Part shown: positions 1 through 64,000 of the stretch, in pieces
How the letters are laid out: each line of letters begins with the position of its first letter
Numbering within the stretch: the first letter of the stretch is position 1
IMG/VR virus record: IMGVR_UViG_2767802067_000003
Location: 1 to 64,000 of that record
Strand: one strand, 5' to 3'
Length of the DNA stretch: 64,000 nucleotides
DNA from: a virus
Taxonomy: Duplodnaviria; Caudoviricetes
Translations under genes and position numbers: made by a program
Notes under the pieces: generated by a model
Told to the model about the DNA's origin: nothing
The model's database searches: none
The model's input: the letters and a program-made list of their open reading frames with translations, nothing else

Positions 1-348
1 CTACTGGCGGGTAACAGTTCGCGCGCTCGCATCGCCATGGCGGCCGGTCGCGTGGGTCCGGGCTTTCGAACGGAGCAAGCCTTGCAGCCACGCACGTACC
101 GCGACCGCACCGTCCAGCGTCATCCTCTGCGGCTCGGGGCCGCCCAAGCCGATCATCACGGTGGCCCGCAGGACGCGCCCCGACCGCCGGCCGATCTCGA
201 TGTGCCCGATCGGCGAGTCCATGCCGTCCTTGGCATCCACGACCACGCGATAGCTGTTCCCGAAGGCAGGTCGCTCCTCGGGGTTCAGTCCAGCCTCCTC
301 GGCCAGGGCAATGATCCGGCGGGTAACGGGAGTCGCGGGCAACATCAT
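1..348 (-). CDS. Hypothetical protein
   Basis: 115-aa ORF; preceded on the minus strand by one copy of the repeated 27-bp motif (468-494). Confidence 0.5.
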   Translation of the reverse strand: MMLPATPVTRRIIALAEEAGLNPEERPAFGNSYRVVVDAKDGMDSPIGHIEIGRRSGRVLRATVMIGLGGPEPQRMTLDGAVAVRAWLQGLLRSKARTHATGRHGDASARTVTRQ

Positions 349-467
349 CTCTGGTGCTCCTTCAAGAGGCTGGTTCGAGTCGGCAGTGCAGCGCTCGTCA
401 GGGAGGCGAGTAGCCGGCCGCAGGGGTGGACGACGGCGCTGTCATGAATAGGCCGCCCGCAGCCTTT

Positions 468-494
468 ATTGAGATGACCTGAATTTATCAGTCT
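468..494 (-). promoter_or_regulatory. 27-bp repeated motif, copy A (GATAA-N7-TCATC core)
   Basis: Reverse complement agactGATAAATTCAGGTCATCtcaat matches the copies at 828 and 4043. Confidence 0.65.
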
Positions 495-827
495 GCGACG
501 CAAAGGGTCATCCGGTCCACCGTGGCGCCCGAGTAGGCGCGACCCTCGATCGTGCACATCGGCGGCGCCCCACCTCGGCCCGACGGCAGCGACCCTGCTG
601 CGCACGCCCACCTCGGCCGACTCTGGCGCCAAGTCCTGTTTTCTCGCCGAATTTCGGGGGTGGGTGCCAGGCGGTGAACCCGGGGTCGTGCGGGTGGGGG
701 TGTGTGCGCACCCGCGCCTGCGCCGGCCCCCGAGCGCCAAAGGGCCTTCTGGTGGCCCGTTTCCGGCTGTCCGTGGATGGCTCGACGGTAGGGCGGTGCC
801 ACGTGGAGCGGCCACCTGAGCGCTCGA

Positions 828-854
828 CAGTTGATAAATTTGCGTCATCCAAAT
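828..854 (+). promoter_or_regulatory. 27-bp repeated motif, copy B
   Basis: cagttGATAAATTTGCGTCATCcaaat, immediately upstream of the GAGGAG RBS and ATG 873. Confidence 0.65.
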
Positions 855-872
855 TGATGCTGACGAGGAGCC

Positions 873-1682
873 ATGAACCCCACCGCCATCACGCTGCCCG
901 GCCGCCTGCACGCCTACTTGCTCGCCCACCCCGATGCCATCACCGACCCCGGACTGGCGGACCTGATGCGCGGCGCCGAGGTCCGCCCCAGGGGGGTTGG
1001 CACCGCCGCGTACATCGACACCACGCCCGACGTCGCGCTGCGCCTGGCCGACCAGTTGGACTCCCTGGACGCGAGGATCGCCGCCGGCACGTTCCCGCCC
1101 GTGCCGATCGACCGGGGCAGCCTTGGCATCGTCGCGGGCAAGATGCGCAGGGCGGCCGCCAAGGGCACCCCACGCAAGCCGAAGGGCCCTCGCCAATCCG
1201 CCCGGGCGGCGGAGCCCAGTGCCGTCTACCACGAGGCGGTTCGGATGCTCGTACGCGCCGCAGCTGACTACCTGCGGGCCGAGACCGGCCTGCCGCTGCC
1301 CGCCGTCCCGGACGAGAGGGAGTATCTGAGGATCGTGACGCTGGCGGTGGAGACGCCTCACAGCTCGGGGACCATCCGGATCGACCTGTCCGACCTGGTC
1401 CATTGCTGCACCCTCACCTTCGACCGCATCCCGCTCGACCGGGCCGCCCAGGCGTACCGGGCGGCCTGGGGTGATCCGCACGACCACTTCGACGGCGGCG
1501 AGACGCTGGAGGGCTTCCCGCCGGGCGAGAAGTTCGAGTTCGAGGACGCCAACAACGGCGAGCGGCGTACGTACGGGACGGTGCTGGTCGAGGTACTCGA
1601 CGAAGGCCTGGCGCGGCTGGAACTGCCGGACTTCTCTCTCGGCGACGTTGCCCTTGCGCTGGCCTGCCTGACCTCGGACTGA
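873..1682 (+). CDS. Hypothetical phage protein
   Basis: RBS GAGGAG; 269 aa; GC3-rich codon usage. Confidence 0.75.
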   Translation: MNPTAITLPGRLHAYLLAHPDAITDPGLADLMRGAEVRPRGVGTAAYIDTTPDVALRLADQLDSLDARIAAGTFPPVPIDRGSLGIVAGKMRRAAAKGTPRKPKGPRQSARAAEPSAVYHEAVRMLVRAAADYLRAETGLPLPAVPDEREYLRIVTLAVETPHSSGTIRIDLSDLVHCCTLTFDRIPLDRAAQAYRAAWGDPHDHFDGGETLEGFPPGEKFEFEDANNGERRTYGTVLVEVLDEGLARLELPDFSLGDVALALACLTSD

Positions 1683-1709
1683 CCCCCGGCACCCCGAGAG
1701 GATGACCCC

Positions 1710-1850
1710 GTGACCACCGAAGAAGAGAACCCGCCGTGCCCCCAGTGCGGCGAAAGGGACATGGAACGCTGGCACGACCCCCACGGCTCCGGCTGGTCTT
1801 GTCACAACCAGGAATGCCAGTGGTTCGGCGTCGACGGGGAGAGCGAGTGA
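1710..1850 (+). CDS. Small zinc-ribbon protein (46 aa, not in ORF track)
   Basis: GAGAGGA RBS, GTG start, CPQC...CHNQEC; its TGA overlaps the next GTG. Confidence 0.55.
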   Translation: MTTEEENPPCPQCGERDMERWHDPHGSGWSCHNQECQWFGVDGESE

Positions 1851-2374
1851 GCACCGTCCCCGGGCCGCCGTGGAAGCAGGCCCACACCACCGGCCCGTGC
1901 ACCGACCAGTGCCACGACTACCCCCACTGGCCGGACGACCCCCTGTTCCAGGCCGTCCGCGACCAGCACCGACTCACCCTCGATCCCGTCGGCGACCTCT
2001 ACGTCGGCATGTGCACCTGCGGCGGCCTCACCACCCCGCAGTGGGACGCCAACGCGGTTAGCGAGGCGTACGACCAGCACGCCGCCATCGTCCAGCACGA
2101 GCTGCGCCACCCCAAGCCCGCCGACCTGCTGGACGGGCTCGGCACCACCGACATGCGCGCTGCGCTGGACGAAGCCGCCGCCGGTCTGCCCGCCGACCAT
2201 CCCGTGCGGCTGCTCTGGCAGCGCCTCGACCAGGTCCTCACCGACGGCGGAGCCGAGTGCCTGCCCGACCCCTGGGACCACGGGCACGAGAACGTGCCTC
2301 ACTGCGCTGGCCACACCGACCCGGACGAGGCCGCCCTGTGCGACGGCTTCTGCGCCACCCGCTCCGGCCGGTGA
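1847..2374 (+). CDS. Hypothetical protein
   Basis: GTGA coupling to the previous ORF; Cys/His motifs. Confidence 0.6.
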   Translation: MSTVPGPPWKQAHTTGPCTDQCHDYPHWPDDPLFQAVRDQHRLTLDPVGDLYVGMCTCGGLTTPQWDANAVSEAYDQHAAIVQHELRHPKPADLLDGLGTTDMRAALDEAAAGLPADHPVRLLWQRLDQVLTDGGAECLPDPWDHGHENVPHCAGHTDPDEAALCDGFCATRSGR

Positions 2375-2499
2375 CGGCACCCCCACCGTCTCCTCGCCAG
2401 CCCCTGCAGAGGCCCGTCTGCGCCGCCGGGCCGCCGCCCTCCCCAAACACCTCGACCCGGGCCGGGCCCGCTCGTTCCCGGCCAGCGAACGGATCACCC

Positions 2500-3048
2500 A
2501 TGCCCATCCAGTCCGACCTCGCCGCGCTCCTGGCCAATCTCCCCGAGCGCATGCCCGAACTCCCCGTCGATCCGCGCCGCCGACTGCCCATACCGGCCGT
2601 CTCCCAGCACGGCGACTTCCACGACTTCACCGCGATCAACGCCGAGCAGGGCGTACGGCTGGCCCAGCAGCGCCGCTGCTCGATCTGCGGCGGTGACCTC
2701 GGCTACTGGGTGGCGTTCCTCGGCGGAGAGCAGTCGTTCCAGCGCCGCGGCTACGCCGACCCGCCAATGCACCCCGCGTGCGCCGAGGCGTCCCTGACCC
2801 TGTGCCCGCACATCCGGCTGCAGCGGGCCCGGCGGGCGAGTGACAGCCACGTGATGGCTGGCGCGACCACGGGGGAGGGGTGGGTTGAGGCCAAGCCGCA
2901 GCGGTGGGTGCTGGGCATCACCCGCTCGTACGACGTCCGCATGACCGCCGCGCGCGGTGGCGGCCGTGTCCCAGTGTTCCGCCCCGCGCCGTTCAGGTCG
3001 CACCGGGTGTTCGGCTACGGCCAGAACGGGTTGATCACCGAACTCTGA
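2500..3048 (+). CDS. Conserved actinophage-type hypothetical protein
   Basis: CSICG...DPPMHPAC...CPH metal-binding pattern. Confidence 0.7.
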   Translation: MPIQSDLAALLANLPERMPELPVDPRRRLPIPAVSQHGDFHDFTAINAEQGVRLAQQRRCSICGGDLGYWVAFLGGEQSFQRRGYADPPMHPACAEASLTLCPHIRLQRARRASDSHVMAGATTGEGWVEAKPQRWVLGITRSYDVRMTAARGGGRVPVFRPAPFRSHRVFGYGQNGLITEL

Positions 3049-3202
3049 CCGCCCGAGTGGTGGCGCTGTGCCGGTCATCTTCACCATCCAGCAGCAGAGG
3101 CGCGCGCGGGGCGCCACTGTGCAGCGTGCTGGCAGGACCGATCACCTGGCCAGCACGCTGCACAAGGCGGTGACTGCGCGCAGAGGCAGGCCGAGCGGCT
3201 CG

Positions 3203-3898
3203 TCAGCTCTGCTGTGCCGGCTCGAACAGGCCGCGTCCGGAGCGCCGTGCCCGGCCCCGCGTGACGAGTCGCCCAAGGGTCGCGGTCACGTTGGTCATGT
3301 TGTTGCTGGTCTCGTCCAAGCCGATGGCGTGAAGCACTTCCTTCGCCCGGAGCGGCGTACCGGCCTTGGTCAGGGCGTCGTGAACGGCATCCGCGATGCC
3401 GTTCGACCGCTTGCCGCGCGTCTCCTTGGCAGGTACCGCCTTGGGGGCGGCCTTCGCGGCGGTGGCCTTCTTCGTCGCCGTCTTGCGCGGCGCCGGAGCA
3501 GCGGCCGCCTTCTCGGCGGTCTGCGCCTCCTCGGCGGCCTTGCGGCCTCTGCGGGGCCCCGTTCCAGCGGGCTTCGCCGCGGTGGTCCGTGCTGCTCCCC
3601 GACGGGTTGTCTTCTTCGCCGTCGGCGCCTCACCGACCGGGAGCGGCTTGTCCTCCTCGGCGGCGGGGACCGGCTCGGTGTCCGCCCCGCTGTCCGTCTC
3701 CAGGACTGCCGGGGTGAGCGCCTTCAGGCTGCTGAGGGCGGTGCGGACCGATTCGAGGTCTGCGGTGACCGACGCCAACTTGCTCTCCAGGGAGGCCTGT
3801 TCCGCCTCAAGGTCCGGGAGCTGTGCCTCCAGCAAGGCGATGGTGGACGTGACGGAGGTGTTCGTACCGAAGGTGGTTGCCAAGGCTGGTGCCCTCAT
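3203..3898 (-). CDS. Coiled-coil / Ala-Lys-Pro-rich linker / C-terminal winged-HTH DNA-binding protein
   Basis: Heptad N-terminus, histone-H1-like AKP linker, TPLRAKEVLHAIG...VTATLGRLVTRGR...GLF wing. Start may be the TTG near 3880. Confidence 0.65.
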   Translation of the reverse strand: MRAPALATTFGTNTSVTSTIALLEAQLPDLEAEQASLESKLASVTADLESVRTALSSLKALTPAVLETDSGADTEPVPAAEEDKPLPVGEAPTAKKTTRRGAARTTAAKPAGTGPRRGRKAAEEAQTAEKAAAAPAPRKTATKKATAAKAAPKAVPAKETRGKRSNGIADAVHDALTKAGTPLRAKEVLHAIGLDETSNNMTNVTATLGRLVTRGRARRSGRGLFEPAQQS

Positions 3899-4042
3899 TC
3901 ACTCGTGCCGACGCGACCGCTTTCCGCATGGTCGCTGCAACGACTGTACGGCCCAGGTCCTGCTCGCCGCCGGGGATATCCGCAGCTAGGGGACCGCTCC
4001 TGACGGTTCATCGGTGTGTGGCTCGGGGGCTCAACCCTGCCC

Positions 4043-4069
4043 AAGTTGATAAACTCAGGTCATCCAAAT
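4043..4069 (+). promoter_or_regulatory. 27-bp repeated motif, copy C
   Basis: aagttGATAAACTCAGGTCATCcaaat in the divergent intergenic region. Confidence 0.65.
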
Positions 4070-4121
4070 GAGCGATTCGACTTCACGGTCGGGGCCGCCT
4101 GCGCGACAAGGAGTACCCCCC

Positions 4122-4709
4122 ATGAGCACCCTCCTGCTGCCATACCGGCTCGGAGACCCGGAGATGGATGAGTGCCGCTATCCGGTCATCGTGTCCCCCG
4201 ACACGAGCACCGACCTGGTCCTCGGGCACGTCTTCCGCTTCCACCGCCCCTGGTACGCCGTCCCCAACGGGAAGGACGAACACTGCGTCGGCCGCCCGGA
4301 CAAGGGCCAGCCGGGCCACAAGAAGGCCGCCGACTACCTGATCAGGGAGTACGCCGACGGGAACATCACCCCCATACCCCTGGCCGAACTCGTACCGCGG
4401 GTCTTCGAACCGCTCGATGAGGTGCCTCTTCTCCACCCCCGGCTGCCGGTCAGCGACCGCAACATCGGCAGCGCCAAGCAGGCGTTCGCCACCATCGAGG
4501 CCCAGTTCTGGCGCGCCCGCAGCGGCTTTCCCGGCTCCGACAACCACTGGTGGCTGGAGTGCATACTCCCCGGGTGCCCCGGCTGGTCCGGGCCGCGCTA
4601 CCTGTCGCACATCCGCGGCCGCAACGGCGAGCCGCCCAGCCCTTACCGCCACCCGGGCTGTCTGCCCGCGGACCAGGTGCGCAAGCTGATCGCCGCCTAC
4701 CAGCAGTAG
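4122..4709 (+). CDS. Hypothetical protein
   Basis: AAGGAG RBS, ATG 4122. Confidence 0.7.
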   Translation: MSTLLLPYRLGDPEMDECRYPVIVSPDTSTDLVLGHVFRFHRPWYAVPNGKDEHCVGRPDKGQPGHKKAADYLIREYADGNITPIPLAELVPRVFEPLDEVPLLHPRLPVSDRNIGSAKQAFATIEAQFWRARSGFPGSDNHWWLECILPGCPGWSGPRYLSHIRGRNGEPPSPYRHPGCLPADQVRKLIAAYQQ

Positions 4710-4784
4710 CCCGCGCCGTTCACGCCGGGCCCGGACCGCCGGGCCCGGCCCCCTCGACCGCCTTCGGGAAGGACCCAGCCCCCG

Positions 4785-5297
4785 ATGTCACCGATCATCC
4801 GCCCCACCGTCCGGCACCCGCTGCCCGAGCAGACACGCGTCACCCACACCGCGCAGCTCTGGGCCCACCGGGTGCCGGGCGGAACCGGTGTCATCACCCG
4901 GGCGCAGCCCGGCGCCGCCGACACCACCGAGTACCGCGTGCTGCAGCCCATGGACTTCTCCCGCCGCCCCGGCCTGGACAACCCCTTCGGGCGGACCAGC
5001 CAGTGGAACTCCCAGCGCACCGTGCCGGTCTACCCGCAGCCGCCCCATGCCGAGCTCCTCGACCAGCTCGATGCCACCTACGACACGCTGACCGTCACCG
5101 GCCTCGCCCCCGAGCACCGGGTAGCGATGTGCGCGTACCTCACCGCCCGCCACCCCGACGCCCAGGCCGGGATCTGGTCCAAGCTCGACGCCGACGAGCA
5201 CTACGACCGCTGGTACTGCCACGAGCCCGCGTTCCTCGTCGCCGGATACCAGGCCGCCCGCGCTCGCCAGCACCGCGAGGACGGCGCCCTCTCGTGA
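4785..5297 (+). CDS. Hypothetical protein
   Basis: GGAAGGA RBS; coupled to the next gene. Confidence 0.65.
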   Translation: MSPIIRPTVRHPLPEQTRVTHTAQLWAHRVPGGTGVITRAQPGAADTTEYRVLQPMDFSRRPGLDNPFGRTSQWNSQRTVPVYPQPPHAELLDQLDATYDTLTVTGLAPEHRVAMCAYLTARHPDAQAGIWSKLDADEHYDRWYCHEPAFLVAGYQAARARQHREDGALS

Positions 5298-5752
5298 CCG
5301 ACACCAGCCCGCCCCCGATGAGCGCAGCCGACCACGATGCCGTCGCCGCCGAACGCCGCTCCCAGGCCGCCGCGTTCAACGCACTCGCCGACCAGGTCTG
5401 CGTCGATCCCGAGCTGCGGCAGACGCTCGCCGCCGTCGGTGCCCAGCACCTCGCCTCCGGCCCGGTCACCGCCGCCACCCTGCGCGGGGCGGCCCGGGCC
5501 GCGACCGACAACGCCCTGGTGCACGAGGCGACCGCCGAATGCCGACGCCGTTCCGCGGACCGCTCCCCGTGCAGATGCGGGCACCGGGACAACCAGCACG
5601 CCTTCCACCTCACGGACGCCAGCACCATCCCGTGCCGGTCCTGTGCCTGCCAGGACTACCGCCCGCTCACACGGCCCGCCCCTACACTCGGCGCGGTCCC
5701 CGACGAAGCGCTCGTCGCCCTCCCACCGGAGTACACCCACCATGACGTCTGA
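5294..5752 (+). CDS. Hypothetical protein with CxCGH...PCxxCxC metal-binding motif
   Basis: GTGA coupling; motif seen in the translation. Confidence 0.6.
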   Translation: MTDTSPPPMSAADHDAVAAERRSQAAAFNALADQVCVDPELRQTLAAVGAQHLASGPVTAATLRGAARAATDNALVHEATAECRRRSADRSPCRCGHRDNQHAFHLTDASTIPCRSCACQDYRPLTRPAPTLGAVPDEALVALPPEYTHHDV

Positions 5753-6179
5753 GATCCGGCCGCCTGCGCCGAAGGCCTGCGACACCTGCCCGTACCGGCC
5801 CGACGTCCCGTCCGGGGTCTGGGCGGAATCGGAGTACGACAAACTGGAGCGGTACGACCGGCCCAGGGCTGAGCAGCCTACGAAAGTCTGGCAGTGCCAC
5901 CAGGCCGACAGGGACAGCGATCAACGCCGCATGTGCGCCGGCTGGATCGGCTGCCACGGCGGGGCTGAGCTTCTCGCGCTGCAGATCGCGCTCATCGAAG
6001 GCCTGATCGACAGCGCGACCTTCGCCGAAGCGGTCGACTACACGTCCCGGGTACCGCTGTTCGCCTCCGGGGCCGAAGCTGCTGCCCACGGCCGGGCCGA
6101 CATCGACGACCCCGGCGAGGACGCCCGGCGCGCGATCGCCAAGATCGCCAAGACGCGGGGTGACGTCAGCTTTGGATGA
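5742..6179 (+). CDS. DUF6283-like protein
   Basis: CxxCPYRxDVPSGVWxxxEYxKLxxYD...CHQ...CAGW signature, recalled for this family. Confidence 0.7.
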   Translation: MTSEIRPPAPKACDTCPYRPDVPSGVWAESEYDKLERYDRPRAEQPTKVWQCHQADRDSDQRRMCAGWIGCHGGAELLALQIALIEGLIDSATFAEAVDYTSRVPLFASGAEAAAHGRADIDDPGEDARRAIAKIAKTRGDVSFG

Positions 6180-6639
6180 GGGCCGAGGGCGCGCTGACGC
6201 GCCGCAGCGGACCGGATCGGCAATCAAGGCCGGCGACCTGGTCATGCAGAACTACCCCGAGCAGGAACTCCATGCCACCGTCCGCCGCGTCTACAGCCGC
6301 GGCGGACGGTGGGTGGCCGACCTGACCTGGCACTACCCGATGGCCGACCTCGACGTGGAGGGGTACGACCTGTTCCCTCTGGTCGCGGTGACCCGCGGAC
6401 AGCTCGACGCGGTGACGAAGCCGATCCGGGTGGCCGAGGGGGAGCACCGGGGCTGGATCAAGGAGGCCGTCGTGACCCGCTGGGCGGGGCACTTCCGGGT
6501 CACCTGCTCCTGCAAGGACGGACTCGAGGTCTGCCGGACGGGCCGTCAGGCTGGCTGGAGCCGCACCCTGGACGGCGCCCGGGCGCTCTGGTCCTGGCAC
6601 GCCGCGGGGGAAGTCGGCGCGGCCCCTCTGGGTGCGTAG
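6160..6639 (+). CDS. Hypothetical protein (start uncertain)
   Basis: ORF fills the gap before the terminator. Confidence 0.55.
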   Translation: MTSALDEGRGRADAPQRTGSAIKAGDLVMQNYPEQELHATVRRVYSRGGRWVADLTWHYPMADLDVEGYDLFPLVAVTRGQLDAVTKPIRVAEGEHRGWIKEAVVTRWAGHFRVTCSCKDGLEVCRTGRQAGWSRTLDGARALWSWHAAGEVGAAPLGA

Positions 6640-6660
6640 AGGCCGTCTGCAGGGATTCGA

Positions 6661-6686
6661 GGCTCCTTCAAGGAGTCAGTTTTTTT
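6661..6686 (+). terminator. Intrinsic terminator
   Basis: GGCTCC-ttcaa-GGAGTC stem followed by a T7 run. Confidence 0.6.
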
Positions 6687-6687
6687 C

Positions 6688-6716
6688 TTGACGTGTTAGT
6701 GCCTAGGCACTAACTT
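6688..6716 (+). promoter_or_regulatory. Sigma70/HrdB-type promoter with 20-bp palindromic operator
   Basis: TTGACG-17bp-TAACTT; perfect palindrome GTTAGTGCCTAGGCACTAAC at 6695-6714. Confidence 0.8.
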
Positions 6717-6798
6717 TGTCCATGTCGGACCGTGCAAGAAGACACGCAGCTCACCGACGCCGACCGTGTCCCGCCCTGACTGAAGGAGAAGGCCCCCG

Positions 6799-7029
6799 AT
6801 GTCCGACATCCGATATCCCGACTGCACCGTCACGCTGTCCGGCACCGACGGCAACGTGTACTCGATCCTCGGCGCCGTCCGGGCCCAGCTGCGCCGCCAC
6901 CTGAGCGCCAACGGCGTCGGCGGCCCCGAGCGGGCGCAGATCATCGCTGAGTTCACCAACGCCGTCACCAGCAGCGGCAGCTACCAGGAAGCCCTCAACG
7001 TCGTGCACGACTGGGTCGCCGTCGAGTAG
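6799..7029 (+). CDS. Small conserved phage protein
   Basis: GxDGNxYSILGAV...AEF...SGSY motif; GAAGGAG RBS. Confidence 0.75.
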   Translation: MSDIRYPDCTVTLSGTDGNVYSILGAVRAQLRRHLSANGVGGPERAQIIAEFTNAVTSSGSYQEALNVVHDWVAVE

Positions 7030-7042
7030 CCACCCGGGCGCC

Positions 7043-7645
7043 TTGCGGGCGACAACTCGCCCCCGGCGCCGGCTTCGCCGAACCGTCCCCTTCCGCGAGC
7101 ACGACTCGCCGCTGGAGTGGGAGGACGAGCTGCTGCTGCCGATCGGCCAGCAGCTGCCGACCGCCCCGCCGGCGGGCTCGCGACTGGCCTGGGCGCGGGG
7201 CGCGATCGAGGCGCTCGCTGTCCTGCGGCTGATGGTGGACAAGGTGGCCGACCTGGACGGGCAGCCGCTGGTCGGCCGGGAGATCGAGGTCCCCCGACGC
7301 GAGCGGACCGAGAAGCAGGGCACCGGCAAGGGCAAGAGCAAGGCGAAGCGCGTCCGCACGGTGGACCGGGTGACCGTTGTCGACCTGGAGGAGCCCAAGA
7401 CGCCGCTGGTCCCGTCGCAGCGCGAGCCGGAGGGCGAGCACTCAGGCCGGACGTGGACGCCGCAGTACGGGCGCGAGGTGGAAGAGCGCACCCGCCAGAA
7501 CCACTGCCGAACCCCGCGTCAGCACCGGGCGCTCGTGGAGGAGCTGGGGGAGTGCCCGAACCACGGGCCCGTCACCGTGCGGGCGCACCGCTGGGGCAAG
7601 AACCTGCCGCTGCGGCCGGTGAACACGGTAGGTAGGACCAGCTGA
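7043..7645 (+). CDS. Hypothetical protein (start uncertain)
   Basis: Coding-like ORF; C-terminal C/H motif. Confidence 0.55.
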   Translation: MRATTRPRRRLRRTVPFREHDSPLEWEDELLLPIGQQLPTAPPAGSRLAWARGAIEALAVLRLMVDKVADLDGQPLVGREIEVPRRERTEKQGTGKGKSKAKRVRTVDRVTVVDLEEPKTPLVPSQREPEGEHSGRTWTPQYGREVEERTRQNHCRTPRQHRALVEELGECPNHGPVTVRAHRWGKNLPLRPVNTVGRTS

Positions 7646-7695
7646 GACCCGGCAACGGGCCCCGAGGCCTTCCGAAAGAATCTTCGGAAAGGGGG

Positions 7696-7737
7696 TTGAC
7701 ATCCAGTCAGACCGAATCCAGTATTTGGTCTACTGGA
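7696..7737 (+). promoter_or_regulatory. Sigma70-type promoter with operator-like inverted repeat
   Basis: TTGACA-17bp-CAGTAT; TCCAGTA-N7-TACTGGA overlaps the -10 and the start site. Confidence 0.75.
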
Positions 7738-7747
7738 ACTTCTGCAC

Positions 7748-7793
7748 CACGAAGGGCCGCCCCGTGAAACCGCCGGGGCGGCCCTTCGTGTTT
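7748..7793 (+). terminator. Strong hairpin terminator/attenuator
   Basis: 16-bp perfect stem CACGAAGGGCCGCCCC / GGGGCGGCCCTTCGTG followed by TTT. Confidence 0.7.
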
Positions 7794-7818
7794 CCACCAC
7801 CCGCGAAGGGAGGCCCCT

Positions 7819-8028
7819 TTGCCCACTGCCACCGCCGCCCCCGTGCTGCTCACCGGCGCCGACATCGCCCACCTCGTGAAGCGCCCCATCGGAACCGTCC
7901 GCCGCTGGGCATCCGAGGGCCGCATCACCAGCTACGACGGCCTCTACGACTGGCGCGAGCTGCAGCCCGTCGCCCGCGGCGAGATCGCCGCACCCCCGCT
8001 CAAGACCACCGACCTGGCCGCGGCGTGA
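7819..8028 (+). CDS. MerR/excisionase-like HTH protein
   Basis: LTGADIAHLVKRPIGTVRRWASEGRI pattern; GGAGG RBS, TTG start. Confidence 0.7.
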   Translation: MPTATAAPVLLTGADIAHLVKRPIGTVRRWASEGRITSYDGLYDWRELQPVARGEIAAPPLKTTDLAAA

Positions 8029-8423
8029 CGGGCATCGCCGCGTACGACCTCGCCGTGCCCGCCAAGTCGCTGCTCACCGCCCCCCGGACCTGCCCGTGCG
8101 GCGCTGAGCTGCCCTCACTCGCCGCCAGCGCGACGCCGTTCCGCCGCCGATCGCCGGATCCGCACGCCGACTGCCACGCCCAGGCCCAGGCCCGGCTCGC
8201 CGAGAAGGTCGCCGCCGACACCGACCAGGCGGCCACCCAGTGGCAGCAGCTCCGGCAGCACCACCAGGACAATCCCGCAGCTGTCGCCGTGCTCGACCTC
8301 CACCGCCCCGAGGCCGGCCGCCACCAGCCCGCCTGCTCCCACTGCGAGCAGTACGACGGCCTCGAAGGCGCCGAGCCCGCGCCCTGGCCCTGCCCGACCT
8401 ACCAGGCCGTCCAGCGCACCTGA
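8025..8423 (+). CDS. Hypothetical zinc-binding protein
   Basis: LDLHRP...CxxC...WPCPTY motif; GTGA coupling. Confidence 0.6.
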   Translation: MTGIAAYDLAVPAKSLLTAPRTCPCGAELPSLAASATPFRRRSPDPHADCHAQAQARLAEKVAADTDQAATQWQQLRQHHQDNPAAVAVLDLHRPEAGRHQPACSHCEQYDGLEGAEPAPWPCPTYQAVQRT

Positions 8424-8447
8424 CACATCCCGGAAGGAGGCGCCCCG

Positions 8448-8747
8448 GTGCACCCTTCCCCGTCGACCGGCCGCATCGTTCACTACCGCCTGTCCGCCGA
8501 GGACCTGACCCGCGTCCACGAGTACGCGAACAGGCCCACCCACAACCCGCCCGTGGAGTTCGCCGAGCACCGCGTCGGCGACGTCCTGCCCGCGATCGTC
8601 GTCCGGGCCGAAGGCAACACCGTCAACCTCCACGTGTTCCTCGACGGCCCTGGCACCCTCTGGCTCCCCAACCGCGAGCACGGCCACGAACCCGGCCACT
8701 GGCACTGGCCGCCCATCGCCCCCGCGACCGCCGCCGCCCGGCACTGA
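8448..8747 (+). CDS. Conserved phage hypothetical protein
   Basis: PSxGRIVHY...PAIVV...VNLxVFLDG...WHWP motif; GGAAGGAGG RBS. Confidence 0.75.
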   Translation: MHPSPSTGRIVHYRLSAEDLTRVHEYANRPTHNPPVEFAEHRVGDVLPAIVVRAEGNTVNLHVFLDGPGTLWLPNREHGHEPGHWHWPPIAPATAAARH

Positions 8748-8756
8748 AGGAGGAGC

Positions 8757-9275
8757 GTGATTCAGCAGCAGCCCCGCACGGGCGACATCGGCCTAACCTC
8801 CATCCTCGGCCCGGTCGGCAGCCTCATCCGAGCCGGCCAGTGGCTCACCGGCTCCGGCTTCTCCCGCTTCGAGCACGCCTTCGTCGTCGTCGGCCCGAAC
8901 CAGGACGGCGAAACCGAGCTGATCGAAGCGCAGCCCGGCGGCGCCGTCCTGCGACCGCTCAGCGAGTACGCGGACCGCGACGTCGTGTACGTCTCCCCGC
9001 CGCTGACGGACGACCAGCGCGAGAAGGTCGCCGCAGCCGCCCGCAGCCTGCGCTACACCCCGTACAGCGCCCTCGACTACGCCGCCCTCGCCGCGCACCG
9101 CTTCCACCTCCCGGCGCCCGGCCTACGCCGGTACATCGCCGACAGCGGCCACATGATCTGCAGCCAGCTCGCGGACGAGGCCTACCGGCGCGCCGGCATC
9201 GAGCTGTTCAAGGACGGCCGCTGGCCCGGCTACGTCACCCCCGGCGACCTGTGGAACCTGCTGCGCCATGGCTGA
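8757..9275 (+). CDS. Permuted papain-like amidase (YiiX/YebB, NlpC/P60-type)
   Basis: N-terminal GD and H (FEHAFVV, IEA), C-terminal MICSQL and VTPGDL motifs. Confidence 0.75.
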   Translation: MIQQQPRTGDIGLTSILGPVGSLIRAGQWLTGSGFSRFEHAFVVVGPNQDGETELIEAQPGGAVLRPLSEYADRDVVYVSPPLTDDQREKVAAAARSLRYTPYSALDYAALAAHRFHLPAPGLRRYIADSGHMICSQLADEAYRRAGIELFKDGRWPGYVTPGDLWNLLRHG

Positions 9276-9801
9276 CGGCCACGTGCACGATCTGTGGCTC
9301 CTGCCGCAGGTCGACCTGGTGATTGAGTTCGTGGCGCCCTGCTGCGGCAAGTTCCTGATGACGAGCCTTCCGGCTGGTTGGGTCTCCTACCCCTGGGCTG
9401 ACGTGGTGACCAAGGCCGCCCACCACCTCGGCGGCCGGCATCGAGGGACGTGGGGCCAGTACCGTGAGACCGAACCGCGAGGCTTGGGCCACAGCAACGT
9501 CCTCGAGGCCGAACGGCACTCCCCGGAAGGGTCCTACGACGGTCCGACCGACGAGACCGCGTTCCTGCGAGGCGGCCCATTCGACGGCGAGCTGGAGCCC
9601 TTCCCGCCGACGCTCCTGGACGACGTGTGCCCGCGCCTGGTCCGCAGACTGCCGCCTCAGCTCCTGCCACCGGACCCCGACCCGGCCAAGCCACCGCACC
9701 GTGTACCGCGAGCCGTCTACCAAGCTCTGCGGGACCACCACGGGTTCTTCTCCCGGGACGACCGGGGCCGGATCAGGTTCGACTTCTGGGGGTTCCAGTG
9801 A
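9268..9801 (+). CDS. Hypothetical protein
   Basis: Overlaps the previous stop; LRGGPFDG motif. Confidence 0.55.
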   Translation: MADGHVHDLWLLPQVDLVIEFVAPCCGKFLMTSLPAGWVSYPWADVVTKAAHHLGGRHRGTWGQYRETEPRGLGHSNVLEAERHSPEGSYDGPTDETAFLRGGPFDGELEPFPPTLLDDVCPRLVRRLPPQLLPPDPDPAKPPHRVPRAVYQALRDHHGFFSRDDRGRIRFDFWGFQ

Positions 9802-9962
9802 ACGTCCCTGGGGGCTGGAGCAGCGGAATCAGCATCGTGCGCCGCGACCTCAACGTCGTGCCGACGGGCACCCGCAGCTACGTACACCAGATCTGCTGAG
9901 CGCGAGGCAGGGCAAAGGAAAACCCGTGGCCATCGGCCTGCCAGGTCCATACGCTCATTCAC

Positions 9963-10040
9963 AGCACCGTAGAGCAGCTCGGTCAGCTCGGCGGCCTCAT
10001 AAGCCGCAGGTCGCGGGTTCGAATCCCGCCGGTGCGACCA
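9963..10040 (+). tRNA. tRNA-Met(CAT), initiator-like
   Basis: Cloverleaf; 1:72 mismatch (A.G), A11:U24, CCA encoded. Confidence 0.85.
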
Positions 10041-10041
10041 C

Positions 10042-10119
10042 GCGTTGAGTGCTGGGACACGAACGGGCCTGTAAAGCCTGTGCCTTCGGGCTAGCGAGGT
10101 TCGATTCCTCGGCAGCGCA
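10042..10119 (+). tRNA. tRNA-Tyr(GTA), atypical D arm
   Basis: Anticodon stem CGGGC/GCCTG, variable hairpin GCC-ttcg-GGC, T arm CGAGG-TTCGATT-CCTCG. Confidence 0.7.
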
Positions 10120-10121
10120 CT

Positions 10122-10197
10122 GTGATCGTAGCTCAACGGCTAGAGCACCGCGTTGTGGTCGCGGATGTTGCGGGTTCGAGTCCCGCCGATCACCCCA
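10122..10197 (+). tRNA. tRNA-His(GTG)
   Basis: Canonical cloverleaf, C73, CCA; the -1 base is T, not G. Confidence 0.9.
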
Positions 10198-10198
10198 A

Positions 10199-10271
10199 GG
10201 CGTCGTACCCCAACGGCAGAGGGAACCGGTTCAGGACCGGTCCAGTGTGCGTTCGAATCGCACCGACGCTA
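10199..10271 (+). tRNA. tRNA-Leu(CAG), short variable loop
   Basis: GGCGTCG/CGACGCT acceptor, ACCGG-ttCAGga-CCGGT, A73. Confidence 0.85.
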
Positions 10272-10276
10272 CGCAA

Positions 10277-10351
10277 GGCGCTGTAGCCCAACCAGGCAGA
10301 GGCGGCGGTCTGAGGGACCGCAGGTTGCAGGTTCGACTCCTGTCAGCGCCA
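10277..10351 (+). tRNA. tRNA-Leu(GAG), short variable loop
   Basis: GGCGCTG/CAGCGCC acceptor, GCGGT-ctGAGgg-ACCGC, A73. Confidence 0.85.
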
Positions 10352-10356
10352 CGCAT

Positions 10357-10441
10357 GGAGGATTGGCCGAGCGGTAAGGCAGCGGCTTGCTAAGCCGTCG
10401 TCGGGGTCACACCCGCGCAGGTTCGATCCCTGCATCCTCCG
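10357..10441 (+). tRNA. tRNA-Ser(GCT)
   Basis: GGAGGAT/ATCCTCC acceptor, long variable arm, G73. Confidence 0.9.
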
Positions 10442-10492
10442 CAGGCTTCCACACTCACCGGCCCGTGAGGGTACGGCCGTGGAAGCTGCCCT

Positions 10493-10579
10493 GGAAGGTC
10501 CGGCATGTGGCGTGCCAAGCGCTCTCGAAAAGCGTGGCGGGTGACACCGCGGCGAGTTCGACTCTCGCACCTTCCGCCA
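10493..10579 (+). tRNA. tRNA-Ser(CGA), atypical D arm
   Basis: GGAAGGT/ACCTTCC acceptor, GCGCT-ctCGAaa-AGCGT, long variable arm, G73, CCA. Confidence 0.8.
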
Positions 10580-10580
10580 A

Positions 10581-10655
10581 GCGGTCGTAGCTCAGGCTGG
10601 CCAGAGCATCCGGCTCCAACCCGGAGTGCCGCAGGTTCGAATCCTGCCGACCGTG
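10581..10655 (+). tRNA. tRNA-Trp(CCA)
   Basis: TCCGG-ctCCAac-CCGGA, canonical T arm, G73. Confidence 0.9.
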
Positions 10656-10660
10656 CTCGA

Positions 10661-10732
10661 TCCCCGTTGGTGTAACCGGCAGCACAGCAGGCTCTGGACC
10701 TGCGAGTCGAGGTTCGAATCCTCGGTGGGGAG
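10661..10732 (+). tRNA. tRNA-Gln(CTG)
   Basis: TCCCCGT/GTGGGGA acceptor, GCAGG-ctCTGga-CCTGC. Confidence 0.85.
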
Positions 10733-10736
10733 CCCA

Positions 10737-10811
10737 GGCCGGGTGAGCGCAACTGGCTGACCTCGCCCGCTCAAAACGGGCGGCCTGCGGGTTCGAATCC
10801 CGCCCCGGCCA
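10737..10811 (+). tRNA. tRNA-Leu(CAA), short variable loop
   Basis: GGCCGGG/CCCGGCC acceptor, GCCCG-ctCAAaa-CGGGC, A73. Confidence 0.8.
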
Positions 10812-10824
10812 CCGTCCGGCCAGC

Positions 10825-10872
10825 TGTTTCCTCGGGAAACACCCCGGCGCCCGCATGGCCCCCGGGCGCCGG
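10825..10872. terminator. Tandem hairpins ending the tRNA array
   Basis: TGTTTCC-tcg-GGAAACA and CCGGCGCCCG...CGGGCGCCGG between convergent units. Confidence 0.55.
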
Positions 10873-10918
10873 CTCAGCTCGGCGCTCGGCGGCCGACGCC
10901 ACTTGAGGTCTCGTTCGG

Positions 10919-11356
10919 TCAGACCAAGACGATCAGGAGCGAGGCGAGCCACAGGCAGAGCCAGTGCTGACTCTGGTCAACCAGGTAGCGGCCCTGCGGG
11001 TCCTTCGCCCACTGGGGGCTACGGGTGATTCGCATGAACAGGGCAACGGGCCACCGCCGATCCCAGAATCCATGCGTCACCACCAAGAAGGCGACCCCGG
11101 CCGCGCAGCCGGTGACGCCCACCCGCAGGTCGAGCGCGAATACCACGGCAGCGAGCATCACGATCATCACGGCGTGGTAGCTCACCAGGTGGCCGAGCAT
11201 GGCCCGCCAGGACTCCGCGTTGGTCGTCCCGCTGTCGGGCCCGGGCCTGCCCTTGTGCGCCGCCTGGTGGTCCGTCTGCGCGCTGTGGTCACCCCACATA
11301 TGGGCAACCAGGAGCGTCAACAGGACAGCGGCGAAGGTTGAAGCGTTGGTGTTCAA
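10919..11356 (-). CDS. DUF3307-like membrane protein
   Basis: HxxGD...Q...HxxxY...HxxxDRR...DQSQH pattern; TTG start after GGAGGGG. Confidence 0.75.
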   Translation of the reverse strand: MNTNASTFAAVLLTLLVAHMWGDHSAQTDHQAAHKGRPGPDSGTTNAESWRAMLGHLVSYHAVMIVMLAAVVFALDLRVGVTGCAAGVAFLVVTHGFWDRRWPVALFMRITRSPQWAKDPQGRYLVDQSQHWLCLWLASLLIVLV

Positions 11357-11570
11357 AGCCCCTCCGGTACAGAAGGGGCGACCCCAATAGTCGCCCGCCA
11401 TAAGCGCGACGTGTCAAGTGGTTTGTTACAAAGCAGGGCGCAGACGGTGCCCGCCGCGCCCATGCTGCTGTTGCCCGGATGGGCTGACGAACCATTCCGC
11501 ATTCCTGCGGGTCCTTTGCGACCTACCGCCCGTCATCCTCACCCCACCACCTGCGAGAGCGAGCCCTGGC

Positions 11571-11732
11571 ATGCGGATCACCGCCTCCCGCGGCGACAAC
11601 AGCGTCACCATCGAGATCGACGGCGCCGACCCGAAGCTCCTGAAGCAGGCCGAAGAGGCCGCCCGCCGACTGCTCGGCGACAACGCCCCCAAGCCGCCGA
11701 AGCTGAAGATCGGCTTCGCCGCACCCGAGTGA
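11571..11732 (+). CDS. Small hypothetical protein
   Basis: 53 aa, coding-like. Confidence 0.5.
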   Translation: MRITASRGDNSVTIEIDGADPKLLKQAEEAARRLLGDNAPKPPKLKIGFAAPE

Positions 11733-11913
11733 CCGTCAGGGCCCAGCCCAGCGTCACCATCCGGCTGAGCCTCACCAGCTCCGCCCCCAAGCAGACCCCG
11801 CGCGGACGCAACCGATCCGGCGGGGCCTTTGACGTCGGCCGCCGTGACTGAGGGGTCCACGGCGGCCGACCCCCCCTCCGACACGGGCCCCTCCCGAGCG
11901 AAGGACCCCTCAC

Positions 11914-12471
11914 ATGACCACCACGTACACCGGCAAGGTCGTCCTGGTCGAGCGCGTCAACCCGAGCGAGACGCACTCCTCGTACAACGACGGCCAGTAC
12001 CTCATCTACGCCGAGACCGGCTCCCAGCTGTTCGGTCACCGCATGGACGGCTCCTACGGCGGCCTCGGCGTCTACGCCCTGAGCGGCCGCAGCGGTACCA
12101 GCGGCATTCCGCTGGCCGGTGAGGCCGCGTATCGCGTCGTGGCCGTCGACAACGCGGAGCAGTGGATGCTCGACGCGCTGGACAGCGCCGACGAGGAGAT
12201 CCGCGCCGTCCGCGCTGGTGAGCGGAAAGCCGACTGGATCGGCGGTGTCTACGAGAGCGCGGAGAACCGCTCCCGCCAGCTCCGGAAGACGCTGGAGAAG
12301 GCCCTGGCCGAGCCCGAGCCCGAGCCCGGGGAGTCGGCGGGGTACGAGGACGAGCCGCTGGCAATGGAAGAGCACACCAGCACGGCCCTCTTCTTCGCGT
12401 CGGTCCCGCTGCCGCCCACCGTACGGATCACCGTCCCGGCCGGCGTCCAGGTCCTGGTCACCACCGAGTAG
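11914..12471 (+). CDS. Hypothetical protein
   Basis: GAAGGA RBS; followed by a hairpin. Confidence 0.7.
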   Translation: MTTTYTGKVVLVERVNPSETHSSYNDGQYLIYAETGSQLFGHRMDGSYGGLGVYALSGRSGTSGIPLAGEAAYRVVAVDNAEQWMLDALDSADEEIRAVRAGERKADWIGGVYESAENRSRQLRKTLEKALAEPEPEPGESAGYEDEPLAMEEHTSTALFFASVPLPPTVRITVPAGVQVLVTTE

Positions 12472-12553
12472 ACCTCGCCTCCAGCCTTCGCAGACCTCCC
12501 ACCCAACGGGTGCGGAGGTCTTCGCATGCCCGCCACCAACCTGGGAGCACCCC

Positions 12554-12865
12554 TTGGACACTGACCCGGCCGTCGACACCACCACCGCCACCCTGACCCG
12601 CGCCGAGCGCCGCCGCCGACACCGCGAGGAGCGCGCCGCCAGTGTTCGCCGCGCCCCGCAGCCCAGCCGCAACCGTCGCCAGCGCCGCGACCTGTTCGGC
12701 CCGCCCCCGGCCGTCCATGCCACGCACCGGCTGCCGCGCCGCGCGAGGAACGTCCTGGCCGCCGTCACCCCGACGTCCGGCCAGGCCCGCGTGAACGCCA
12801 AGCGCCTGGACCGCGCCGTGTTCTGGGCCAACGCCTACTTCGACGGCCGCCTCCTGACCGTCTGA
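12554..12865 (+). CDS. Arg-rich hypothetical protein
   Basis: GGGAG RBS, TTG start. Confidence 0.5.
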   Translation: MDTDPAVDTTTATLTRAERRRRHREERAASVRRAPQPSRNRRQRRDLFGPPPAVHATHRLPRRARNVLAAVTPTSGQARVNAKRLDRAVFWANAYFDGRLLTV

Positions 12866-13006
12866 CCCAGCCCCTACCGGCCGACCCACGGCCCTGTAGA
12901 CGGCCCGCGTCCGGCGGCGCGCGTGGACCCCCGCACCTGCAAGGGGGGCCACCCCGCCGGACGCGGGCGACCCACCCCCCACTCACCCCATTGCGAGGAA
13001 AACACC

Positions 13007-13453
13007 ATGTCTGCTCTCGATTCGCTCCACGACGCCATCGACAAGCTGGAGGACGAGGGCCACAGCCTCTCGGGCCACCTGCGTACCATCGCCGAGCACA
13101 TCAAGGCCGACCTGTTCGGCGCCGGCAAGAACGAGGCCACCACGCTGGAGACTCTGGTCCATTCCCTGGCTTCCGCGCTGTCGCCGGTCCTGGACGCCGC
13201 CAAGGCCGACACCATCTCCCAGACCAAGTCGCTGTTCGCCGACGCCCTGGCCGTGGCCGAGCCGGTCCTCAAGACCGGCACCACCGAGGCCCACCAGGCT
13301 CTCTCCGACCTGGTGACCGCCCTCAAGAGCGCCCTGGGCGGCGCCCCGGACCCGGCCACCACCGCGCCGACCAGTCCGGACCCGGCTCCGGCGGCGGACC
13401 CGGCGGCCGCGACCTCGACCGCCCCGGAGGCTGCGGCCACCGTCGCGCCGTAG
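13007..13453 (+). CDS. Hypothetical protein
   Basis: GAGGA RBS; helical, with an Ala/Pro tail. Confidence 0.7.
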   Translation: MSALDSLHDAIDKLEDEGHSLSGHLRTIAEHIKADLFGAGKNEATTLETLVHSLASALSPVLDAAKADTISQTKSLFADALAVAEPVLKTGTTEAHQALSDLVTALKSALGGAPDPATTAPTSPDPAPAADPAAATSTAPEAAATVAP

Positions 13454-13570
13454 CCCAACCCCCGACCGCCACGACGGCCGCCGCCGAGCTTCCCGGCTAC
13501 GGCTCCGGTCCGGACGCGCCCGCGCTGGCGGCCGTCGTGGCACCCCAACCCCCAGAGAGGAGGGAGCGCC

Positions 13571-14140
13571 ATGGCCGTCGAGTACGTAGAGACCCGCGCT
13601 GTCCCCCTGCGAGACCTGAGCCCGTACCCCGGCAACGCCAAGCGCGGCGATGTCCCTGCGATCCAGCAGTCGCTGCGCAAGACCGGCCAGTACCGCTCCC
13701 TCGTCGTCCGCGACACCGGAAACGCCCTGATCGTCCTGGCGGGCAACCACACGCTCAAGGCCCTGAAGGCCAACGGCGAGAAGACCGCCCGCTGCGAGGT
13801 CATCACCTGCACCGACGCCGACGCGCGCCGCATCAACCTCGCCGACAACCGGCTCTCCGAGCTCGGCACCTTCGATGACGACGCCCTCGCCGAACTCCTC
13901 CAGGCCATGGCCGACGACGGAGGCCTGGACGGCACCGGCTACACCACCGCCGACCTCGACCAGCTCCTCGCCGACGACGACGCAGCCACCTCCGCCGCCA
14001 TCGAAGGCGACGCCGACCAGGGCGACGACGACCACGGCCTGTGGGGCGTCATCGTGACGTGCGCCAACGAGGACGAGCAGGTCGAACTCCTCGACCGCCT
14101 CAGCGCCGAAGGCCGGCACGTCCGAGCTCTCATCACCTGA
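13571..14140 (+). CDS. ParB/Sulfiredoxin N-terminal domain protein
   Basis: LxPYPGNAK...SL...G...LVV...VLAGNH...A...LADNR motif. Confidence 0.85.
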   Translation: MAVEYVETRAVPLRDLSPYPGNAKRGDVPAIQQSLRKTGQYRSLVVRDTGNALIVLAGNHTLKALKANGEKTARCEVITCTDADARRINLADNRLSELGTFDDDALAELLQAMADDGGLDGTGYTTADLDQLLADDDAATSAAIEGDADQGDDDHGLWGVIVTCANEDEQVELLDRLSAEGRHVRALIT

Positions 14141-14151
14141 CGGAGCCCTGC

Positions 14152-15255
14152 ATGCACGCCCACATCGAAGTCTCCACCCCGATCCACTCCAGCGCCCGCG
14201 TCCTCCAGGCCAGCGGCCTGTTCGACGTCCCGATCGAGGCGAAGACCACGCTCAGCTGGGACGCCGACCTGCCCCTGGAAGACAAGGACTGGAACGTCGG
14301 CCTGATCGTCGGCCCGTCCGGCTCCGGCAAGTCGACTCTCGCCCGGCACCTGTGGCCGGACCAGCTCGCCACCACCTACGACTGGTCGACCGACCGCAGC
14401 CTGATGGACGACTTCCCGGCCAAGATGAGCGTGCGGCAGATCGTCGCGCTCCTCAACGCCGTCGGCCTGTCCTCCCCGCCGGCCTGGCTGCGCCCCCACC
14501 ACACCCTGTCCAACGGCGAAGCCTTCCGGGCGACGATCGCCCGGGCCCTGGCCGAGACCGATGACGCCGACACTGTCGTCATCGATGAGTTCACCTCCGT
14601 CGTGGACCGGCAGGTCGCCAAGGTCGCGAGCCACACGGTGCAGAAGACGGTCCGCCGCCAGAAGCGCCAGCTGGTCGCTGTCACCTGCCACTATGACGTG
14701 GAGGACTGGCTGCAGCCCGACTGGGTGTACGACGTCGCCGCCGGCTCGTTCAGCTGGAGGTCGGTTCAACCCCACCCTGAGCTCGAACTGCGGATCCACC
14801 GCGTGGACCGAGCCGTCTGGCCCACCTTCAGCCGTCATCACTATCTGAGCGCCGACCTCGCCAAGTCCGCTCAGTGCTACGGCGGCTGGATCGACGGACA
14901 GCTGGTCGCGTTCACCTCGTACATCCACCTGCCCCACTCCAAGATCCGGGACATGAAGATGGCCCACCGCACGGTCGTCCTCCCGGACTTCCAGGGCCTG
15001 GGCATCGCCGGGAAGATGGTGGAGTTCGTCGGCCAGTCACTGCACGAGAAGGGCTACCGGTTCCGGCGCGTCATCGCGCACCCGGCCGTCATCGCGTACT
15101 GCCTGCGCTCACCGCGGTGGCGCGAGAACGAGAAGCCCGGCGGCCGCAGCAACTTGCGCTCCCGCAGTGTGTCGCCCGCCTTGCGCGCCCGGTTCGCTGA
15201 CCCCCGCCGCCTACTCACCCGCTCCTTCGAGTACCAGCCGCCGGCCAAGCGCTGA
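14152..15255 (+). CDS. ABC-type ATPase fused to a GNAT (Mom-like) acetyltransferase
   Basis: Walker A GPSGSGKST, signature LSNGE, Walker B IDEFTS, H-loop VTCH; C-terminal RTVVLPDFQGLGIA acyl-CoA motif. Confidence 0.85.
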   Translation: MHAHIEVSTPIHSSARVLQASGLFDVPIEAKTTLSWDADLPLEDKDWNVGLIVGPSGSGKSTLARHLWPDQLATTYDWSTDRSLMDDFPAKMSVRQIVALLNAVGLSSPPAWLRPHHTLSNGEAFRATIARALAETDDADTVVIDEFTSVVDRQVAKVASHTVQKTVRRQKRQLVAVTCHYDVEDWLQPDWVYDVAAGSFSWRSVQPHPELELRIHRVDRAVWPTFSRHHYLSADLAKSAQCYGGWIDGQLVAFTSYIHLPHSKIRDMKMAHRTVVLPDFQGLGIAGKMVEFVGQSLHEKGYRFRRVIAHPAVIAYCLRSPRWRENEKPGGRSNLRSRSVSPALRARFADPRRLLTRSFEYQPPAKR

Positions 15256-15876
15256 CCCTGCAAAGGCGTCCCTCCAGGTGTGGGGCGCCCGGAACATGCC
15301 CAGCTTCCCCTGGCACGTGATGAGCTGGTCGGCGGCTATCGGCTGGGTGAGCTCCCAGTGCCACATACCCGGCACGGCCCACGACGAGGTCGAGTCCTGA
15401 GCGCAGCCGGTGACCGTGACCGCTCCGACGATGTGCCCGTAGCGACGGGCCTCGTCCGGCACGGCGATGCCGCGGGCCTTCAGCGCGGTCTCGCCCGCGT
15501 CCGCCCACCGGCGCCCTGCGTGGATCAGCAGCGGGCCGCGCAGGCGGGTGAGCCGGCTGCGGTTCTCGATGTCCTTCCCTGCGTGGATGATCGCCCAGGC
15601 CCACGGCTGTCGGACCGTCAGCACCATGGGTGAGACCTCGGCGGGGGCAGCCTGGACGCGTTCGCCCAGGAGCAGCTTGAGCCGGTGAGGCTGGAAGCGG
15701 TCGAGCCGGATCCGCGTCGCACGCTGTGGAAGAGCCACGACGGCCTTCTGCGGCGTCACCGCGACCGGCTGGAGCGTCGCGTGTGTCGCGTCCACCGCGT
15801 CGACCCGCAGCTTGCGGCCGCCCGACCGGCTGCTGATGTCCTGCCAGACCTGGCCGACCTCTACGAGCACGCTCAC
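15211..15876 (-). CDS. ASCH domain protein with an N-terminal small beta domain
   Basis: LTVRQPWAWAI..xGKDIENRS...RGPLLIHAG...G.IVG...W.L...G.LG ASCH signature. Confidence 0.8.
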   Translation of the reverse strand: MSVLVEVGQVWQDISSRSGGRKLRVDAVDATHATLQPVAVTPQKAVVALPQRATRIRLDRFQPHRLKLLLGERVQAAPAEVSPMVLTVRQPWAWAIIHAGKDIENRSRLTRLRGPLLIHAGRRWADAGETALKARGIAVPDEARRYGHIVGAVTVTGCAQDSTSSWAVPGMWHWELTQPIAADQLITCQGKLGMFRAPHTWRDAFAGSALGRRLVLEGAGE

Positions 15877-16364
15877 TGGGAGCCGTCCTTGCGTTTCGGG
15901 CCGCCGCCGGCCCCTCGGCCGGGGCGCCGGTGGTTACGGATTACCTCCGCTGGCCATGTCGGTGTGCGCCCGCGCATCGTCGCCTCCGGCAGGACACCGG
16001 GCCGCATGCGGTACGTGCGCACCGACTCCACGCTGATGCCCCAGTACACGGCGACGTCCTGCATCGTCCACACGTCCTTGCCGTTGAGCTCCTCCAGCTG
16101 CTTCGCGCGGGCGGCGTCCAGTTCCTGCTGCTGGGTCCCCGGGCGCGGATGGTCGCGGATCGTGTCAGGCTTCCACACCGGCGCCCGGTTGATCGTCTCG
16201 TCCGGATCCGGCAGGAAGCCGGCACGCGTGAAGCGGTAGGTGCGTACCGACTTCGGACTCATGTTCCAGTACACGGCGATGTCGTCGTAGGTCCAGTACG
16301 GCTTGGCGTTCAGCTCCTCGAGCAGCTCTGTTCGTTCGTCGTCGGGCTTGTCTGCAGCGCTCAT
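15873..16364 (-). CDS. Tandem duplicated AlpA/MerR-type HTH protein
   Basis: Two repeats of LEELNxKxxWTxxDxAVYWxxSxxSVRTYR...LP...PxW...IRxHxRPG; TACACT -10 six nt before ATG (leaderless). Confidence 0.75.
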   Translation of the reverse strand: MSAADKPDDERTELLEELNAKPYWTYDDIAVYWNMSPKSVRTYRFTRAGFLPDPDETINRAPVWKPDTIRDHPRPGTQQQELDAARAKQLEELNGKDVWTMQDVAVYWGISVESVRTYRMRPGVLPEATMRGRTPTWPAEVIRNHRRPGRGAGGGPKRKDGSQ

Positions 16365-16463
16365 ACCGACAGTGTAGCGCCGACATAGACAAAGTTACGG
16401 TGTGCACTCTCGATAGTCCACGCCACATGGACATTGTTTCTGTCTAGAGATCGGGGGGAACCT

Positions 16464-16793
16464 ATGTCGGCCGCCAGCAACGAAGACCACCAGCGGGCTG
16501 TCACCGCTCTCAACCTCAAGCTGGCTGGCGTCGACTGGGACACCATCGCGGACCGCCTCGGCTTCGCCGACCCTGTTGACGCGATCGACGCGGCCCAGGA
16601 AGTCGCCGCCACTCACTATGACGGCCAGAGCATCGACCCCGCCCTGATCCTCGAGGTCCTGCGCCTGGACAAGCTGCACACCGTCGCCTGGAAGGAAGCC
16701 CTCAAGGGCGACCTCAACGCGGCCCGCCTGGCCCTCGACATCGGCGACCGCCGCCAGCGCCTGCTCCGCGTGAACCAGAGGAGCCGGGATTGA
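16464..16793 (+). CDS. HTH protein, terminase small subunit-like
   Basis: ALxLKLAG...IAxRLG...LEVLRLD...W..A..GD..A...RR..LL pattern, just upstream of TerL. Confidence 0.65.
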   Translation: MSAASNEDHQRAVTALNLKLAGVDWDTIADRLGFADPVDAIDAAQEVAATHYDGQSIDPALILEVLRLDKLHTVAWKEALKGDLNAARLALDIGDRRQRLLRVNQRSRD

Positions 16794-17425
16794 GCAGCAC
16801 TCGAAGCCAGTACCGGGAGACCGGCGAGTGGACCCAGAACCGCCGCCCACCGGACCAGTGGGACTTCCCCCGCTGCGGGGCACGCCTGCGCGGTGACCCG
16901 TCCCGTACCTGCGGCCAGAAGGCCGGTATGGGCACCGACCACGCCGGGTTCGGACCCTGCAAGTACCACGGCGGCAACACCGCGGCGCACCGGATGCGGG
17001 CCGCCACCGAGATGGCCGAGCACCAAGCCAACCAGATGCTCGCCGACATGCGCGTGCAGGCTGTCGAAGATCCCTTCGCCGCGCTCGCCAAGCTCGCCGG
17101 GCAGGCCCTGGCCTGGCAGGAAGCCCTCGGGAAGATCGTCAACCGCCTCCAGGACCGTCTCCGTTACGAAGGCGCCGGCGGCGCCGAGCAGCTGCGCGCC
17201 GAGGTCGCCCTCTACGAGCGGGCCATGGACCGGGCCGCAGCGATCCTCGCCCGCATCGCCCAGCTCGGCATCGAAGAGCGCATGGCCAGGATCACCGAGC
17301 GGCAGGCCGAACTCGTCCTGTCCGCGCTCGAAGCCGCGCTGTCCCACGTCGGCGTCACCGGCACCGACGCGGCCGAAGCCCGTGCGGTCGCCGCCCGACA
17401 TCTACGCGCAGTCCCGGCCGCCTGA
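16790..17425 (+). CDS. HGGxSTG-like protein, terminase small subunit candidate
   Basis: CGA...C...G.G.CKYHGGNT motif. Confidence 0.65.
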   Translation: MSSTRSQYRETGEWTQNRRPPDQWDFPRCGARLRGDPSRTCGQKAGMGTDHAGFGPCKYHGGNTAAHRMRAATEMAEHQANQMLADMRVQAVEDPFAALAKLAGQALAWQEALGKIVNRLQDRLRYEGAGGAEQLRAEVALYERAMDRAAAILARIAQLGIEERMARITERQAELVLSALEAALSHVGVTGTDAAEARAVAARHLRAVPAA

Positions 17426-17515
17426 ACCTCGGAGCCAACCAAGCGGCGCAGAGCAGGACCTATCCGATGGCCCCAACTTCGACGGTCACACCGAACGGTT
17501 CAGGGGGGTGGCCGG

Positions 17516-18019
17516 ATGCCTGAGCCTACTCAACGACGTCTGCGGATTCGCCCGCTGAGCTTCGCAGCGGCGTGCGCGTTCGTCACCGAGCACCACCGCC
17601 ACCATGCCCCGCCACAGGGCCACAAGTTCTCTCTCGCCGTCGTCGCCGAACCGGACGACCAGGTCGTCGGCGTTGCCATTGTCGGTCGACCGGTGGCCCG
17701 TCCGTTTGACGACGGCTTGACCCTGGAGGTCACCCGCGTAGCCACTGACGGCACGGCGAACGCCTGCTCTGCGCTGTACGGCGCGGCTTGGCGGACCGCC
17801 CGGGCGGCGGGCTACCAGCGGCTGGTGACCTACACCCAGGAAGAGGAGAGCGGAGCGAGCCTGCGCGCGGCCGGCTGGCGGCTGGTCGCACGCCGACGTC
17901 CGCGCCCGGGCTGGAACGTACCCAGCCGACCGCGCCGCCTACAGGGCACCGAGAACACGGGCCGACTGCTGTGGGAGAACACCACCCAACACGCTCCGCC
18001 CCTGCCCCAGGCCGACTGA
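17516..18019 (+). CDS. XF1762-like / Mom-like GNAT protein
   Basis: FVxxHHRHH...VGVAIVGRPVAR...LEVTRV...NACSxLYGAAW...GY..L.TY...ESGASLRAAGW signature. Confidence 0.75.
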   Translation: MPEPTQRRLRIRPLSFAAACAFVTEHHRHHAPPQGHKFSLAVVAEPDDQVVGVAIVGRPVARPFDDGLTLEVTRVATDGTANACSALYGAAWRTARAAGYQRLVTYTQEEESGASLRAAGWRLVARRRPRPGWNVPSRPRRLQGTENTGRLLWENTTQHAPPLPQAD

Positions 18020-18056
18020 CGCACCGTCGCCCGCACGTGGAAGGGGTGATGACGCG

Positions 18057-19634
18057 GTGGTCGACTTCGCCAATGCGCTGGCACTGGCCGCATCTCGCCT
18101 GGAAGGCCTGTCACAGGCGACGGATCGCTTCCCGACCCCCCACGACCTCGCGAAGGCGCTCGACCCGCGGGTAGTCACCACGCCCGCGCTGGCACTGCTC
18201 GACCGCCACCTCATGGACGTCGCGGCCGGAAAGACCCGGCGCCTGATCTGGACGATGCCCCCGCAGGAAGGCAAGTCGCAGCGCGTCAGCCGTACCTTCC
18301 CCGCCTGGCTTCTCGCCCGCAACCCCGACCTGCGGATCGCGATCGCCAGCTACGAGTTTGGCACCGCCCGCCGGTGGGGCCGCGCCATCCGCAACGACAT
18401 CTCTGCCAACACAGACCTGTTCGGGCTGCGAGTGCGCCATGACACCGGTGCAGCCCACGAATGGCAGCTCGAGAACCATGACGGCGGCGTCTACTCCGTC
18501 GGCATCGCCGGCGCCCTGACCGGCCGCCCAGTCGACGTGCTGATCATCGACGACCCGATCAAGGGCCGCGCTGAGGCGGAGTCGCTGGTGCAGCGGGAGA
18601 AGGTCTGGGACTTCTGGGTCGACACCGCACGCACGCGTTTCGGTCCCAATACCGCCGTCATCGTCGTCTTGACCCGCTGGCACGAAGATGACCTCGCCGG
18701 CCGGCTCTTGGAGGCAGACAAGGCGGTCGGGGAGTGGACCTACGTCAACATCCCGGCGCAGGCCGAGACCGCTGACGACCCGCTCGGCCGCGAGCCCGGC
18801 GAGTACCTGGTCTCCGCCCGCGGCCGCGGCGTCGCTGACTGGGAGTCCACTAAGCGGGACGTCGGCGCCCGTACCTGGACCTCGCTCTACCAGGGCCGCC
18901 CCGCGCCGGCCGAAGGCGGGCTGTTCCGCCGCGACCACTGGCGCTGGTACCAGGCCCCGAAGGCCGACCAGCGCGCCGATGGCTCGTACTGGATCCCGAA
19001 CGCCACCGAGGTCATCCAGTCCTGGGACATGACGTTCAAGGACAGCAAGAGCGGTGACTTCGTCGTCGGACAGGTCTGGGCGAAGATCAACGGCCAGGTC
19101 TACCTCATGGACCAGGTCTGCGACCGCCTCGACTTCCCCGCCACCTGCCGCGCCGTCACCGCTCTTTCCAAGCGCTGGCCGCAGGCCCACGCGAAGTTGG
19201 TCGAAGACCGGGCGAACGGGCCTGCTGTCATCTCACAACTGCGCTCCACCGTGCCCGGGCTGATACCGGTCACCCCGAAGGAGTCCAAGTTCGCGCGCGC
19301 CTCCTCCGTCGCGCCGTTCGTGGAGAGCGGCGTCGTCTGGCTTCCGGCGCCCGAGATCGCCCCTTGGATCGGCTCCTTCCTCGAAGAGACCGCCGGCTTC
19401 CCGAACGCCTCGCACGACGACCAGGTCGACGCGATGACGCAGGCCCTGCACCGGCTCCTCGCCGGATCGAACAGCGCCGACCGCGCCATGGGCTGGCTCG
19501 ACTCCTACACCTCGATCCCCCGACCCGCACCGGGAACCCCCCTGGACTACCTCGATGGGAGGGCACCGCATGGCCCGATGGCCCTTCCCCCGCAAGAAGA
19601 CCCCGACCCCGACGCCCCAGATGACGGGCAGTGA
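18057..19634 (+). CDS. terL: Terminase large subunit
   Basis: MPPQEGKS Walker A, IIDDP Walker B, TRWHEDDL, SWD and HDDQVDA nuclease motifs. Confidence 0.95.
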   Translation: MVDFANALALAASRLEGLSQATDRFPTPHDLAKALDPRVVTTPALALLDRHLMDVAAGKTRRLIWTMPPQEGKSQRVSRTFPAWLLARNPDLRIAIASYEFGTARRWGRAIRNDISANTDLFGLRVRHDTGAAHEWQLENHDGGVYSVGIAGALTGRPVDVLIIDDPIKGRAEAESLVQREKVWDFWVDTARTRFGPNTAVIVVLTRWHEDDLAGRLLEADKAVGEWTYVNIPAQAETADDPLGREPGEYLVSARGRGVADWESTKRDVGARTWTSLYQGRPAPAEGGLFRRDHWRWYQAPKADQRADGSYWIPNATEVIQSWDMTFKDSKSGDFVVGQVWAKINGQVYLMDQVCDRLDFPATCRAVTALSKRWPQAHAKLVEDRANGPAVISQLRSTVPGLIPVTPKESKFARASSVAPFVESGVVWLPAPEIAPWIGSFLEETAGFPNASHDDQVDAMTQALHRLLAGSNSADRAMGWLDSYTSIPRPAPGTPLDYLDGRAPHGPMALPPQEDPDPDAPDDGQ

Positions 19635-22215
19635 CGCCTCCAGCCTGGAGAAGTCCACGCAGGCAGCGGCCGTCCACACCTTCTCCTCGGAGCAGGTCGC
19701 AGCGCTGCTCGCCTCCACCCAGCTCGGCGCCGGCACCACGGGGTCGTTCAGCCCTCTGCCGCGCATCGAGCCCATGGTCGCGTTCGGCCCCGGCATGCCG
19801 CTGCTGCCGACCGCGTTCGACCCGGTCAACCCGGAGACCGGCCGCACTCCGCCGCGCTTCTCCGAGTACCCGGTCAGCGTCAACCTTCCCGGCATCACTG
19901 ACCGCCTGGTGCCGTGGAAGGTACTGCGCGACTCCGCCGAGGTCGGCTTGCCCCGCCGCTGCATCGAGATCCGCAAGTCACACGTGGTCTCCCTGGAGTG
20001 GGCGATCGTCATCTCCAAGGACGCGATCGCCCAAGCCCAGGCTGCGAACCCGTCTGCCCCCCGCGCAGAGATCGAAGCCGATCTGCGGCGCAGTCTCGGA
20101 TCCGAGATCGCGCGGTGCACCGCGTTCTGGTCCAGGCCGGACCCTGGCCAGGACGAAGAGTGGCCCGAATGGATCAGCAAGCTGCTGGAGGAGCAGCTGG
20201 TCCTCGACGCGATAGCGATCTACCCGCGCCGCACCCGCGGCGGGGGCCTGTACGCCCTGGAGATCGTGGACGGCTCCACGATCAAGGTCCTGCGGGACCA
20301 CCGCGGCGGCAAGCCGCTGCCGCCGAACCCGGCCTACCAGCAGCTCCTGTGGGGATTCCCCCGGGGCGAGTACACCGCGGACACCGACGACGACCAGAAC
20401 ATCCTGAACCCGTACGACGACGACACGCTGATCTACAAGCGGCGCAACGTCCGCTCGTTCACCCCGTACGGGTTCTCCGCTGTCGAGCAGTGCCTCACCG
20501 ACCTCGACGTGTGGCTGCAGCGCCGCAACTGGATCCGTTCGGAGTACACCGACGGCACCGTCCCCACCGGATTCCTCAAGATGTCCTCGGACGCCGTCGG
20601 CTGGACGCCGGCCCAGGTCCGCGAGTACGAGACCGCGATCAACGACATGTGGTCCGGCCAGCACGCCGACCGGCACCGCATGCGAATGTTGCCACCCGGC
20701 ATCGACCTCGCCACCAACAGCGACGTCGCCGAGCGGTACAAGCCCGAGTACGACCTGTTCCTCATCCGGCTACTCAGCTCGCACTTCGGCGTCACGCTGC
20801 CCGAGCTGAACTTCAGCGAGCCCGGTGGCCTCGGCAGCACTGGCTATCACGAGGGCCAGGCCGATGTGCAGGAACGTTCCTCCACGATGCCTGACTACCG
20901 CTGGCTGCAGAAGCTGATCACCAGCATCTCCCACCGGCACCTGCACATGGCGCCGCAGCTGGAGTTCAAGATTCTCGGCCTGGAGGACGAGGACGACGCT
21001 GCGGCTGACGCCGTCGCACAGGAACGCGTGCAGTGGGGCCGCACCACCCTCAACGAGGACCGGGACCTGCGTGGCCTACCGCGCTACCCCTTTCCTGAGG
21101 CGGACATGCCAATGCTCATGACGCAGCGCGGCGTCGTGTTCCTCGAAGGCGCCGCCCGGCTGGCACCGTCAGGGGAGACCGTGGGCCCTGTCCAGGCCCC
21201 GCCCGCCACCGACGAAGACGGCGACGGCATCATCGACCGGTTCGAGGATCCGGACGCGCTTGCTGGAGACGAGGACGACGGCGCCCGCGACCAGGCGGTG
21301 AAGACCGAACTGGCCGCCTACCGGCGGTGGGCCCGACGCAACCCGCGCCCCAGCCGACCGTTCACCTTCAACACCGTCACCAAGGCCGACGCCCCCGCGC
21401 TACAAGGCGCACCAGTCGTGTTCGCCGCCGGCGGTGGTCCGGACCCAAAAGCCGGTAGCCCGGCCGTCTGGCCGGGCTGGGGCCGCGACACCGCCACCGC
21501 CGCCGCGTGGGCACCGCGTATCACGCAGGCCTTGGCCGGTGCGCTCGACTGGAATGCCCTTGCAGCAGCCTGGATCACCCACATCCACCTGGCCAAGGCC
21601 GACGACTGGGACCTGGCCCAGGCCAGCGCCTGGCTCACCGGCCAGGGGATCGACCTGAACCCGGTCATCACCGACCTCGTCCTCGGCCTGCGCACCGAGG
21701 GCTGGGCGATCGGCAGCACCGCGGCCACCGCCGCCGTCGCCGGTGAGAGCACAGCCACCTTCAACTGGACGCCTGGTGATGAGGCCGCGGCCACCCACAC
21801 CCTGACCGCGACCAACCGACACGACCTGGCGGCCCATCAAGAGCAGGCCGTCAGCCAGGCCCGCGAGATCGCAACGAACCGGCTGCGCCGCCTCGCCCAA
21901 GCCCTGGCCGAGGCGAAGAACACGGGCCTCACCGCCAGCCAGCTCGCCGACGAGCTGCGCGCAGCGATCGCCGACGCCCCGTGGGCCCGCATGCTCGCTC
22001 TCACCGAGCTGCTGCACGGCCAGTCCGCCGCCACCACCAGCACCTACCAAGGTGCAGGCGTCAGCAGCGTCCAGTGGACCTGCGAAGACGAACCGTGCAC
22101 CGCGTGCCTGGACAACGAGGACGCCGGCTCGCTCCAGCTCGGCCAGGCCTTCCCCTCCGGCGTCACGGCCCCGCCACAGCACCCCAGCTGCCGCTGCAGC
22201 CTTCTCCCCGCCTGA
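19570..22215 (+). CDS. Portal protein fused to a MuF-like minor head domain
   Basis: Portal-like core directly after TerL; C-terminal CxxC...PPxHPxCRC MuF motif. Confidence 0.85.
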   Translation: MARWPFPRKKTPTPTPQMTGSDASSLEKSTQAAAVHTFSSEQVAALLASTQLGAGTTGSFSPLPRIEPMVAFGPGMPLLPTAFDPVNPETGRTPPRFSEYPVSVNLPGITDRLVPWKVLRDSAEVGLPRRCIEIRKSHVVSLEWAIVISKDAIAQAQAANPSAPRAEIEADLRRSLGSEIARCTAFWSRPDPGQDEEWPEWISKLLEEQLVLDAIAIYPRRTRGGGLYALEIVDGSTIKVLRDHRGGKPLPPNPAYQQLLWGFPRGEYTADTDDDQNILNPYDDDTLIYKRRNVRSFTPYGFSAVEQCLTDLDVWLQRRNWIRSEYTDGTVPTGFLKMSSDAVGWTPAQVREYETAINDMWSGQHADRHRMRMLPPGIDLATNSDVAERYKPEYDLFLIRLLSSHFGVTLPELNFSEPGGLGSTGYHEGQADVQERSSTMPDYRWLQKLITSISHRHLHMAPQLEFKILGLEDEDDAAADAVAQERVQWGRTTLNEDRDLRGLPRYPFPEADMPMLMTQRGVVFLEGAARLAPSGETVGPVQAPPATDEDGDGIIDRFEDPDALAGDEDDGARDQAVKTELAAYRRWARRNPRPSRPFTFNTVTKADAPALQGAPVVFAAGGGPDPKAGSPAVWPGWGRDTATAAAWAPRITQALAGALDWNALAAAWITHIHLAKADDWDLAQASAWLTGQGIDLNPVITDLVLGLRTEGWAIGSTAATAAVAGESTATFNWTPGDEAAATHTLTATNRHDLAAHQEQAVSQAREIATNRLRRLAQALAEAKNTGLTASQLADELRAAIADAPWARMLALTELLHGQSAATTSTYQGAGVSSVQWTCEDEPCTACLDNEDAGSLQLGQAFPSGVTAPPQHPSCRCSLLPA

Positions 22216-22265
22216 CGCGGGGCTACCCACCACCGCCTCAGCCCCCAACCAGAAGGAGGGGACCC

Positions 22266-23549
22266 TTGAACGTTTCCTACGCCTGGTCGCCGATCACCAA
22301 GTCCGAGAAGCAGCCCGACGGCACACTCCTCGTCTACGGCCCGGCCGCCACCAGCGCCCTCGACCGCGACAATCAGCGCCTCGACCAGGACTGGCTCGAC
22401 CGGGCCATGCCCGCGTGGATGTCCGAAGGCGGCAACGTCCGCGAGCAGCACGACAGCAAGCGCGCGGTCGGCGTCGGCGTCGGCCTGTCCAAGGGCATCG
22501 ACGGCAAGCACCTGCTCACCGCGCACATCGTGGACCCCATCGCCGTGACCAAGGTCGAGAGCAAGGTGCTCAAGGGCTTCAGCGTCGGTATCAAGAACCC
22601 GCGAGTCGAGTTCGGGCACCCCGACGCCCCGAACGGCCTGGTCACCGACGGAGAGATCATCGAGGTCTCCGTCGTGGACCGCCCGGCTAACCCCGAGTGC
22701 GGGATCCAGGTCGCCAAGGCCGACGACACCGGGTCGCTGGCGGCCGTTCCCGACGCCGCGCTGGTCGAGACCCCTACCACCCCGGCACCAGAGCCGACCG
22801 GCGCCCCCGAGCCGCAGCCTACGGCCAGCACCCGCACCGACCCGGCACCTGCCCCGGTCGCGGCCGCGCCCGACCCCGAGACGGTGCTGCGCGCCGCCGA
22901 GGTCATCGTCCAGGCCCGCGCCCTCATCAAGGCCGACACCGCCGCCCCGGCGGCCGCCGAGGGCGAGGACGAGACCAGCGACATCAACGGCGCCCAGCAG
23001 GCCATCGCCATCATCGCCGCGCTGATCATCAGCGAAGCCGAGTCCCTGGCCATGGGCAACCTCAACGAGGCCTGCGACATCGCCACCCTCCTCGACGCGG
23101 TGAGCGCCCTGAAGTGGTTCTCCCACCGCGAGGAGGCCGAGCAGACCGGCACCGCCATGGAGTTCGCCGACACCGCGGATCTCCACAAGAACGACACCGC
23201 CACCCCGGCGGCCCCCGAACCGCAGATCACGAAGGCTGACATCGCCGAGCTGGTGAAGTCCGCCGTGGCAGAGGCCACGACCGCATCCGAAGAGCGCATG
23301 AAGACGCTGGAAGCGGATCTGGTGAAGGCCAACGGCGAGCTGGAGACCCTCAAGGCCCAGCCTCTGCCCGGCGGGCCCGCGCTGACGCGCACCGCCGCCC
23401 AGGAGGACAGCGCCCGCAGCGCCGACGCGCAGCGGCTCATCGCCGAGGCCAACCAGTACCTGGCCAAGGCCGACGCGGTCAGTGACCGCGACCTCAAGGA
23501 CGGCTACCGGCAGAAGGCCAACGCGCTGCTGGACCGCGCCAACGTCTGA
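22266..23549 (+). CDS. Prohead protease / scaffold protein
   Basis: NVREQH (His), KGFSVG (Ser), EVSVVDRPANP motifs; helical C-terminus; GAAGGAGG RBS, TTG start. Confidence 0.85.
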   Translation: MNVSYAWSPITKSEKQPDGTLLVYGPAATSALDRDNQRLDQDWLDRAMPAWMSEGGNVREQHDSKRAVGVGVGLSKGIDGKHLLTAHIVDPIAVTKVESKVLKGFSVGIKNPRVEFGHPDAPNGLVTDGEIIEVSVVDRPANPECGIQVAKADDTGSLAAVPDAALVETPTTPAPEPTGAPEPQPTASTRTDPAPAPVAAAPDPETVLRAAEVIVQARALIKADTAAPAAAEGEDETSDINGAQQAIAIIAALIISEAESLAMGNLNEACDIATLLDAVSALKWFSHREEAEQTGTAMEFADTADLHKNDTATPAAPEPQITKADIAELVKSAVAEATTASEERMKTLEADLVKANGELETLKAQPLPGGPALTRTAAQEDSARSADAQRLIAEANQYLAKADAVSDRDLKDGYRQKANALLDRANV

Positions 23550-23598
23550 CCCCACCCCTGACCTTCCCTTCCCTGCTGCCTCCCGATAGGAGTCAACT

Positions 23599-25323
23599 GT
23601 GGCTCTGCCCACCGCAGATGTACTGTTCGGCGAGTCGCCGGACGCCCCCCGCCTGGCCAAGACTGACCTGGCGGACCGCTTCGACAACCTGATGAAGGCC
23701 GTCGACGCGATGCCGACCCGGCACCTCGACCTCGCCGCCATGAACCAGGCCTTCAGCCAGGGCCGCGGCATCGACTTCACGCCGCAGCCGACCACCGTGC
23801 ACGGCGCCCTGGTGAAGACCCTGGAGTCGCCGGAGATCGCCAAGTCGCTCTCCCCGGACCAGCTGAGCTCTCTCACCGCCGCACTGGGCCAGCTCAAGGC
23901 CCAGGCCCCGGACATGGTGAAGGACATCACCAACACCACGCCGATCGCGTCCGGCCTGGTCGCTTTCGACCTGGAAAGCCCGGCCAAGATGCTGGCCCCG
24001 CGCCCGACCCCGCTGCGCAACCGCATCCCGCGCAAGAAGGGCGTCGGCCTGTCCCACCGCTTCAAGGTGATCAGCGGATACACCGGCACCGGCACCGGCG
24101 GCGTCTCCACCATCCACCCCGGTATCTCGGACGCGACCCAGACGAACTTCGCGCCGCAGGGCTCCGGGAACCCGCTGTACTACGCGCGCGGCCCGAAGAT
24201 CAGCTACGCGGGTTACGACGTCGTCGTGCCGTACGCCCAGTTCTCGGTGTCGGACCAGGTCACCTGGTCCGCGCAGTACCAGGGCCAGGGATACCAGGAC
24301 ATCCGTCAGCTGTCCCGCACCAGCCTGCTCTACGCCTCGATGCTCCTCGAGGAGCGCATGTTCCTGATGGGCCGTGGCACGGCGGCGAACAACTTCCTCG
24401 GCGCGGTCGCGGCCCCGGGCAACGTCACCGTCACCGCCCGCGCGGCCGCCGCCGGTGAGACCCCGATCAGCGGCAGCGCCGGCAACGTGTACGTCAAGGT
24501 CACCAGCGACGCCGGTGACTTCGGCCAGTCCGTACTGTCCGGCATGGTGTCCGTCGCGGTCTCCGCCGGCCAGGTCGTGGACGTCACGTGCAACCTGCCC
24601 GCCGGAGCACTCGGCCAGCGCGTCTACGTCGCGACCGGCGCCTCGGCCGACCCGGGCGACGCCACCCGCTTCTACGCGGGCCGCTCCGGCTACAGCACCT
24701 TCACCATCCAGGGCGCTCTGCCGACCAGCGGCGCTGTCGCCGCCTCGGTCGTCGCGGACACCACCGCGTACACCAACGGGTACGACGGCATCCTGCCCAT
24801 CTGCACCGGCCCGCAGTCCGGCTACACCCGGCAGCTCAACACCCCCCTGTCGACCTCGAACCCGGGTGGCGAGTTCCAGACCGCGTTCGCCGCGCTCTAC
24901 CAGTCGGTGAAGGCCGACCCGGACCGGGTGCTGTTCAACGGCTCGGACCGCAAGCAGCTGTCCGACTCGCTGAAGTCCGCGTCCAGCAGCAACTACCGGC
25001 TGACGCTGACCCAGGACGAGGTGTCCGGCGTGACCCTGGGCGACGTCGTGAACACCATCATCAACGAGGTCACCGGCAAGGGCGTCACCGTTGAGGTCCA
25101 CCCGTGGATGCCGCAGGGCAACACCGCGATCCTCTCCGACACGCTGCCCATGCCCGACACCGACGTCTCCGACGTGTGGGCCGCCTGGAACGTCCAGGAC
25201 CTGATGGGTGTGGACTGGCCGGTCACCCAGTTCGCCTACGAGTCCAGCTCGTACTGGCTCGGCACCATGGTCTGCTACGCGCCCGGCTGGAACGGCGCCA
25301 TCACCGGCATCAAGGCCGCGTAA
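23599..25323 (+). CDS. Major capsid protein with an inserted beta-sandwich domain
   Basis: Position after the protease; TPLRNRIPR, EE...GR, and G.V.V..HPWMPQG motifs of HK97-like folds. Confidence 0.8.
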   Translation: MALPTADVLFGESPDAPRLAKTDLADRFDNLMKAVDAMPTRHLDLAAMNQAFSQGRGIDFTPQPTTVHGALVKTLESPEIAKSLSPDQLSSLTAALGQLKAQAPDMVKDITNTTPIASGLVAFDLESPAKMLAPRPTPLRNRIPRKKGVGLSHRFKVISGYTGTGTGGVSTIHPGISDATQTNFAPQGSGNPLYYARGPKISYAGYDVVVPYAQFSVSDQVTWSAQYQGQGYQDIRQLSRTSLLYASMLLEERMFLMGRGTAANNFLGAVAAPGNVTVTARAAAAGETPISGSAGNVYVKVTSDAGDFGQSVLSGMVSVAVSAGQVVDVTCNLPAGALGQRVYVATGASADPGDATRFYAGRSGYSTFTIQGALPTSGAVAASVVADTTAYTNGYDGILPICTGPQSGYTRQLNTPLSTSNPGGEFQTAFAALYQSVKADPDRVLFNGSDRKQLSDSLKSASSSNYRLTLTQDEVSGVTLGDVVNTIINEVTGKGVTVEVHPWMPQGNTAILSDTLPMPDTDVSDVWAAWNVQDLMGVDWPVTQFAYESSSYWLGTMVCYAPGWNGAITGIKAA

Positions 25324-25400
25324 CCGACCCATCCCCACCACTGGAAAGCCCGCGGCCCGCCTTGGACCGCGGGCCTTCCGCGTTCCCGGAAGGAGGGAGC

Positions 25401-25679
25401 ATGGCCCGGCTCTGCCTGCCTGACAGTGCCGTGCGCGGCGTCGACATCAAGGGCGCCCGCCTCGGTTTCACCACCAGCTACACCCCCGGCCGCGACGGCA
25501 CCGTAACCGTCGACAACCCGGCCCATGAGAAGGCCCTGCGCCAGCTCGGCGCCTTCGCCGCCAACCTCGGCGGCGCCGTGCGGCACAGCAGCGGCTACCG
25601 CTGCGCCAACTGCGGCCATGGTTCGTACTTCGCCCGCTGCGGCAAGTGCGGCACGACTTGCAAGCGGGAGGACCAGTGA
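25401..25679 (+). CDS. Small zinc-ribbon virion-associated protein
   Basis: CxxCG...CxxC; GGAGGGAG RBS. Confidence 0.7.
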   Translation: MARLCLPDSAVRGVDIKGARLGFTTSYTPGRDGTVTVDNPAHEKALRQLGAFAANLGGAVRHSSGYRCANCGHGSYFARCGKCGTTCKREDQ

Positions 25680-25930
25680 CCGACACCACCGAGCCGCTGG
25701 GCGCCGAGACCGCAGCTGCGCCCGATCAGCAGCCCCCGGCCGACACCAAGCCGGCACCCGCCCGAGCCAGCGCCCGCAAGGCCCCGAAGGGCGCCAGCAC
25801 GCCGGTCGTGGACCTCGAAGTCGCCTTCAAGGCCGAGCCCGAGGCGCCCATCTGCGAGATCTGCATGCCCAGGGGCTGGCCCGACGGAGCGATGGCCGTG
25901 GGCTGCGAGCACGGCCACTGGACGCGCTGA
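25676..25930 (+). CDS. Small hypothetical protein
   Basis: GTGA coupling; CxxC...CxHGHW. Confidence 0.6.
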   Translation: MTDTTEPLGAETAAAPDQQPPADTKPAPARASARKAPKGASTPVVDLEVAFKAEPEAPICEICMPRGWPDGAMAVGCEHGHWTR

Positions 25931-25949
25931 CCCGGAGGGAGGAGGCCAC

Positions 25950-26831
25950 GTGCTCACTCTCCCGTACGTGACCCCGGCCGCGTTCCGCGCCCATCCGACG
26001 TTCCTGGACACCTACAACCTGCGCTCCGGGAACTCCTCCCTGGCCGCGCAGGACGCCGAGCTGACGAACGTCCTGCTCATGTCGAGCCAGTGGGCTGACA
26101 ACTACTGCCGTCAGCCGCTCGCAGTGCACCAGACCACACAGCAGCACACCGCGCGCTACGACCGCGCCGGGAACCTGCGGATCCGCGCCGACCACACCCC
26201 GGTCCTGTCCGTCCAGAGCATCGCCTACGGCCACAACCCCACCGCGCTGACCGTCGTCAACCAGCCCGCCTACTGGGACGACAGCGGGAACCTCGTGTTC
26301 CCACCCAACATCGGCCCATGGAGCGGCGCGCTCAGCTTCACCAGCCCCCAGCTGGGCGGAAGCGTCTTCGCACGCGTCACCTACCTCGCCGGGCACGTCG
26401 CCACCGTGCTGACCGCGCCGCAGAGCGCCGGCGACCAGAGCGTCAGCGTGCCGGATATCACCGGCCTGCAGCCCGGCCAGAGCTACCGGCTGTGGGAACC
26501 CGGCGCCGAGGAGACCATCACCGCCTCCTCCACCTGGAGCCCGCCGGTCCCGACCGGTCAGCCGATGCCCGGCATCGTGCCGCTCGCGTCCCCTCTGCTG
26601 TTCGCACACACCGCCGGGATGGGCCTGTCCGGGCTGCCGGCCGACGTCCACCTGGCCGTCATCAACTACGCCACCGCGTCGCTGATGCGTCCGGACACCG
26701 CAGCCGAAGACGCCTTCCCCGACACGAGCCTGTCCGCCGGGATCCGGCAGCGAGACTCCCGCAGGGACGGATCCGGTCTGGTCGCCGAGGCCCAGCGCCT
26801 CCTCGCCCCCTACCGGCGGGTGGTGCCCTGA
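25950..26831 (+). CDS. Head-tail adaptor-like protein
   Basis: Position; begins PYVTPAAF, ends LLAPYRR. Confidence 0.7.
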   Translation: MLTLPYVTPAAFRAHPTFLDTYNLRSGNSSLAAQDAELTNVLLMSSQWADNYCRQPLAVHQTTQQHTARYDRAGNLRIRADHTPVLSVQSIAYGHNPTALTVVNQPAYWDDSGNLVFPPNIGPWSGALSFTSPQLGGSVFARVTYLAGHVATVLTAPQSAGDQSVSVPDITGLQPGQSYRLWEPGAEETITASSTWSPPVPTGQPMPGIVPLASPLLFAHTAGMGLSGLPADVHLAVINYATASLMRPDTAAEDAFPDTSLSAGIRQRDSRRDGSGLVAEAQRLLAPYRRVVP

Positions 26832-27361
26832 TGAGCATTCAGAGCGTCATCAACGGCATCGGCACCTTCCTGGGCGGACCCTACGATCCGGCGACCCGGA
26901 CCTACCGCAGCTCACCAGTGCACGGCGTCGGCGTGGTGCGTCGCGCATTCGCGAAGGCCGACGACCACGCCGACTACTACCGCGGCATGCCGCCCGGCAC
27001 CCGCACTGGCTGCCAGATCGTCATCACCATCCCCGACCAGTCCGAGTACCGCGAGACAGTCGGCCCAGAAGGCGTCGGCCTGATGCGGGTCCTGTACACG
27101 GTCGAGCTGAACGTCTTCATCCGCTCCGAGTGCGAGTACGCCGAGGACGCCCAGGACGACGTGTACGCCCTGCGCGACGCCCTCCTCGCCCGGCTGCGCT
27201 CCGACCACACCCTCGGTGGCTGCGTGTTCCAGGCCGGCGAAGCCGTCGCCGGAGGCAGCGCAGCGATCAGCGTCCGCTACGGCCAGCCCAGCTCCAAGGC
27301 ACAGCTGACCAAGCAGTACATGCAGATCAAGTTCACGGCCGTAGAGCTAACCGCCGTCTGA
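26831..27361 (+). CDS. Tail terminator / head-closure-like protein
   Basis: Position; LRSDHTLGG motif typical of tail completion proteins. Confidence 0.65.
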   Translation: MSIQSVINGIGTFLGGPYDPATRTYRSSPVHGVGVVRRAFAKADDHADYYRGMPPGTRTGCQIVITIPDQSEYRETVGPEGVGLMRVLYTVELNVFIRSECEYAEDAQDDVYALRDALLARLRSDHTLGGCVFQAGEAVAGGSAAISVRYGQPSSKAQLTKQYMQIKFTAVELTAV

Positions 27362-27388
27362 CCTGCGCCCTCACTTCTTCCCTTCTCC

Positions 27389-27772
27389 GTGCAGGAGCAG
27401 CCCCCCATGCCCACAGCCAAGTCGGCTGCGGCGCAGGACGACAGCGCGCAGACCGCTCCGGCCGCCGCGCCCGCGCCCGCAGCCGAGCCAGCGACCAAAG
27501 CGACCGAAGCCCCCACCCACGCCAACGGACCGGCCGCCTACCAGTACACGGGCGCAGTCGAGCTGGTCTACCTCGCCGTCCCGCTCACCGCCCGCCCCGC
27601 GCGCCCGGCCCGGCCCTCCACCGACGACGACCCCGGCGCTCCCGCGACGCCAGCGACGGTCTTCGCCTGGCCTGACGGCCCGCCGGACGACGGCCGCTGG
27701 ACGCCCACCGCTGAACCGCCCAACCAGCACCCCGACAACGAGCCCCAGCCGGGCGCGAGCAGCAAGGAGTAA
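27389..27772 (+). CDS. Hypothetical virion-region protein
   Basis: Pro/Ala-rich ORF between completion and tube genes. Confidence 0.55.
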   Translation: MQEQPPMPTAKSAAAQDDSAQTAPAAAPAPAAEPATKATEAPTHANGPAAYQYTGAVELVYLAVPLTARPARPARPSTDDDPGAPATPATVFAWPDGPPDDGRWTPTAEPPNQHPDNEPQPGASSKE

Positions 27773-27776
27773 GCCC

Positions 27777-29021
27777 ATGGCCGTCGCCGCGTTCGCGCCA
27801 GCACGCCAATTCCTGGGAATCGCCGCGGAGGCCACCCCCGGCCAGCCCGTCGCGATGACCAACACCCTGACCGTGGCTCAGATCAAGCCGTCCGACAAGG
27901 TCACCTACCTCGAGGACAAGGCGCTGCGCGGCGTCATGTCCACCGAGTTCAACGAGATCCTCGGCGTCGGCAAGGCTGAGCTGGACATCAACAGCCCCGC
28001 GTTCGCCGACCAGCTGCCGTGGTGGTGCCGCAACATCCTGGGCGACGTCAGCGTTACCGGCACCCCGACCGGTACCGGCGCGACGACCCTCAGCGTCGCC
28101 GCGGCCGCCGGAGCGACCTCCTTCACCACGCAGGCCACCATCCCGGCCGGCACCCTGGTGCAGATCGGCACCGGTGCGAAGGCGGAGATCGTCACCACCG
28201 GCACCCCGACCGGCTCCGCCCCGAACTTCGTCATCCCCGTCACGGTGCCCGCCACCGGAGGCCTGGCCTACGCCCACAGCGTTGGCGACGCCGTCACCCC
28301 CGTCACCGGTCCGTACACCTACGCCTACAGTCTGCTCAACAGCGGCACCGGCCAGCCACCGTCCCACACCGTCACGCACTACCTCGGCCCGGGCAGCACC
28401 GGCGCCCGCCAGTACCCCGGCTTCGCAGCCTCCGAACTGGCGCTGAAGTTCGCCGTCGAGAGTGCGCTGCTGGAGTACACCGTCAAGGGCACCTCCTGGC
28501 CGTCGGTGCCCGCCGCGGTCGCCCCGCAGGCCGCGCCCGGCACGACCATCCCGCTGCCGTCATGGAGCACCACGATCGGCATCGGCGGGAGCGTTGCCGG
28601 ATCCCCGGTTGCGACGGTCTCCGAAGGCGAGATCACCCTCAAGCGCGAGCTGGGGGTCATCTACACCGCGACTGGCGTCCGCGTGCCGTACGTGATCCAG
28701 CGCGGCGGACTCACCGTCGAAGGCAAGTTCACGTTCTCTGCGGTCTCCGACGAGAGCCCCCTGCTGTACATGCTGACCAACAGCCAGCCCCAGGTGCAGG
28801 TCATCCACAGCAACGGGCTGACCGGCGTGAACATGCTCAAGATCCAGATCGACATGCAGCAGTGCGCGTTCACCGTCGCCGACCCGGACGCCGGTAAGAC
28901 CGCAGTCGGCTACACGACCACCTTCAAGCCCCTGCTGAACACGGCGAACGCCGGAGGCAGCGGCGGCTACTCCCAGATCAAGATCTCGATCACCTGCAAC
29001 GTCCCGCCCGGCAGCTTCTGA
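27777..29021 (+). CDS. Major tail tube protein
   Basis: GIAAEATPG start, LED..LRG, beta-rich; precedes the chaperone and tape measure. Confidence 0.8.
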   Translation: MAVAAFAPARQFLGIAAEATPGQPVAMTNTLTVAQIKPSDKVTYLEDKALRGVMSTEFNEILGVGKAELDINSPAFADQLPWWCRNILGDVSVTGTPTGTGATTLSVAAAAGATSFTTQATIPAGTLVQIGTGAKAEIVTTGTPTGSAPNFVIPVTVPATGGLAYAHSVGDAVTPVTGPYTYAYSLLNSGTGQPPSHTVTHYLGPGSTGARQYPGFAASELALKFAVESALLEYTVKGTSWPSVPAAVAPQAAPGTTIPLPSWSTTIGIGGSVAGSPVATVSEGEITLKRELGVIYTATGVRVPYVIQRGGLTVEGKFTFSAVSDESPLLYMLTNSQPQVQVIHSNGLTGVNMLKIQIDMQQCAFTVADPDAGKTAVGYTTTFKPLLNTANAGGSGGYSQIKISITCNVPPGSF

Positions 29022-29062
29022 TCCCGGCGCACCCCTCCCACCTCTCCGAAGGAGCCCCACCC

Positions 29063-29446
29063 ATGTCCGAGCAGCACCCCCTCGCCTCGCCCGACTCCTG
29101 GGTCGTCCTGCGGGACCCCAAGGAGCTCAAGGCCGGCGCGAAGAAGCGCATCCTGCGGTCCGTCCAGGACAGTGCCTCCAACATCTCCATGGGCCTGGAC
29201 GTCGCCGACGGCCTGATGGCCCTCCTGGTCGAGAACTGGCAGCTCCCGCGTCCCCTCCCGCTGCCGTCCGTGTCCCCGGACTCGCTGGACCTGATGGAGA
29301 TCGAGGACTACGACAAGCTCGCCGAGCTCATCCGCCCGGCGCAGCAGCTCCTCTTCCCGGGCAACCCCGACCCGACCGACGCGAAGGACCAGGCCGCGCA
29401 GGAAGCCGACCCCGCTTCCCCTACCGCGCCTACCGTCGCCTCGTAG
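29063..29446 (+). CDS. Tail assembly chaperone (G)
   Basis: Position after the tube gene; the -1 frame is open across its stop. Confidence 0.75.
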   Translation: MSEQHPLASPDSWVVLRDPKELKAGAKKRILRSVQDSASNISMGLDVADGLMALLVENWQLPRPLPLPSVSPDSLDLMEIEDYDKLAELIRPAQQLLFPGNPDPTDAKDQAAQEADPASPTAPTVAS

Positions 29447-29676
29447 CGGCCCTCGACCGTAGGCCCATCCCCGGCGAGCACCCCGCCACCCCGCTCGACG
29501 AGGCCGCATTCCCCTACGGCTGGTTCGCTCAAGTCCACCACTGGCCTCCGTCGGTGGTCGACGACCAGCCGTGGTGGCTGATCGAACAGCTCCCGGTCAT
29601 CGCCCGCGCGTACGCCGAAGTCGAAGAGGCCCGCCATGAACGGGCCCGGGCCGAGGCGGAAGCCCGGCACCGGTAG
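29440..29676 (+). CDS. Tail chaperone -1 frameshift extension (T), not in ORF track
   Basis: LVAALDRRPIPG...WPPSVVDDQPWWL...TAG with no start codon of its own; slip site not pinned down. Confidence 0.65.
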   Translation, partial: LVAALDRRPIPGEHPATPLDEAAFPYGWFAQVHHWPPSVVDDQPWWLIEQLPVIARAYAEVEEARHERARAEAEARHR

Positions 29677-29690
29677 CGGGAGGGAGGCCT

Positions 29691-30149
29691 GTGGGAGTCT
29701 CCCTGAGCGGCGGCGACGAGCTGCGCCGCGCCCTGACCGGCATCGGCGTCCGCGCCCAGGCCGCGACCCCGCTCGCCGTCGCTGAAGCCGCCGCCCTGTT
29801 CGCACACTCCGTCGAACGGCAGTTGACCCGCATGAGCCACGAGCGCGGGACACCGACGCCGTCCCGGCCTGGCGAACCACCCGCGATGGTTGTGCCCAGC
29901 ACCAGCCGGTCGTTGCACAACTCCCTCACCGTCCTCGGCCCCACCAGGACCAGTCCCGGCGAGTGGCTTGCCGTGACCGGCCCGACAGCCGCGTACGCCC
30001 GCATCCAGGAACTCGGTGGCGTCACCGGCCGCGGGCACGCGACGACCCTGCCACCTCGCCCCTACATGCGCGCTGCATACGACGAGGTCGCCCACGACCC
30101 CGCGCTGCGCGCCGCCTTCATCCGAGCCTGGGGCGCGGCACTCACCTGA
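29691..30149 (+). CDS. HK97 gp10 / virion-morphogenesis-like neck protein
   Basis: L..SL...YARIQELGG...LPPRPYM motif; sits between chaperone and tape measure. Confidence 0.7.
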   Translation: MGVSLSGGDELRRALTGIGVRAQAATPLAVAEAAALFAHSVERQLTRMSHERGTPTPSRPGEPPAMVVPSTSRSLHNSLTVLGPTRTSPGEWLAVTGPTAAYARIQELGGVTGRGHATTLPPRPYMRAAYDEVAHDPALRAAFIRAWGAALT

Positions 30150-30174
30150 CCCTCCGAACACGAGGAGGTGCCAG

Positions 30175-33100
30175 GTGTCTGACTCTCTCCTCCCTCCGGT
30201 CACCGCCGAGTTCCTCGGCAACGTCGCCCCACTGCTGTCCGCCATCGAGGCGGGCGTCGCCGCATTCGAGGACTTCGGCGCGTCGATACGAGCGATCGCC
30301 GCCCAGGTCGACCTCGTCTTCACGTCGGTGGGCGAGTCGGCCCGGGCCATGTCCGGCAGCCTGGCCGAGACCGGCGGCGTCACCGACGCGTCGTTGCAGG
30401 GCATCGCTGTCAGTGCCGAGGAGATGGCCGCCGCCGTCCAGACCAGCTCGGTGAAGGCCTCGACGTCGCTGTCAGCCGTCAGCGATTCCGCGCGGGCGAT
30501 GGCCACCAGCGTCACCGAGAGCAGCACCGCTACCGACACGTCGCTGCAGTCCATCGGCGCGAGCGCCGAGCGGATGGCCGTGTCTGTGCAGGCCGCGTCG
30601 GCAACGACCACCGAGTCCCTTACCGCCGTCGGTGCCGCCGCCCGCAACAGCGCGACGGCCACCGATGCCGCCTCCACCGCGTCCGCTGCTTCGGCCGGCG
30701 GCGCGATGGCCACCATCAACAACGTCGGCAAGGCCGTCACGGTCGCCGGCCTCGCCGGTGGCGCCGCGAGCGTCAAGATGGCCGCGGACTTCCAGAGCGC
30801 CACGATGGTCCTCGTCACCGCCGCTGGCGAGCAGGAAGCCAACCTCAACGCCGTCCGAGACGGCATCAAGAACATCGCCGCCGACACCGGTACCAGCTGG
30901 CACCAGGTGACCGAAGGCATGTACGAGGCCGAGAAGGCCGGCTACAAGTTCGCCAACGGCGGCCTGGACGTTGTCCGGGCCGCCGCGCAGGGCGCCCGTG
31001 AGGAAGGTGCCCCGCTGAACCAAGTCGTGGACGCCATGACCACGACGATGAACGACTACAACATCCCGGCGTCGAAGTCCGTCCAGGTCATGAACGCCCT
31101 GAAGACGGGCGCTGGAGAGGCCAAGACCAACTTCGGGCTGTTCGCTTCCTCGCTGTCCACCGTGCTGCCGTCCGCGTATGCCGCGCACGTGTCCTTCGAG
31201 GATGTCGTCGGTGACCTCGCGTCGATGACGACGAAGGGTGAGACCGCGCAGCACGCCGCGCAGCTCATGGCAGGCGCGATCCGTTCGCTCCAGTCACCGA
31301 ACTCCACGACGTCCGCGACCCTCCAGCAGCTGGGCCTGTCAGCCACTCAGGTCGCGCAGGACATGGGCAGCAAGGGCCTGTCCGGCGTCATGAACGAGAT
31401 CGTGGAGGCGATCGGGCGGCGCCTCGGTCCGTCCGGGCTCTACGCGGTCGGCGTGTTCAAGCAGTCTGCGTCGGCCGCGCAGGACGCCGCGAAGATGGTC
31501 TCGGCCATGCCGCCGGCCCTGCAGAAGCTCGCGCAGGCCTACGAGCAGGGCCAGATCTCCCAGAAGGAGTTCAAGCAGCAGGCCAAGGACCTGCCAGGCG
31601 CTCTCGCGGCGCAGGCCGAGCAGTTCCAGTCCTTGTGGGATAAGAGCCAGGGCTTCTCCGACCAGGTCAAGGCCGGTAACCCCGAGCTGACCACCTTCTC
31701 CGACCTGCTGCGCAAGGCAACCGGTGGCCAGTCCGGTCTTCAGACCGCGCTGATGCTGACCAGCGAGGACGGCAAGAAGACCAAGGAAAGCATCGAGGCC
31801 GTCAGCAAGTCGTTCAACGACGGCGGCCACGAGGTCGAGGGCTGGACCGCGACCAACGAGCAGATGACCGTCCAGATGGCCAAGCTCAAGCAGGGCCTCG
31901 AAGTCACGGCCATCAGCATCGGCGAGAAGCTGATTCCGCCGATCTCCGCGATCCTCGGGTTCTTCCAGCAGAACTCGACAGCAGCCGGCGTCCTCGCCGA
32001 CGTCGTGGCGGGCGGCCTGTCCGCCGCGTTCACCGTCTTCGCCGTGAACAAGATCGCCGGGGTGGCCAAGGGCGTCCAAGGCCTGATCGGCGACATGGCG
32101 TCCGGTGCTCGAGCCGCCGCCCAGTTCGCGTCTGCGGTGGCGGGCGCTCAGGTCGGCGAGAACGCCGGAGGAGCGGCCCGGGCCGGCGCCGCGGTGCGCT
32201 CTGGGGCAACCGCGGTTGCCTCCACCGTCTCCAGCGGCACGCAGAAACTCGCGTCAGGCGTCGCCAGCGGCGGCCAGGCCGCCGCAGCATGGATCGGCAC
32301 CGCCTCCCGCAACGCCGCGGACCTCGCTGTCAACATCGGGCGGGCCACCGCGGCGGGCGCCGCATCCGCGTGGAGCGGCATGGTCCAGGGCGCAGCCGCC
32401 GTCGGCGGGGCGCTGAAGACAGCGGCCGTTGCCGCAGCTGAGTACGCGCTCAGAGCGGGCGAGGTCGCGCTTGCCTCAGCCCGTTCCGCGATCGCGTTCG
32501 TCGCGGAGAAGGTCGCCATGGTGGCCTCCACCGTCGCCGAGGGCGCGATGACGGCAGCCCAGTGGCTGCTGAACCTCGCGATGGACGCCAACCCGATCGG
32601 GCTGGTCGTCCTCGCCCTGGCCGCGATCGTGGGCGGTTTGATCTACGCCTACAACCACGTCACGTGGTTCCGCGTCGGAGTGCAGGCCGCCCTGAAGCTC
32701 GTCGTTGAGGCCTTCGACTGGCTCGTGTCGGGCGGTGAGCGTGCCATCGGCTATCTGGCCAGGCTGCCCGGGATGGTCGTCAGCTTCTTCTCTGGTGCTG
32801 GGTCCTGGCTGATCGACGCCGGAAAGAACCTGCTGATCGGCCTGTACAACGGCGTGATCTCGATGAGCGCCTGGCTCGCCTCGAAGCTCACGGGTCTCAT
32901 CAAGGACATCGTCCCCGGACCGGTCCTGAGGGTCCTCGGGATCCACTCGCCGTCGCGGGTGTTCCACGAGATCGGAATGCACGTCGCCACGGGTCTTGCC
33001 AACGGCATCGTCGCCGGTAGCGACCCCGTCTCCGAGGCCGCCACGGGCCTGGCGCAGAACGTCATCACCAGCGCCCAGGGCATCACCACGGACGCCGTGC

Positions 33101-33336
33101 GCGTCACCGCCTCGGTCGCGGCTGCCGCCGGGCGGCCCGCTGGTCCGGTCGCCGTCGGCACCCTGCCATCGGGCACCTCAGCCGCCGGCGGAGGGCCGGT
33201 CCACGTCACCCATAACTGGAACATCACCGTGCAGGGCTCGGCCGTGACGACCAAGCAGCTCGCGGACGACATCGAGACGGAGTGGCTGCGCCGCGGTATG
33301 CGCAACTCCACCACCTACCCCGCCTACCGGCGCTGA
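30175..33336 (+). CDS. Tail tape measure protein
   Basis: About 1050 aa, Ala-rich helical; MDANPIGLVV and LGIHSPSRVF motifs. Confidence 0.92.
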   Translation: MSDSLLPPVTAEFLGNVAPLLSAIEAGVAAFEDFGASIRAIAAQVDLVFTSVGESARAMSGSLAETGGVTDASLQGIAVSAEEMAAAVQTSSVKASTSLSAVSDSARAMATSVTESSTATDTSLQSIGASAERMAVSVQAASATTTESLTAVGAAARNSATATDAASTASAASAGGAMATINNVGKAVTVAGLAGGAASVKMAADFQSATMVLVTAAGEQEANLNAVRDGIKNIAADTGTSWHQVTEGMYEAEKAGYKFANGGLDVVRAAAQGAREEGAPLNQVVDAMTTTMNDYNIPASKSVQVMNALKTGAGEAKTNFGLFASSLSTVLPSAYAAHVSFEDVVGDLASMTTKGETAQHAAQLMAGAIRSLQSPNSTTSATLQQLGLSATQVAQDMGSKGLSGVMNEIVEAIGRRLGPSGLYAVGVFKQSASAAQDAAKMVSAMPPALQKLAQAYEQGQISQKEFKQQAKDLPGALAAQAEQFQSLWDKSQGFSDQVKAGNPELTTFSDLLRKATGGQSGLQTALMLTSEDGKKTKESIEAVSKSFNDGGHEVEGWTATNEQMTVQMAKLKQGLEVTAISIGEKLIPPISAILGFFQQNSTAAGVLADVVAGGLSAAFTVFAVNKIAGVAKGVQGLIGDMASGARAAAQFASAVAGAQVGENAGGAARAGAAVRSGATAVASTVSSGTQKLASGVASGGQAAAAWIGTASRNAADLAVNIGRATAAGAASAWSGMVQGAAAVGGALKTAAVAAAEYALRAGEVALASARSAIAFVAEKVAMVASTVAEGAMTAAQWLLNLAMDANPIGLVVLALAAIVGGLIYAYNHVTWFRVGVQAALKLVVEAFDWLVSGGERAIGYLARLPGMVVSFFSGAGSWLIDAGKNLLIGLYNGVISMSAWLASKLTGLIKDIVPGPVLRVLGIHSPSRVFHEIGMHVATGLANGIVAGSDPVSEAATGLAQNVITSAQGITTDAVRVTASVAAAAGRPAGPVAVGTLPSGTSAAGGGPVHVTHNWNITVQGSAVTTKQLADDIETEWLRRGMRNSTTYPAYRR

Positions 33337-33358
33337 CCCCACGACAGGAGGCGCCGGT

Positions 33359-36300
33359 ATGGCGAAGCTCTCCGCACTTCAGGACCCGTTCACCTCGCCC
33401 GGTCTCAACACCGCCCTGTGGAATGCAAGCAGCGTCGCGGCCTGCACCGTCGATCCGGTCAACCAGTTGGTGCAGGTCGCGGTCCCCACCGGCGCGAACA
33501 CCTACAACACCGTCGGGTCGGCGCCGTGGGACGCGACCGGTTCCAGCATCCATGCGGAGATCACCCCGGCGCCCAACGGCAACGGCGGCACGCTCACGAT
33601 CTTCAGGCTCGCCGCAGACGGCAGCAACTGGATCAACGCGCAGCTCGCTGCAAGCGGCGTGTTCAGCCTGCGGCTGCAGGTCGCCGGAGTGTTCACCACC
33701 ACGCCGCTGCCGACCTACAACCCTGACACGCACCGCTGGTGGAAGCTCTCCGAAGCGAACGGCTCGTTCACCTTCTCCACCAGCCCGGACGGCCGTGCCT
33801 GGACGGCTCAGGCCACCATCGCCCATGCCTTCCCGGTGACCGGGGTGCAGTTCTTCTTCCAGACCGGCGCGACGGACAGCGAGCCGGCCGGGATGGTCGC
33901 CACCATCCGCAACGTCAACACCATCAGCGCGCAGCCCAACAACCCGAACTGGCCGACGATCGAACACGGCTGGGGAGCATCGCTGGGCGTCCAGGGTGGC
34001 AACGTCCCCTTGAACAACTACGTCGACGTCTCCAATCTCACACGCAACCAGGTCGCCTCCAGCCGAGGCAAGCAATACGAGCTCGACCAGATCCGCAGCG
34101 GCGAGCTGCGCCTGCAGCTCGACAACAACGACGGCCGGTTCGACCCCCTCAACGCCGCCGGGCCGTACTACGGCCACGTCCATCCCTACCAGCCGTACCG
34201 GTTGCGCGCGCAGTGGCCGCCGACCCGCAACTTGCTGCGACAGTCTCAGGCCACCGGTGGAGACGTCGGCGGCTACTCGCTCGGAACGCTCGACACCAGC
34301 GACAACGGCCCGGGAATCTACTCGCGCACCGACAGCGGCGGGGGCGCCTTCGTCGCCTCCAGCTCAGCCTGGGCTGGCGGCACCGTAGCCCAGTTCGCGG
34401 TACCCGCCTCAACCGCCGGCTCGACCGCCGTCGCCTACATCCAGCAGCCCAGCTTCGAGCCCGGCGCGACGTACAGCGCGCAGATGCAGGTCCGGAACGT
34501 CACGGCTGGCACCACGGTTCCGCTCTACCTGGCGCTGCGCTTCTTCAGCGCGGACGGCAGCACCCTGCTGCAGATGGTCCAGGGCACGACCATCACTCTC
34601 ACAGGAGCCACCGCAGCGTCCTGGACACGCTTCACCGTCACCGGCACCGCCCCCGCCGGAACCGCCTTCTGCGCCGTCTCGCTTCGCACGAACGCCTCCC
34701 CGTCGGCGTCGTGCAACGTCCAGGTCGACGGCTGGCAACTCGAGCGGGCCGCCGCCCCGTCAGCCTGGTGCGCTCCAGGTACCTGGTACCCGATCTACAG
34801 CGGCTTCACCGAGCGCTGGGGCTCCAGCTGGGGGCTGTCGGGCACGTACGGGCAGACCCAGGTCACGGGCGTGGACACGCTCAGTCTCCTCTCGCAGGTC
34901 ACCCTCTCCGACCCGTGCTCCGAGGAGATCAAGTCCTACACACCTCGGTTCCTGTACCGGCTGGACGACCCACAGGGTGCCGCCACCTTCGCCGACAGCA
35001 TGGGCAACTACCGGCCCGCGACGCTCTACATCTCCAAGAACGGGCCCGGAACTCTCACCACGGGCAACAGCGTGACCGCGAAGGACCCCGTGAACGGCGT
35101 CTTCGCCGGCTCGGGCGGGACCGTCATGACGATCAACAACCCGAGCCCAGGGCAGGCCGGTGCCTTCGCTGGCTCGGCGCTCTGCCTGTCCGATGCAGGC
35201 ATCACTGGCCCGGCGAACCCGGCACTGTTCAGCCGCCTCATCGCGTTCCGTTACACCGGCCCCGTTCCCCCGACCGTCACGTACGTCTGGGTGGGGACGG
35301 ACGGCCAGATGACCAACGATCAGTTCATCGGTTCCAAGCTGGCCCTCGGGATCGACTCCAGCGGCCACCCGATCATGGTGGTCACCGGCCCCACGAACCA
35401 CGGTTCGAGCTGCCTGCTGGCCGACCAGAACGGAAACATTCCCAACGTCGCTGACGGCAACTGGCACCTGGCGATCTTCGGCTACAACCAGCAGAACCAG
35501 CAGCTCCTCGCCTCCATCGACGGCGGCAACGCCTACCTCGGCAACATCCCGAACGACGCTGCCCCGACCGGCATCGTCTTCGAGAGCGTCGGCGGATTCG
35601 CCAACTGGGTCATCGGCGGCCCCTTCCAGGGAAACTTCCAAGGTGACCTCGCCTTCATCGGTGAGTTCACGCAGTGGTTCGGCGCCGACGACTGCCTGAA
35701 CTTCTACAACGCGTGGAAGAACGCCTTCGCGGGCGAATCCAGCGACGCCCGCTACCAGCGGATCCTTGACTACGCCGGGTACCAGGGTGCACGCAGCATC
35801 GACACGGGCCAGACCCGAAGCCTGTCCGGGGCCAAGTTCTCCGGCCAGGACGCCCTGGCTGCCCTCGAAGACGTGGTGGCGACCGAGAACGGGCAACACT
35901 ACGTCAACCGGACAGGTGCCATCACCTTCAAGTCCCGCGCTGCCCGGTACAACGCCACGACCCCCGTGTACACGTTCGGGGAGAACCAGGCTGGCGGGGA
36001 ATGGCCGTATGAGGAAGCCGGCCTCGAGCTGGATGCGACCCACATCAGCAACGAAGTCCGGGTCACCCAGCAGTCCAGCCAGCAGGTCTTCAGCGCCCAG
36101 GACACGGCGAGCGTCGCCGCGTACTTCCCCCGCACGATGACGCGCACCAGCTACGCCAGCAGCACCTTGGAAATCCAGGACAGCGCCAACTATCTGCTGT
36201 CGCGGTACAAGCAGCCAGCGCCTCGAGTCACGACACTGACCCTCCACCCCTCGGCGATGCCCGCGATGTGGCCGGTCTGCCTCTCTCTGGAGCTCGGTAT

Positions 36301-36796
36301 GCGCGTACGCGTGATGCGCAGGCCGCAAGGCGCTCCGCCGATCCAGGCGGACTGCTACATCGAGAAGATCGACTGGTCGTTCAACGACCAGACCGACGCC
36401 ACGGTGACGCTCCAGTGCAGCCCTGCCGACCTGACCCCGTACGCCGTCTTCGCGGCGTTCCACACCACGCTCGCGTCGCCCGTCACGGCCGGAGCGACCA
36501 CGGTCACCATCAAGGCCGGTCAGGACAACGTGAACCCCGCCCGGGCGCAGCTGGCCGCCGGTCAGCAGCTGGTGCTCGGCCAAGGCACACCCATGGCGGA
36601 GACCGTCACCATCGCACCTGGCGGTGTTCCCGCCACCACCTCCGGTTGGACGACATGCGTCCTGACGCTCACCTCGGCAGTGACGAATGCCCACAGTACG
36701 GGCGACCCCGTGTGTGAACCCCTCCCCAGCGGAGTGTCCGACCCGACCACCTGGGACAAGGTCTCGCAGTTCGACTCGACCGCGTTCGCCTACTAG
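33359..36796 (+). CDS. Large tail hub / baseplate protein with LamG- and CBM-like domains
   Basis: Follows TMP; L.LDNxDGRFDP, VDGWQLE, DGNWH, F..R..R hub motifs. Confidence 0.8.
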   Translation: MAKLSALQDPFTSPGLNTALWNASSVAACTVDPVNQLVQVAVPTGANTYNTVGSAPWDATGSSIHAEITPAPNGNGGTLTIFRLAADGSNWINAQLAASGVFSLRLQVAGVFTTTPLPTYNPDTHRWWKLSEANGSFTFSTSPDGRAWTAQATIAHAFPVTGVQFFFQTGATDSEPAGMVATIRNVNTISAQPNNPNWPTIEHGWGASLGVQGGNVPLNNYVDVSNLTRNQVASSRGKQYELDQIRSGELRLQLDNNDGRFDPLNAAGPYYGHVHPYQPYRLRAQWPPTRNLLRQSQATGGDVGGYSLGTLDTSDNGPGIYSRTDSGGGAFVASSSAWAGGTVAQFAVPASTAGSTAVAYIQQPSFEPGATYSAQMQVRNVTAGTTVPLYLALRFFSADGSTLLQMVQGTTITLTGATAASWTRFTVTGTAPAGTAFCAVSLRTNASPSASCNVQVDGWQLERAAAPSAWCAPGTWYPIYSGFTERWGSSWGLSGTYGQTQVTGVDTLSLLSQVTLSDPCSEEIKSYTPRFLYRLDDPQGAATFADSMGNYRPATLYISKNGPGTLTTGNSVTAKDPVNGVFAGSGGTVMTINNPSPGQAGAFAGSALCLSDAGITGPANPALFSRLIAFRYTGPVPPTVTYVWVGTDGQMTNDQFIGSKLALGIDSSGHPIMVVTGPTNHGSSCLLADQNGNIPNVADGNWHLAIFGYNQQNQQLLASIDGGNAYLGNIPNDAAPTGIVFESVGGFANWVIGGPFQGNFQGDLAFIGEFTQWFGADDCLNFYNAWKNAFAGESSDARYQRILDYAGYQGARSIDTGQTRSLSGAKFSGQDALAALEDVVATENGQHYVNRTGAITFKSRAARYNATTPVYTFGENQAGGEWPYEEAGLELDATHISNEVRVTQQSSQQVFSAQDTASVAAYFPRTMTRTSYASSTLEIQDSANYLLSRYKQPAPRVTTLTLHPSAMPAMWPVCLSLELGMRVRVMRRPQGAPPIQADCYIEKIDWSFNDQTDATVTLQCSPADLTPYAVFAAFHTTLASPVTAGATTVTIKAGQDNVNPARAQLAAGQQLVLGQGTPMAETVTIAPGGVPATTSGWTTCVLTLTSAVTNAHSTGDPVCEPLPSGVSDPTTWDKVSQFDSTAFAY

Positions 36797-36892
36797 CCGC
36801 ATGCGCGAAGCCGCGCCACCACCGCCCCGGCCGCCAGCCCGGCCGGGGCTTCTGCCTGAGGCCTTGCGTGTCGCATCGAGAGGAGGACCAGC

Positions 36893-37414
36893 GTGGCGCT
36901 TTCCCTTCCGGCCCTGGCATCGCAGGTCCCAGGGAACTTCATCACCAGCGCGACGTGGAACGCCAACGTCTACACCCCGTTGTCGTTCCTGCTCAACCGA
37001 CCCGTGTTCCGCGGTGTCCAGGCAGCGGCCCAGTCCATTCCGAACACGACCGTGACACCGGTGGCGATCGATACGACCGTCATCGACACCTACGGGGGCC
37101 ACTCCAACACCGTCAACAACAGTCGCTACACCGCGCAGATCGCCGGCTGGTATCTGCTCATCGGCTCGGTCGGGATGGGCACCAGCAGCAGCGGCGCCCG
37201 TCTGGCACGCCTCCACAAGAACGGCTCGCTCATCGCGGCAAGCCAGTTCGGCATCCCGAACCCCTCCTGGGACATCACCACCGCCATCCAGACCCTGGCC
37301 ATCGTCCAGCTCGCAGTCGGCGACTACGTCGAAGTAGCGGCCTACCAGGCCAGCGGTGGGGCGCTGACCACCAACGGAGACTGCGCGCTCACTGTCCTCT
37401 GGATCCACGCCTAG
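36893..37414 (+). CDS. Tail fibre/receptor-binding-like protein, cassette A1
   Basis: PGNFITSAxWNAxVY N-terminus; DTYGG, RYT, GWY, GDYVEV jelly-roll (C1q-like) pattern. Confidence 0.7.
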   Translation: MALSLPALASQVPGNFITSATWNANVYTPLSFLLNRPVFRGVQAAAQSIPNTTVTPVAIDTTVIDTYGGHSNTVNNSRYTAQIAGWYLLIGSVGMGTSSSGARLARLHKNGSLIAASQFGIPNPSWDITTAIQTLAIVQLAVGDYVEVAAYQASGGALTTNGDCALTVLWIHA

Positions 37415-37423
37415 GAGGCCCAG

Positions 37424-37753
37424 TTGCTCCTCCTCGACTCCACGAACATCAGCCGACCGCCGCAGAGCCACTGCTGGGTCCCCAATTGCACCGCGGCAAC
37501 CGCCGTTCAGTGGCGCCGCCGCCACTCCGCCGGCGCCGACGACGTGCAGGCGGTGTTCGCCTGTACGGCCCACGCGATCAGCCTCGACGGAGCTACCCAC
37601 ATTCACCAGCCGCAGTGCGTCGCTGATCCGGCCCGCCTACCGGCCTGCGGCTGCATGCCGGAGCCGCTGCCCGCTGCGGCTCCGGTTGCTCCACGAGCTC
37701 GGCCAGCCGCCGACCTGCCGCCCGCCTGGGCCGCCCCCGCGCCGCGTACCTGA
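37424..37753 (+). CDS. Cys/His-rich partner protein, cassette B1
   Basis: C...AxVQWRRR...ACxxHAIS...IHxxxC...LPxCxCxPEP. Confidence 0.7.
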   Translation: MLLLDSTNISRPPQSHCWVPNCTAATAVQWRRRHSAGADDVQAVFACTAHAISLDGATHIHQPQCVADPARLPACGCMPEPLPAAAPVAPRARPAADLPPAWAAPAPRT

Positions 37754-37804
37754 CCGACCGCCACCCCCACAACCGGCCTGGCCAATTCAGAGAGGAGGAG
37801 CAAC

Positions 37805-38341
37805 GTGGGCCTTGCCGTTCCAACTCTGGCATCAGAGATCCCCGGCAACTTCATCACCAGTGCATTGTGGAATGCCAGCGTCTACTCCCCGCTGACGTTC
37901 CTTCTGAACCCGCCGACCTTCGTCGGGTACCAATCCACCAGTCAGTCTCTGAGCAATCAGAACTGGACGCCGCTGAACATAGACACGGTCTCCAGCGATC
38001 CCTACGGCGGCCATTCCTCCACCAGCAACACCTCGCGCTACACCTGCCAAGCGGGTGCGGGCGGCTGGTACACGGCATGCGGAGTCTACGCGCCGATCGG
38101 CAACAGCAACGGCTTTCGCGCAGTCAAATTGCAGGTCAACGGAACAGCTGTTCTCGGAGCCGCTGCATACCTTCCCGCGATGGGACCGGAAATTGGTCTC
38201 GTGACACCGGTCAAGGATATTTTCCTGAAACCGGGAGACTACATTGAGGTGTGCGGCTGGCAGAGCTCCGGCGGAGCACTTGGAACCGTTCTCGATTCCG
38301 ACCTGCGGACCGGATTGTGGGTGAGGTTCTCCCATGTCTGA
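37805..38341 (+). CDS. Tail fibre-like protein, cassette A2
   Basis: Paralogue of A1; visibly lower GC3 in its 3' half. Confidence 0.7.
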   Translation: MGLAVPTLASEIPGNFITSALWNASVYSPLTFLLNPPTFVGYQSTSQSLSNQNWTPLNIDTVSSDPYGGHSSTSNTSRYTCQAGAGGWYTACGVYAPIGNSNGFRAVKLQVNGTAVLGAAAYLPAMGPEIGLVTPVKDIFLKPGDYIEVCGWQSSGGALGTVLDSDLRTGLWVRFSHV

Positions 38342-38693
38342 CCTGCTGAAGCTCGGAACGACTGCCTTGACCTGCAAGCTCTGTGGTGCTCCAGCGCTCG
38401 TGCAGTGGCGTCGCCGCCCTACGCCGACGGAACTGACCGCGATGGCGACCCGGATCCCGGCATCCACGGCGGCCGACACAACGGTCACCGTCTACGCCTG
38501 CGGCCCGCACGCCATCAGCATGACCGCCGCGGCGCAGATCCACCAGGCGACGTGCACGGCACCGGACCAAGCCCACCTGCCGAACTGCTCATGTACTCCA
38601 GAACCACTGCCTGCTGCAAGGCCCGCCTTCGCCGCCGGCAGAACCGTCACCTTGGCGACCGGCTGGACGGTTCCTGCCCCCGCGAGCAGCTGA
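38334..38693 (+). CDS. Cys/His-rich partner protein, cassette B2
   Basis: Paralogue of B1. Confidence 0.7.
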   Translation: MSDLLKLGTTALTCKLCGAPALVQWRRRPTPTELTAMATRIPASTAADTTVTVYACGPHAISMTAAAQIHQATCTAPDQAHLPNCSCTPEPLPAARPAFAAGRTVTLATGWTVPAPASS

Positions 38694-38765
38694 CCTCCTC
38701 GTCCCGACTCTCCCGGCCCGCCGCCAACGGGCGGCTGCTGCCGGCAGCATCCCTGGAGGGCCGTC

Positions 38766-39299
38766 ATACCCAACCTTCCCCCCGCACCGACCTGGGCCAC
38801 CCAAGCCCCCGGCGGGTTCGTCACGAGTGCCCTGTGGAATGCCAACGTTTACGGCAACGGCTCCTTCCTGACGAACCCGCCTCTCTTCACAGCTCGTCAG
38901 GTCACCGCTCAGTCCACAGCCAACACCACTAATGCGGCCATGATCTGGGACACCGTCGACACCGACACGTACGGCGGCTTCAATCCCTCGGTGGACGCCA
39001 CCAAGTACCGCGCCCAGCAGCCCGGCACCCTCGACGTCGCCTACAACATCTGCTGGGCCAACAACAGCAACGGCTTCCGCGCGGTGTTCCTGCAGAAGAA
39101 CGGCAGTGGCCTACCCGGTTCCTGGTGCTCCGCCCCGGCGTCGACCTACTACCCCACCTGCGGCGGCTTCTTCCGGGTCCCGGTCGCCGCCGGCGACACC
39201 CTCCAGGTCATCGTCCAGCAGGGCTCAGGAGGTGCCCTGTCCACCGCCGCTCCCGGTCAGGGCGCTCCCTGGTGGTCCATCCGCTGGTCGCACGGCTGA
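38766..39299 (+). CDS. Tail fibre-like protein, cassette A3 (probable ATA start)
   Basis: Homology to the A1/A2 N-terminus (PGGFVTSALWNANVY) extends 58 codons upstream of ATG 38940; GGAGG lies 6 nt before ATA. Confidence 0.65.
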   Translation: MPNLPPAPTWATQAPGGFVTSALWNANVYGNGSFLTNPPLFTARQVTAQSTANTTNAAMIWDTVDTDTYGGFNPSVDATKYRAQQPGTLDVAYNICWANNSNGFRAVFLQKNGSGLPGSWCSAPASTYYPTCGGFFRVPVAAGDTLQVIVQQGSGGALSTAAPGQGAPWWSIRWSHG

Positions 39300-39314
39300 G
39301 AGGAACCCCACCAC

Positions 39315-39728
39315 ATGACCAACGTCCACCCTGCGGTGATCAGCGTCGGGGAGGCGACCTGCGGCATGTGCGGAGCCGGCGCTGTTGTGCAGTGGTGCCG
39401 CCGCCTCACCGCAGCGGAGTTCGCCGCTCACCTTGCCACCGTGAAGGAGGCTCGCAGCCGCGACCGTGCCGACCGAGCCACCAGTGTTGACCTGGAGCTC
39501 TGGCCAACGTCCGTCGACGTCACCATGGCGGTCCGTGCGTGCGCTGATCACGCGATCAGTCTGGAGGCCGCCGCGCAGATCCACAGCGCGGACTGCCCAG
39601 CTCCGCATCAGGACCACCTTCCTGCCTGTGGATGCCGGCCCGAACCGGTCCCCGTCCTGGAGACGCCGAGCGCAGCCGAGGCTGTCCTGCCGCCCAGCTG
39701 GAGCGCGAACAGCCTGCCAACCGCCTGA
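39315..39728 (+). CDS. Cys/His-rich partner protein, cassette B3
   Basis: Paralogue of B1/B2. Confidence 0.7.
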   Translation: MTNVHPAVISVGEATCGMCGAGAVVQWCRRLTAAEFAAHLATVKEARSRDRADRATSVDLELWPTSVDVTMAVRACADHAISLEAAAQIHSADCPAPHQDHLPACGCRPEPVPVLETPSAAEAVLPPSWSANSLPTA

Positions 39729-39741
39729 CGACCACGCCGCA

Positions 39742-39773
39742 CCCCCGACCCGTCGACCGGTCGGGGGCTTTTT
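39742..39773 (+). terminator. Intrinsic terminator
   Basis: CCCCCGACC/GGTCGGGGG stem followed by CTTTTT. Confidence 0.75.
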
Positions 39774-39789
39774 CATCCCAGGAGGCAGC

Positions 39790-40236
39790 TTGACCACCCA
39801 CCCGCACCGCGAGGTCGCCGCACACGACCAGCCGGCCACCCACCGGTACACCATGCACTTCCCGGCCCACGAACCCCGCGAAGACGACCCGCACTACGCG
39901 GCGTTCAACGCCTACCGCAAGCACCACCGCCAGGGCGCGGCCTGCTACGTCGGCGAGCGCGCCGGGCACGACCAGTGCGCCGGAAACCTCGAGCTACATC
40001 ACGCGGTCCTCGAGTTCGCGGTCGCCAACGCCGCCGACGCCGAGGCCCTGCACAAGGACTTCCCCGAGATCAGCGAGCACGCCACTGCCGAGGAGATAAC
40101 CGACTGGGCCGAGTCTTCGCCGGGCCAGTTCCGCTGGTTGTGCGCCTTCCACCACAGGGGTGCCGGCGGCGCGCACACCGCCAGCCACGCCGACTGGACC
40201 GCGCAGCTCTACGTCCCGGGGCTGATCAGCCGATGA
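39790..40236 (+). CDS. HNH-like protein
   Basis: C...C...LELHH...LCxxHH...GxH pattern. Confidence 0.55.
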   Translation: MTTHPHREVAAHDQPATHRYTMHFPAHEPREDDPHYAAFNAYRKHHRQGAACYVGERAGHDQCAGNLELHHAVLEFAVANAADAEALHKDFPEISEHATAEEITDWAESSPGQFRWLCAFHHRGAGGAHTASHADWTAQLYVPGLISR

Positions 40237-40577
40237 GCAACCTGACCAGCTTCAATGAGCGCCTGGCCGTCCTCGTCACCCGCGGGTTCGGCACGATGTG
40301 GGCCTTCTACGCCTTCACCATGTACGGCCTGCTGCCACTGCTGCTCCCCGCCGCGCAGGACCGCCTCCTGTACTGGTCCAACGTCATCCAGCTGGTGGCC
40401 CTGCCGCTGCTGATGGTCGGCCAGACCGTGCTCGGCCGCGCCGCAGAGCGCCAGGCCGGAGAGACCCACGACGCGGTCATGGAGGAGCTGTCTCTTCTGC
40501 GGCAGGCCCACGACGAGCTCAAGCAGATCGTCACCGCCGCGCCCAAGGATCCGGCACCGGCAGGGGAGGCACTCTGA
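40233..40577 (+). CDS. Two-TM membrane protein (DUF1003-like), holin candidate
   Basis: NERLAVLVT..FGTMW; two hydrophobic segments; directly upstream of the lysin. Confidence 0.6.
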   Translation: MSNLTSFNERLAVLVTRGFGTMWAFYAFTMYGLLPLLLPAAQDRLLYWSNVIQLVALPLLMVGQTVLGRAAERQAGETHDAVMEELSLLRQAHDELKQIVTAAPKDPAPAGEAL

Positions 40578-42304
40578 TGCCCAACGCTCGAGGCTACGAC
40601 GTCTCTGACTACCAGGATTCGATCCCCGCCGACGCCGAGTTCGCCATCATCAAGGCAACCGAAGGCGCGCACACCGACCAGCAGGGCTACCGGGCCAAGC
40701 TCGCCGACGCGCGCGGCCGCAGCCTCGTCATCGGCCACTACCACTTCTTCCACGCCGAAAACGACGTCCAGGGCGAGGTCGACCACTTCTGCGCGGTCGT
40801 CGGGGACATCCCGTCCGGTGAGTTCCTGGCTCTCGACTTCGAACCGTACGGCCAGGATGTCGACGACACCACGGCCACCGACCGTAAGAACCAGTGGCTC
40901 GCACAGGTGAAGGCCCGTTACCCAGGGCACCAGGTCGGCCTGTACGCCAACCTCGACTGGTGGCACCGCACCGACGACGAGTGCGGCGACTTCCTGTGGA
41001 TCGCCGACTACGACTCCCCGCCCGGCGCCCCAGCCGTCCAACATCCGTGGGCGTTCCACCAGACCACTGACGCCCCGATCGACACGAACCTCTACAACGG
41101 CACGGTCGACCAACTGCATGCCTGGGCCGGCGTGCCCACGCCGACACCGCCAGCCCCCGCCCCGGACCCCGCGTCCCAGCCGGACACGACCCCCACTGAG
41201 GCCCCGCCCTCGAGCCCCACTCCGCAGTGGAAGCAGCTCCTGGACCACGTCGCATCCATCCCCGAGCAGATCTACGAGGGCTGGAACCCCAACGGAGGCT
41301 ACGACAACCACACGCCGTTCGGGACGGAGTACGGGGAGGACGGCGTCTCGTGGTGCGTCGAGTACTGCTGGGACATGTACCACGACACCGGCCTCGACTC
41401 GGCCGTGCCGAAGACCGACAACGTCACCGCCTTCTCCGACTGGGCCAAGCAGCACGGCCAGTGGTCGCTCTACCCGTCCATCGGAGCATGGGTCAACCTC
41501 GGCGACGGCCAGCACTGCGAGATCGTCACCGGTTGGGACGGCGACACCGTCTACACCAAGGGCGGCAACAGCATCGAGGCTGGCTCCCAGGACAGCGGGC
41601 AGGGCAACGGGGTGTGGTCGCACGCAACGCCACGCCGAGCGGCCCGCGTCACCGGGTACTTCGCCCCAACGTTCCCGGACCACATTGCCCCGCCCACCGC
41701 AGACCCGCAGGACTACCGCGGCGGACCCGCCGTCGACTCCTTCAACGTCCCCAGCGCACAGCTCACACCTGCTCCCGCCCCGACGCCGACCCCCGCCCGC
41801 TACCAGGTCACCATCGCTGGCCTCCGGTACGGCTACGGCGCCGTCGGTGATCAGGTCACTGTTGTCGGACGAGCCCTGGTCGCTGCCGGGCACGGCACCC
41901 ACTACCAGGTTGGTCCCGGCCCGGCGTGGGGCGACGCGGACACCCTGAACTACCAGGATTACCAGCTCAGCATCGGACTGCAGGGGACCGCCCCGCACCA
42001 GGACGCCGACGGCGTCCCGGGCCCGGAATCGCTGCGCCGACTTCTCGGCTACCTCCCCGGAGAGGTGCCGCCGTTCCCTGGCCGGCAGGCCTTCGCGGAC
42101 GGCCAGTCCAACCAGTACGTGCTGATGCTCGGTGAGCAGCTGGTCCGCAAGGGCTACGGCAGCCACTACCGCATCGGCCCGTCCCCGGCCTGGAGCGAGG
42201 CCGACCGGCTCAACGTCGCCGACTTCCAGCACGCCCAGGGCTGGAACGGCTCGAGCGCCGACGGCTACCCCGGCCCCGAGACCTGGCGCCTCTTGTTCAC
42301 CTGA
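40577..42304 (+). CDS. Endolysin: GH25 muramidase + CHAP-like domain + two cell-wall-binding repeats
   Basis: DVSDYQ, IKATEG, LDFE (GH25); SWC...HCEIV...GGN (CHAP); two ADG.PG..S/TW..L repeats. Confidence 0.9.
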   Translation: MPNARGYDVSDYQDSIPADAEFAIIKATEGAHTDQQGYRAKLADARGRSLVIGHYHFFHAENDVQGEVDHFCAVVGDIPSGEFLALDFEPYGQDVDDTTATDRKNQWLAQVKARYPGHQVGLYANLDWWHRTDDECGDFLWIADYDSPPGAPAVQHPWAFHQTTDAPIDTNLYNGTVDQLHAWAGVPTPTPPAPAPDPASQPDTTPTEAPPSSPTPQWKQLLDHVASIPEQIYEGWNPNGGYDNHTPFGTEYGEDGVSWCVEYCWDMYHDTGLDSAVPKTDNVTAFSDWAKQHGQWSLYPSIGAWVNLGDGQHCEIVTGWDGDTVYTKGGNSIEAGSQDSGQGNGVWSHATPRRAARVTGYFAPTFPDHIAPPTADPQDYRGGPAVDSFNVPSAQLTPAPAPTPTPARYQVTIAGLRYGYGAVGDQVTVVGRALVAAGHGTHYQVGPGPAWGDADTLNYQDYQLSIGLQGTAPHQDADGVPGPESLRRLLGYLPGEVPPFPGRQAFADGQSNQYVLMLGEQLVRKGYGSHYRIGPSPAWSEADRLNVADFQHAQGWNGSSADGYPGPETWRLLFT

Positions 42305-42376
42305 CCCACCCTCACCCCGTTCAGCCCCCGTGGCCGCTGGCCCGGGGGCTCACTCATGCCCTCCAAGGAGGCACCC

Positions 42377-42556
42377 ATGGGCGCACCCCGCCCCACCGAC
42401 CCCAACCCGAGCCAGGCGCAGCAGGCCGTACTGCTCACCGAGAGCGGCAACGGCCCCACCACTCCCGACGAGGCCGCGCTTCTGGCTGCGAAGTTCGGCC
42501 AGCCCAACAGCGCCGGCGTCTACGGCGCTCCCACCACCGGAGGGAACCCCGCATGA
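42377..42556 (+). CDS. Small lysis-region protein
   Basis: AAGGAGG RBS; coupled to the second lysin. Confidence 0.55.
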   Translation: MGAPRPTDPNPSQAQQAVLLTESGNGPTTPDEAALLAAKFGQPNSAGVYGAPTTGGNPA

Positions 42557-43299
42557 GCGTGGAAACCATGATCTCCCAGGCCGAGAAGAGCCTGGGGCTG
42601 AGTGGCCGACCCAACTACATCACTGAGGACTACGCCTCCAGGGACGGCCAGGAGTTCGCCGATGCGCCGTGGTGCGACGAAGGGATCACCTACTGGGCCC
42701 GGCAGAGCGGCGAGTTCTCCGCGGTGTGCTTCGACACCGACTACGCGTACACCGTCGCCCACGCTGTCCGTTTCCAGGAGGCCGACCAGTGGCACGACGG
42801 CACCGACGGCATACAGCGCGGTGACGTCGTCTTCTTCGACTGGGACGGCGACCTGAGCGTCGGCGCAATCGACCACGTTGGTCTGGTCACCGACACCGAC
42901 GGCAGCGGCAACGTCTACACCATCGAGGCCAACACCGGGAACGCCGTCGCCCGCCGAGTGCGGACCGCTGCCGTGATCGTCGGCTACGGCCGCCCCCAGT
43001 ACAGCGACCAGGCCTCTCCGGCCCCCGCCCCGGTCCCGGCGCCCGCCGGACCGGCGTGGCCGGGCGAGTACCTGCGCCAGCAGAGCCCCATGCTCCACGA
43101 CGAGATCGTTCGAACCTGGCAGCAGCAGATGGCCAACCGCGGTTGGCGCATCACCGTCGACGGCTGGTACGGCCCCGCCAGCGCGAGCATCTGCCGGCAG
43201 TTCCAGCAGGACTCCACGAACCACGGCTGGCCGCTGACCGTCGACGGCATCGTGGGGCCCGCGACCTGGACCGCGTCCTGGAACCGACCTGTCAGCTGA
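42553..43299 (+). CDS. Second endolysin: CHAP + peptidoglycan-binding domain
   Basis: PWC...PxxGDVVFFDW...DHVGLV...TIEAN; VDGxxGPxT repeats. Confidence 0.9.
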   Translation: MSVETMISQAEKSLGLSGRPNYITEDYASRDGQEFADAPWCDEGITYWARQSGEFSAVCFDTDYAYTVAHAVRFQEADQWHDGTDGIQRGDVVFFDWDGDLSVGAIDHVGLVTDTDGSGNVYTIEANTGNAVARRVRTAAVIVGYGRPQYSDQASPAPAPVPAPAGPAWPGEYLRQQSPMLHDEIVRTWQQQMANRGWRITVDGWYGPASASICRQFQQDSTNHGWPLTVDGIVGPATWTASWNRPVS

Positions 43300-43318
43300 C
43301 CCACCCAGGAGGTAGCAA

Positions 43319-43630
43319 GTGGACCTTGCGACGGCTGCCGGCCAGGCCGATGCCCTCGCGGTCTGGTGCGGCGCGGTCGCTGCGGTGTGTGCCGTCGCAG
43401 GCATCCTGTGGCGGGCGACGCGTGCCCTGCATCACGCCGCGCGCAATGTCGAGGACTTCGTGCGGGACTGGGCTGGTAACGACGAACACCCGGGCGTCAT
43501 CCACCGGCTCGACACCATCGAGGACACGATCAACCGCATCGATCACGAGCTTCACCCCAACTCCGGCGGCAGCCTTCGAGATGCCGTCGACCGGGTCGAC
43601 AAGCGCACTCAGCACCTTGACGGCACGTAG
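43319..43630 (+). CDS. Single-TM lysis-cassette protein (holin/accessory)
   Basis: N-terminal TM segment, then coiled coil and PNSGGSLRDAVDR motif. Confidence 0.65.
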   Translation: MDLATAAGQADALAVWCGAVAAVCAVAGILWRATRALHHAARNVEDFVRDWAGNDEHPGVIHRLDTIEDTINRIDHELHPNSGGSLRDAVDRVDKRTQHLDGT

Positions 43631-43635
43631 GCGGC

Positions 43636-43673
43636 CTGGTGCGGCACCCACCGATCAGTGGGTGCCGCACCAG
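43636..43673. terminator. Hairpin ending the late operon
   Basis: 15-bp perfect stem CTGGTGCGGCACCCA/TGGGTGCCGCACCAG. Confidence 0.7.
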
Positions 43674-43679
43674 CCGGTG

Positions 43680-43723
43680 TGTCCGATACGGTCTTGCACT
43701 AATAGGAGCGCCCAGGCTCCCTG
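43680..43723 (+). repeat. Left copy of 44-bp inverted repeat
   Basis: TGTCCGATACGGTCTTGCACTAATAGGAGCGCCCAGGCTCCCTG; 39/44 identical to the reverse complement of 56428-56471. Confidence 0.9.
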
Positions 43724-43740
43724 AAAGCTTCTGAGAACTG

Positions 43741-43782
43741 GGCTCTGCTACTGGGGGAGGGGGCCGTCCCAGTAGCAGAGCC
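43741..43782. terminator. Hairpin downstream of the minus-strand gene
   Basis: 15-bp stem GGCTCTGCTACTGGG/CCCAGTAGCAGAGCC. Confidence 0.65.
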
Positions 43783-43787
43783 GGATG

Positions 43788-44390
43788 TCAGTGGTCCGGG
43801 ATGAGGGTGGGATCGGGGGCGATTGTGGTAGCGCGGGCAAGCGGGTCGGCGATCACCTGGCGCAGGGCCTGGTCGTCCCAGCCGCGCATCATCGCCACCA
43901 CGTCGAGGGCCATGCACGCCGTCTGCCAGTCCTCGGGCAGGTCCGGCCACATCCGCAGCAGGAAGGCCTTCGCCGCGCGGTAGGCGTCTGTGCGCACGCG
44001 CTCGTCCTCGTCGGCGCACCAAACCCTGCGAGCCCGCACGGCGACCATGGCCTCGACCGGGTACCAACCGGGCGGTGCCTCGTCCGGGCGGGCCGGGCGG
44101 CGCGGACGAAGTACGACGACGTCCGCCCACGCGGGGTAGGTCTCGTTGGTCTCCTGCCGGGTGAGGGCCTGGGCGGAGTTGGCGACCAGGGCGGCGAGGA
44201 CTTCCTCGGCGGGGGCGGTGAAGTCGGGCCGGGGTCCGACCGGAAGGCTGGTGGACAGGAGGTAGCCGATGGTGGAGACCTTCAGGTCGCGGCCCTCGGC
44301 GAGGCGGCGGCGGGCTTGCATGAAGGTCTCGCCGGTGAGGCGCTGGCGGGCGCGGATTTCCTGCTTGCCGGGGTAGTTGTGCTCGGTCAT
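43788..44390 (-). CDS. Hypothetical protein with basic N-terminal IRARQxxTGE...ARR motif
   Basis: ATG at 44390; coding-like. Confidence 0.7.
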   Translation of the reverse strand: MTEHNYPGKQEIRARQRLTGETFMQARRRLAEGRDLKVSTIGYLLSTSLPVGPRPDFTAPAEEVLAALVANSAQALTRQETNETYPAWADVVVLRPRRPARPDEAPPGWYPVEAMVAVRARRVWCADEDERVRTDAYRAAKAFLLRMWPDLPEDWQTACMALDVVAMMRGWDDQALRQVIADPLARATTIAPDPTLIPDH

Positions 44391-44500
44391 CGTCGCGTCG
44401 TCTCTGGCCGCGCGTCCCACGCCCGCGCCGGCCGGGTCAACGGGACGGCGAAGAGCAACCGCGGTTGGAGAGCCTTGATCGCTGGCCGGAGGCGTGGGCA
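44391..44500 (-). ncRNA. Candidate structured leader RNA, copy 1
   Basis: CCCACGCC...CGATCAAGG...GGCGTGGG, ending about 26 nt before ATG. Confidence 0.4.
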
Positions 44501-44632
44501 CGGGTACCGGCGTGGATGACGGGACGCCGCGGAGCGCCCCCGCTGGAGACGTTACCCCGTCGGGGGGAACCGGCGCGGGTGAACGCGCCGATTCCCCTGG
44601 TGTTGATGCCCGGTGCCGCCCGGCGCGGGCCT

Positions 44633-45127
44633 TCAGCGACCGCGTCGGCCGGAACGCTTCTTGCCAGCGCGGGCGCGACTGCTGGCGCCCGACGAGCGGG
44701 GTGCTGACTCCAGCGCGGGCGGTGGGCAGGTGGGACACCAGACTGCGGTGACGGACATCGGCCCGGCCGGCGCCGCGTACTCGACTCCGCCTTCCAGCGT
44801 GCCCCGGGCCCCGCACCCCTGGCAGGTGCGGGCCTCCTTCAGCCTGCGCGCCAGATCGCACGGCGGGCAGCACACCGTCTCCGGCGCCTCGATCCACAGC
44901 ACCGTAGGCGTTGAGACGAGCCGGTCTTCCCGGATATGCGCGCATCGTCGTGCCGTTCCGGCCCAGACTGCGGCCACGAGGGCTTCCATGGCCGGGCGTT
45001 GCCAGGTCGGTGAGCCCACGGAAACTGGAGCGGAGGCCCCTCGGGCGGTCAGGAAGGCATCACTCTCGGCGGCCGCGGCGTCGATTTGGTCGCGCAACGC
45101 GGAATCGGCGGGGTTGTTCTTCGTCAT
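44633..45127 (-). CDS. Cys-rich hypothetical protein
   Basis: CxH, CxxC, CxxC, CxxC motifs. Confidence 0.6.
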   Translation of the reverse strand: MTKNNPADSALRDQIDAAAAESDAFLTARGASAPVSVGSPTWQRPAMEALVAAVWAGTARRCAHIREDRLVSTPTVLWIEAPETVCCPPCDLARRLKEARTCQGCGARGTLEGGVEYAAPAGPMSVTAVWCPTCPPPALESAPRSSGASSRARAGKKRSGRRGR

Positions 45128-45373
45128 GGCGAAGACAGTAAACCCACAACTACCCATCGTAGAGCCAGAATTGGGCCCGTGCAATTTCGTATCTCGGGAG
45201 CGGGCGATTGTGTCCGGAACCGCTTTCCCCGCTGGCTGGAACCCGACCCGACGGCCACCCGCGATGGCCCCAGACACCGATCCGCGTCGCGTCGTCCGCA
45301 TCCGCTCAGGACTGCCATGGGCCGGTACAGTAGGCCGTGGCTGGACACGCACGCCGATCGTCGCTGCCGCCCC

Positions 45374-45492
45374 GTCCCACGCCGGGAGAGCACCGTTCGA
45401 CCAAGGGGTCCCACCCGACGCCCGTGGTGAATTCACCGTGCCCTTCTCCGGGCGGGGTGCGTGGGCGACCCGCCGGATGTGAGAGCACCGTT
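45374..45492 (+). ncRNA. Candidate structured leader RNA, copy 2
   Basis: CCCACGCC...CGACCAAGG...GCGTGGG, ending about 28 nt before GTG; GAGAGCACCGTT repeated at 45386 and 45481. Confidence 0.4.
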
Positions 45493-46440
45493 GTGACCAA
45501 GCAGAACCAGTCCCGTGCCGGCCGCCGTGCCCGTAAGGCGCAGCAAGACGGCTCCACTGCCCAGTACACCGAACTGCTGCGTGCTGGAGGCAAGGAGCCG
45601 GACGCTCGGCCAGCCGTCCCGATCGCGTCAGCTACGCCGGGCGGTGAAGGCAAGACGACCCACGCCGTTGACCTTCGAGCGGGCCTGGCTGAGTACGGCC
45701 AGCGTGTAGTCCTGGTCGACCTCGACTCGCAGAACGACGCCCGGCTCAGCGCGGCCTCTCAGGAGGAGCCAGCTGGCGGCTGGCCCTACCGGCTGGTCGA
45801 TGCCCAGTGGCAGGGCTGGCTCACTGCGGGGAACGGACTGTACCGGGCGTCCTCCAGCCTGAACAGGCCGGGCTTGGAGGAGCCGTGGCCCTACGCCCGG
45901 ATCGTCGCCGAGCGCGGCCCCGTGCGCCCCGTCAACCACCCGGTCGAGGGCGACGACTCCACGGAGAGGCTGGCCGCGCTGTGGGACAAGGCGGGTCGGA
46001 AGGCGGTCGCGTCCACCCTGGTGGCGCTGTACCGGGCGGTGCTGCGCTTTCCGGCGTCCCTCTACGGCCCGCATCCGCTGACCTCCGGGCGGGAGGGCAG
46101 CTGGGAGTCCGCCCGGCTCTTGAACCTGGCCTACACCGTCGGCGGCGACCTGGATGATCGGCCGAAGCGGTTCGACCCGGAGGTCGCCGATGGCGTCGCG
46201 GACGTTCTGGAAGGCTGGGTGCGGCGTCCCGAGACGTACACCGAGGTCGCGGAGAACCTTGCTGGCATCTTCGGCCGATACGCCGACCGTGCCGGCGGCT
46301 GGACGAAGGTTGCCGATCAGTGGCTGCAGCCCGGCGCCCGCGCCGGCCACGATCCTGACACCGTCTTCGCGGTCGGCTCCTGGCTGCTCTTGGGCTCCTC
46401 CGAGCATCTGCAGGCGTTCCTGGACTCCGCGCACCGGTAG
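45493..46440 (+). CDS. Chimeric protein with a truncated ParA-type Walker A segment
   Basis: GGEGKTTHAVDL...G.RVVLVDLDSQ; remainder not ParA-like. Confidence 0.6.
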   Translation: MTKQNQSRAGRRARKAQQDGSTAQYTELLRAGGKEPDARPAVPIASATPGGEGKTTHAVDLRAGLAEYGQRVVLVDLDSQNDARLSAASQEEPAGGWPYRLVDAQWQGWLTAGNGLYRASSSLNRPGLEEPWPYARIVAERGPVRPVNHPVEGDDSTERLAALWDKAGRKAVASTLVALYRAVLRFPASLYGPHPLTSGREGSWESARLLNLAYTVGGDLDDRPKRFDPEVADGVADVLEGWVRRPETYTEVAENLAGIFGRYADRAGGWTKVADQWLQPGARAGHDPDTVFAVGSWLLLGSSEHLQAFLDSAHR

Positions 46441-46561
46441 TCGGTAGCGCGGCGGGCAGCGGTGCCAGACCACCGCTGCCGGCCGCGGCCGCCGGGCTGT
46501 CGGCGGCTCCGGCTAACCTGTCCGAGACCCTGCAACACCCGCACCTGCGCGAGGATCTTCG

Positions 46562-46882
46562 ATGGCTCTGGAAATCAAGTCGACCGACGACCCTCGCAGC
46601 ATGGAGCTCCACGACGAGACGGGCCGGGTCGGATTGCTCTTCTATGTCGGCCCTGATGAGGGGGATCCGGACGACAGCGCCGTGGGGTGGGTGGCTCGGG
46701 TGCACGGCTTCGCCTACAGCGGCAGCCAGGAGACCAAGTTCTGCAACTCTGCACCTGAGGCGTTCGCCGAGGCGCTTCCGCTGTACGACCAGGTTTTGGA
46801 GCAGCGCCGGACGGCCGAGCGCTTCCACAAGAACCAGCCGGTCCACATGATCAGTACCCCGATGGGCGGCCAGCCCCGCTGA
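46562..46882 (+). CDS. Hypothetical protein
   Basis: 106 aa, coding-like. Confidence 0.6.
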   Translation: MALEIKSTDDPRSMELHDETGRVGLLFYVGPDEGDPDDSAVGWVARVHGFAYSGSQETKFCNSAPEAFAEALPLYDQVLEQRRTAERFHKNQPVHMISTPMGGQPR

Positions 46883-46905
46883 GGGCCGTGCCGCGCTACC
46901 GCTGG

Positions 46906-47397
46906 TCAGCTGTTCCCACTGAGCAGGCCCGGGCCGACGCCGAGCCAGCGGCCGACGTCGATCGTCGGCTCGGAGCGGGGCCGGCCGCTCATGGCGAAGG
47001 CGGTGTCGATGAGGCGGCGCAGTGCGTCCCGCTCGGTCTCGGGGGCGCGTACGCCGCCTCGGACGTCGGCCTGGATGGGCCGTAGCGGGTAGGCGTCGAT
47101 GGTGATCCGGCCCCGGGTGTGCTTGGTCAGGTGGCGGTTGCCGATCCAGAACCAGTCTGAGCAGTCGAGCCGTGCGGTGAGAGCGGCCTGGTCGATGCGG
47201 TCGCCGAGCGGGGCGCCGCCAGTGGTCCAGGAGTACCAGATCCTGGCGCCGCCGTCGGGACGGCGGAAGGCGATCCACAGGAACGTCTCGGGTTCGAAGT
47301 CGGCGGCGATGCCCTCGGTGACGGCCTTCTCCACGGGGGTTGGGTCATTGCTGGCGCTCAGAGCGACCGGGAGGCGGGTCAGGGTGTCGGTGGTCAT
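46906..47397 (-). CDS. Hypothetical protein
   Basis: GGAG RBS; directly downstream of the nuclease-like gene. Confidence 0.6.
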   Translation of the reverse strand: MTTDTLTRLPVALSASNDPTPVEKAVTEGIAADFEPETFLWIAFRRPDGGARIWYSWTTGGAPLGDRIDQAALTARLDCSDWFWIGNRHLTKHTRGRITIDAYPLRPIQADVRGGVRAPETERDALRRLIDTAFAMSGRPRSEPTIDVGRWLGVGPGLLSGNS

Positions 47398-47412
47398 GGC
47401 GGTCTCCGGGGT

Positions 47413-48387
47413 CTACAGCTCGACCAGGACGATGCCGGCGGCGTTTTGGGTGATGTCCGTGGGCGGGTCGCCGTCCAGGCAGGCCTGGACGTATTCGGGC
47501 AGTTGCGGGCGCAAGCCGCGCTGTATGTGCCGTACGAATTCGCTGCTGAAGTAGTTCCGGATCCGAGGCCCCAGGGTTTGCATTCGGTGTGGGCCGTCAT
47601 AAATGAAGTCGGGCTCATGGCCGCGATAACTGCCGAGCATGTTGAACATCGTCCTGGCGATGCGCGGGGCGCCGATTTGGTCGACTTCCAGGAATGGCCG
47701 AAGTTCCTTACGAATTCCGGACAGTGCCAGTTCGGTGAAGGGGGTTTCCGGCGCGTTTGGGTTGGAGAGGTCGACGATCGGGGTGGCCTGGTGGAAGACG
47801 CTCACCGCGTCGGGGCCGCCCGGCAGGTGCCGAAGCCGGGTGGCGGCGATCGCTTCGTCCTTGGTCTCGTCGCGGACGGGCAGCGCGGGCAGGAGGGTCA
47901 CGCCTGCGCCTTCCCGCAGGTGACAGGCGGTGTCACGGTGCCTGCTCGGGCAATTCATGGCCGACCGGTAGTCCACATCCCCGGCGTACAGCATGAGGCC
48001 GGCGGGCAAGCCCAGACGGTCGGCACTGCGTAGCAGGAGGGTCAGCTGCTGCTCCAGCTTCAGAGGGGCGTCAGAGCCGACTTTCCATTTCCGCCCGATC
48101 CGCTTGAGGCTTTTCGCCTGAATCAGGCAGCCGAAGGACTGGCCGGAACGGTCAACCCACCACCACATGTAGTCGGCTCCGGTGCGCTTTTCCTGCGGAC
48201 GGTTGAATTTTGCATAGCGGACCTCTGGAAACATTTTCTCGCACAGCTCGTGCGTGATATGCTCCTCTTCCCAAATGGCATATCCATGGTTGATCTGAGT
48301 GGCCATTTTCTGCTCTGCATGCCGAGTCCCGCGCGTGAATGCGACGTGGGCGGGCGGGATGTAGTCGGCACGCTCGGCAAGGCTCAT
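47413..48387 (-). CDS. DUF6615-like PD-(D/E)xK nuclease
   Basis: E.I...E..TGADY.WW...IQAK motif; AT-richer than its neighbours; start uncertain (48438/48387/48306). Confidence 0.65.
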   Translation of the reverse strand: MSLAERADYIPPAHVAFTRGTRHAEQKMATQINHGYAIWEEEHITHELCEKMFPEVRYAKFNRPQEKRTGADYMWWWVDRSGQSFGCLIQAKSLKRIGRKWKVGSDAPLKLEQQLTLLLRSADRLGLPAGLMLYAGDVDYRSAMNCPSRHRDTACHLREGAGVTLLPALPVRDETKDEAIAATRLRHLPGGPDAVSVFHQATPIVDLSNPNAPETPFTELALSGIRKELRPFLEVDQIGAPRIARTMFNMLGSYRGHEPDFIYDGPHRMQTLGPRIRNYFSSEFVRHIQRGLRPQLPEYVQACLDGDPPTDITQNAAGIVLVEL

Positions 48388-48897
48388 GGGCGCATCTCCC
48401 GGGAGGCGAGGGGCATCGTGCAGTCCATCATCTCGCACGGCACTGACGCCGCGTCAGCGCCAGTCGGCCGCCGCTCGCTGGTGGACGCGCCGCCGACAGA
48501 CGATCAGTGGCCGCTGGTCCTGCGGGTCGCCTGGGGCCGCCTGGACCACCGGGGCCGGACGAAGGAGCGGGGCGTCGGCGTCATCTTGGCCTGTGGCTCC
48601 TCGGCACTGTGGGGCGATCTCGACAACTCGCTGTCGGGAAAGCCGTGTTCGCGCTGCGCCCAGCGAATCGAGCGGGACAACAGCGCTGCGATCACTGCGC
48701 CCGCCGCGCTGCTCGCCGCACTTGATCGGAAGGCGCCGGCCGGTCAACTGTCACTCCTGCCCGCGGCCGCGCTGCTTGATCTTGTGCGCGCCAGTCGGAT
48801 AGCGCCTCGGCGGCCGACCGCGCTCGCGCGCCGGTCGGCTGTCCGCTGACGCCCGCTCAACCGCCCTTCGAGGCCCCGCACAGCGCGTTAACGATGG

Positions 48898-48931
48898 TTA
48901 GCCTCGTATATCTGGCAATATACGAGGCAAC
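48898..48931. other. loxP-like 13-8-13 recombination site
   Basis: TTAGCCTCGTATA-TCTGGCAA-TATACGAGGCAAC; inner 10 bp of the arms form a perfect inverted repeat; intergenic. Confidence 0.6.
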
Positions 48932-48982
48932 CGCTGTGAGAGGGCTTCCCTCGCAAGCACCGTTTTCCGGCAGGAGGCCATC

Positions 48983-49339
48983 GTGGCGACGTCGACCGAA
49001 CCCGGGACGCCGCTCGGGCGCCTGCTGGACGAGCTGGCCGGCTTCGTCCGGGCCCGGGTCGCCGAGCGTACCGCGGACCCCGAGCGGCCGGCCCCCGAAC
49101 GCGAGCACTTCACCCACCTGCTCCCGCGGCTCGACCAGGTCCTCGCCCACGCCCACGACAGGGGCGCGCTCCAGCAGCTCCACGCCCTGCGCCTGTTCCG
49201 GGAGATGTCGCTGCTCTGGTACGGCCACGACGAGCACCCCGACAACCCGTGGCTCGAACAGCTCGCCACCACCGACCCCGAGGCCGCGCTGCGCCAGCTG
49301 CGGGACGTCCAGGACCGGGTCGACCGCATGACAGACTGA
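48983..49339 (+). CDS. Hypothetical protein
   Basis: AGGAGG RBS. Confidence 0.7.
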   Translation: MATSTEPGTPLGRLLDELAGFVRARVAERTADPERPAPEREHFTHLLPRLDQVLAHAHDRGALQQLHALRLFREMSLLWYGHDEHPDNPWLEQLATTDPEAALRQLRDVQDRVDRMTD

Positions 49340-49395
49340 TCACCAACATCGCTCTCGCGCACCGCAGTTGAGCCGACCGAACAGGAATCCAGCCC

Positions 49396-50166
49396 GTGCC
49401 GTCCGAACCGTCCGGCCGCCCCGCCGCCGCCGCCGCCGACCAGCTTCACGCCTTCGTCGGCTTCGTGCGCTCCCGGCTGCACGAGGAGCTGGCCGCCCCC
49501 GGTCTGCACCACTCCACCCGGCGCGCCCTGCAGCGCCGGCTGGCCCTGGTTGGCGAGATCGCGGACCAGGCCGACGGCACGGCCCCGGCCTCCCTGATGG
49601 GCCGGGCGGCGAACGGCGTCGAACTGGTCGACCTCGCCCAGCGCTGGCGCGACCACCCCGACTACCCCGGCACCCGCACCACCCCGGAGGCGGCCGCGCC
49701 CGGCCGGGAGCTGCCCGCCGCGGTGACCCACATCTACGAACGCGGCATCACCGCGGATCTGCTGTCCGAGGTCGGCGGCTACCCGGGCCTGCACGAGGAG
49801 GCCCGGACCGAGCTCGCCGACAACCACCCCTGCCGCCGTGCCGAACCCACCGCGCCCGTGCCGGTCACCGTCACCTCCGACGGCACCGGTTTCCTCACCG
49901 TCCGCGCCGAGATCCGCTGCACCGACCGGGCCTGCCGGATCGAGGCCGCCGCCGTCGCCCGCTACGAACCGCTGCTGGCCGCCTACGAGGTGGCGCGGGA
50001 GTCGCTGCGCGGCGCCGACCTGCTGCTGCAGCAGCCCAACCTGGTCACCACCCCGGACCCGGAGCAGCTCCGGCGGCAGTGGGCCCGGCGGGAGAAGGCC
50101 ATCCGCGAGACGCTGCGCACCGTGATCGACACGCTCGCCCCGCACGCCGCCCCCGCCGCCGAGTGA
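49396..50166 (+). CDS. Hypothetical protein
   Basis: L..LAxRWRDHPDY motif; coding-like. Confidence 0.65.
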   Translation: MPSEPSGRPAAAAADQLHAFVGFVRSRLHEELAAPGLHHSTRRALQRRLALVGEIADQADGTAPASLMGRAANGVELVDLAQRWRDHPDYPGTRTTPEAAAPGRELPAAVTHIYERGITADLLSEVGGYPGLHEEARTELADNHPCRRAEPTAPVPVTVTSDGTGFLTVRAEIRCTDRACRIEAAAVARYEPLLAAYEVARESLRGADLLLQQPNLVTTPDPEQLRRQWARREKAIRETLRTVIDTLAPHAAPAAE

Positions 50167-50258
50167 ACCCGACCCCGGCCAACGGGCCCGCCGGACGCAC
50201 CCCGCCAGCCGCCTTCGTGCTGTTCCCGTTCCGCTCACACCCCGTCAAGGAGACCCGG

Positions 50259-50585
50259 ATGACGTACGACGACCCCGAGGACCGCGCCGAAGCCGAGGCC
50301 CAGACCAGGCAGCGGCAGGCCGCCGACCTGGAGCACATCGCGGCCTACTACAGGCTGGAGCGCCGCCTGGGCATCACGGTCGCGCTCGGCGGCCGGGTCC
50401 GCCACGACGGCCGCGAAGGCGTCATCGTGGACACCGCCGGCCAGCGGCTCAAGGTCATGTTCTACGGCGACCAGCAGGCCAGCATCTGCCACGCCACCTC
50501 GCAGATGGAGTACGAGACGGCTACCGGCTGGATCACCGCCACCCCCGTCCCGGACCCGTGGGCCGCCGGCCCGGCCGCCGCATGA
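50259..50585 (+). CDS. Small SH3-like hypothetical protein
   Basis: AAGGAG RBS; GxRV..xG.xGVIV motif. Confidence 0.65.
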   Translation: MTYDDPEDRAEAEAQTRQRQAADLEHIAAYYRLERRLGITVALGGRVRHDGREGVIVDTAGQRLKVMFYGDQQASICHATSQMEYETATGWITATPVPDPWAAGPAAA

Positions 50586-51142
50586 GCGTGACGGACAACG
50601 AGTCCGCCGCCGCCCGCGCGTTCTGGGCCGAGGGCGAGCAGGTGGTCCCGGCACTGAGAATCCGTCCACCCGAGAACGCCACCGAGCAGGCCCTGCTCGG
50701 CTGGATGAACATGCACATCACCATGGAACGCGAGGCGAACCGGCCAATCAGCGGCTGGGCGTACCGGTCCGTGTTCGAGCTCGTCCTCGAACACGGACGC
50801 TGGTTCAACCCGGTCAGCCTCCCTGCAGCCATCCCGCGTGGCCCGGAGAGGGAGTGTTTTCACAACGCGGCCGCCATCGAGCGGGCGCACCCGCACCTGC
50901 GCTACGTCGAGGGCTTCGCGATCGTTACCGGCAGCCCGGTGGCTACCGCCCACGCCTGGTGCACCGACGGCGACGGCAACGCGATCGATCCCACGTGGAC
51001 TGAACTCGGCGAGGACACAGCGTACTTCGGCATCCCGTTGGCCCCGACGCTGCGCCCGAACCCCCGGTTCAGCAGCGGCGTCCTCGAACGCCCCGAGACC
51101 CTGTACCCGCTGCTGCAAGACGGGCTGACGGCCAGCACCTGA
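50582..51142 (+). CDS. Transglutaminase/papain-like Cys-His-Asp protein, paralogue 1
   Basis: CFHNA...YVEG...HAW...IDPTW. Confidence 0.65.
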   Translation: MSVTDNESAAARAFWAEGEQVVPALRIRPPENATEQALLGWMNMHITMEREANRPISGWAYRSVFELVLEHGRWFNPVSLPAAIPRGPERECFHNAAAIERAHPHLRYVEGFAIVTGSPVATAHAWCTDGDGNAIDPTWTELGEDTAYFGIPLAPTLRPNPRFSSGVLERPETLYPLLQDGLTAST

Positions 51143-51168
51143 ACAGCACCGACCAGAGAGGCACTTCC

Positions 51169-52272
51169 ATGGAGCAGTACCCGCACGATCACGCCGAAGA
51201 ACTGGAGCGCGCCGGGTACCGTGACCGGATCCACCGGCTTCACCAGGTCATCGCCGCGCGCGTGAGCGACCACCGCGTGGCCGGCGAGGCCGTCGACGCG
51301 GTGGTCGCCCGCCTGGCGGCCCGTTCCGTGGAGAACCTGCTGAGCGAGGCCACGCTTCTCGGCGAGGGCGCTGCGGCGGACGGCTTCACCGAGACGGTGG
51401 CGCTCCACCAGCTGGAGACTCTCCTCGACCGGGCTGCCCGGCGCGCGTGGCCCACCGAGGCAGCGCCGTTGGACGACATCGCCCGCCTGCGCAAGGACAC
51501 CAACGTGCAGGTGGCCGCGCTGCTCGCCGGTCGGCAGCCCGGGCCGTCGGCCGTGCGAGTCCGCGACCAGGTCAACGAGCTGGCCGGCTTCATCAACCGC
51601 CGCGCCCAGGAACCGGTCCACAACACCGCCGAAGGCCTGCACTCGGGCCTCGGCCAGATCCTGCGCACCACCTCCTACGCCCACGGAGCCGTGGACACGG
51701 CACTTGCCGCTGGCCGCCTGGACTTGGCCGCCAAGCAGTTGCGCCACCTGGTCCAGCAAGCACAGAAGTGGGCCGATCAGGCGGAGTACCCGTCCGCTCT
51801 GGTGGCTGACCTTCTGCGGACCGCGGAAGCGGCCGATCCACACAACGAACCCGCGCCCGGCCCGGTCGTTCCGGAAGCAAGGACCGCCCAGCGGGCCGTA
51901 GCGGGCAGTCCCGCGAAGAAGATCACGCTCGCTCAGGCTGAGCGCCTCTTCCGCGCGATGGGTCTGGCCATCGGCAGCGACGGCCAGGAGGGCTTCACCT
52001 TCCGGGCCCGCGGCGGCCGCGACGGCTCGCGGGCAGTCAAGTCCTCCCACCAGATCGAGGTGCGGTACCGCCTCGCCGGGGGCTACACCCTCATGGGCAA
52101 CGACCTCGACGGCCTCCCCGAGGTGATCGAGCACTACCGGTGGGCCGTCGAGAAGGCCCCTCAGCACGGCTACACCGTGACCTGGAGGCCAGCCAACGTC
52201 TGGATGGAAGTCACCCGCACTCCGGTTGCCCCCGAGACGCCCGCCGACCGACCGCAGGAGGCCGCATCGTGA
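51169..52272 (+). CDS. Hypothetical protein
   Basis: 367 aa, helical; GAGG RBS. Confidence 0.7.
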   Translation: MEQYPHDHAEELERAGYRDRIHRLHQVIAARVSDHRVAGEAVDAVVARLAARSVENLLSEATLLGEGAAADGFTETVALHQLETLLDRAARRAWPTEAAPLDDIARLRKDTNVQVAALLAGRQPGPSAVRVRDQVNELAGFINRRAQEPVHNTAEGLHSGLGQILRTTSYAHGAVDTALAAGRLDLAAKQLRHLVQQAQKWADQAEYPSALVADLLRTAEAADPHNEPAPGPVVPEARTAQRAVAGSPAKKITLAQAERLFRAMGLAIGSDGQEGFTFRARGGRDGSRAVKSSHQIEVRYRLAGGYTLMGNDLDGLPEVIEHYRWAVEKAPQHGYTVTWRPANVWMEVTRTPVAPETPADRPQEAAS

Positions 52273-52835
52273 CCGGCGCCGCCGACGAAGCCGAGCAGAA
52301 GCTGCGGCACTGGGTGGACACGTACGCCCAACTCCACTCCGGTGACGAGAGCTGGCGCTTCCGTAGTTTTGCCGCGCTCGTTGCCGCCTTCGGAGTCCTC
52401 TACCACCCTGCCCCCTGGCCGGCGGATCAGCCCCGGGGGCGGCTGGGCCGCTGCTTCGAGGAGGCCAGCAAGTACGCCGACGCCACCGGCGCCACGTACG
52501 TCGAGGGGTTCGTCCTGGTCCCGGACGCCCCGCTGATGTTCCCGGTCTTCGAACACGCCTGGTGTCTGACACCTCAGGGCACCGTGGCCGACACGACCAT
52601 CCCCGATGGCGGCGCCGTCCTCTACCTCGGCCTGCCGCTGCACGCCGCGTTCCGCCGCACCGCCCAGGCCCGGCGACGGACCTGGGCGGTGCTCACCTAC
52701 GACACGGACAATCTCCTAGCCGGCGTCAACGACGTAGTCCTGAAAGCTGGCCTGCCACCGGGCGCACTGGCCCTTCCGAACACACCTTCACCGCCCCCTG
52801 GTGGGCCTGGCCCCGTCGTACAGGAGGTTCCGTGA
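52269..52835 (+). CDS. Transglutaminase/papain-like Cys-His-Asp protein, paralogue 2
   Basis: CFEEA...YVEG...HAW...ADTT; coupled to the recombinase. Confidence 0.65.
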   Translation: MTGAADEAEQKLRHWVDTYAQLHSGDESWRFRSFAALVAAFGVLYHPAPWPADQPRGRLGRCFEEASKYADATGATYVEGFVLVPDAPLMFPVFEHAWCLTPQGTVADTTIPDGGAVLYLGLPLHAAFRRTAQARRRTWAVLTYDTDNLLAGVNDVVLKAGLPPGALALPNTPSPPPGGPGPVVQEVP

Positions 52836-54175
52836 CCACCCTCGATCAGTCAACTCCCGCCGAGGTCGTCGACGCCGAACTGCTGGACGACGACGAGCAA
52901 GCCCTTCCCGCAGTACGCGAGCCCCTGGGCTTGGACCTCAGCGACTTCACCCGGGACACCGTGCTGGTCGCCGGGCGGCCGATCCCGGCCGCCTTCGTCG
53001 CGCCGCAGTACTCCGCCGCGGACTACGTCATCTCCGAGGACGTCGCCGAGCTGATCGAGGCGGCCCGGCCGGAGAACACCGAACGCAACCGGCGCAGCCA
53101 GATCGGCCTGTTCCAGCGCTGGTGCGACGACCGCGGCCGGGTCGCCCTGCCGTGCACCACCGCGACGCTGATCGAGTACATCGGCGGTCTCATCCAGCGC
53201 GGCCTCGACCCGGACACCATCGCGGCCCACAAGAGCACGGTCGTCACCTGGCAGGAGGAGGAGACCCCGGGCAACACCCGGCCCGGAACCCGGCAGGTCT
53301 CTGCGATGATCGCGGCGTACCGGGCCAGGTGGAGCCGCACCAAGACCGACAAGCAGTCACCGGCGATCCGCGAGGTCGACCTGGAGCTGATGGTCGCGGT
53401 CTGCGACGAATCCGGTCGGCCTGCCGACCTGCGCGACGCGGCCATCGCCTGCCTGGGCTTCCACCTGCTCACCCGTCGGATCGAGTTGGCCAGCCTGCTC
53501 GTCACCCACGTCACGCTGGAGCGCGATGGCATGCACGTGCGGCTGGTGGACCGCAAGACCCACAAGGACGGCACGGTCTTCGAGGCTTGGATCCCGGCCC
53601 GGGACGACGCCCCCCATATCTGCCCCGTCCGCCGGGTGCGGGCCTGGCTGGAGTACGGCCGCCTGATCCACCAGCCGCAGGACCAGGCGCTCTTCCGGGC
53701 GTTGGACAAGGCCGGCCGCCTGGCCGTGCGCCTCACCCCGCAGACCCGACCCAAGCACCCCGACGGCACCGACAAGCAGGACCGCGAGCTCACCGCAGAG
53801 GACTGGACGCGGCTGTCGATGCTCTCCGGCGAGGCCATCAACAAGTTCGTCAAGGCCCTCGCCAGGAAGGCGTACGCCAAGATCGCACACCTCACCGAGG
53901 AGCAGCGCGTCGGGCTCGGCCACAACGCGCTGCTCAACGAACAGACCGCCTCCTCCGTCACCTCGCACGGCCTGCGGGCCGGCGGGGCAACCGAGCTGTA
54001 CGAGTCGGACGTGCCGGAGGACGTTATCGCGATGCTCGGTGACTGGGCCAAGGGGTCCGCGGCGATGAAGCGCTACTTCCGGAAGATCCGGACCAGCGGT
54101 GAGAACGCCTGGGCGGTCGCCCGGCAGGCCCGGGAGAGGATGCGGCTCGCGGCGAGCCAGACGGTCGTCGCGTAG
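52832..54175 (+). CDS. Cre-like tyrosine recombinase
   Basis: N-domain NT.R....F..WC...LP......Y; catalytic RRIE, KT, HGLR, GDW, RYFR (R-K-H-R-W-Y). Confidence 0.92.
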   Translation: MTTLDQSTPAEVVDAELLDDDEQALPAVREPLGLDLSDFTRDTVLVAGRPIPAAFVAPQYSAADYVISEDVAELIEAARPENTERNRRSQIGLFQRWCDDRGRVALPCTTATLIEYIGGLIQRGLDPDTIAAHKSTVVTWQEEETPGNTRPGTRQVSAMIAAYRARWSRTKTDKQSPAIREVDLELMVAVCDESGRPADLRDAAIACLGFHLLTRRIELASLLVTHVTLERDGMHVRLVDRKTHKDGTVFEAWIPARDDAPHICPVRRVRAWLEYGRLIHQPQDQALFRALDKAGRLAVRLTPQTRPKHPDGTDKQDRELTAEDWTRLSMLSGEAINKFVKALARKAYAKIAHLTEEQRVGLGHNALLNEQTASSVTSHGLRAGGATELYESDVPEDVIAMLGDWAKGSAAMKRYFRKIRTSGENAWAVARQARERMRLAASQTVVA

Positions 54176-54695
54176 GCGGTTACCGCTCGGGCAGATCAGC
54201 CCATGGCACCCGCCGGGCCGCCCGGGGCCACGCGGTTGCCGCTCCCGGCCCGCCCGAAAAATGGCCAGCGGATGCGGATGGTCGTGGGAGAAGATGCTCG
54301 ACATGTCGAACGCGTGGACCGCCCCCGACACCGGCTGGTACCGACTCGCCCCTGGAAAGGTGCCGGAGTATCTGGGCAAGCAGCTTCCTGATCCCGCAGC
54401 ACAAGGCCAGTGGACGGTCGTTCCGCTGAACGCCTCGCCTCTGGCCGGGCCCCGCCCGGTCACCATGATCGGCGAAACGACGGCGAGCGTCATGCACTTC
54501 CAGCGCGGCGATATGACCATGAACAGCGGCGGAACGCTGCGGGGGACGCCAGCGCCCGCGCTCACGGTCCCATGGCGGCCATGATGCGACCCCAGAGCTG
54601 ACCGCCGCGAGACCTCACCCGTCTCCGACGCACGATCCGGCGGAGTTCTGCCCGGGCGCTCACAGCGAACGCTCCGCTGCCCGTACGCTCTTCCC

Positions 54696-55634
54696 ATGAG
54701 CGGCGGTGAGGCCTTCGACCACTTGAACGACGTCCTGCGGGTCGCTCTCGCGGACCGTGACATCCACACCAGCGAGAAGCGAGGCGAGCGCCTCAGGGTG
54801 ACCGTGGCCACCGTCGAGCGTGGCCTGACGTTCCTGGCCCGTCCCCTGCTACGGGTTCCCGGTGCCCTGCTGGACGAGCAGGTCGTCGGGTACCACGAGT
54901 GGCCGCTGACCCTGCTCGGGCACATCGCCGCCGGGCAGTGCCGGGCGAAACCGCCCTACAACCGCCTGAAGCCCTCCAGCGTCCGGTACATCATGGACGG
55001 CCTGGCGGACCTGAACAGGGCAGCCGGGAACCGCCCGTACTGGTGGGAGGCCAAGGGCATGCGGCCGTGGGCCGGCCACACCAAGAACCCGGTCGCTCCG
55101 CTGGAGCACGTCGTCCTGCGCCGCGAGTTGAGCGAGCCCGGCCCCCAGCGCTGGGAGCCGTACCGGCTGCGCCTGCTCGCCGCCGTCGAGTTGCTGTGGG
55201 ACACCGGGACGACGCCCAGCGGCCTGGTCGCCGCCAACGTGGACGACTTGTCCGCTGACTTCTCGCGCATTCGACTCGCGTGGACCGCGCCAGGGCGGCA
55301 CACCGAGCGGGTGGAGCAGGAGTGCCTGCTGCACCCGAACACGACGGCCGCGTTGAAGATGTGGCTTCCGGTGCGAGACCAGGTCGTACAGGACACGCTT
55401 CGCCAGGGCCTGGAGGGCTCCCGGGCGCTGTTCATCACCCTGCGGCACACTACGGGCGCGCAGAAGGACGGATCGCCTCGGCAGGTCCCGCCCGGCGTCA
55501 GGATCCTGCGCACCGGCCTGGACACCGCTTGGCTGTCGTGGATCCGGAGAGCGAACAGCCACCACGCCGGGGAAGCCGGATGGCCGATCGCCACCGACTT
55601 CTACCGGGTCGCCCGGGGAGACGGCCCTACATAG
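54696..55634 (+). CDS. Degenerate tyrosine-recombinase-fold protein
   Basis: [27 protein letters not shown] box I with the Arg replaced; LFITL; no HxxR or catalytic Tyr box; TACGCT 6 nt before ATG. Confidence 0.6.
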
Positions 55635-55642
55635 CAAAATCT

Positions 55643-55671
55643 TTGACAAAGGCGGCGCGAGGCACTAAAAA
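55643..55671 (+). promoter_or_regulatory. Probable sigma70-type promoter
   Basis: TTGACA-17bp-TAAAAA; contains GGCACTAA at the same offset as the 6688 promoter. Confidence 0.5.
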
Positions 55672-55708
55672 TGGGTGCCGGCCACCCGTCACTCCACGAG
55701 GACTCGAC

Positions 55709-56368
55709 ATGACGCTGCCTCTGCTCGAAACGCTGCCGACCCGAGACCCTCGCATGGTGCGCGACAACAGCCCCTACCGCCGGCTGGCCCAGGAAGTCCT
55801 CAAGGCCCACGCCGAGAAGAACACCGACCAGCTCGAAGCCCTTCTCAAGGCCTACACCCTGATGGTGCATCCCCTGCCGAGCAGCCGCACCAAGGCCGTG
55901 ACCATCGTCCGCCAGGAACTCGCCGACAGTGACACGTTCTGGAACACCCCGCCCCTGGAGCGCTACGACCTCATCCCCGCCGACGCCCGCGGAGACGGAG
56001 GCCGGTACATGACCCTGCGAGGAGTCTGCCTCCTCGACGCGCAGCGCTCCGAGTACGGACCGGACGGCAAGCGCTGGAACAACCGGACCTTCAGTGAGCG
56101 GTTCGGTGTATCGCGCGGCCGCATCGACCAGCTGCTCCAGGCCGCCAAGAAGGCCGCCGACTACGATCTGACCCTGGTCGAAAACTGCTGCTCCCCGGCG
56201 CCGGGGGACCCGATCGTCGGCTTCACCACCCGCGGCAACGACGTCTCGGTGCACCGCGCCGACTGCGTCAACGTCGAGGCACTGAGCCAGCAGCCCGAGC
56301 GGCGGATGATCGACGTCGAGTGGGCGGCCACCGAGCCCTCGGTAGTCGTGGTGGACGCCAAGAGCTGA
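55709..56368 (+). CDS. HTH protein fused to a RelA/SpoT zinc-finger (conserved-cysteine) fragment
   Basis: [20 protein letters not shown] followed by [30 protein letters not shown]...[10 protein letters not shown]. Confidence 0.8.
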
Positions 56369-56427
56369 CACCAGCCCCCGACTAACCTCTACCGCTTCCC
56401 AGTAGCTGATCCGGCTTGGGAAGGCGA

Positions 56428-56471
56428 CAGGCAGCCTCGGCGCTCCTATTAGTGCAACACGGCATCGGACA
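56428..56471 (-). repeat. Right copy of 44-bp inverted repeat
   Basis: Reverse complement TGTCCGATGCCGTGTTGCACTAATAGGAGCGCCGAGGCTGCCTG. Confidence 0.9.
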
Positions 56472-56499
56472 ATGCGTTGCACTAGGGGTGGCGAGTGCT

Positions 56500-57300
56500 T
56501 CAGGCGCCGGCCAGGTGAACAGCCCAGGCTGCGGCGGCTTCACCCGACCAGGCGGCCGCGCTGGTGCTGTGCCCGCAGGAGCAGGTGATGGTGTGGTTCC
56601 CGCGGCCGCCGCGCTGGGTGGGGTAGTGGTCGCTCAGGTGGCGGCCGTAGGGCTGGTGGTTGTCGCAGACACGGCCGACGTTGGCGTACGACATCCAGTA
56701 GCCCGTGATGGTCCCGGAGGGGTCGTAGTCACGGCTGCAGTCCGGGTGGAGGCACGTCTCGCGGGACAGGTACTTGGTCGGCAGGCGGCGGGAGATGTGC
56801 TCGTGGGCGAGCTTGGCCCATTGGGCGTCCGCCACCGGGTGGTGATGGTCTGCTGGCCGCGGCGGCATGTCGGGCATCCCCGCGAGCGTCCGCAGGGTGC
56901 GCAGGTCGTTGACGTGCATCGGGATCTGACGGTGGTTGTTGTTCCAGTCACTGTCGAAGAGCATCTGCAGGTTCACTTCGTCGCGGGCGCCGTAGTAGGC
57001 GTACAGCTCGGCGGGCTCGTCGCCGGGGGTCGCGGTGAACCAGGCGGTCAGGTCGTCGCGAATCTGCTCGGGGGTCTTCACGTCCGGGTGCGCGAGGTCG
57101 AGTTCGCCTGCGCGGGTGGGCAGGTGAGGCCAGACGTTGTCGCGTAGCCAGGGGTGGGCGCGGGCGGCGTCCTGGTCCATGGCCGCGTTCACGGCGAAGT
57201 ACGTGTTGCCGGAGCCGTCGGTGATGGCGAGTTCGAGCAGTCCCCCGATGGTCCGGCGGTCGGGGTGGTACTCGGTGTCGAGGTAGGTGTGTCGGGTCAC
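56500..57300 (-). CDS. Rv2179c/RNase AS-like DEDDh 3'-5' exoribonuclease with a Cys/His tail
   Basis: YLDTEY...LAIT...YFAV...WLRDNV..L...ELYAYYGARD...HHPVADA. Confidence 0.75.
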   Translation of the reverse strand: MTRHTYLDTEYHPDRRTIGGLLELAITDGSGNTYFAVNAAMDQDAARAHPWLRDNVWPHLPTRAGELDLAHPDVKTPEQIRDDLTAWFTATPGDEPAELYAYYGARDEVNLQMLFDSDWNNNHRQIPMHVNDLRTLRTLAGMPDMPPRPADHHHPVADAQWAKLAHEHISRRLPTKYLSRETCLHPDCSRDYDPSGTITGYWMSYANVGRVCDNHQPYGRHLSDHYPTQRGGRGNHTITCSCGHSTSAAAWSGEAAAAWAVHLAGA

Positions 57301-57432
57301 TGGTGGGGCTCCTGAAACTGGGGGTGTGGTTTGCCGGGAGATTTCAGTACGATGTCTGCGTCTGGGTTGTCCTTCCGCACAGTTGGTGCGGGCGGGGCAG
57401 CCCTTTTTGCTTGGCTGACGACAGTCTAGCCG

Positions 57433-57522
57433 TATTCAATTGCGCGCGCATTCGAATAGCTGTAGCGTCGGGATCATCAGCAACCGAGCGCGTCAGTACT
57501 TAGATGCGCGCGCAATTGAATA
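57433..57522. promoter_or_regulatory. Paired inverted operators between divergent genes
   Basis: TATTCAATTGCGCGCGCAT (57433-57451) and its exact reverse complement (57504-57522), abutting the AGGAGG RBS. Confidence 0.75.
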
Positions 57523-57607
57523 GGAGGACACTGGCGTGAGAACGCGCACCGCGCGTCCGCCCACCGTCCCGAGCGGTGGGCGTCCGCCCAGCAAAGGACA
57601 CCCCACG

Positions 57608-58081
57608 ATGGCCACCCGATCCACGACCAAGGCCAGCGGTCTCGGCCACCGCCTGCTCGCCGCCGCGACGTTCCTCAAGGAACTGGGAACCCCGGAGGCG
57701 GCCGAGCATGCCGCTGCCGTCGCTGAGGCGGCCGCACGGGAAAGCCGTGTCCGTTCACGGCCTGACAACCCGACCCTGACCCTGTACGTCCACACGGACA
57801 CGTGGAAGCAGGCGCAGGAGGACGCCACCCCCGACCATCCGGTCACGGCTGAGGTCGATGAGGGTCTGCAGCTCTTCCTCGCAGGCGAGTTCATTCCGGA
57901 GCGGCCGGTGCGTGCGAAGCGCGGCACCTCCGCCAAGGAGACCGTCACCGTTCGCAGCACCACGGAACGCCGCGACCAGGTCGCCAACTACGCGCAGGCC
58001 GAGGCCAGCGAACGCGGCTGGGAACCGACCGTGAACCAGGTCGCCGCCGCGTGGCTGGAGCACCGCTACCCGCCGCGCTGA
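57608..58081 (+). CDS. Probable tandem ribbon-helix-helix DNA-binding protein
   Basis: Two strand-helix-helix units (TLTLYVHTDTWKQAQ; TVTVRSTTERRDQV). Alternative GTG start at 57536. Confidence 0.5.
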   Translation: MATRSTTKASGLGHRLLAAATFLKELGTPEAAEHAAAVAEAAARESRVRSRPDNPTLTLYVHTDTWKQAQEDATPDHPVTAEVDEGLQLFLAGEFIPERPVRAKRGTSAKETVTVRSTTERRDQVANYAQAEASERGWEPTVNQVAAAWLEHRYPPR

Positions 58082-58167
58082 TGTCCAGGCGGGCGGCAGG
58101 TTCCCGGAAGCCGACACTGGGCTGCCCCCGCCTCCATGAGCCCCCTTTCGTCTTGGAGTACCCCCAA

Positions 58168-59259
58168 GTGCCACCGAAGATCAAATCCCGCAAGCCAACC
58201 GGCATCGTGCCCTTCCCTCTGATCCTCATCGAGGGTGATGAGGGAGCCGGGAAGACGTACAGCGCGATCGAGTTCAGCGCCTCCGACAAGGTCGGCCAGA
58301 TGTATGTGCTCGATCTCGCCGAAGGCTCGGCCGACGAGTACGGGGCGATTCCCGGTGCCCGGTTCGAGGTGATCGAGCATGACGGTTCCTACCTGGACAT
58401 CGCCGAACAGGTCGAGGCGGTCAAGGCCGAGGCCCGCCGCGTTGCTGAGGCCGGCGAGAAGCCGGTCGTCCTCGCCATCGACTCCGGGACGGCCCTGTGG
58501 CGGATGCTCTCGGACTGGGCCTACGAGCGTGCCCGCCGAACCGACAACAACCGGGCGAAGCTGGAGCGCAACCCGGACGCGAACGTCGACGTGACGCGGA
58601 ACCTGTGGAACGACTCCACCAACCGGTGGTACCGCGTCATCCACGCACTTCAGACCTTTCCCGGTATCGCGATCATCCTGGCCAGGGGCAAGGACATCTC
58701 CGCGACGGACGAGAACGGCCAGCCGCTGCTCGACGAGCGGCGCCGCGTCGTGCGGGAGTGGAAGGTCGCGGCCCAGAAGGACCTCGGGTTCGACTCCACC
58801 GTCTGGATTCGGATGCGCCGCGACCAGGACCCGCAGCTGATCAAGGCCCGCACACTTCGCTTCCGCGTCGAAAGCGGCAAGCCCATGCCGTTGCCTGGGT
58901 TCTCCATCGAACGCCTGGTGTTCGATCTCCTGGGGTGCTCGGCCGAGAGTCAGCCCCGGAACATGCCGGCGCTCACCGGGGACCGCACCGGGCCGTGGAT
59001 GGCGCGTATCGCGGCGGCCCTGGACCGCGACGCGTGCGTGAAGCTCTGGAAGGAGCTCGACGCCGGGCCCGCTACCGGGCTGAGCGAGACCGAGTGGAAG
59101 ACCGTGCGCCTGGCCGTCCAGGAACGGGTCCGACAGCTTGCCGCACCCGCCGCCGACATCGATGGCACTCCTGACGACGATGCCAGTCGTCTGCGGGCGG
59201 CAGCGGAAGCACAGCAGGCGGAGGCCGACGCCGAATTCACCGGCCAGGAAGCGGCGTAG
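58168..59259 (+). CDS. AAA/RecA-like ATPase (Sak4-type annealase)
   Basis: GDEGAGKT Walker A, LAIDSGT Walker B, QKDLGFD. Confidence 0.8.
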   Translation: MPPKIKSRKPTGIVPFPLILIEGDEGAGKTYSAIEFSASDKVGQMYVLDLAEGSADEYGAIPGARFEVIEHDGSYLDIAEQVEAVKAEARRVAEAGEKPVVLAIDSGTALWRMLSDWAYERARRTDNNRAKLERNPDANVDVTRNLWNDSTNRWYRVIHALQTFPGIAIILARGKDISATDENGQPLLDERRRVVREWKVAAQKDLGFDSTVWIRMRRDQDPQLIKARTLRFRVESGKPMPLPGFSIERLVFDLLGCSAESQPRNMPALTGDRTGPWMARIAAALDRDACVKLWKELDAGPATGLSETEWKTVRLAVQERVRQLAAPAADIDGTPDDDASRLRAAAEAQQAEADAEFTGQEAA

Positions 59260-59374
59260 GCGCCCCCTGACCGCCGTGGTGGGCAGCCCGGGCGGGCTGC
59301 CCACCAGCTTCCGTCCCCACGAATCAGCGCACCCGCGAACGCGGGACCGCGTGCCTACCGGGAAGTGCTCACCC

Positions 59375-60505
59375 ATGTCCGCCCCTCCTGCGCCGTCCCC
59401 CTCGATCTGGATAGCGGCCGATGCCGTCGACCGTGCTCGACCACGATCCAAGCAGCGGCAGCTCGGTGCCTCGGACACGGTGTGCGAACGCCGTGCCGCA
59501 TACGTCTATCACGGGTGGCCCCGCACCGATCACGTCATCAGCCGGGCCGCCATCCTCGGCACGTACATCCACGAAGGCCTGACTACCGCCGCGAAGCGGG
59601 AGTTCGGGTGGCTGGTGGAGAAGCGCGTCGCCGACGAAGAGATCCGGGGCACCATCGACATCGTCCAGTTAGACCAGGCGACAGCCCGGCGACTGCCCCG
59701 CCGGCTCCGACCGAAAGTCCCCGCCGACGTCAACACCGTCGAGGACATCAAGACGAAGACCGTCCGACGCTGGGACCGGGTGCTCCGGTATGGCGCGACC
59801 GATGCCGAGCTTCGTCAAGTCCATACCTACGCCCGTGTCCTACGCACCCATGGCTTCCTGGCGGTGGACGGGCAGCGGGCCCTGGCCCGGCTCGGGCCGA
59901 TCCCCGTCGAGAGGATCCGGATTCGGTTCATCGACCGGGACTCCGGCGAGGAGCACGTCCAGGAGATCCCGTACGACCCGCAGCGTGCGGAGGAGGCCCG
60001 CTGGTGGCTCCAGCGCATCACCGAGACGAAGTCACCCGAAGACGCCCGTAGGGACTTCTACGGCCCCGGGATCGACACGGTGTGCGACTTCTGCCCCTTC
60101 GCAACCGCTTGCTGGGGCGCTCCGGCAGCCGGTCGTCCCGTGCAGGCGAACATCGTGCGCACGGACGCCGACGTGGCGCAGAAGCTCGCGGACTACACCG
60201 CCGCGCACGAGCAGTGGTCCGCCGCCAACCGCATCAAGAAGTTCGTCCGCAAGGCAGTCGACGCCACCCCCGAGGGCCAGTACGGCGCGCACCTGCTGGA
60301 ATGGCGCAGCCCCGAAAGCGCCCAGGAGGAGCCCGACTTCCGGCAGATCATCGAGCTGTACGACGACCTGCAGGTGCCGATCCCGACCGTCCCGGACAAG
60401 GAGCGGATGGTCAAGGCGCTGATCACTGCCGGCATTGCCGTTCCCATGCGGAAGATCAAGAAAGCGGCGTCCCGCGCAATCAGCGTCTCCACCGCTGCCA
60501 AGTAG
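59375..60505 (+). CDS. Cas4/RecB-like PD-(D/E)xK exonuclease
   Basis: GAS...C.R...GTxIH, GTIDI, DIKT, QxxxY, CDFCPF...C; in-frame TTA codon at 59669. Confidence 0.85.
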   Translation: MSAPPAPSPSIWIAADAVDRARPRSKQRQLGASDTVCERRAAYVYHGWPRTDHVISRAAILGTYIHEGLTTAAKREFGWLVEKRVADEEIRGTIDIVQLDQATARRLPRRLRPKVPADVNTVEDIKTKTVRRWDRVLRYGATDAELRQVHTYARVLRTHGFLAVDGQRALARLGPIPVERIRIRFIDRDSGEEHVQEIPYDPQRAEEARWWLQRITETKSPEDARRDFYGPGIDTVCDFCPFATACWGAPAAGRPVQANIVRTDADVAQKLADYTAAHEQWSAANRIKKFVRKAVDATPEGQYGAHLLEWRSPESAQEEPDFRQIIELYDDLQVPIPTVPDKERMVKALITAGIAVPMRKIKKAASRAISVSTAAK

Positions 60506-60603
60506 GGGTCGAGCGGCCCGTGCCATGTCCGGCCGGGCCGCTCGACCTGCCGCAAGGAACTCGAGCACGACGAAAGAGCCAGTTGCCAAGACAGGGGGAG
60601 CCA

Positions 60604-60981
60604 GTGGCAGGGCAGCGAGGGCAGCCAGCCCGTATCCAGCCGAAGCAGTACACGCGTCTGATCGTCGTGCTGCGTGACAGCCCGACGATCGCGGCCGCGG
60701 CGGCCGCGATGAAGGTCGATCCCAGCACCATCTACCGGCTTTTGAAGCGCGAGCCCGTTCTCGCGCAGATGGCTGCTGCGGCACGGGCGATCGCCGCTGG
60801 CGACAAGCCCACTCCGCAGCGGGAGATCTGCGGTACCGAGTCCCGGTACGTGCTGGAGGGCTGCCGCTGCACCGACTGCACCGAGGCCGCCACGTTGGCG
60901 CGCGCGAAGCGCCGCCAGAACCTGGCTGCCGTCTACGACTCCGTCGTCCCGATGCCGATTCGGCGGGAGGACGCTGCCTGA
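60604..60981 (+). CDS. HTH + zinc-binding protein
   Basis: TIAAAAAAMKVDPSTIYR HTH; GCRCxxC motif. Confidence 0.7.
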   Translation: MAGQRGQPARIQPKQYTRLIVVLRDSPTIAAAAAAMKVDPSTIYRLLKREPVLAQMAAAARAIAAGDKPTPQREICGTESRYVLEGCRCTDCTEAATLARAKRRQNLAAVYDSVVPMPIRREDAA

Positions 60982-60995
60982 AGGGGGGAGCAATC

Positions 60996-61739
60996 TTGAC
61001 GTCCATCTATCACGACGCCGCTGTTGTCCGAGCTGGCCGTGCGGCAGGCCCGGCTGACACCCCGGTCTGCCAGTGCTGCCCGCGCCGGCTGAAGCGCGAG
61101 GAGCTGAGCGCTGGTCGCGGAGTCTGCTGGCTCTGCGAGGACCGGATCGCGAGCGGGCTGCAGGAGATCCGCACGCTGTGGCCGCGGCTCAGCGAGGTGG
61201 TGCACCAGGGCGCAGCGCCCCGGGAGGAGGGCATGCCCAAGCCGCCCAGCGGGCCGGACGGGTCTACCGCGCCCGGCAACCTGGAGGCTTATGACCTGCT
61301 GGCCGGAGGAGTCACCGGTCCGCTTCTGGCCCGTGAGGACGAGTGGCGGGCAGAGCTGCGCCGCCACGATCCTCGGTGGCCGTTGACGCCTCATCGCGGC
61401 GGTCAGGATCAGACGGTGGCTGGGGTGCTGGAGTTCCTCGGCGCCAACCTGCGCTGGGCCTGTGGCGGCGGGTACAGCGACGTGGACGATCTCGACACCG
61501 ACGTGCGCCTGCTGGTGCGGCGGATGACCGCCGTGGTCAACAACGACCGCCGGCGGCCATGCACCCTGAAGGCGCCGTGTCCGCTGCCGTCCCGCACCGA
61601 CCCGTCCGGCACGTGCGGCGGGGAGCTGGTGTACGAGCCGGTTCCGGAGGCTGTGATCCGCTGCGGGCTGTGCAAGCAGCGGATCGGCTACCAGTACTGG
61701 ACCGACCTGGTCGACGCCGCCGGTCTTCTGGCCGCCTGA
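60996..61739 (+). CDS. Zinc-ribbon phage protein
   Basis: CxCC...CxxC at the N-terminus, CP...CGG...CxxC at the C-terminus. Confidence 0.7.
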   Translation: MTSIYHDAAVVRAGRAAGPADTPVCQCCPRRLKREELSAGRGVCWLCEDRIASGLQEIRTLWPRLSEVVHQGAAPREEGMPKPPSGPDGSTAPGNLEAYDLLAGGVTGPLLAREDEWRAELRRHDPRWPLTPHRGGQDQTVAGVLEFLGANLRWACGGGYSDVDDLDTDVRLLVRRMTAVVNNDRRRPCTLKAPCPLPSRTDPSGTCGGELVYEPVPEAVIRCGLCKQRIGYQYWTDLVDAAGLLAA

Positions 61740-61749
61740 CGAAGGGAAC

Positions 61750-61983
61750 GTGTTGGTGATGTTCAAGGGTGGGCGAGAGCCGACAGCCGAAGAGACCGCC
61801 CGTCAGATCGGCGTCAACCTGATGGACCTGGCGGTGGTCCTGGCTCCGTTCTTCGACGTGGCTGACGGCATCAAGCGGGAGATGCTCGGCCGCGGCTGGT
61901 CGTCAGCCGCAGCCGAGGCTGCTGCCCTGGAATGGCTGCTGGGCATGCTGCGCCGCATGACGGCCGAGGCCGGACGTCAATGA
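61750..61983 (+). CDS. Hypothetical protein
   Basis: 77 aa, helical. Confidence 0.55.
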   Translation: MLVMFKGGREPTAEETARQIGVNLMDLAVVLAPFFDVADGIKREMLGRGWSSAAAEAAALEWLLGMLRRMTAEAGRQ

Positions 61984-62716
61984 CGCTCCGGACGACGCTG
62001 TCCAGGCATCCGCCCTGGTGACGGCCCTTTCGCTGGCCAAGCGGAAGCGGTGGTCGCCATTCCTATTAGTGCGACGCGAGTGCCGGTCCCGGTCTAGAGT
62101 GAGCCGGGCGGGTCGTTGGCTACGTCCGGTAACAAGGGGGTACGCTACAGCCTTGGCGTCTTTGCCCTGACGGGCAGTGACATGACCTCGCCTCAAAAAT
62201 CGAACTGGGGCCTTCCCGGTCTCGCGCGGCGTCGGAACCGCGTGTGCGAGTGGGAGACCCCAGGTGCAGTAGCGCCCGTTCGTGGAAGTCCGGGCCTTCT
62301 GCCGACGACACACAACCCGTCTTAGAGGAAGCGCAGTGCCGCAGGCCGATGATAGCGGGCGCCTGCCCGCATCCACTACCCCGACCCGCCTTGCCGCCGT
62401 CGAGCATCCCGCTCCGGCGCCGCATGGCGGGTCGTCGTGTTCCCGGACCGGATCTGGTCAGGGTGGTTCTCCCGAGAAGGCAGAGAGTATGAGGTAAGCC
62501 GCACGTAGGCAGCCCTCCGGGCCGCCAGGCCGGCCGAGATGTTCCACCATCTCAAGGCCAGCCGCAATGTCACCCCGCCGGGTCGAGTACCAGCTCTTCC
62601 CTGCGGACTTCACCCCCGAAGGCCTCCGGTTTCCAGGCCACCGGCCGACGGGGTTCACACCCAGAGCACCGAGACGGGGCTCTGTCGCGCCCTCTTCAGG
62701 AAGGAGGCGCACCATC

Positions 62717-64000
62717 ATGGTGCCTTACCACGCCCCTGTTCGCCAATCCACCGAGAATGCAAGCGCGTCGAAGTCCACCCGGAAGTGGTCGCCTGCCCGG
62801 ACTGAGACCATCACCGGCACCACGTCCCGGCGGACTACCCCGGCCCGGTGGTGGCGCGACGTTCAGATCGCCTACCAGGCCGGACTCATCCCCGGGGCGA
62901 CAGCCACCACGCTGACTGTCGCTCAGGACCTCGTTCCCCGCATGGACTGGACCACTGGTCGGGTCCGCTACTGCTGGGCCGGTGTGATGAACCGCACAGG
63001 CCTATCCCGGACCGCCGTCGCCACCCACATCCGCCACCTACGCGCCGCCGGCTGGCTTGCCTGGGCCGAGCACGGCAGCCACTTCAACTCCAAGCGGGCC
63101 CGCGGCCAGGAGGGATACGCAGCGACGGCGACGGTGTACGCCGCCGTGGTCCCTCCACTGTTCGACCAGCACGTCGGAAACCGGATCGAGGGCACGGGGT
63201 ACACCGCCCGGGTCATCGGGGTGACCGAGCGGGGCCGCCAGGAGCGCATCGACCGGGTTCAGCAGGACGCGGCGGCAAAGGCGTCGCGTACCCCTTCCTT
63301 GAGGGTGGTTAAGGAAGAGGGTCAGGTTCAGGTAAGTGATGGGTTTTCAACTACCACGCACGCGCGGCCGACGAAAAGCAAGCCCCGGAGGACGATTCTC
63401 GGAGCAACGGTCACCCGGGCCATGGCCGACCGCGCCGAGCGGGCTGCCCGGTACATCCGGCCACTGGTGACCTGGTGCCAGACTGCGAGCCTTCGGCAGC
63501 TGTCATGGACACTGCTCGACCTGGTCGCCCGAGGCTGGGACGAGATCCGCATCCTGGTGTGGGTCCGCGAGCAGGCGAAGACCGCTCGCGGAGGGGTGAT
63601 CTGGCGGCCCGACCGGCCGCACCGCTACCTGGCCGCGTGTCTTCACCTGGAGCGCATCCTGGAGGCGGAAGCAGCCCAGCGCGCTGCCGAAGCCGAGAAC
63701 CGCGCCGCTCCGGACACCAACCCGGAGTGGATGGCCTGGCTCGACACCCGGTCTGCGGCGGCCAAGGTGCCCCCACCGGACATTCAGCCGGAACCGGACC
63801 TGACAGTTGACGGGCTCACCCTGGAGGAGATCAACGACCTGCGCACCCAGGCCCGGGGAGAACTCGCAGCAGGCCGAGGGGAACTGGTGCGGGTCATGGT
63901 CGAGGCCCACGGTCTGGACGTCGCCCGCCGACTGCTCGGTCAGGTCGTAGACCCGGCACTACGCCTCTCCTGGGTGTCCCGGCGGACCCGACTGGCGGTG
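62717..64000 (+). CDS. Winged-HTH replication-initiator-like protein (open to the window end; not in ORF track)
   Basis: AAGGAGG RBS; 428 codons with no stop; GLSRTAVATHIRHLRAAGWL HTH and ASLRQLSW...WRPxRPH motifs, which I recall from Streptomyces plasmid Rep-type proteins. Confidence 0.6.
   Translation, partial: MVPYHAPVRQSTENASASKSTRKWSPARTETITGTTSRRTTPARWWRDVQIAYQAGLIPGATATTLTVAQDLVPRMDWTTGRVRYCWAGVMNRTGLSRTAVATHIRHLRAAGWLAWAEHGSHFNSKRARGQEGYAATATVYAAVVPPLFDQHVGNRIEGTGYTARVIGVTERGRQERIDRVQQDAAAKASRTPSLRVVKEEGQVQVSDGFSTTTHARPTKSKPRRTILGATVTRAMADRAERAARYIRPLVTWCQTASLRQLSWTLLDLVARGWDEIRILVWVREQAKTARGGVIWRPDRPHRYLAACLHLERILEAEAAQRAAEAENRAAPDTNPEWMAWLDTRSAAAKVPPPDIQPEPDLTVDGLTLEEINDLRTQARGELAAGRGELVRVMVEAHGLDVARRLLGQVVDPALRLSWVSRRTRLAV

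Follow-up and report, generated by a model that had tools for sequence, protein, structure and literature searches.

A candidate Cre/loxP-like recombinase-site module of the MrpA/mrpS family on a phage-like element of a Streptomyces-type plasmid contig

Is the AT-rich palindrome at the head of a gene string in a phage-like element the target of the tyrosine recombinase encoded 3.9 kb downstream, and if so, what would the pair do? The locus lies in a 64,000-nucleotide stretch of DNA (the window), and the site belongs to a phage-like element that is carried by a plasmid contig of Streptomyces type. A preliminary description had proposed a natural Cre/lox-like pair, consisting of a loxP-like site and a cognate recombinase. 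The predicted lox/mrpS-like core site (48898-48931, assigned to neither strand) was read from the sequence and from its conservation beside homologous recombinases, and its 34 letters, TTAGCCTCGTATA-TCTGGCAA-TATACGAGGCAAC, are exactly those described before. Perfect complementarity is confined to two arms of 11 nt (GCCTCGTATAT, 48901-48911, and ATATACGAGGC, 48918-48928) around the centre CTGGCA, and therefore the perfect palindrome at 48901-48928 permits two readings of the site, 11-6-11 and 13-8-13. In comparison with loxP, the earlier count of 10 of 13 and 9 of 13 matching arm positions holds; the inner arm (TCGTATA / TATACGA) is identical to that of loxP, and the mismatches (3-4 of 13) fall on outer arm positions. 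The geometry of loxP is 13-8-13, and active Cre-type sites have in common a G(T)-A-T(G)-A motif beside the spacer and a T at position 7 (PMC10250229), both of which are present in the core site. The site is intact and mid-element, phage genes flank it to either side, and it falls in the 540-bp gap that separates a minus-strand gene (47413-48438) from a plus-strand gene (48983-49339); it ends 3,901 bp upstream of the recombinase start at 52832. Neither a search allowing up to 3 mismatches nor a looser scan found a second copy in the 8.8 Mb genome, so that the only site noticed in the window is also the sole copy in the genome.

Perfect inverted repeats of at least 11 nt with 6-8 nt between the arms occur at five places in the window, compared with 0.17 per simulated sequence (first-order Markov simulation, 30 trials), and the palindrome at 48901-48928 is thus more than chance. 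The four others could suggest that it is a chance match, a plain RNA hairpin or a terminator unrelated to the recombinase, but all four are GC-rich whereas the one at 48901-48928 is AT-rich, it stands upstream of a gene start and not after a gene end, and homologous recombinases in unrelated contexts conserve co-varying arms (see below). This explanation is already contradicted by the comparative data, and we regard it as extremely improbable.

The gene at 52832-54175 (plus strand; GTG start preceded by AGGAGG) encodes a Cre/MrpA-like tyrosine recombinase of 447 amino acids, assigned by its Pfam match, its Cre-like sequence and predicted fold, and its homology to MrpA. The match to Phage_integrase (PF00589, E 6e-9) places it in the tyrosine recombinase superfamily. 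The Cre-type catalytic set first seen in its translation was borne out: the motifs HGLRAGG, GDW and KRYFRK are present and the set R-K-H-R-W-Y is complete (R215, K242, H379, R382, W405, Y415). Across an alignment of 24 homologues R215, R382, W405 and Y415 are invariant, K242 is nearly so and H379 is mostly kept; W405, in the place of the second conserved His, aligns with the Trp of the Cre GGW, i.e., the catalytic Trp replaces the second His as in Cre. The only solved proteins matched by sequence at E <0.01 were Cre and the Cre-derived Tre (E 8e-4 to 4e-3, covering the N-terminal domain). With the AF2 model (pLDDT 82) as the Foldseek query, Cre or its derivative Tre filled all of the top 30 ranks (E 1e-11 to 1e-8, target TM 0.62-0.69), the first being Cre chains (E 1e-11, target TM 0.66-0.69); the next fold was XerH (E 2e-5), and lambda Int was matched as well. 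The model has the two-domain fold of Cre and no arm-binding N-terminal domain was seen in it, residues 1-60 being modelled as disordered and without predicted secondary structure. By sequence and predicted fold the recombinase is Cre-like, although identity in the structural alignment is 17-19% and the protein carries an 80-residue, poorly modelled N-terminal extension relative to Cre.

The distance of 3.9 kb does not make the association a loose one, because the site heads an apparent seven-gene operon of which the recombinase is the last gene. The link between the recombinase and its upstream genes comes from a GC3 frame plot and from start/stop overlaps of the form GTGA; all seven genes are on the plus strand and, apart from the recombinase, have no family match. 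Gene 1 (48983-49339, 118 aa; no Pfam or NCBIfam match) has a GTG start after GGAGG, 52 bp past the site, and a 60% identical homologue occupies the same position in the genome G270. Gene 2 (49396-50166, 256 aa) is represented by homologues in G242, G270 and G227, there too between site and recombinase, and gene 3 (50259-50585, 108 aa; recognised by a frame switch in the plot and by its translation) has homologues in G270 and G227 and also upstream of distant recombinases at the 30%-identity loci L022 and L026. Gene 4 (50558-51142, 194 aa) contains a perfect GC-rich 13-6-13 palindrome at 50767-50798. Gene 5 (51169-52272, 367 aa) gave no match in a protein atlas search and has 39% identical homologues in G270 and G396. 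Gene 6 (52269-52835, 188 aa), whose atlas matches are hypothetical actinobacterial proteins only, overlaps the gene 5 stop with its GTG start and the recombinase start with its TGA stop, with GTGA at both junctions.

The window recombinase and the site pattern were searched in 401 genomes (400 of them sampled from Streptomycetaceae). Recombinase homologues were present in 53 of the 401 genomes (about 13%), and GCCTCGTATA-N8-TATACGAGGC at up to 3 mismatches in 33 of them, against 9 for the reversed control. The search for a similar site near homologous recombinases was clearly positive: ten of the 400 other genomes (G242, G396, G394, G270, G398, G117, G186, G190, G373 and G211) have, at 11 bp to 2 kb upstream of a recombinase homologue, a palindrome with this geometry, a co-occurrence count that does not represent independent events since related elements have common ancestry. 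The same arrangement was found outside the survey in plasmid pFP11, an S. atratus plasmid and phage Gilgamesh. Over the homologous loci the site precedes the start codon by 5 bp to 2 kb and heads the transcription unit of the recombinase, and in compact relatives it ends 5-52 bp before the recombinase start. A conserved block of about 75 bp (48883-48961, plus strand) comprises the palindrome with some 18 bp on its left and the initial 30 or so nucleotides of the downstream operon leader; blastn blocks starting at 48883, 48889 or 48892 and ending at 48961 show 81-87% identity in G242, G396 and G394, and the adjoining DNA is unrelated. The clearest case is G394, in which an identical 28 bp lies 52 bp upstream of the start codon assigned to the recombinase, and its 20-kb locus had no other tested window gene and no other DNA in common with the window. 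There are also homologues and sites that stand alone: G200 (58% identical recombinase) has no site within 10 kb or genome-wide at 3 mismatches, no site was found for several distant chromosomal homologues (L011, L012), and in G129 and G227, which do carry the site, nothing matched the recombinase at an E of 1e-10 or better.

Arm sequences vary together with the recombinase clade, each clade having its own near-perfect palindrome in the same place: TAGCCTCGTATAW-N6-ATATACGAGGCWA in clade A; TAGCCCCGTATAA-TTTCCC-TTATACGGGGCTA and variants in the 36-39% clade, pFP11 and the S. atratus plasmid; TTACCTCCTATAA-TTTCCC-TTATAGAAGGTAA at L017; TGACCCTCSATAA-N6-TTATSGAGGGTCA in the 30% clade, 5-19 bp before the start codon; and TAGCCGACAATAA-N6-TTGTTGTCGGTAA in phage Gilgamesh and L026, where it heads a gene string whose last gene is the recombinase. 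Besides the recombinase, the clades share no neighbouring gene. Co-occurrence and co-varying arms at homologous loci strongly support the cognate pair that had been suspected.

Conservation at the head of an operon is also what is expected of a pure operator, and the palindrome could be only the transcriptional operator of the 48983-54175 operon, bound without strand exchange by the recombinase as a pure repressor or by another regulator. The site is always at the 5' end of a transcription unit (5-52 bp before the start codon in the compact loci), the conserved block takes in the leader, and in one clade arm plus spacer spell TATAAT. However, a consensus scan gave no sigma-70-type promoter, no regulator gene is shared beside the site by the clades, only the recombinase is, and it is with the recombinase that the arms change. 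Moreover, the core sites lox, dif and mrpS have just this geometry, with the inner ATA(A)-N6/8-(T)TAT and an asymmetric centre, the enzyme retains intact, conserved catalytic residues although a pure repressor would not need them, and recombination does occur at the homologous SCP2 site (PMC4685060). We therefore consider a sole operator function unlikely.

The closest described system is that of the Streptomyces plasmid SCP2*, whose MrpA/mrpS pair is reportedly treated by Warth, Haug & Altenbuchner (2011, Arch Microbiol 193:187) and Warth & Altenbuchner (2013, Arch Microbiol 195:617). The window recombinase matches MrpA over the full length (BLASTP, 26-27% identity, E 3e-15, residues 10-419 vs 15-358) and has in common with it an acidic N-terminal VVEAELVDD motif and the GxW...Y C-terminus. 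The SCP2 site is an imperfect palindrome, likewise with a 6-bp centre, TGGCTCTTGATAA-CGTTCC-TTCTCTAGAGCCA, and ends about 20 bp before the mrpA ATG; the window site stands in the corresponding place upstream of a transcription unit, 52 bp before the first operon gene. In both cases a par gene is paired with the recombinase gene in a Streptomyces plasmid context. The two differ in the arm (GCCTCGTATA in the window, GGCTCTTGATA in SCP2), in an insertion of about 45 residues before the HxxR region in the window clade (447 aa vs 371 aa for MrpA), in the six genes without family match between site and recombinase, and in the phage structural genes of the host element, both unlike SCP2. MrpA of the S. 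coelicolor plasmid SCP2* is described as a resolver of plasmid multimers (PMC3218068), a short mrpS oligonucleotide is all the site that MrpA requires to recombine plasmids in E. coli (PMC4685060), and the primary papers are cited in PMC3218068, PMC4685060 and PMC6486577. Judged from sequence comparison, the pair is a new member of the MrpA/mrpS family of SCP2* and not a new system.

The recombinase could instead serve the phage-like element as its integrase, with the palindrome as the attP core for integration into a host attB, as attP usually adjoins int, homologues are annotated as integrases in database records, and some of them lie in large chromosomal contigs (G186, G180, G200). But the site is intact and flanked by phage genes on both sides, and there is one intact site per genome, including one-contig genomes and complete chromosomes, so that no attL/attR pair exists. 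Homologues with the same kind of site reside on circular plasmids (pFP11 and the 120-kb S. atratus plasmid), the disordered first 60 or so residues leave no arm-binding domain to be seen, and in the alignment of close relatives no conserved sequence extends beyond about 20 bp to the left of the palindrome, which speaks against conserved arm-type sites; MrpA is a resolvase (PMC3218068). Neither the arm-binding domain and arm-type sites nor the attL/attR at the element ends of a lambda Int-type integrase were found, and we think this role quite unlikely.

The single-recombinase Xer modules XerH/difH and XerS/difSL resemble the pair in that the site adjoins the recombinase gene; relatives of the window pair have a core of the 11-6-11 type (ATAA-N6-TTAT), and XerH is the second-best fold match. 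The XerH fold match is much weaker than that of Cre (E 2e-5 vs 1e-11), and the module is not a chromosomal housekeeping system as Xer is, because it is borne on mobile elements and occurs in only about 13% of the sampled genomes. Phage P1 uses Cre/loxP to circularise injected DNA and to resolve plasmid dimers. The likenesses to it are a best structural and best solved-sequence match to Cre, a palindrome with an asymmetric centre of which each replicon has one, and surroundings like those of a plasmid prophage, including a partition ATPase; the short target is 3.9 kb off but at the head of the same operon.

We consider it quite probable that the 52832-54175 enzyme binds the palindrome and recombines DNA there, using it as its core site, and that the two form a simple Cre/loxP-like module of the MrpA/mrpS family. 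One recombinase monomer would bind each arm, two sites would synapse as a tetramer, and strands would be exchanged across the central 6 bp by Tyr415 and the R-K-H-R-W set, at cleavage positions that we infer; the asymmetric CTGGCA centre would give the site its direction. With one site per element copy, a circular element's dimers or terminally redundant forms would become monomers (multimer resolution, or P1-like cyclisation), and resolution would act alongside the neighbouring ParA-like partition ATPase (45337-46440, plus strand; Pfam AAA_31/CbiA, PHROG ParA-like, NCBIfam ParA), encoded 2.5 kb upstream of the site; ParA and ParB genes are also present at the contig end. Resolution or cyclisation, which had been preferred to integration from the outset, is favoured because there is one intact site per genome, a partition ATPase is close and homologues are found on circular plasmids; the Cre-like enzyme points the same way. 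Because the site heads a transcription unit ending with the recombinase, binding probably also represses the operon, and the most likely role would thus be resolution or cyclisation of circular forms combined with self-repression.

The assembly bears on this role, since the two ends of an 11-kb contig both connect to contig C13 via 99-bp overlaps, and C13 reaches a dead end on the other side. These joins fit a linear replicon with a long inverted repeat; such a replicon would have no need for dimer resolution, which counts against a resolvase. The 154-kb contig might then be a giant inverted repeat flanking the 11-kb unique segment, with two inverted copies of site and recombinase that would invert the ~270-kb centre in the manner of Flp/FRT or serve to exchange arms. 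We hold this to be very unlikely; if true, the six co-transcribed genes could be accessory or control factors and a Cre-type pair would have a new biological use on a Streptomyces linear phage-plasmid.

Under the preferred reading, a resolving or cyclising Cre/loxP-like module, the recombination mechanism itself is textbook, and sequence comparison confirms a natural Cre-type recombinase/site pair in a high-GC actinomycete. Cre-type recombinases have been mined together with their sites (Vika/vox, Nigri/nox, Panto/pox, the YR series) using filters of a site within 1 kb and a protein of 300-400 aa (PMC10250229). The window pair, with its site 3.9 kb away and a 447-aa protein, lies outside these filters, and pipelines so limited would miss such pairs because the site marks the operon head, possibly kilobases from the gene. 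The loci compared yielded at least five types of arm, and these make up a ready set of candidate orthogonal recombinase/site pairs that could serve multiplex genome engineering, e.g., in Streptomyces. The module would equip the phage-like element, on its plasmid-type contig, with a stability unit that combines partition and resolution, and throughout the MrpA family in Streptomycetaceae a cognate palindrome is retained, its arms varying along with the recombinase.

The lox-like palindrome at 48898-48931 was recovered letter for letter as given in the preliminary description, with a 13-8-13 geometry and a perfectly complementary core, GCCTCGTATAT-CTGGCA-ATATACGAGGC, at 48901-48928. Its arms match loxP at 10 and 9 of the 13 positions, as had been claimed, and the inner TCGTATA/TATACGA is identical to that of loxP. 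The site is located in an intergenic gap of 540 bp, flanked by a gene on the minus strand (47413-48438) and by one on the plus strand whose GTG start at 48983 is preceded by GGAGG. Perfect palindromes of such size were found at 5 places in the window (compared to 0.17 per simulated sequence), and the site is the only AT-rich one among them. Its uniqueness, originally noted for the window, extends to the 8.78-Mb genome, in which no other copy was identified with up to three mismatches or in a looser scan; a second, degenerate site with which it might bracket a cassette was likewise found in neither the contig nor the genome. No near-identical DNA to the window was found in the phage collection. 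Another perfect palindrome (13-6-13 and GC-rich, GTCCGTGTTCGAG-CTCGTC-CTCGAACACGGAC) occurs at 50767-50798 within the coding sequence of the gene 50558-51142, and shows no resemblance to the recombinase-site consensus.

The recombinase gene (52832-54175, plus strand) encodes 447 aa from a GTG start that follows AGGAGG, and its product matches Pfam Phage_integrase. In a sequence search against all solved structures, only Cre and the Cre-derived Tre were retrieved at E < 0.01 (E 8e-4 to 4e-3), through the N-terminal domain of the window recombinase. When Foldseek was given an AlphaFold model based on 24 homologues (mean pLDDT 82), it ranked about thirty Cre/Tre chains on top (E 1e-11, target-normalised TM 0.62-0.69), the next fold being XerH (E 2e-5). 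In the alignment of the homologues R215, R382, W405 and Y415 are invariant, K242 is nearly invariant and H379 is mostly conserved. The earlier label “Cre-like”, including the catalytic Trp, is therefore justified by the matches in sequence and fold and by the conserved residues. In the part of the alignment around residues 296-375 of the window recombinase, an insertion of ~45 residues ahead of the HxxR region is common to the close relatives (58-76% identity). An acidic N-terminal motif, VVDAELVDDDE, is conserved in most of the recombinase family, including MrpA of the plasmid SCP2; the motif is poorly modelled.

From a GC3 frame plot, the interval separating the site from the recombinase was re-annotated as consecutive genes on the plus strand that end in the recombinase (48983-49339, 49396-50166, 50259-50585, 50558-51142, 51169-52272 and 52269-52835), the last three genes of the operon (51169-52272, 52269-52835 and the recombinase) being joined by GTGA start/stop overlaps. 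The palindrome is thereby placed in front of what appears to be an operon of seven genes, 3.9 kb from the recombinase as its last gene. A GC-rich hairpin at 52657-52692, considered as a terminator that would cut the recombinase off from the upstream genes, was dropped because it lies inside the coding sequence 52269-52835. For the six intervening genes no known family was found in Pfam, PHROGs, NCBIfam or the protein atlas, and their neighbours equally yielded nothing usable. A sigma-70-type promoter was not found in 48400-54400 by consensus scan, and none could be placed by eye.

For the comparative survey, 400 genomes were sampled from the same family, and the protein query and the site-pattern query were run separately. 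With a cut-off of E 1e-10, homologues of the recombinase were present in 53 of the 401 genomes, and the pattern GCCTCGTATA-N8-TATACGAGGC (up to three mismatches) was present in 33 genomes, compared to 9 for the reversed control. Site and homologue coincide in ten other genomes, and in each of them the site is upstream of the homologue (52 bp before the start codon in G394, 0.4 kb in G396, 1.2 kb in G242, 2 kb in G270, across a contig break in G398, and upstream of a pseudogene in G117; the others are G186, G190, G373 and G211). The check proposed in the preliminary description, whether homologous recombinases elsewhere have a similar site nearby, thus gave a positive result. In G394, 28 bp are identical to the window site, and the only parts of its 20-kb locus in common with the window are the recombinase gene and 70 bp surrounding the site. 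Among the close relatives the conserved stretch spans ~75 bp, with nearly invariant arms and a free spacer centre, and the genes separating site and recombinase vary in their presence. Neither a site nor a half-site was found within 10 kb of the homologue in G200 (58% identity), nor any site in that genome at three mismatches; some distant chromosomal homologues are also without a site, and in two genomes (G129 and G227) the site is present and a recombinase match at E 1e-10 or better is absent. These exceptions may be decaying copies. The pattern search also revealed a second family of palindromes, GCCTCGGATA-N8-TATCCGAGGC, in about ten genomes of several genera (loci L038-L045, L049, L055 and L058). 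These were rejected as recombinase sites, no recombinase of the MrpA-like family being found within 1.5 kb, and probably represent something else.

We also ran a blind search in the DNA upstream of every homologue for its best 13-N6/8-13 palindrome, and this retrieved a clade-specific palindrome at the same place in each clade. Clade A has TAGCCTCGTATAW-N6-ATATACGAGGCWA, the 36-39% clade has TAGCCCCGTATAA-TTTCCC-TTATACGGGGCTA, the locus L017 has TTACCTCCTATAA-TTTCCC-TTATAGAAGGTAA, and the 30% clade, with enzymes of 331 aa, has TGACCCTCSATAA-N6-TTATSGAGGGTCA, with 5-19 bp between its end and the start codon (clades were also labelled by arm sequence, as the TAGCCCCGTATAA clade and the TGACCCTCGATAA clade). 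An upstream palindrome also occurs on circular plasmids (pFP11 and a 120-kb plasmid of S. atratus), and in the Streptomyces phage Gilgamesh TAGCCGACAATAA-GTGCAA-TTGTTGTCGGTAA stands at the head of a string of four small genes that closes with the annotated “tyrosine integrase”. Different clades have no neighbouring genes in common besides the recombinase, and each genome checked has one site. The inner ATA(A)...(T)TAT and the geometry remain constant while the arms vary with the enzyme; this is the pattern that should be expected of the recombinase's own binding site, as which the palindrome is predicted here. The reading of the two as a putative cognate recombinase/site pair is supported, the comparative evidence being strong.

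The recombinase family is common on plasmids: it matches 334 plasmid records (73 from Streptomyces), whose annotation goes no further than integrase or tyrosine recombinase. The one member studied is MrpA of the S. coelicolor plasmid SCP2*, which PMC3218068 (citing Warth et al. 2011) describes as a resolver of plasmid multimers; according to PMC4685060, mrpS supplied as an oligonucleotide pair is enough for MrpA-driven recombination in E. coli. In SCP2, mrpA (AL645771, 5935-7050) adjoins parA and is preceded by an imperfect palindrome with a 6-bp centre that ends ~20 bp before its ATG, and MrpA aligns with the window recombinase over the full length (26-27% identity, E 3e-15), acidic N-terminal motif included. 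According to PMC10250229, a G(T)-A-T(G)-A motif adjoining the spacer is common to active Cre-type sites, as is a T at position 7; the window site has both, hence its resemblance to loxP. The pipeline used to mine Cre-type systems covered proteins of 300-400 aa and 1 kb around the gene (PMC10250229), so that the window pair would have been missed. Judged by sequence, the pair is assigned to the MrpA/mrpS (Cre/loxP-like) family and would represent a system already known in kind.

A 44-nt inverted repeat (43680-43723 and 56428-56471, 89% complementary) was weighed as an alternative target of the recombinase. It brackets a 12.7-kb block with the gene of a ParA-like ATPase, the site and the recombinase operon, and each of its copies lies in a gap between convergent genes. 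Within the genome its core is confined to these two places, and the six relative loci examined (14-20 kb) all lack it; it therefore does not travel with the recombinase, and was rejected. Downstream of the recombinase, the C-terminal ~65 residues of the gene product of 55280-56368 match the C-terminal region of the RelA/SpoT family (NCBIfam TIGR00691, E 3e-13, profile positions 543-609), and for the gene 54696-55634 neither comparison with the recombinase family profile (hhalign probability 0.2%) nor a sequence search of solved structures gave any similarity.

Phage structural genes (terminase, portal, tape measure) are present in the window. The 154-kb contig holding it, C13, has a GC content of 0.70 (about 0.73 in the large contigs) and its other genes include one that is FtsK/TraB-like, lanthipeptide dehydratase genes, and ParA and ParB at the contig end. 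In type it is a plasmid replicon, one half of which is phage-like. One lanthipeptide dehydratase (LanB N- and C-terminal domains) is encoded outside the window at 70252-73128 of C13, with PCMT-type methyltransferase and kinase-like genes alongside. An element of ~55-65 bp starting with CTTGACACGTTAGTGCCTAGGCACTAAC has three copies (window 6687-6739; C13 1-65 and 938-1002); a TTGACA hexamer with a perfect 18-bp palindrome after it gives the element the look of a repeated promoter/operator.

C13 starts with 99 bp that are identical both to the end of C110, a contig of 11.1 kb, and to the reverse complement of the start of C110 (contigs in this assembly are usually joined by such 99-bp overlaps), and the tail of C13 is a dead end with no link. 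Such a graph is the one expected of a 154-kb inverted repeat on either side of a unique 11-kb segment, and the replicon may be a linear plasmid whose terminal inverted repeats are giant; in C12 and C165 this graph pattern is seen in its usual form. If the replicon were of this kind, each molecule would carry two inverted copies of the site, and dimer resolution would be unneeded. As in the preliminary description, which preferred circularisation or dimer resolution to integration, we favour a role of the predicted pair in the resolution or cyclisation of circular forms, together with self-repression, and disfavour integration, because the single site is intact and mid-element, an arm-binding domain is absent from the enzyme, homologues reside on plasmids, and MrpA provides a precedent.

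What the first reader, a model, noticed from the sequence alone, without database searches (positions are those of the whole stretch)
55709..56368. Phage HTH protein carrying a captured RelA zinc-finger (ribosome-binding) domain
Seen: the C-terminal ~60 aa (from about 56174) read [46 protein letters not shown]. This closely follows the Rel C-terminal motif CCxPxPGDxIxGxxTRGxGVSVHRxDCxN, as recalled for actinomycete Rel ([30 protein letters not shown]). It stops just before the ACT/RRM domain and is fused to a sigma-region-4-like HTH, with its own promoter. Known: this domain contacts the ribosomal A-site finger, and excess RelA C-terminal domain suppresses (p)ppGpp accumulation in E. coli. Inference: a decoy or modulator of the stringent response, which in Streptomyces also gates antibiotic production; it could work together with the tRNA array.
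Basis: partly seen in the sequence, partly recalled or inferred. Interest (0 to 1): 0.8.

Follow-up and report, generated by a model that had tools for sequence, protein, structure and literature searches.

The report
Prophage regulator with captured Rel zinc-finger
A small regulator-like gene of a prophage in a Kitasatospora-type actinomycete has recently picked up, in frame, a 56-codon piece of a host rel gene (the core of the ribosome-binding zinc-finger domain), but it is found only once and shows no sign yet of being kept by selection.

Summary
Window 55709-56368 (+) encodes a 219-aa protein. Residues 160-215 are homologous to the Rel/RelA zinc-finger (ZFD/RIS) domain (M. smegmatis Rel on the ribosome, E 4.8e-16).

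The window lies in a siphovirus-like prophage inside an 8.8-Mb actinomycete genome that has its own intact rel. The only relative of the gene, in a Kitasatospora prophage, is 90% identical over residues 1-158 but ends five codons later, with no ZFD. So the ZFD is a net 168-nt in-frame insert in the C-terminal tail. It is 85-92% identical in DNA to same-genus rel genes and 87% to the resident host's.

The piece starts at the Cys-Cys pair, so it lacks the first two strands of the domain. It keeps all four Zn ligands and the helix that docks on the A-site finger.

Since capture it shows 8 non-synonymous to 1 synonymous private changes, including Gly to Asp at a near-invariant glycine. This rejects Rel-like constraint (P=2e-4) and fits neutrality.

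The fusion is a singleton in every collection searched. The N-terminal part is an orphan with only weak sigma-region-4-like HTH signals.

Verdict: a young domain capture. A stringent-response decoy is possible but unsupported.

The parts
55643..55672 (+). sigma-70-type promoter-like site, TTGACA-N18-AAAAAT (also readable as N17-TAAAAA)
   Evidence: 1 site found against 0.2 expected in shuffles. Both hexamers are identical in the related Kitasatospora prophage. This is a consensus match only; no transcript data.
55698..55702 (+). Shine-Dalgarno-like GAGGA, 6 nt before the ATG
   Evidence: Read directly from the sequence; conserved in L005.
55709..56368 (+). Fusion gene, 219 aa (P0001)
   Evidence: The start is supported by the RBS and by the conserved N-terminus of the homologue P0003.
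55709..56182 (+). Ancestral orphan N-terminal module (residues 1-158), all-alpha by prediction
   Evidence: 90% identical to P0003/L005; dN/dS 0.29 against L005. No other relative among 1.84 billion representatives, 166 other genomes of the genus, viral contigs or plasmids.
56081..56161 (+). Putative helix-turn-helix (residues ~125-151: FSERFGVS / [16 protein letters not shown])
   Evidence: AF2 helices 125-132 and 136-151 at pLDDT 55-63. Pfam Sigma70_r4 E 0.098, below cutoff. Non-significant Foldseek matches to sigma region 4 (1l0o_C, 3n97_A). Atlas structural neighbours are sigma factors at TM ~0.35. Weak overall.
56183..56350 (+). Net 168-nt (56-codon) in-frame insert derived from a rel gene: ZFD from the Cys-Cys pair to the first residues of RRM beta1 (residues 159-214)
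   Evidence: Absent from L005 and L006, where flanking homology is 90-91%. BLAST homology to rel covers window 56185-56354: 87% to the host's own rel (L001) and 85-92% to rel of the congeners listed. The junctions share only 2-6 nt of similarity.
56186..56266 (+). Zn-ligand set C160, C161, H182, C186 (E. coli C612, C613, H634, C638)
   Evidence: Alignment to 5iqr_8 and 8fr8_I. These columns are invariant or near-invariant in Rel alignments.
56240..56242 (+). Asp178 in place of the near-invariant Gly of the RGxGVSVH motif
   Evidence: Gly in 30 of 30 same-genus rel genes and in at least 90% of the wider alignment.
56264..56293 (+). [quoted passage not shown]
   Evidence: Numbering; role from PMC4974054. 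Every residue also occurs in same-genus Rel, and the string is identical to the nearest orthologues.
56351..56368 (+). Remnant of the original C-terminal tail (V-D-A-K-S-stop; VEEDAES-stop in the relative)
56428..56471 (.). Right arm of a 44-nt inverted repeat; the left arm is at 43680-43723. The repeats bracket a 12.8-kb block of which this is the last gene
   Evidence: 89% complementary. Homology to L005 stops exactly at 56471.

Best explanation
This is a young domain capture, not an established system. The gene's ancestral form is a ~160-aa, all-alpha, probably HTH DNA-binding protein. It is known only from a tiny lineage of Kitasatospora-type prophages. It is transcribed from its own conserved consensus promoter at the border between the recombinase/partition block and the early recombination/replication genes. 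In this one element, a 56-codon segment of a same-genus rel gene was joined in frame into the acidic C-terminal tail, five codons before the stop. The mechanism was most likely illegitimate end-joining or template switching at 2-6 nt of similarity (inferred). The segment runs from the Cys-Cys pair of the ZFD to the first residues of the RRM. The protein therefore most likely still works through its N-terminal module, as a regulator of the element. It carries a partial Rel zinc finger as a tolerated passenger at a permissive site. If the tail does anything, the most likely activity is weak binding to the A-site finger / bridge B1a of the 70S ribosome, where Rel anchors. The capture is shown. 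The passenger status and any ribosome binding are inferred.
For: Capture and polarity. The homologue P0003 is 90% identical over residues 1-158 and ends VEEDAES-stop. Flanks align at 90-91% on both sides of a segment that is absent from L005 and L006. That segment is 85-92% identical to rel in the congeners listed and matches rel in nearly every genome of the family searched. Synonymous distance to the nearest rel (0.08) is smaller than that between the two prophage genes (0.19).

Relaxed constraint. Of 9 nucleotide states private to the insert, 8 are non-synonymous. All 8 fall at positions with no such residue in 30 same-genus rel genes, and there is one extra Arg codon. P(at least 8 of 9) is 2e-4 under the rel-like omega of 0.12, and the result is compatible with neutrality (P 0.3-0.5). 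Pairwise omega to the nearest rel genes is 0.6-1.1, against 0.12 among rel genes. The near-invariant Gly is replaced by Asp.

Incomplete domain. The host Rel model has two strands (228-230 and 238-240, with near-invariant V230 and G232) before the Cys-Cys pair, and these are not in the insert. The RIS domain is E. coli 585-660 and residues 590-595 contact 16S rRNA (PMC4974054). The ACT/RRM partner of the 'superdomain' is absent.

Singleton. No second fusion was found in 5.8 billion proteins; every other protein listed with a ZFD match also carries Rel AH or ACT families. It is on one contig only and was not found in 400 family genomes or 166 other genus genomes.

The gene itself is real. The N-terminal part has dN/dS 0.29, and the promoter, RBS and start are conserved.
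Against: The insert is in the right orientation and frame and returns to the original frame and stop. That is roughly a 1-in-18 outcome for a random insertion, although the finding was noticed precisely because it is in frame. All four Zn ligands, 19 of 20 near-invariant ZFD columns and the entire A-site-finger-docking helix are intact; with only 8 changes this is not significant (P=0.12). AF2 models residues 160-209 confidently (pLDDT 82-85), and they superpose on M. smegmatis Rel at 2.3 A. A strong consensus promoter would allow the high expression a decoy needs. Four of the eight replacements sit at the exposed stub of the RRM strand and could be adaptive 'healing'. A count of 8:1 is also what early positive selection would look like. 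Phages are now known to antagonise RelA/SpoT by other means (T7 portal Gp8, PMC13483052).
Confidence: 0.55

Rival explanations
1. Functional ribosome-directed tail. The captured ZFD core binds the A-site finger / bridge B1a of host ribosomes. Expressed from a strong promoter, it either competes with Rel for its anchoring site and blunts (p)ppGpp synthesis, or it tethers the HTH regulator to ribosomes so that the element's switch reads the translational state.
For: The Zn ligands and the helix equivalent to RelA 638-647, which docks on 23S residues 883-885 and 892-894, are fully conserved (PMC4974054). ZFD-ASF contact is the key anchoring point of RelA (PMC5829649). The ZFD model is confident. 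A consensus promoter is present. The capture is in frame and restores the original stop. There is precedent for phage antagonism of RelA/SpoT (PMC13483052).
Against: It is a singleton, and the sister prophage does well without it. Post-capture change is 8 non-synonymous to 1 synonymous and rejects conservation of the Rel function. The near-invariant turn Gly is replaced by Asp. The piece lacks the first two strands, the 16S-contacting N-terminus of RIS, and the ACT domain that forms the ribosome-anchoring superdomain with RIS (PMC4974054). Dominant-negative effects were seen only with the whole 339-aa CTD at high copy and were RelA-independent (PMC6719525). No isolated ZFD is known to bind ribosomes, as far as the papers read here show.
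Confidence: 0.27
2. Repurposed module unrelated to ribosomes. The small Zn-binding beta-hairpin-helix unit serves the regulator itself, for example as a Zn- or redox-dependent dimerisation or protein-binding tail. [quoted passage not shown]
For: The fast, mostly non-synonymous change after capture is what a change of function would produce. ZFD-like folds are used as protein-recognition modules in the RSH world (CapRel pseudo-ZFD, PMC9712102). Earlier work proposed ZFD residues C612, D637 and C638 in RelA self-association, and all three are kept here (discussed and contested in PMC6719525).
Against: No partner is known. The CapRel pseudo-ZFD lacks the cysteines and is only topologically analogous (PMC9712102). 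The dimerisation model for RelA was not upheld (PMC6719525). The singleton status argues against any established role.
Confidence: 0.12
3. Assembly or annotation artefact: a chimeric contig or a non-coding stretch.
Against: The insert differs from the same genome's own rel by 13%, so it cannot be mis-joined reads of that gene. It is only ~170 nt long, with phage sequence on both sides, and it carries private substitutions and an in-frame extra codon. The surrounding gene is conserved with dN/dS 0.29.
Confidence: 0.03

Closest known systems
ZFD / RIS / CC domain of long RelA-SpoT homologues (Rel of actinomycetes; E. coli RelA 585-660)
   Same: There is direct sequence homology: 78-82% amino-acid identity to Kitasatospora-type Rel and E 4.8e-16 to M. 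smegmatis Rel. It has the same C-C-H-C ligand set, the same beta-hairpin plus helix, and an identical A-site-finger-docking helix.
   Different: It is only the C-terminal ~70% of the domain. It has no AH, TGS, ACT/RRM or catalytic domains. Gly is replaced by Asp in RGxGVSVH. It evolves without Rel-like constraint. It sits at the C-terminus of an unrelated prophage protein.
[quoted passage not shown]
   Same: This is the concept of a catalytically dead Rel fragment occupying ribosomes (PMC6719525).
   Different: That fragment holds four domains and acts only at high copy. Its effect is a RelA-independent slowing of translation. The present piece is 56 residues of one domain.
Phage antagonists and mimics of the stringent response (T7 portal Gp8, which binds RelA/SpoT; prophage-borne toxSAS/CapRel systems with a pseudo-ZFD)
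   Same: They are mobile-element proteins that touch the RSH system, and they show a ZFD-like fold used as a recognition module (PMC13483052, PMC9712102).
   Different: None is a copy of the host Rel ZFD. Gp8 is a structural protein acting on the enzymes. The CapRel pseudo-ZFD lacks the cysteines and belongs to a host defence protein.
Sigma-70 region 4 / small phage HTH regulators
   Same: There is a helix-turn-helix pattern near the C-terminus of the ancestral module, with weak profile and structure hints.
   Different: All scores are below the family thresholds. There is no region 2 and there are no detectable relatives, so membership is not established.

Membership tests
RelA/SpoT ZFD (RIS/CC) domain | Significant sequence homology to the ZFD segment of long RSH proteins | tested here: met
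   8fr8_I E 4.8e-16, 6htq_x 3.4e-12, 5iqr_8 3.3e-10. TIGR00691 positions 540-609, E 1e-13. DNA 85-92% identical to rel. The collection's precomputed Pfam list gives PF28438 alone for this protein. The local Pfam copy gives only RelA_AH_RIS at E 0.15.
RelA/SpoT ZFD (RIS/CC) domain | Cys-Cys...His...Cys zinc-ligand set | tested here: met
   C160, C161, H182 and C186 align with E. coli C612, C613, H634 and C638. The columns are invariant or near-invariant. Zinc binding itself was not tested.
RelA/SpoT ZFD (RIS/CC) domain | Complete domain: strands before the Cys-Cys pair plus hairpin, helix and last strand (E. coli 585/593-657/660) | tested here: not met
   The insert starts at the Cys-Cys pair. 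The host Rel model has strands 228-230 and 238-240, and near-invariant V230 and G232, upstream of C243. Domain limits come from PMC4974054 and PMC7797070.
RelA/SpoT ZFD (RIS/CC) domain | Conserved RGxGVSVH hairpin motif | tested here: not met
   The sequence is RGNDVSVH. Gly178 is replaced by Asp, where 30 of 30 congeneric rel genes and at least 90% of the wider alignment have Gly.
RelA/SpoT ZFD (RIS/CC) domain | Helix that docks on the A-site finger (E. coli 638-647) | tested here: met
   [10 protein letters not shown] is identical to the nearest Rel orthologues. Role from PMC4974054.
RelA/SpoT ZFD (RIS/CC) domain | Binds the 70S ribosome at bridge B1a | not testable with these tools
   Needs co-sedimentation or cryo-EM.
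RelA/SpoT ZFD (RIS/CC) domain | Purifying selection typical of rel | tested here: not met
   8 non-synonymous to 1 synonymous private changes; P=2e-4 under omega 0.12.
Long RSH enzyme (Rel/RelA/SpoT) | Hydrolase and synthetase domains, TGS, AH and ACT/RRM | tested here: not met
   Only profile positions 540-609 of 687 are matched. The rest of the protein is unrelated.
Sigma-70 region 4 HTH | Profile match above the Pfam gathering score | tested here: not met
   PF04545 E 0.098, 12.6 bits against 24.1.
Sigma-70 region 4 HTH | Three-helix region-4 fold | tested here: inconclusive
   The AF2 model is poor here (pLDDT 55-63). Foldseek rows 1l0o_C and 3n97_A have E > 0.5. Atlas neighbours have TM ~0.35.

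The most novel reading that the evidence does not exclude
A temperate actinophage has co-opted the ribosome-anchoring core of its host's stringent factor. The HTH-ZFD fusion, made from a strong promoter in the lysogen or early in infection, would sit on the A-site finger. It would then either out-compete Rel, lowering (p)ppGpp and, in this group of bacteria, everything that depends on it (including antibiotic production), or it would couple the element's own genetic switch to the state of the ribosome pool. The 8:1 excess of amino-acid changes would then be early adaptive tuning rather than decay.
Probability: 0.25. Interest if true: 0.8.

Novelty: new variant of a known kind. Interest (0 to 1): 0.45.

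Why it matters
Capture of host gene pieces by phages is well known, but a clean, datable case with both the 'before' allele and the donor gene in hand is rare. Here the insert is in frame and domain-sized, and it joins a fragment of a central stress regulator to a phage regulator. It gives a natural experiment on how new domain combinations arise and whether they are kept. If the tail proves active, it would be a new way for a mobile element to interfere with, or listen to, the stringent response. It would also give a minimal Rel fragment useful for dissecting ribosome anchoring. If it is inert, it is a useful caution: an intact, well-folding, promoter-driven 'captured domain' need not be a functional weapon.

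Tried and rejected
- Local Pfam and PHROGs on the whole protein gave nothing at E<=1 and E<=0.1.
- On sub-segments, Pfam gave only sub-threshold Sigma70_r4 and RelA_AH_RIS.
- megablast of the 4-kb neighbourhood against phage records: no match.
- tblastn against phage records found only the ZFD, in what look like host rel genes inside mis-labelled or contaminated 'phage' records.
- Plasmid records: no match to the N-terminal module.
- IMG/VR viral contigs: no relative.
- Proteins of 30-119 aa sharing words with the ZFD: none.
- Second matches to the insert in G324, G338 and G380 are 78-80% identical over about 80 nt. I take them to be a second RSH paralogue, not further fusions; their genes were not inspected.
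- RNA folds of the leader and of the 3' flank are no better than shuffles (z -0.5 and -0.2). I therefore do not call a terminator or a leader structure.
- Complex prediction was not used, because no protein-protein binding is claimed.
- A link to the tRNA array at 9963-10813 was considered and dropped for lack of any evidence.
- Loss of the ZFD in the relative, instead of gain here, was considered. A deletion between the GTCGAA and GTCGTG repeats would not give the relative's VEEDAES tail without three further changes. The insert's synonymous distance to rel is also smaller than that between the two prophages. Gain is therefore preferred, though two taxa cannot prove polarity.

Full report
**What is there.**
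Window 55709-56368 (+) is an open frame of 219 codons. GAGGA lies six bases before the ATG. The only sigma-70-type promoter match in the surrounding 4.5 kb is TTGACA-N18-AAAAAT at 55643-55672, against 0.2 expected.

Its resemblance to Rel is not a recollection artefact.
- phmmer against all PDB chains returns M. smegmatis Rel on the ribosome (8fr8_I, E 4.8e-16), B. subtilis Rel (6htq_x, 3.4e-12) and E. coli RelA (5iqr_8, residues 609-659, 3.3e-10).
- NCBIfam TIGR00691 matches at profile positions 540-609 of 687.
- By the E. coli numbering, C160, C161, H182, D185 and C186 correspond to C612, C613, H634, D637 and C638.

**Context.**
The window is G000:C13:80200-144199 of an 8.78-Mb, 253-contig actinomycete genome. 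It carries terminase, portal, tape-measure and endolysin genes, a ParA-like gene, a tyrosine integrase, a Sak4-like gene and a PD-(D/E)XK nuclease, plus ten tRNA genes. The closest isolated phage has only 52% identity in its terminase.

Left of the window the same contig holds ordinary bacterial genes, including lanthipeptide LanB/LanC and NUDIX. This is therefore a prophage-like element in a bacterial contig. The host has an intact 809-residue rel frame on C22 and a second long-RSH-like frame on C18.

**How the fusion arose.**
The word-indexed search of 5.8 billion proteins found one relative of the N-terminal part: a 163-aa hypothetical protein of Kitasatospora sp. NPDC085464 (P0003). It is 90% identical over residues 1-158 and then ends VEEDAES-stop. 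Its contig (L005) and a second assembly (L006) are syntenic prophages.

DNA alignment shows three blocks.
- Window 54246-56182 matches L005 at 91%.
- Window 56345-56471 matches at 90%.
- The stretch between them is absent from L005 but is 87% identical to the host's own rel (window 56185-56354).

The fusion is 56 codons longer than the relative. The insert enters after GTC GAA and leaves at GTG|GAC GCC, sharing only 2-6 nt with either parent. It restores the original frame and stop. I infer illegitimate end-joining or template switching.

In 400 genomes of the family, the segment matches rel in all but three. Identity is 84-92% in the matches listed and lower in more distant genera; the best is 92% in a congener. 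No other genome holds the phage-rel junction. Second matches in three genomes are 78-80% identical, which I take to be a second RSH paralogue.

**How much of the domain was taken.**
The RIS/ZFD domain is E. coli RelA 585-660: a four-stranded sheet and a short helix. [quoted passage not shown] RIS and ACT together form the ribosome-anchoring superdomain (PMC4974054). Truncation studies place the domain at 593-657 in E. coli and 584-645 in B. subtilis (PMC7797070).

An AF2 model of the host Rel C-terminal region (mean pLDDT 76) has strands at 228-230 and 238-240 before the Cys-Cys pair at 243-244. It then has a hairpin at 252-256/262-266, a helix at 270-275 and a strand at 285-287, and the RRM starts at 295.

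The insert corresponds to 243-297 only. It lacks the first two strands, with their near-invariant Val and Gly, and the 16S-contacting N-terminus. It includes three residues of RRM beta1. It keeps the four ligands and the docking helix, which is identical to that of the nearest orthologues.

In the AF2 model of the fusion, the ZFD part is confident (pLDDT 82-85) and superposes on 8fr8_I at 2.3 A over 49 residues. The rest of the model is poor.

**Selection.**
Against 30 same-genus rel genes, the insert has eight amino-acid states seen in none of them. These are Thr to Ser, Val to Ala, Val/Ile to Thr and Gly to Asp in the ZFD core, and Gln to Glu, Ser to Pro, Phe to Val and Leu to Val at the RRM stub. 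There is also one extra Arg codon.

- Of nine private nucleotide states, eight are non-synonymous.
- Among rel genes omega is 0.12; insert against the nearest rel genes it is 0.6-1.1.
- Under rel-like constraint, at least 8 of 9 has P=2e-4. Under neutrality P is 0.3-0.5.
- Gly178 to Asp hits a column that is Gly in at least 90% of a wider Rel alignment.
- Retention of 19 of 20 near-invariant columns is not significant with so few changes (P=0.12).
- By contrast the N-terminal 158 codons have dN/dS 0.29 between the two prophages, so the gene as such is maintained.

**Distribution.**
- The exhaustive phmmer search of 1.84 billion representatives with the tail-less relative found only itself at a meaningful score.
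- None of the 166 other genomes of the genus has the N-terminal module.
- It was not found in viral contigs or plasmids.
- Every other listed protein of 120-384 aa with a ZFD match also carries Rel AH and/or ACT families, so it is a Rel fragment. One odd citrate-synthase chimera sits on a 2-kb contig.
- The fusion is recorded on one contig only.

**The N-terminal module.**
It is predicted all-helical, with a helix-turn-helix at about residues 125-151. The support is weak: Sigma70_r4 scores E 0.098, below threshold. Foldseek rows for sigma region 4 are not significant. The Atlas's own model has sigma factors as nearest structures at TM ~0.35. 'HTH regulator' is therefore a reasonable but unproven label.

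**Reading.**
The capture is certain. The functional claim is not supported.
- The literature precedent involves the whole four-domain CTD at high copy, with RelA-independent effects, and low-level expression had no effect on RelA (PMC6719525).
- The present piece is about 70% of one domain and lacks most of the contacts that anchor Rel.
- Points in its favour remain: intact ligands and docking helix, in-frame exit, a strong conserved promoter, and the fact that phages do target RelA/SpoT (PMC13483052).

I put about 0.55 on a young, tolerated passenger on a working regulator. I put about 0.27 on a ribosome-directed function, about 0.12 on another acquired role, and about 0.03 on an artefact.

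Noticed in passing
window 43680-43723 and 56428-56471: 44-nt inverted repeats (89% complementary) bracket a 12.8-kb block holding the ParA-like gene, the recombinases and this gene. Homology to the related prophage L005 stops exactly at the right arm's end (56471) and resumes at 57174.
   Followed up: partly
window 56472-57173 versus L005 10596-12222: A mosaic swap lies just right of the gene. The window has a minus-strand RNase H-like gene (56500-57300, phrog_2259 E 4e-21). The relative has a 179-aa gene and an Exo_endo_phos-like gene instead.
   Followed up: no
window 55673-55687: A short palindrome, GGGTGCCGGCCACCC, lies between the -10 box and the RBS and is conserved in L005. On the minus strand it reads as a terminator-like hairpin followed by the T-run that is the complement of the -10 box. 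It could be an operator or a bidirectional element. The RNA fold is not better than shuffles.
   Followed up: partly
window 54696-55634: The 312-aa gene just upstream has no Pfam or PHROG match, yet it is conserved and syntenic in L005 (320 aa) next to the tyrosine integrase.
   Followed up: no
G000:C18:97033-97938 (L002/L004): The host has a second long-RSH-like open frame of 748 aa besides rel on C22. Similar second matches (78-80% over the ZFD) occur in G324, G338 and G380.
   Followed up: partly
window 9963-10813: An array of ten tRNA genes (Met, Tyr, His, 3 Leu, 2 Ser, Trp, Gln) lies in the element, 45 kb from the finding.
   Followed up: no
G000:C13:69036-73056 (L044 8837-12857): A class I lanthipeptide dehydratase (LanB) and cyclase (LanC) pair lies on the same contig, left of the window. 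This shows ordinary bacterial DNA on that side of the element.
   Followed up: no
protein P0034 (ENA contig of 1972 bp): A 367-aa predicted protein combines a citrate-synthase family hit with the Rel AH/ZFD families. It is probably a chimeric or frameshifted metagenome contig.
   Followed up: no
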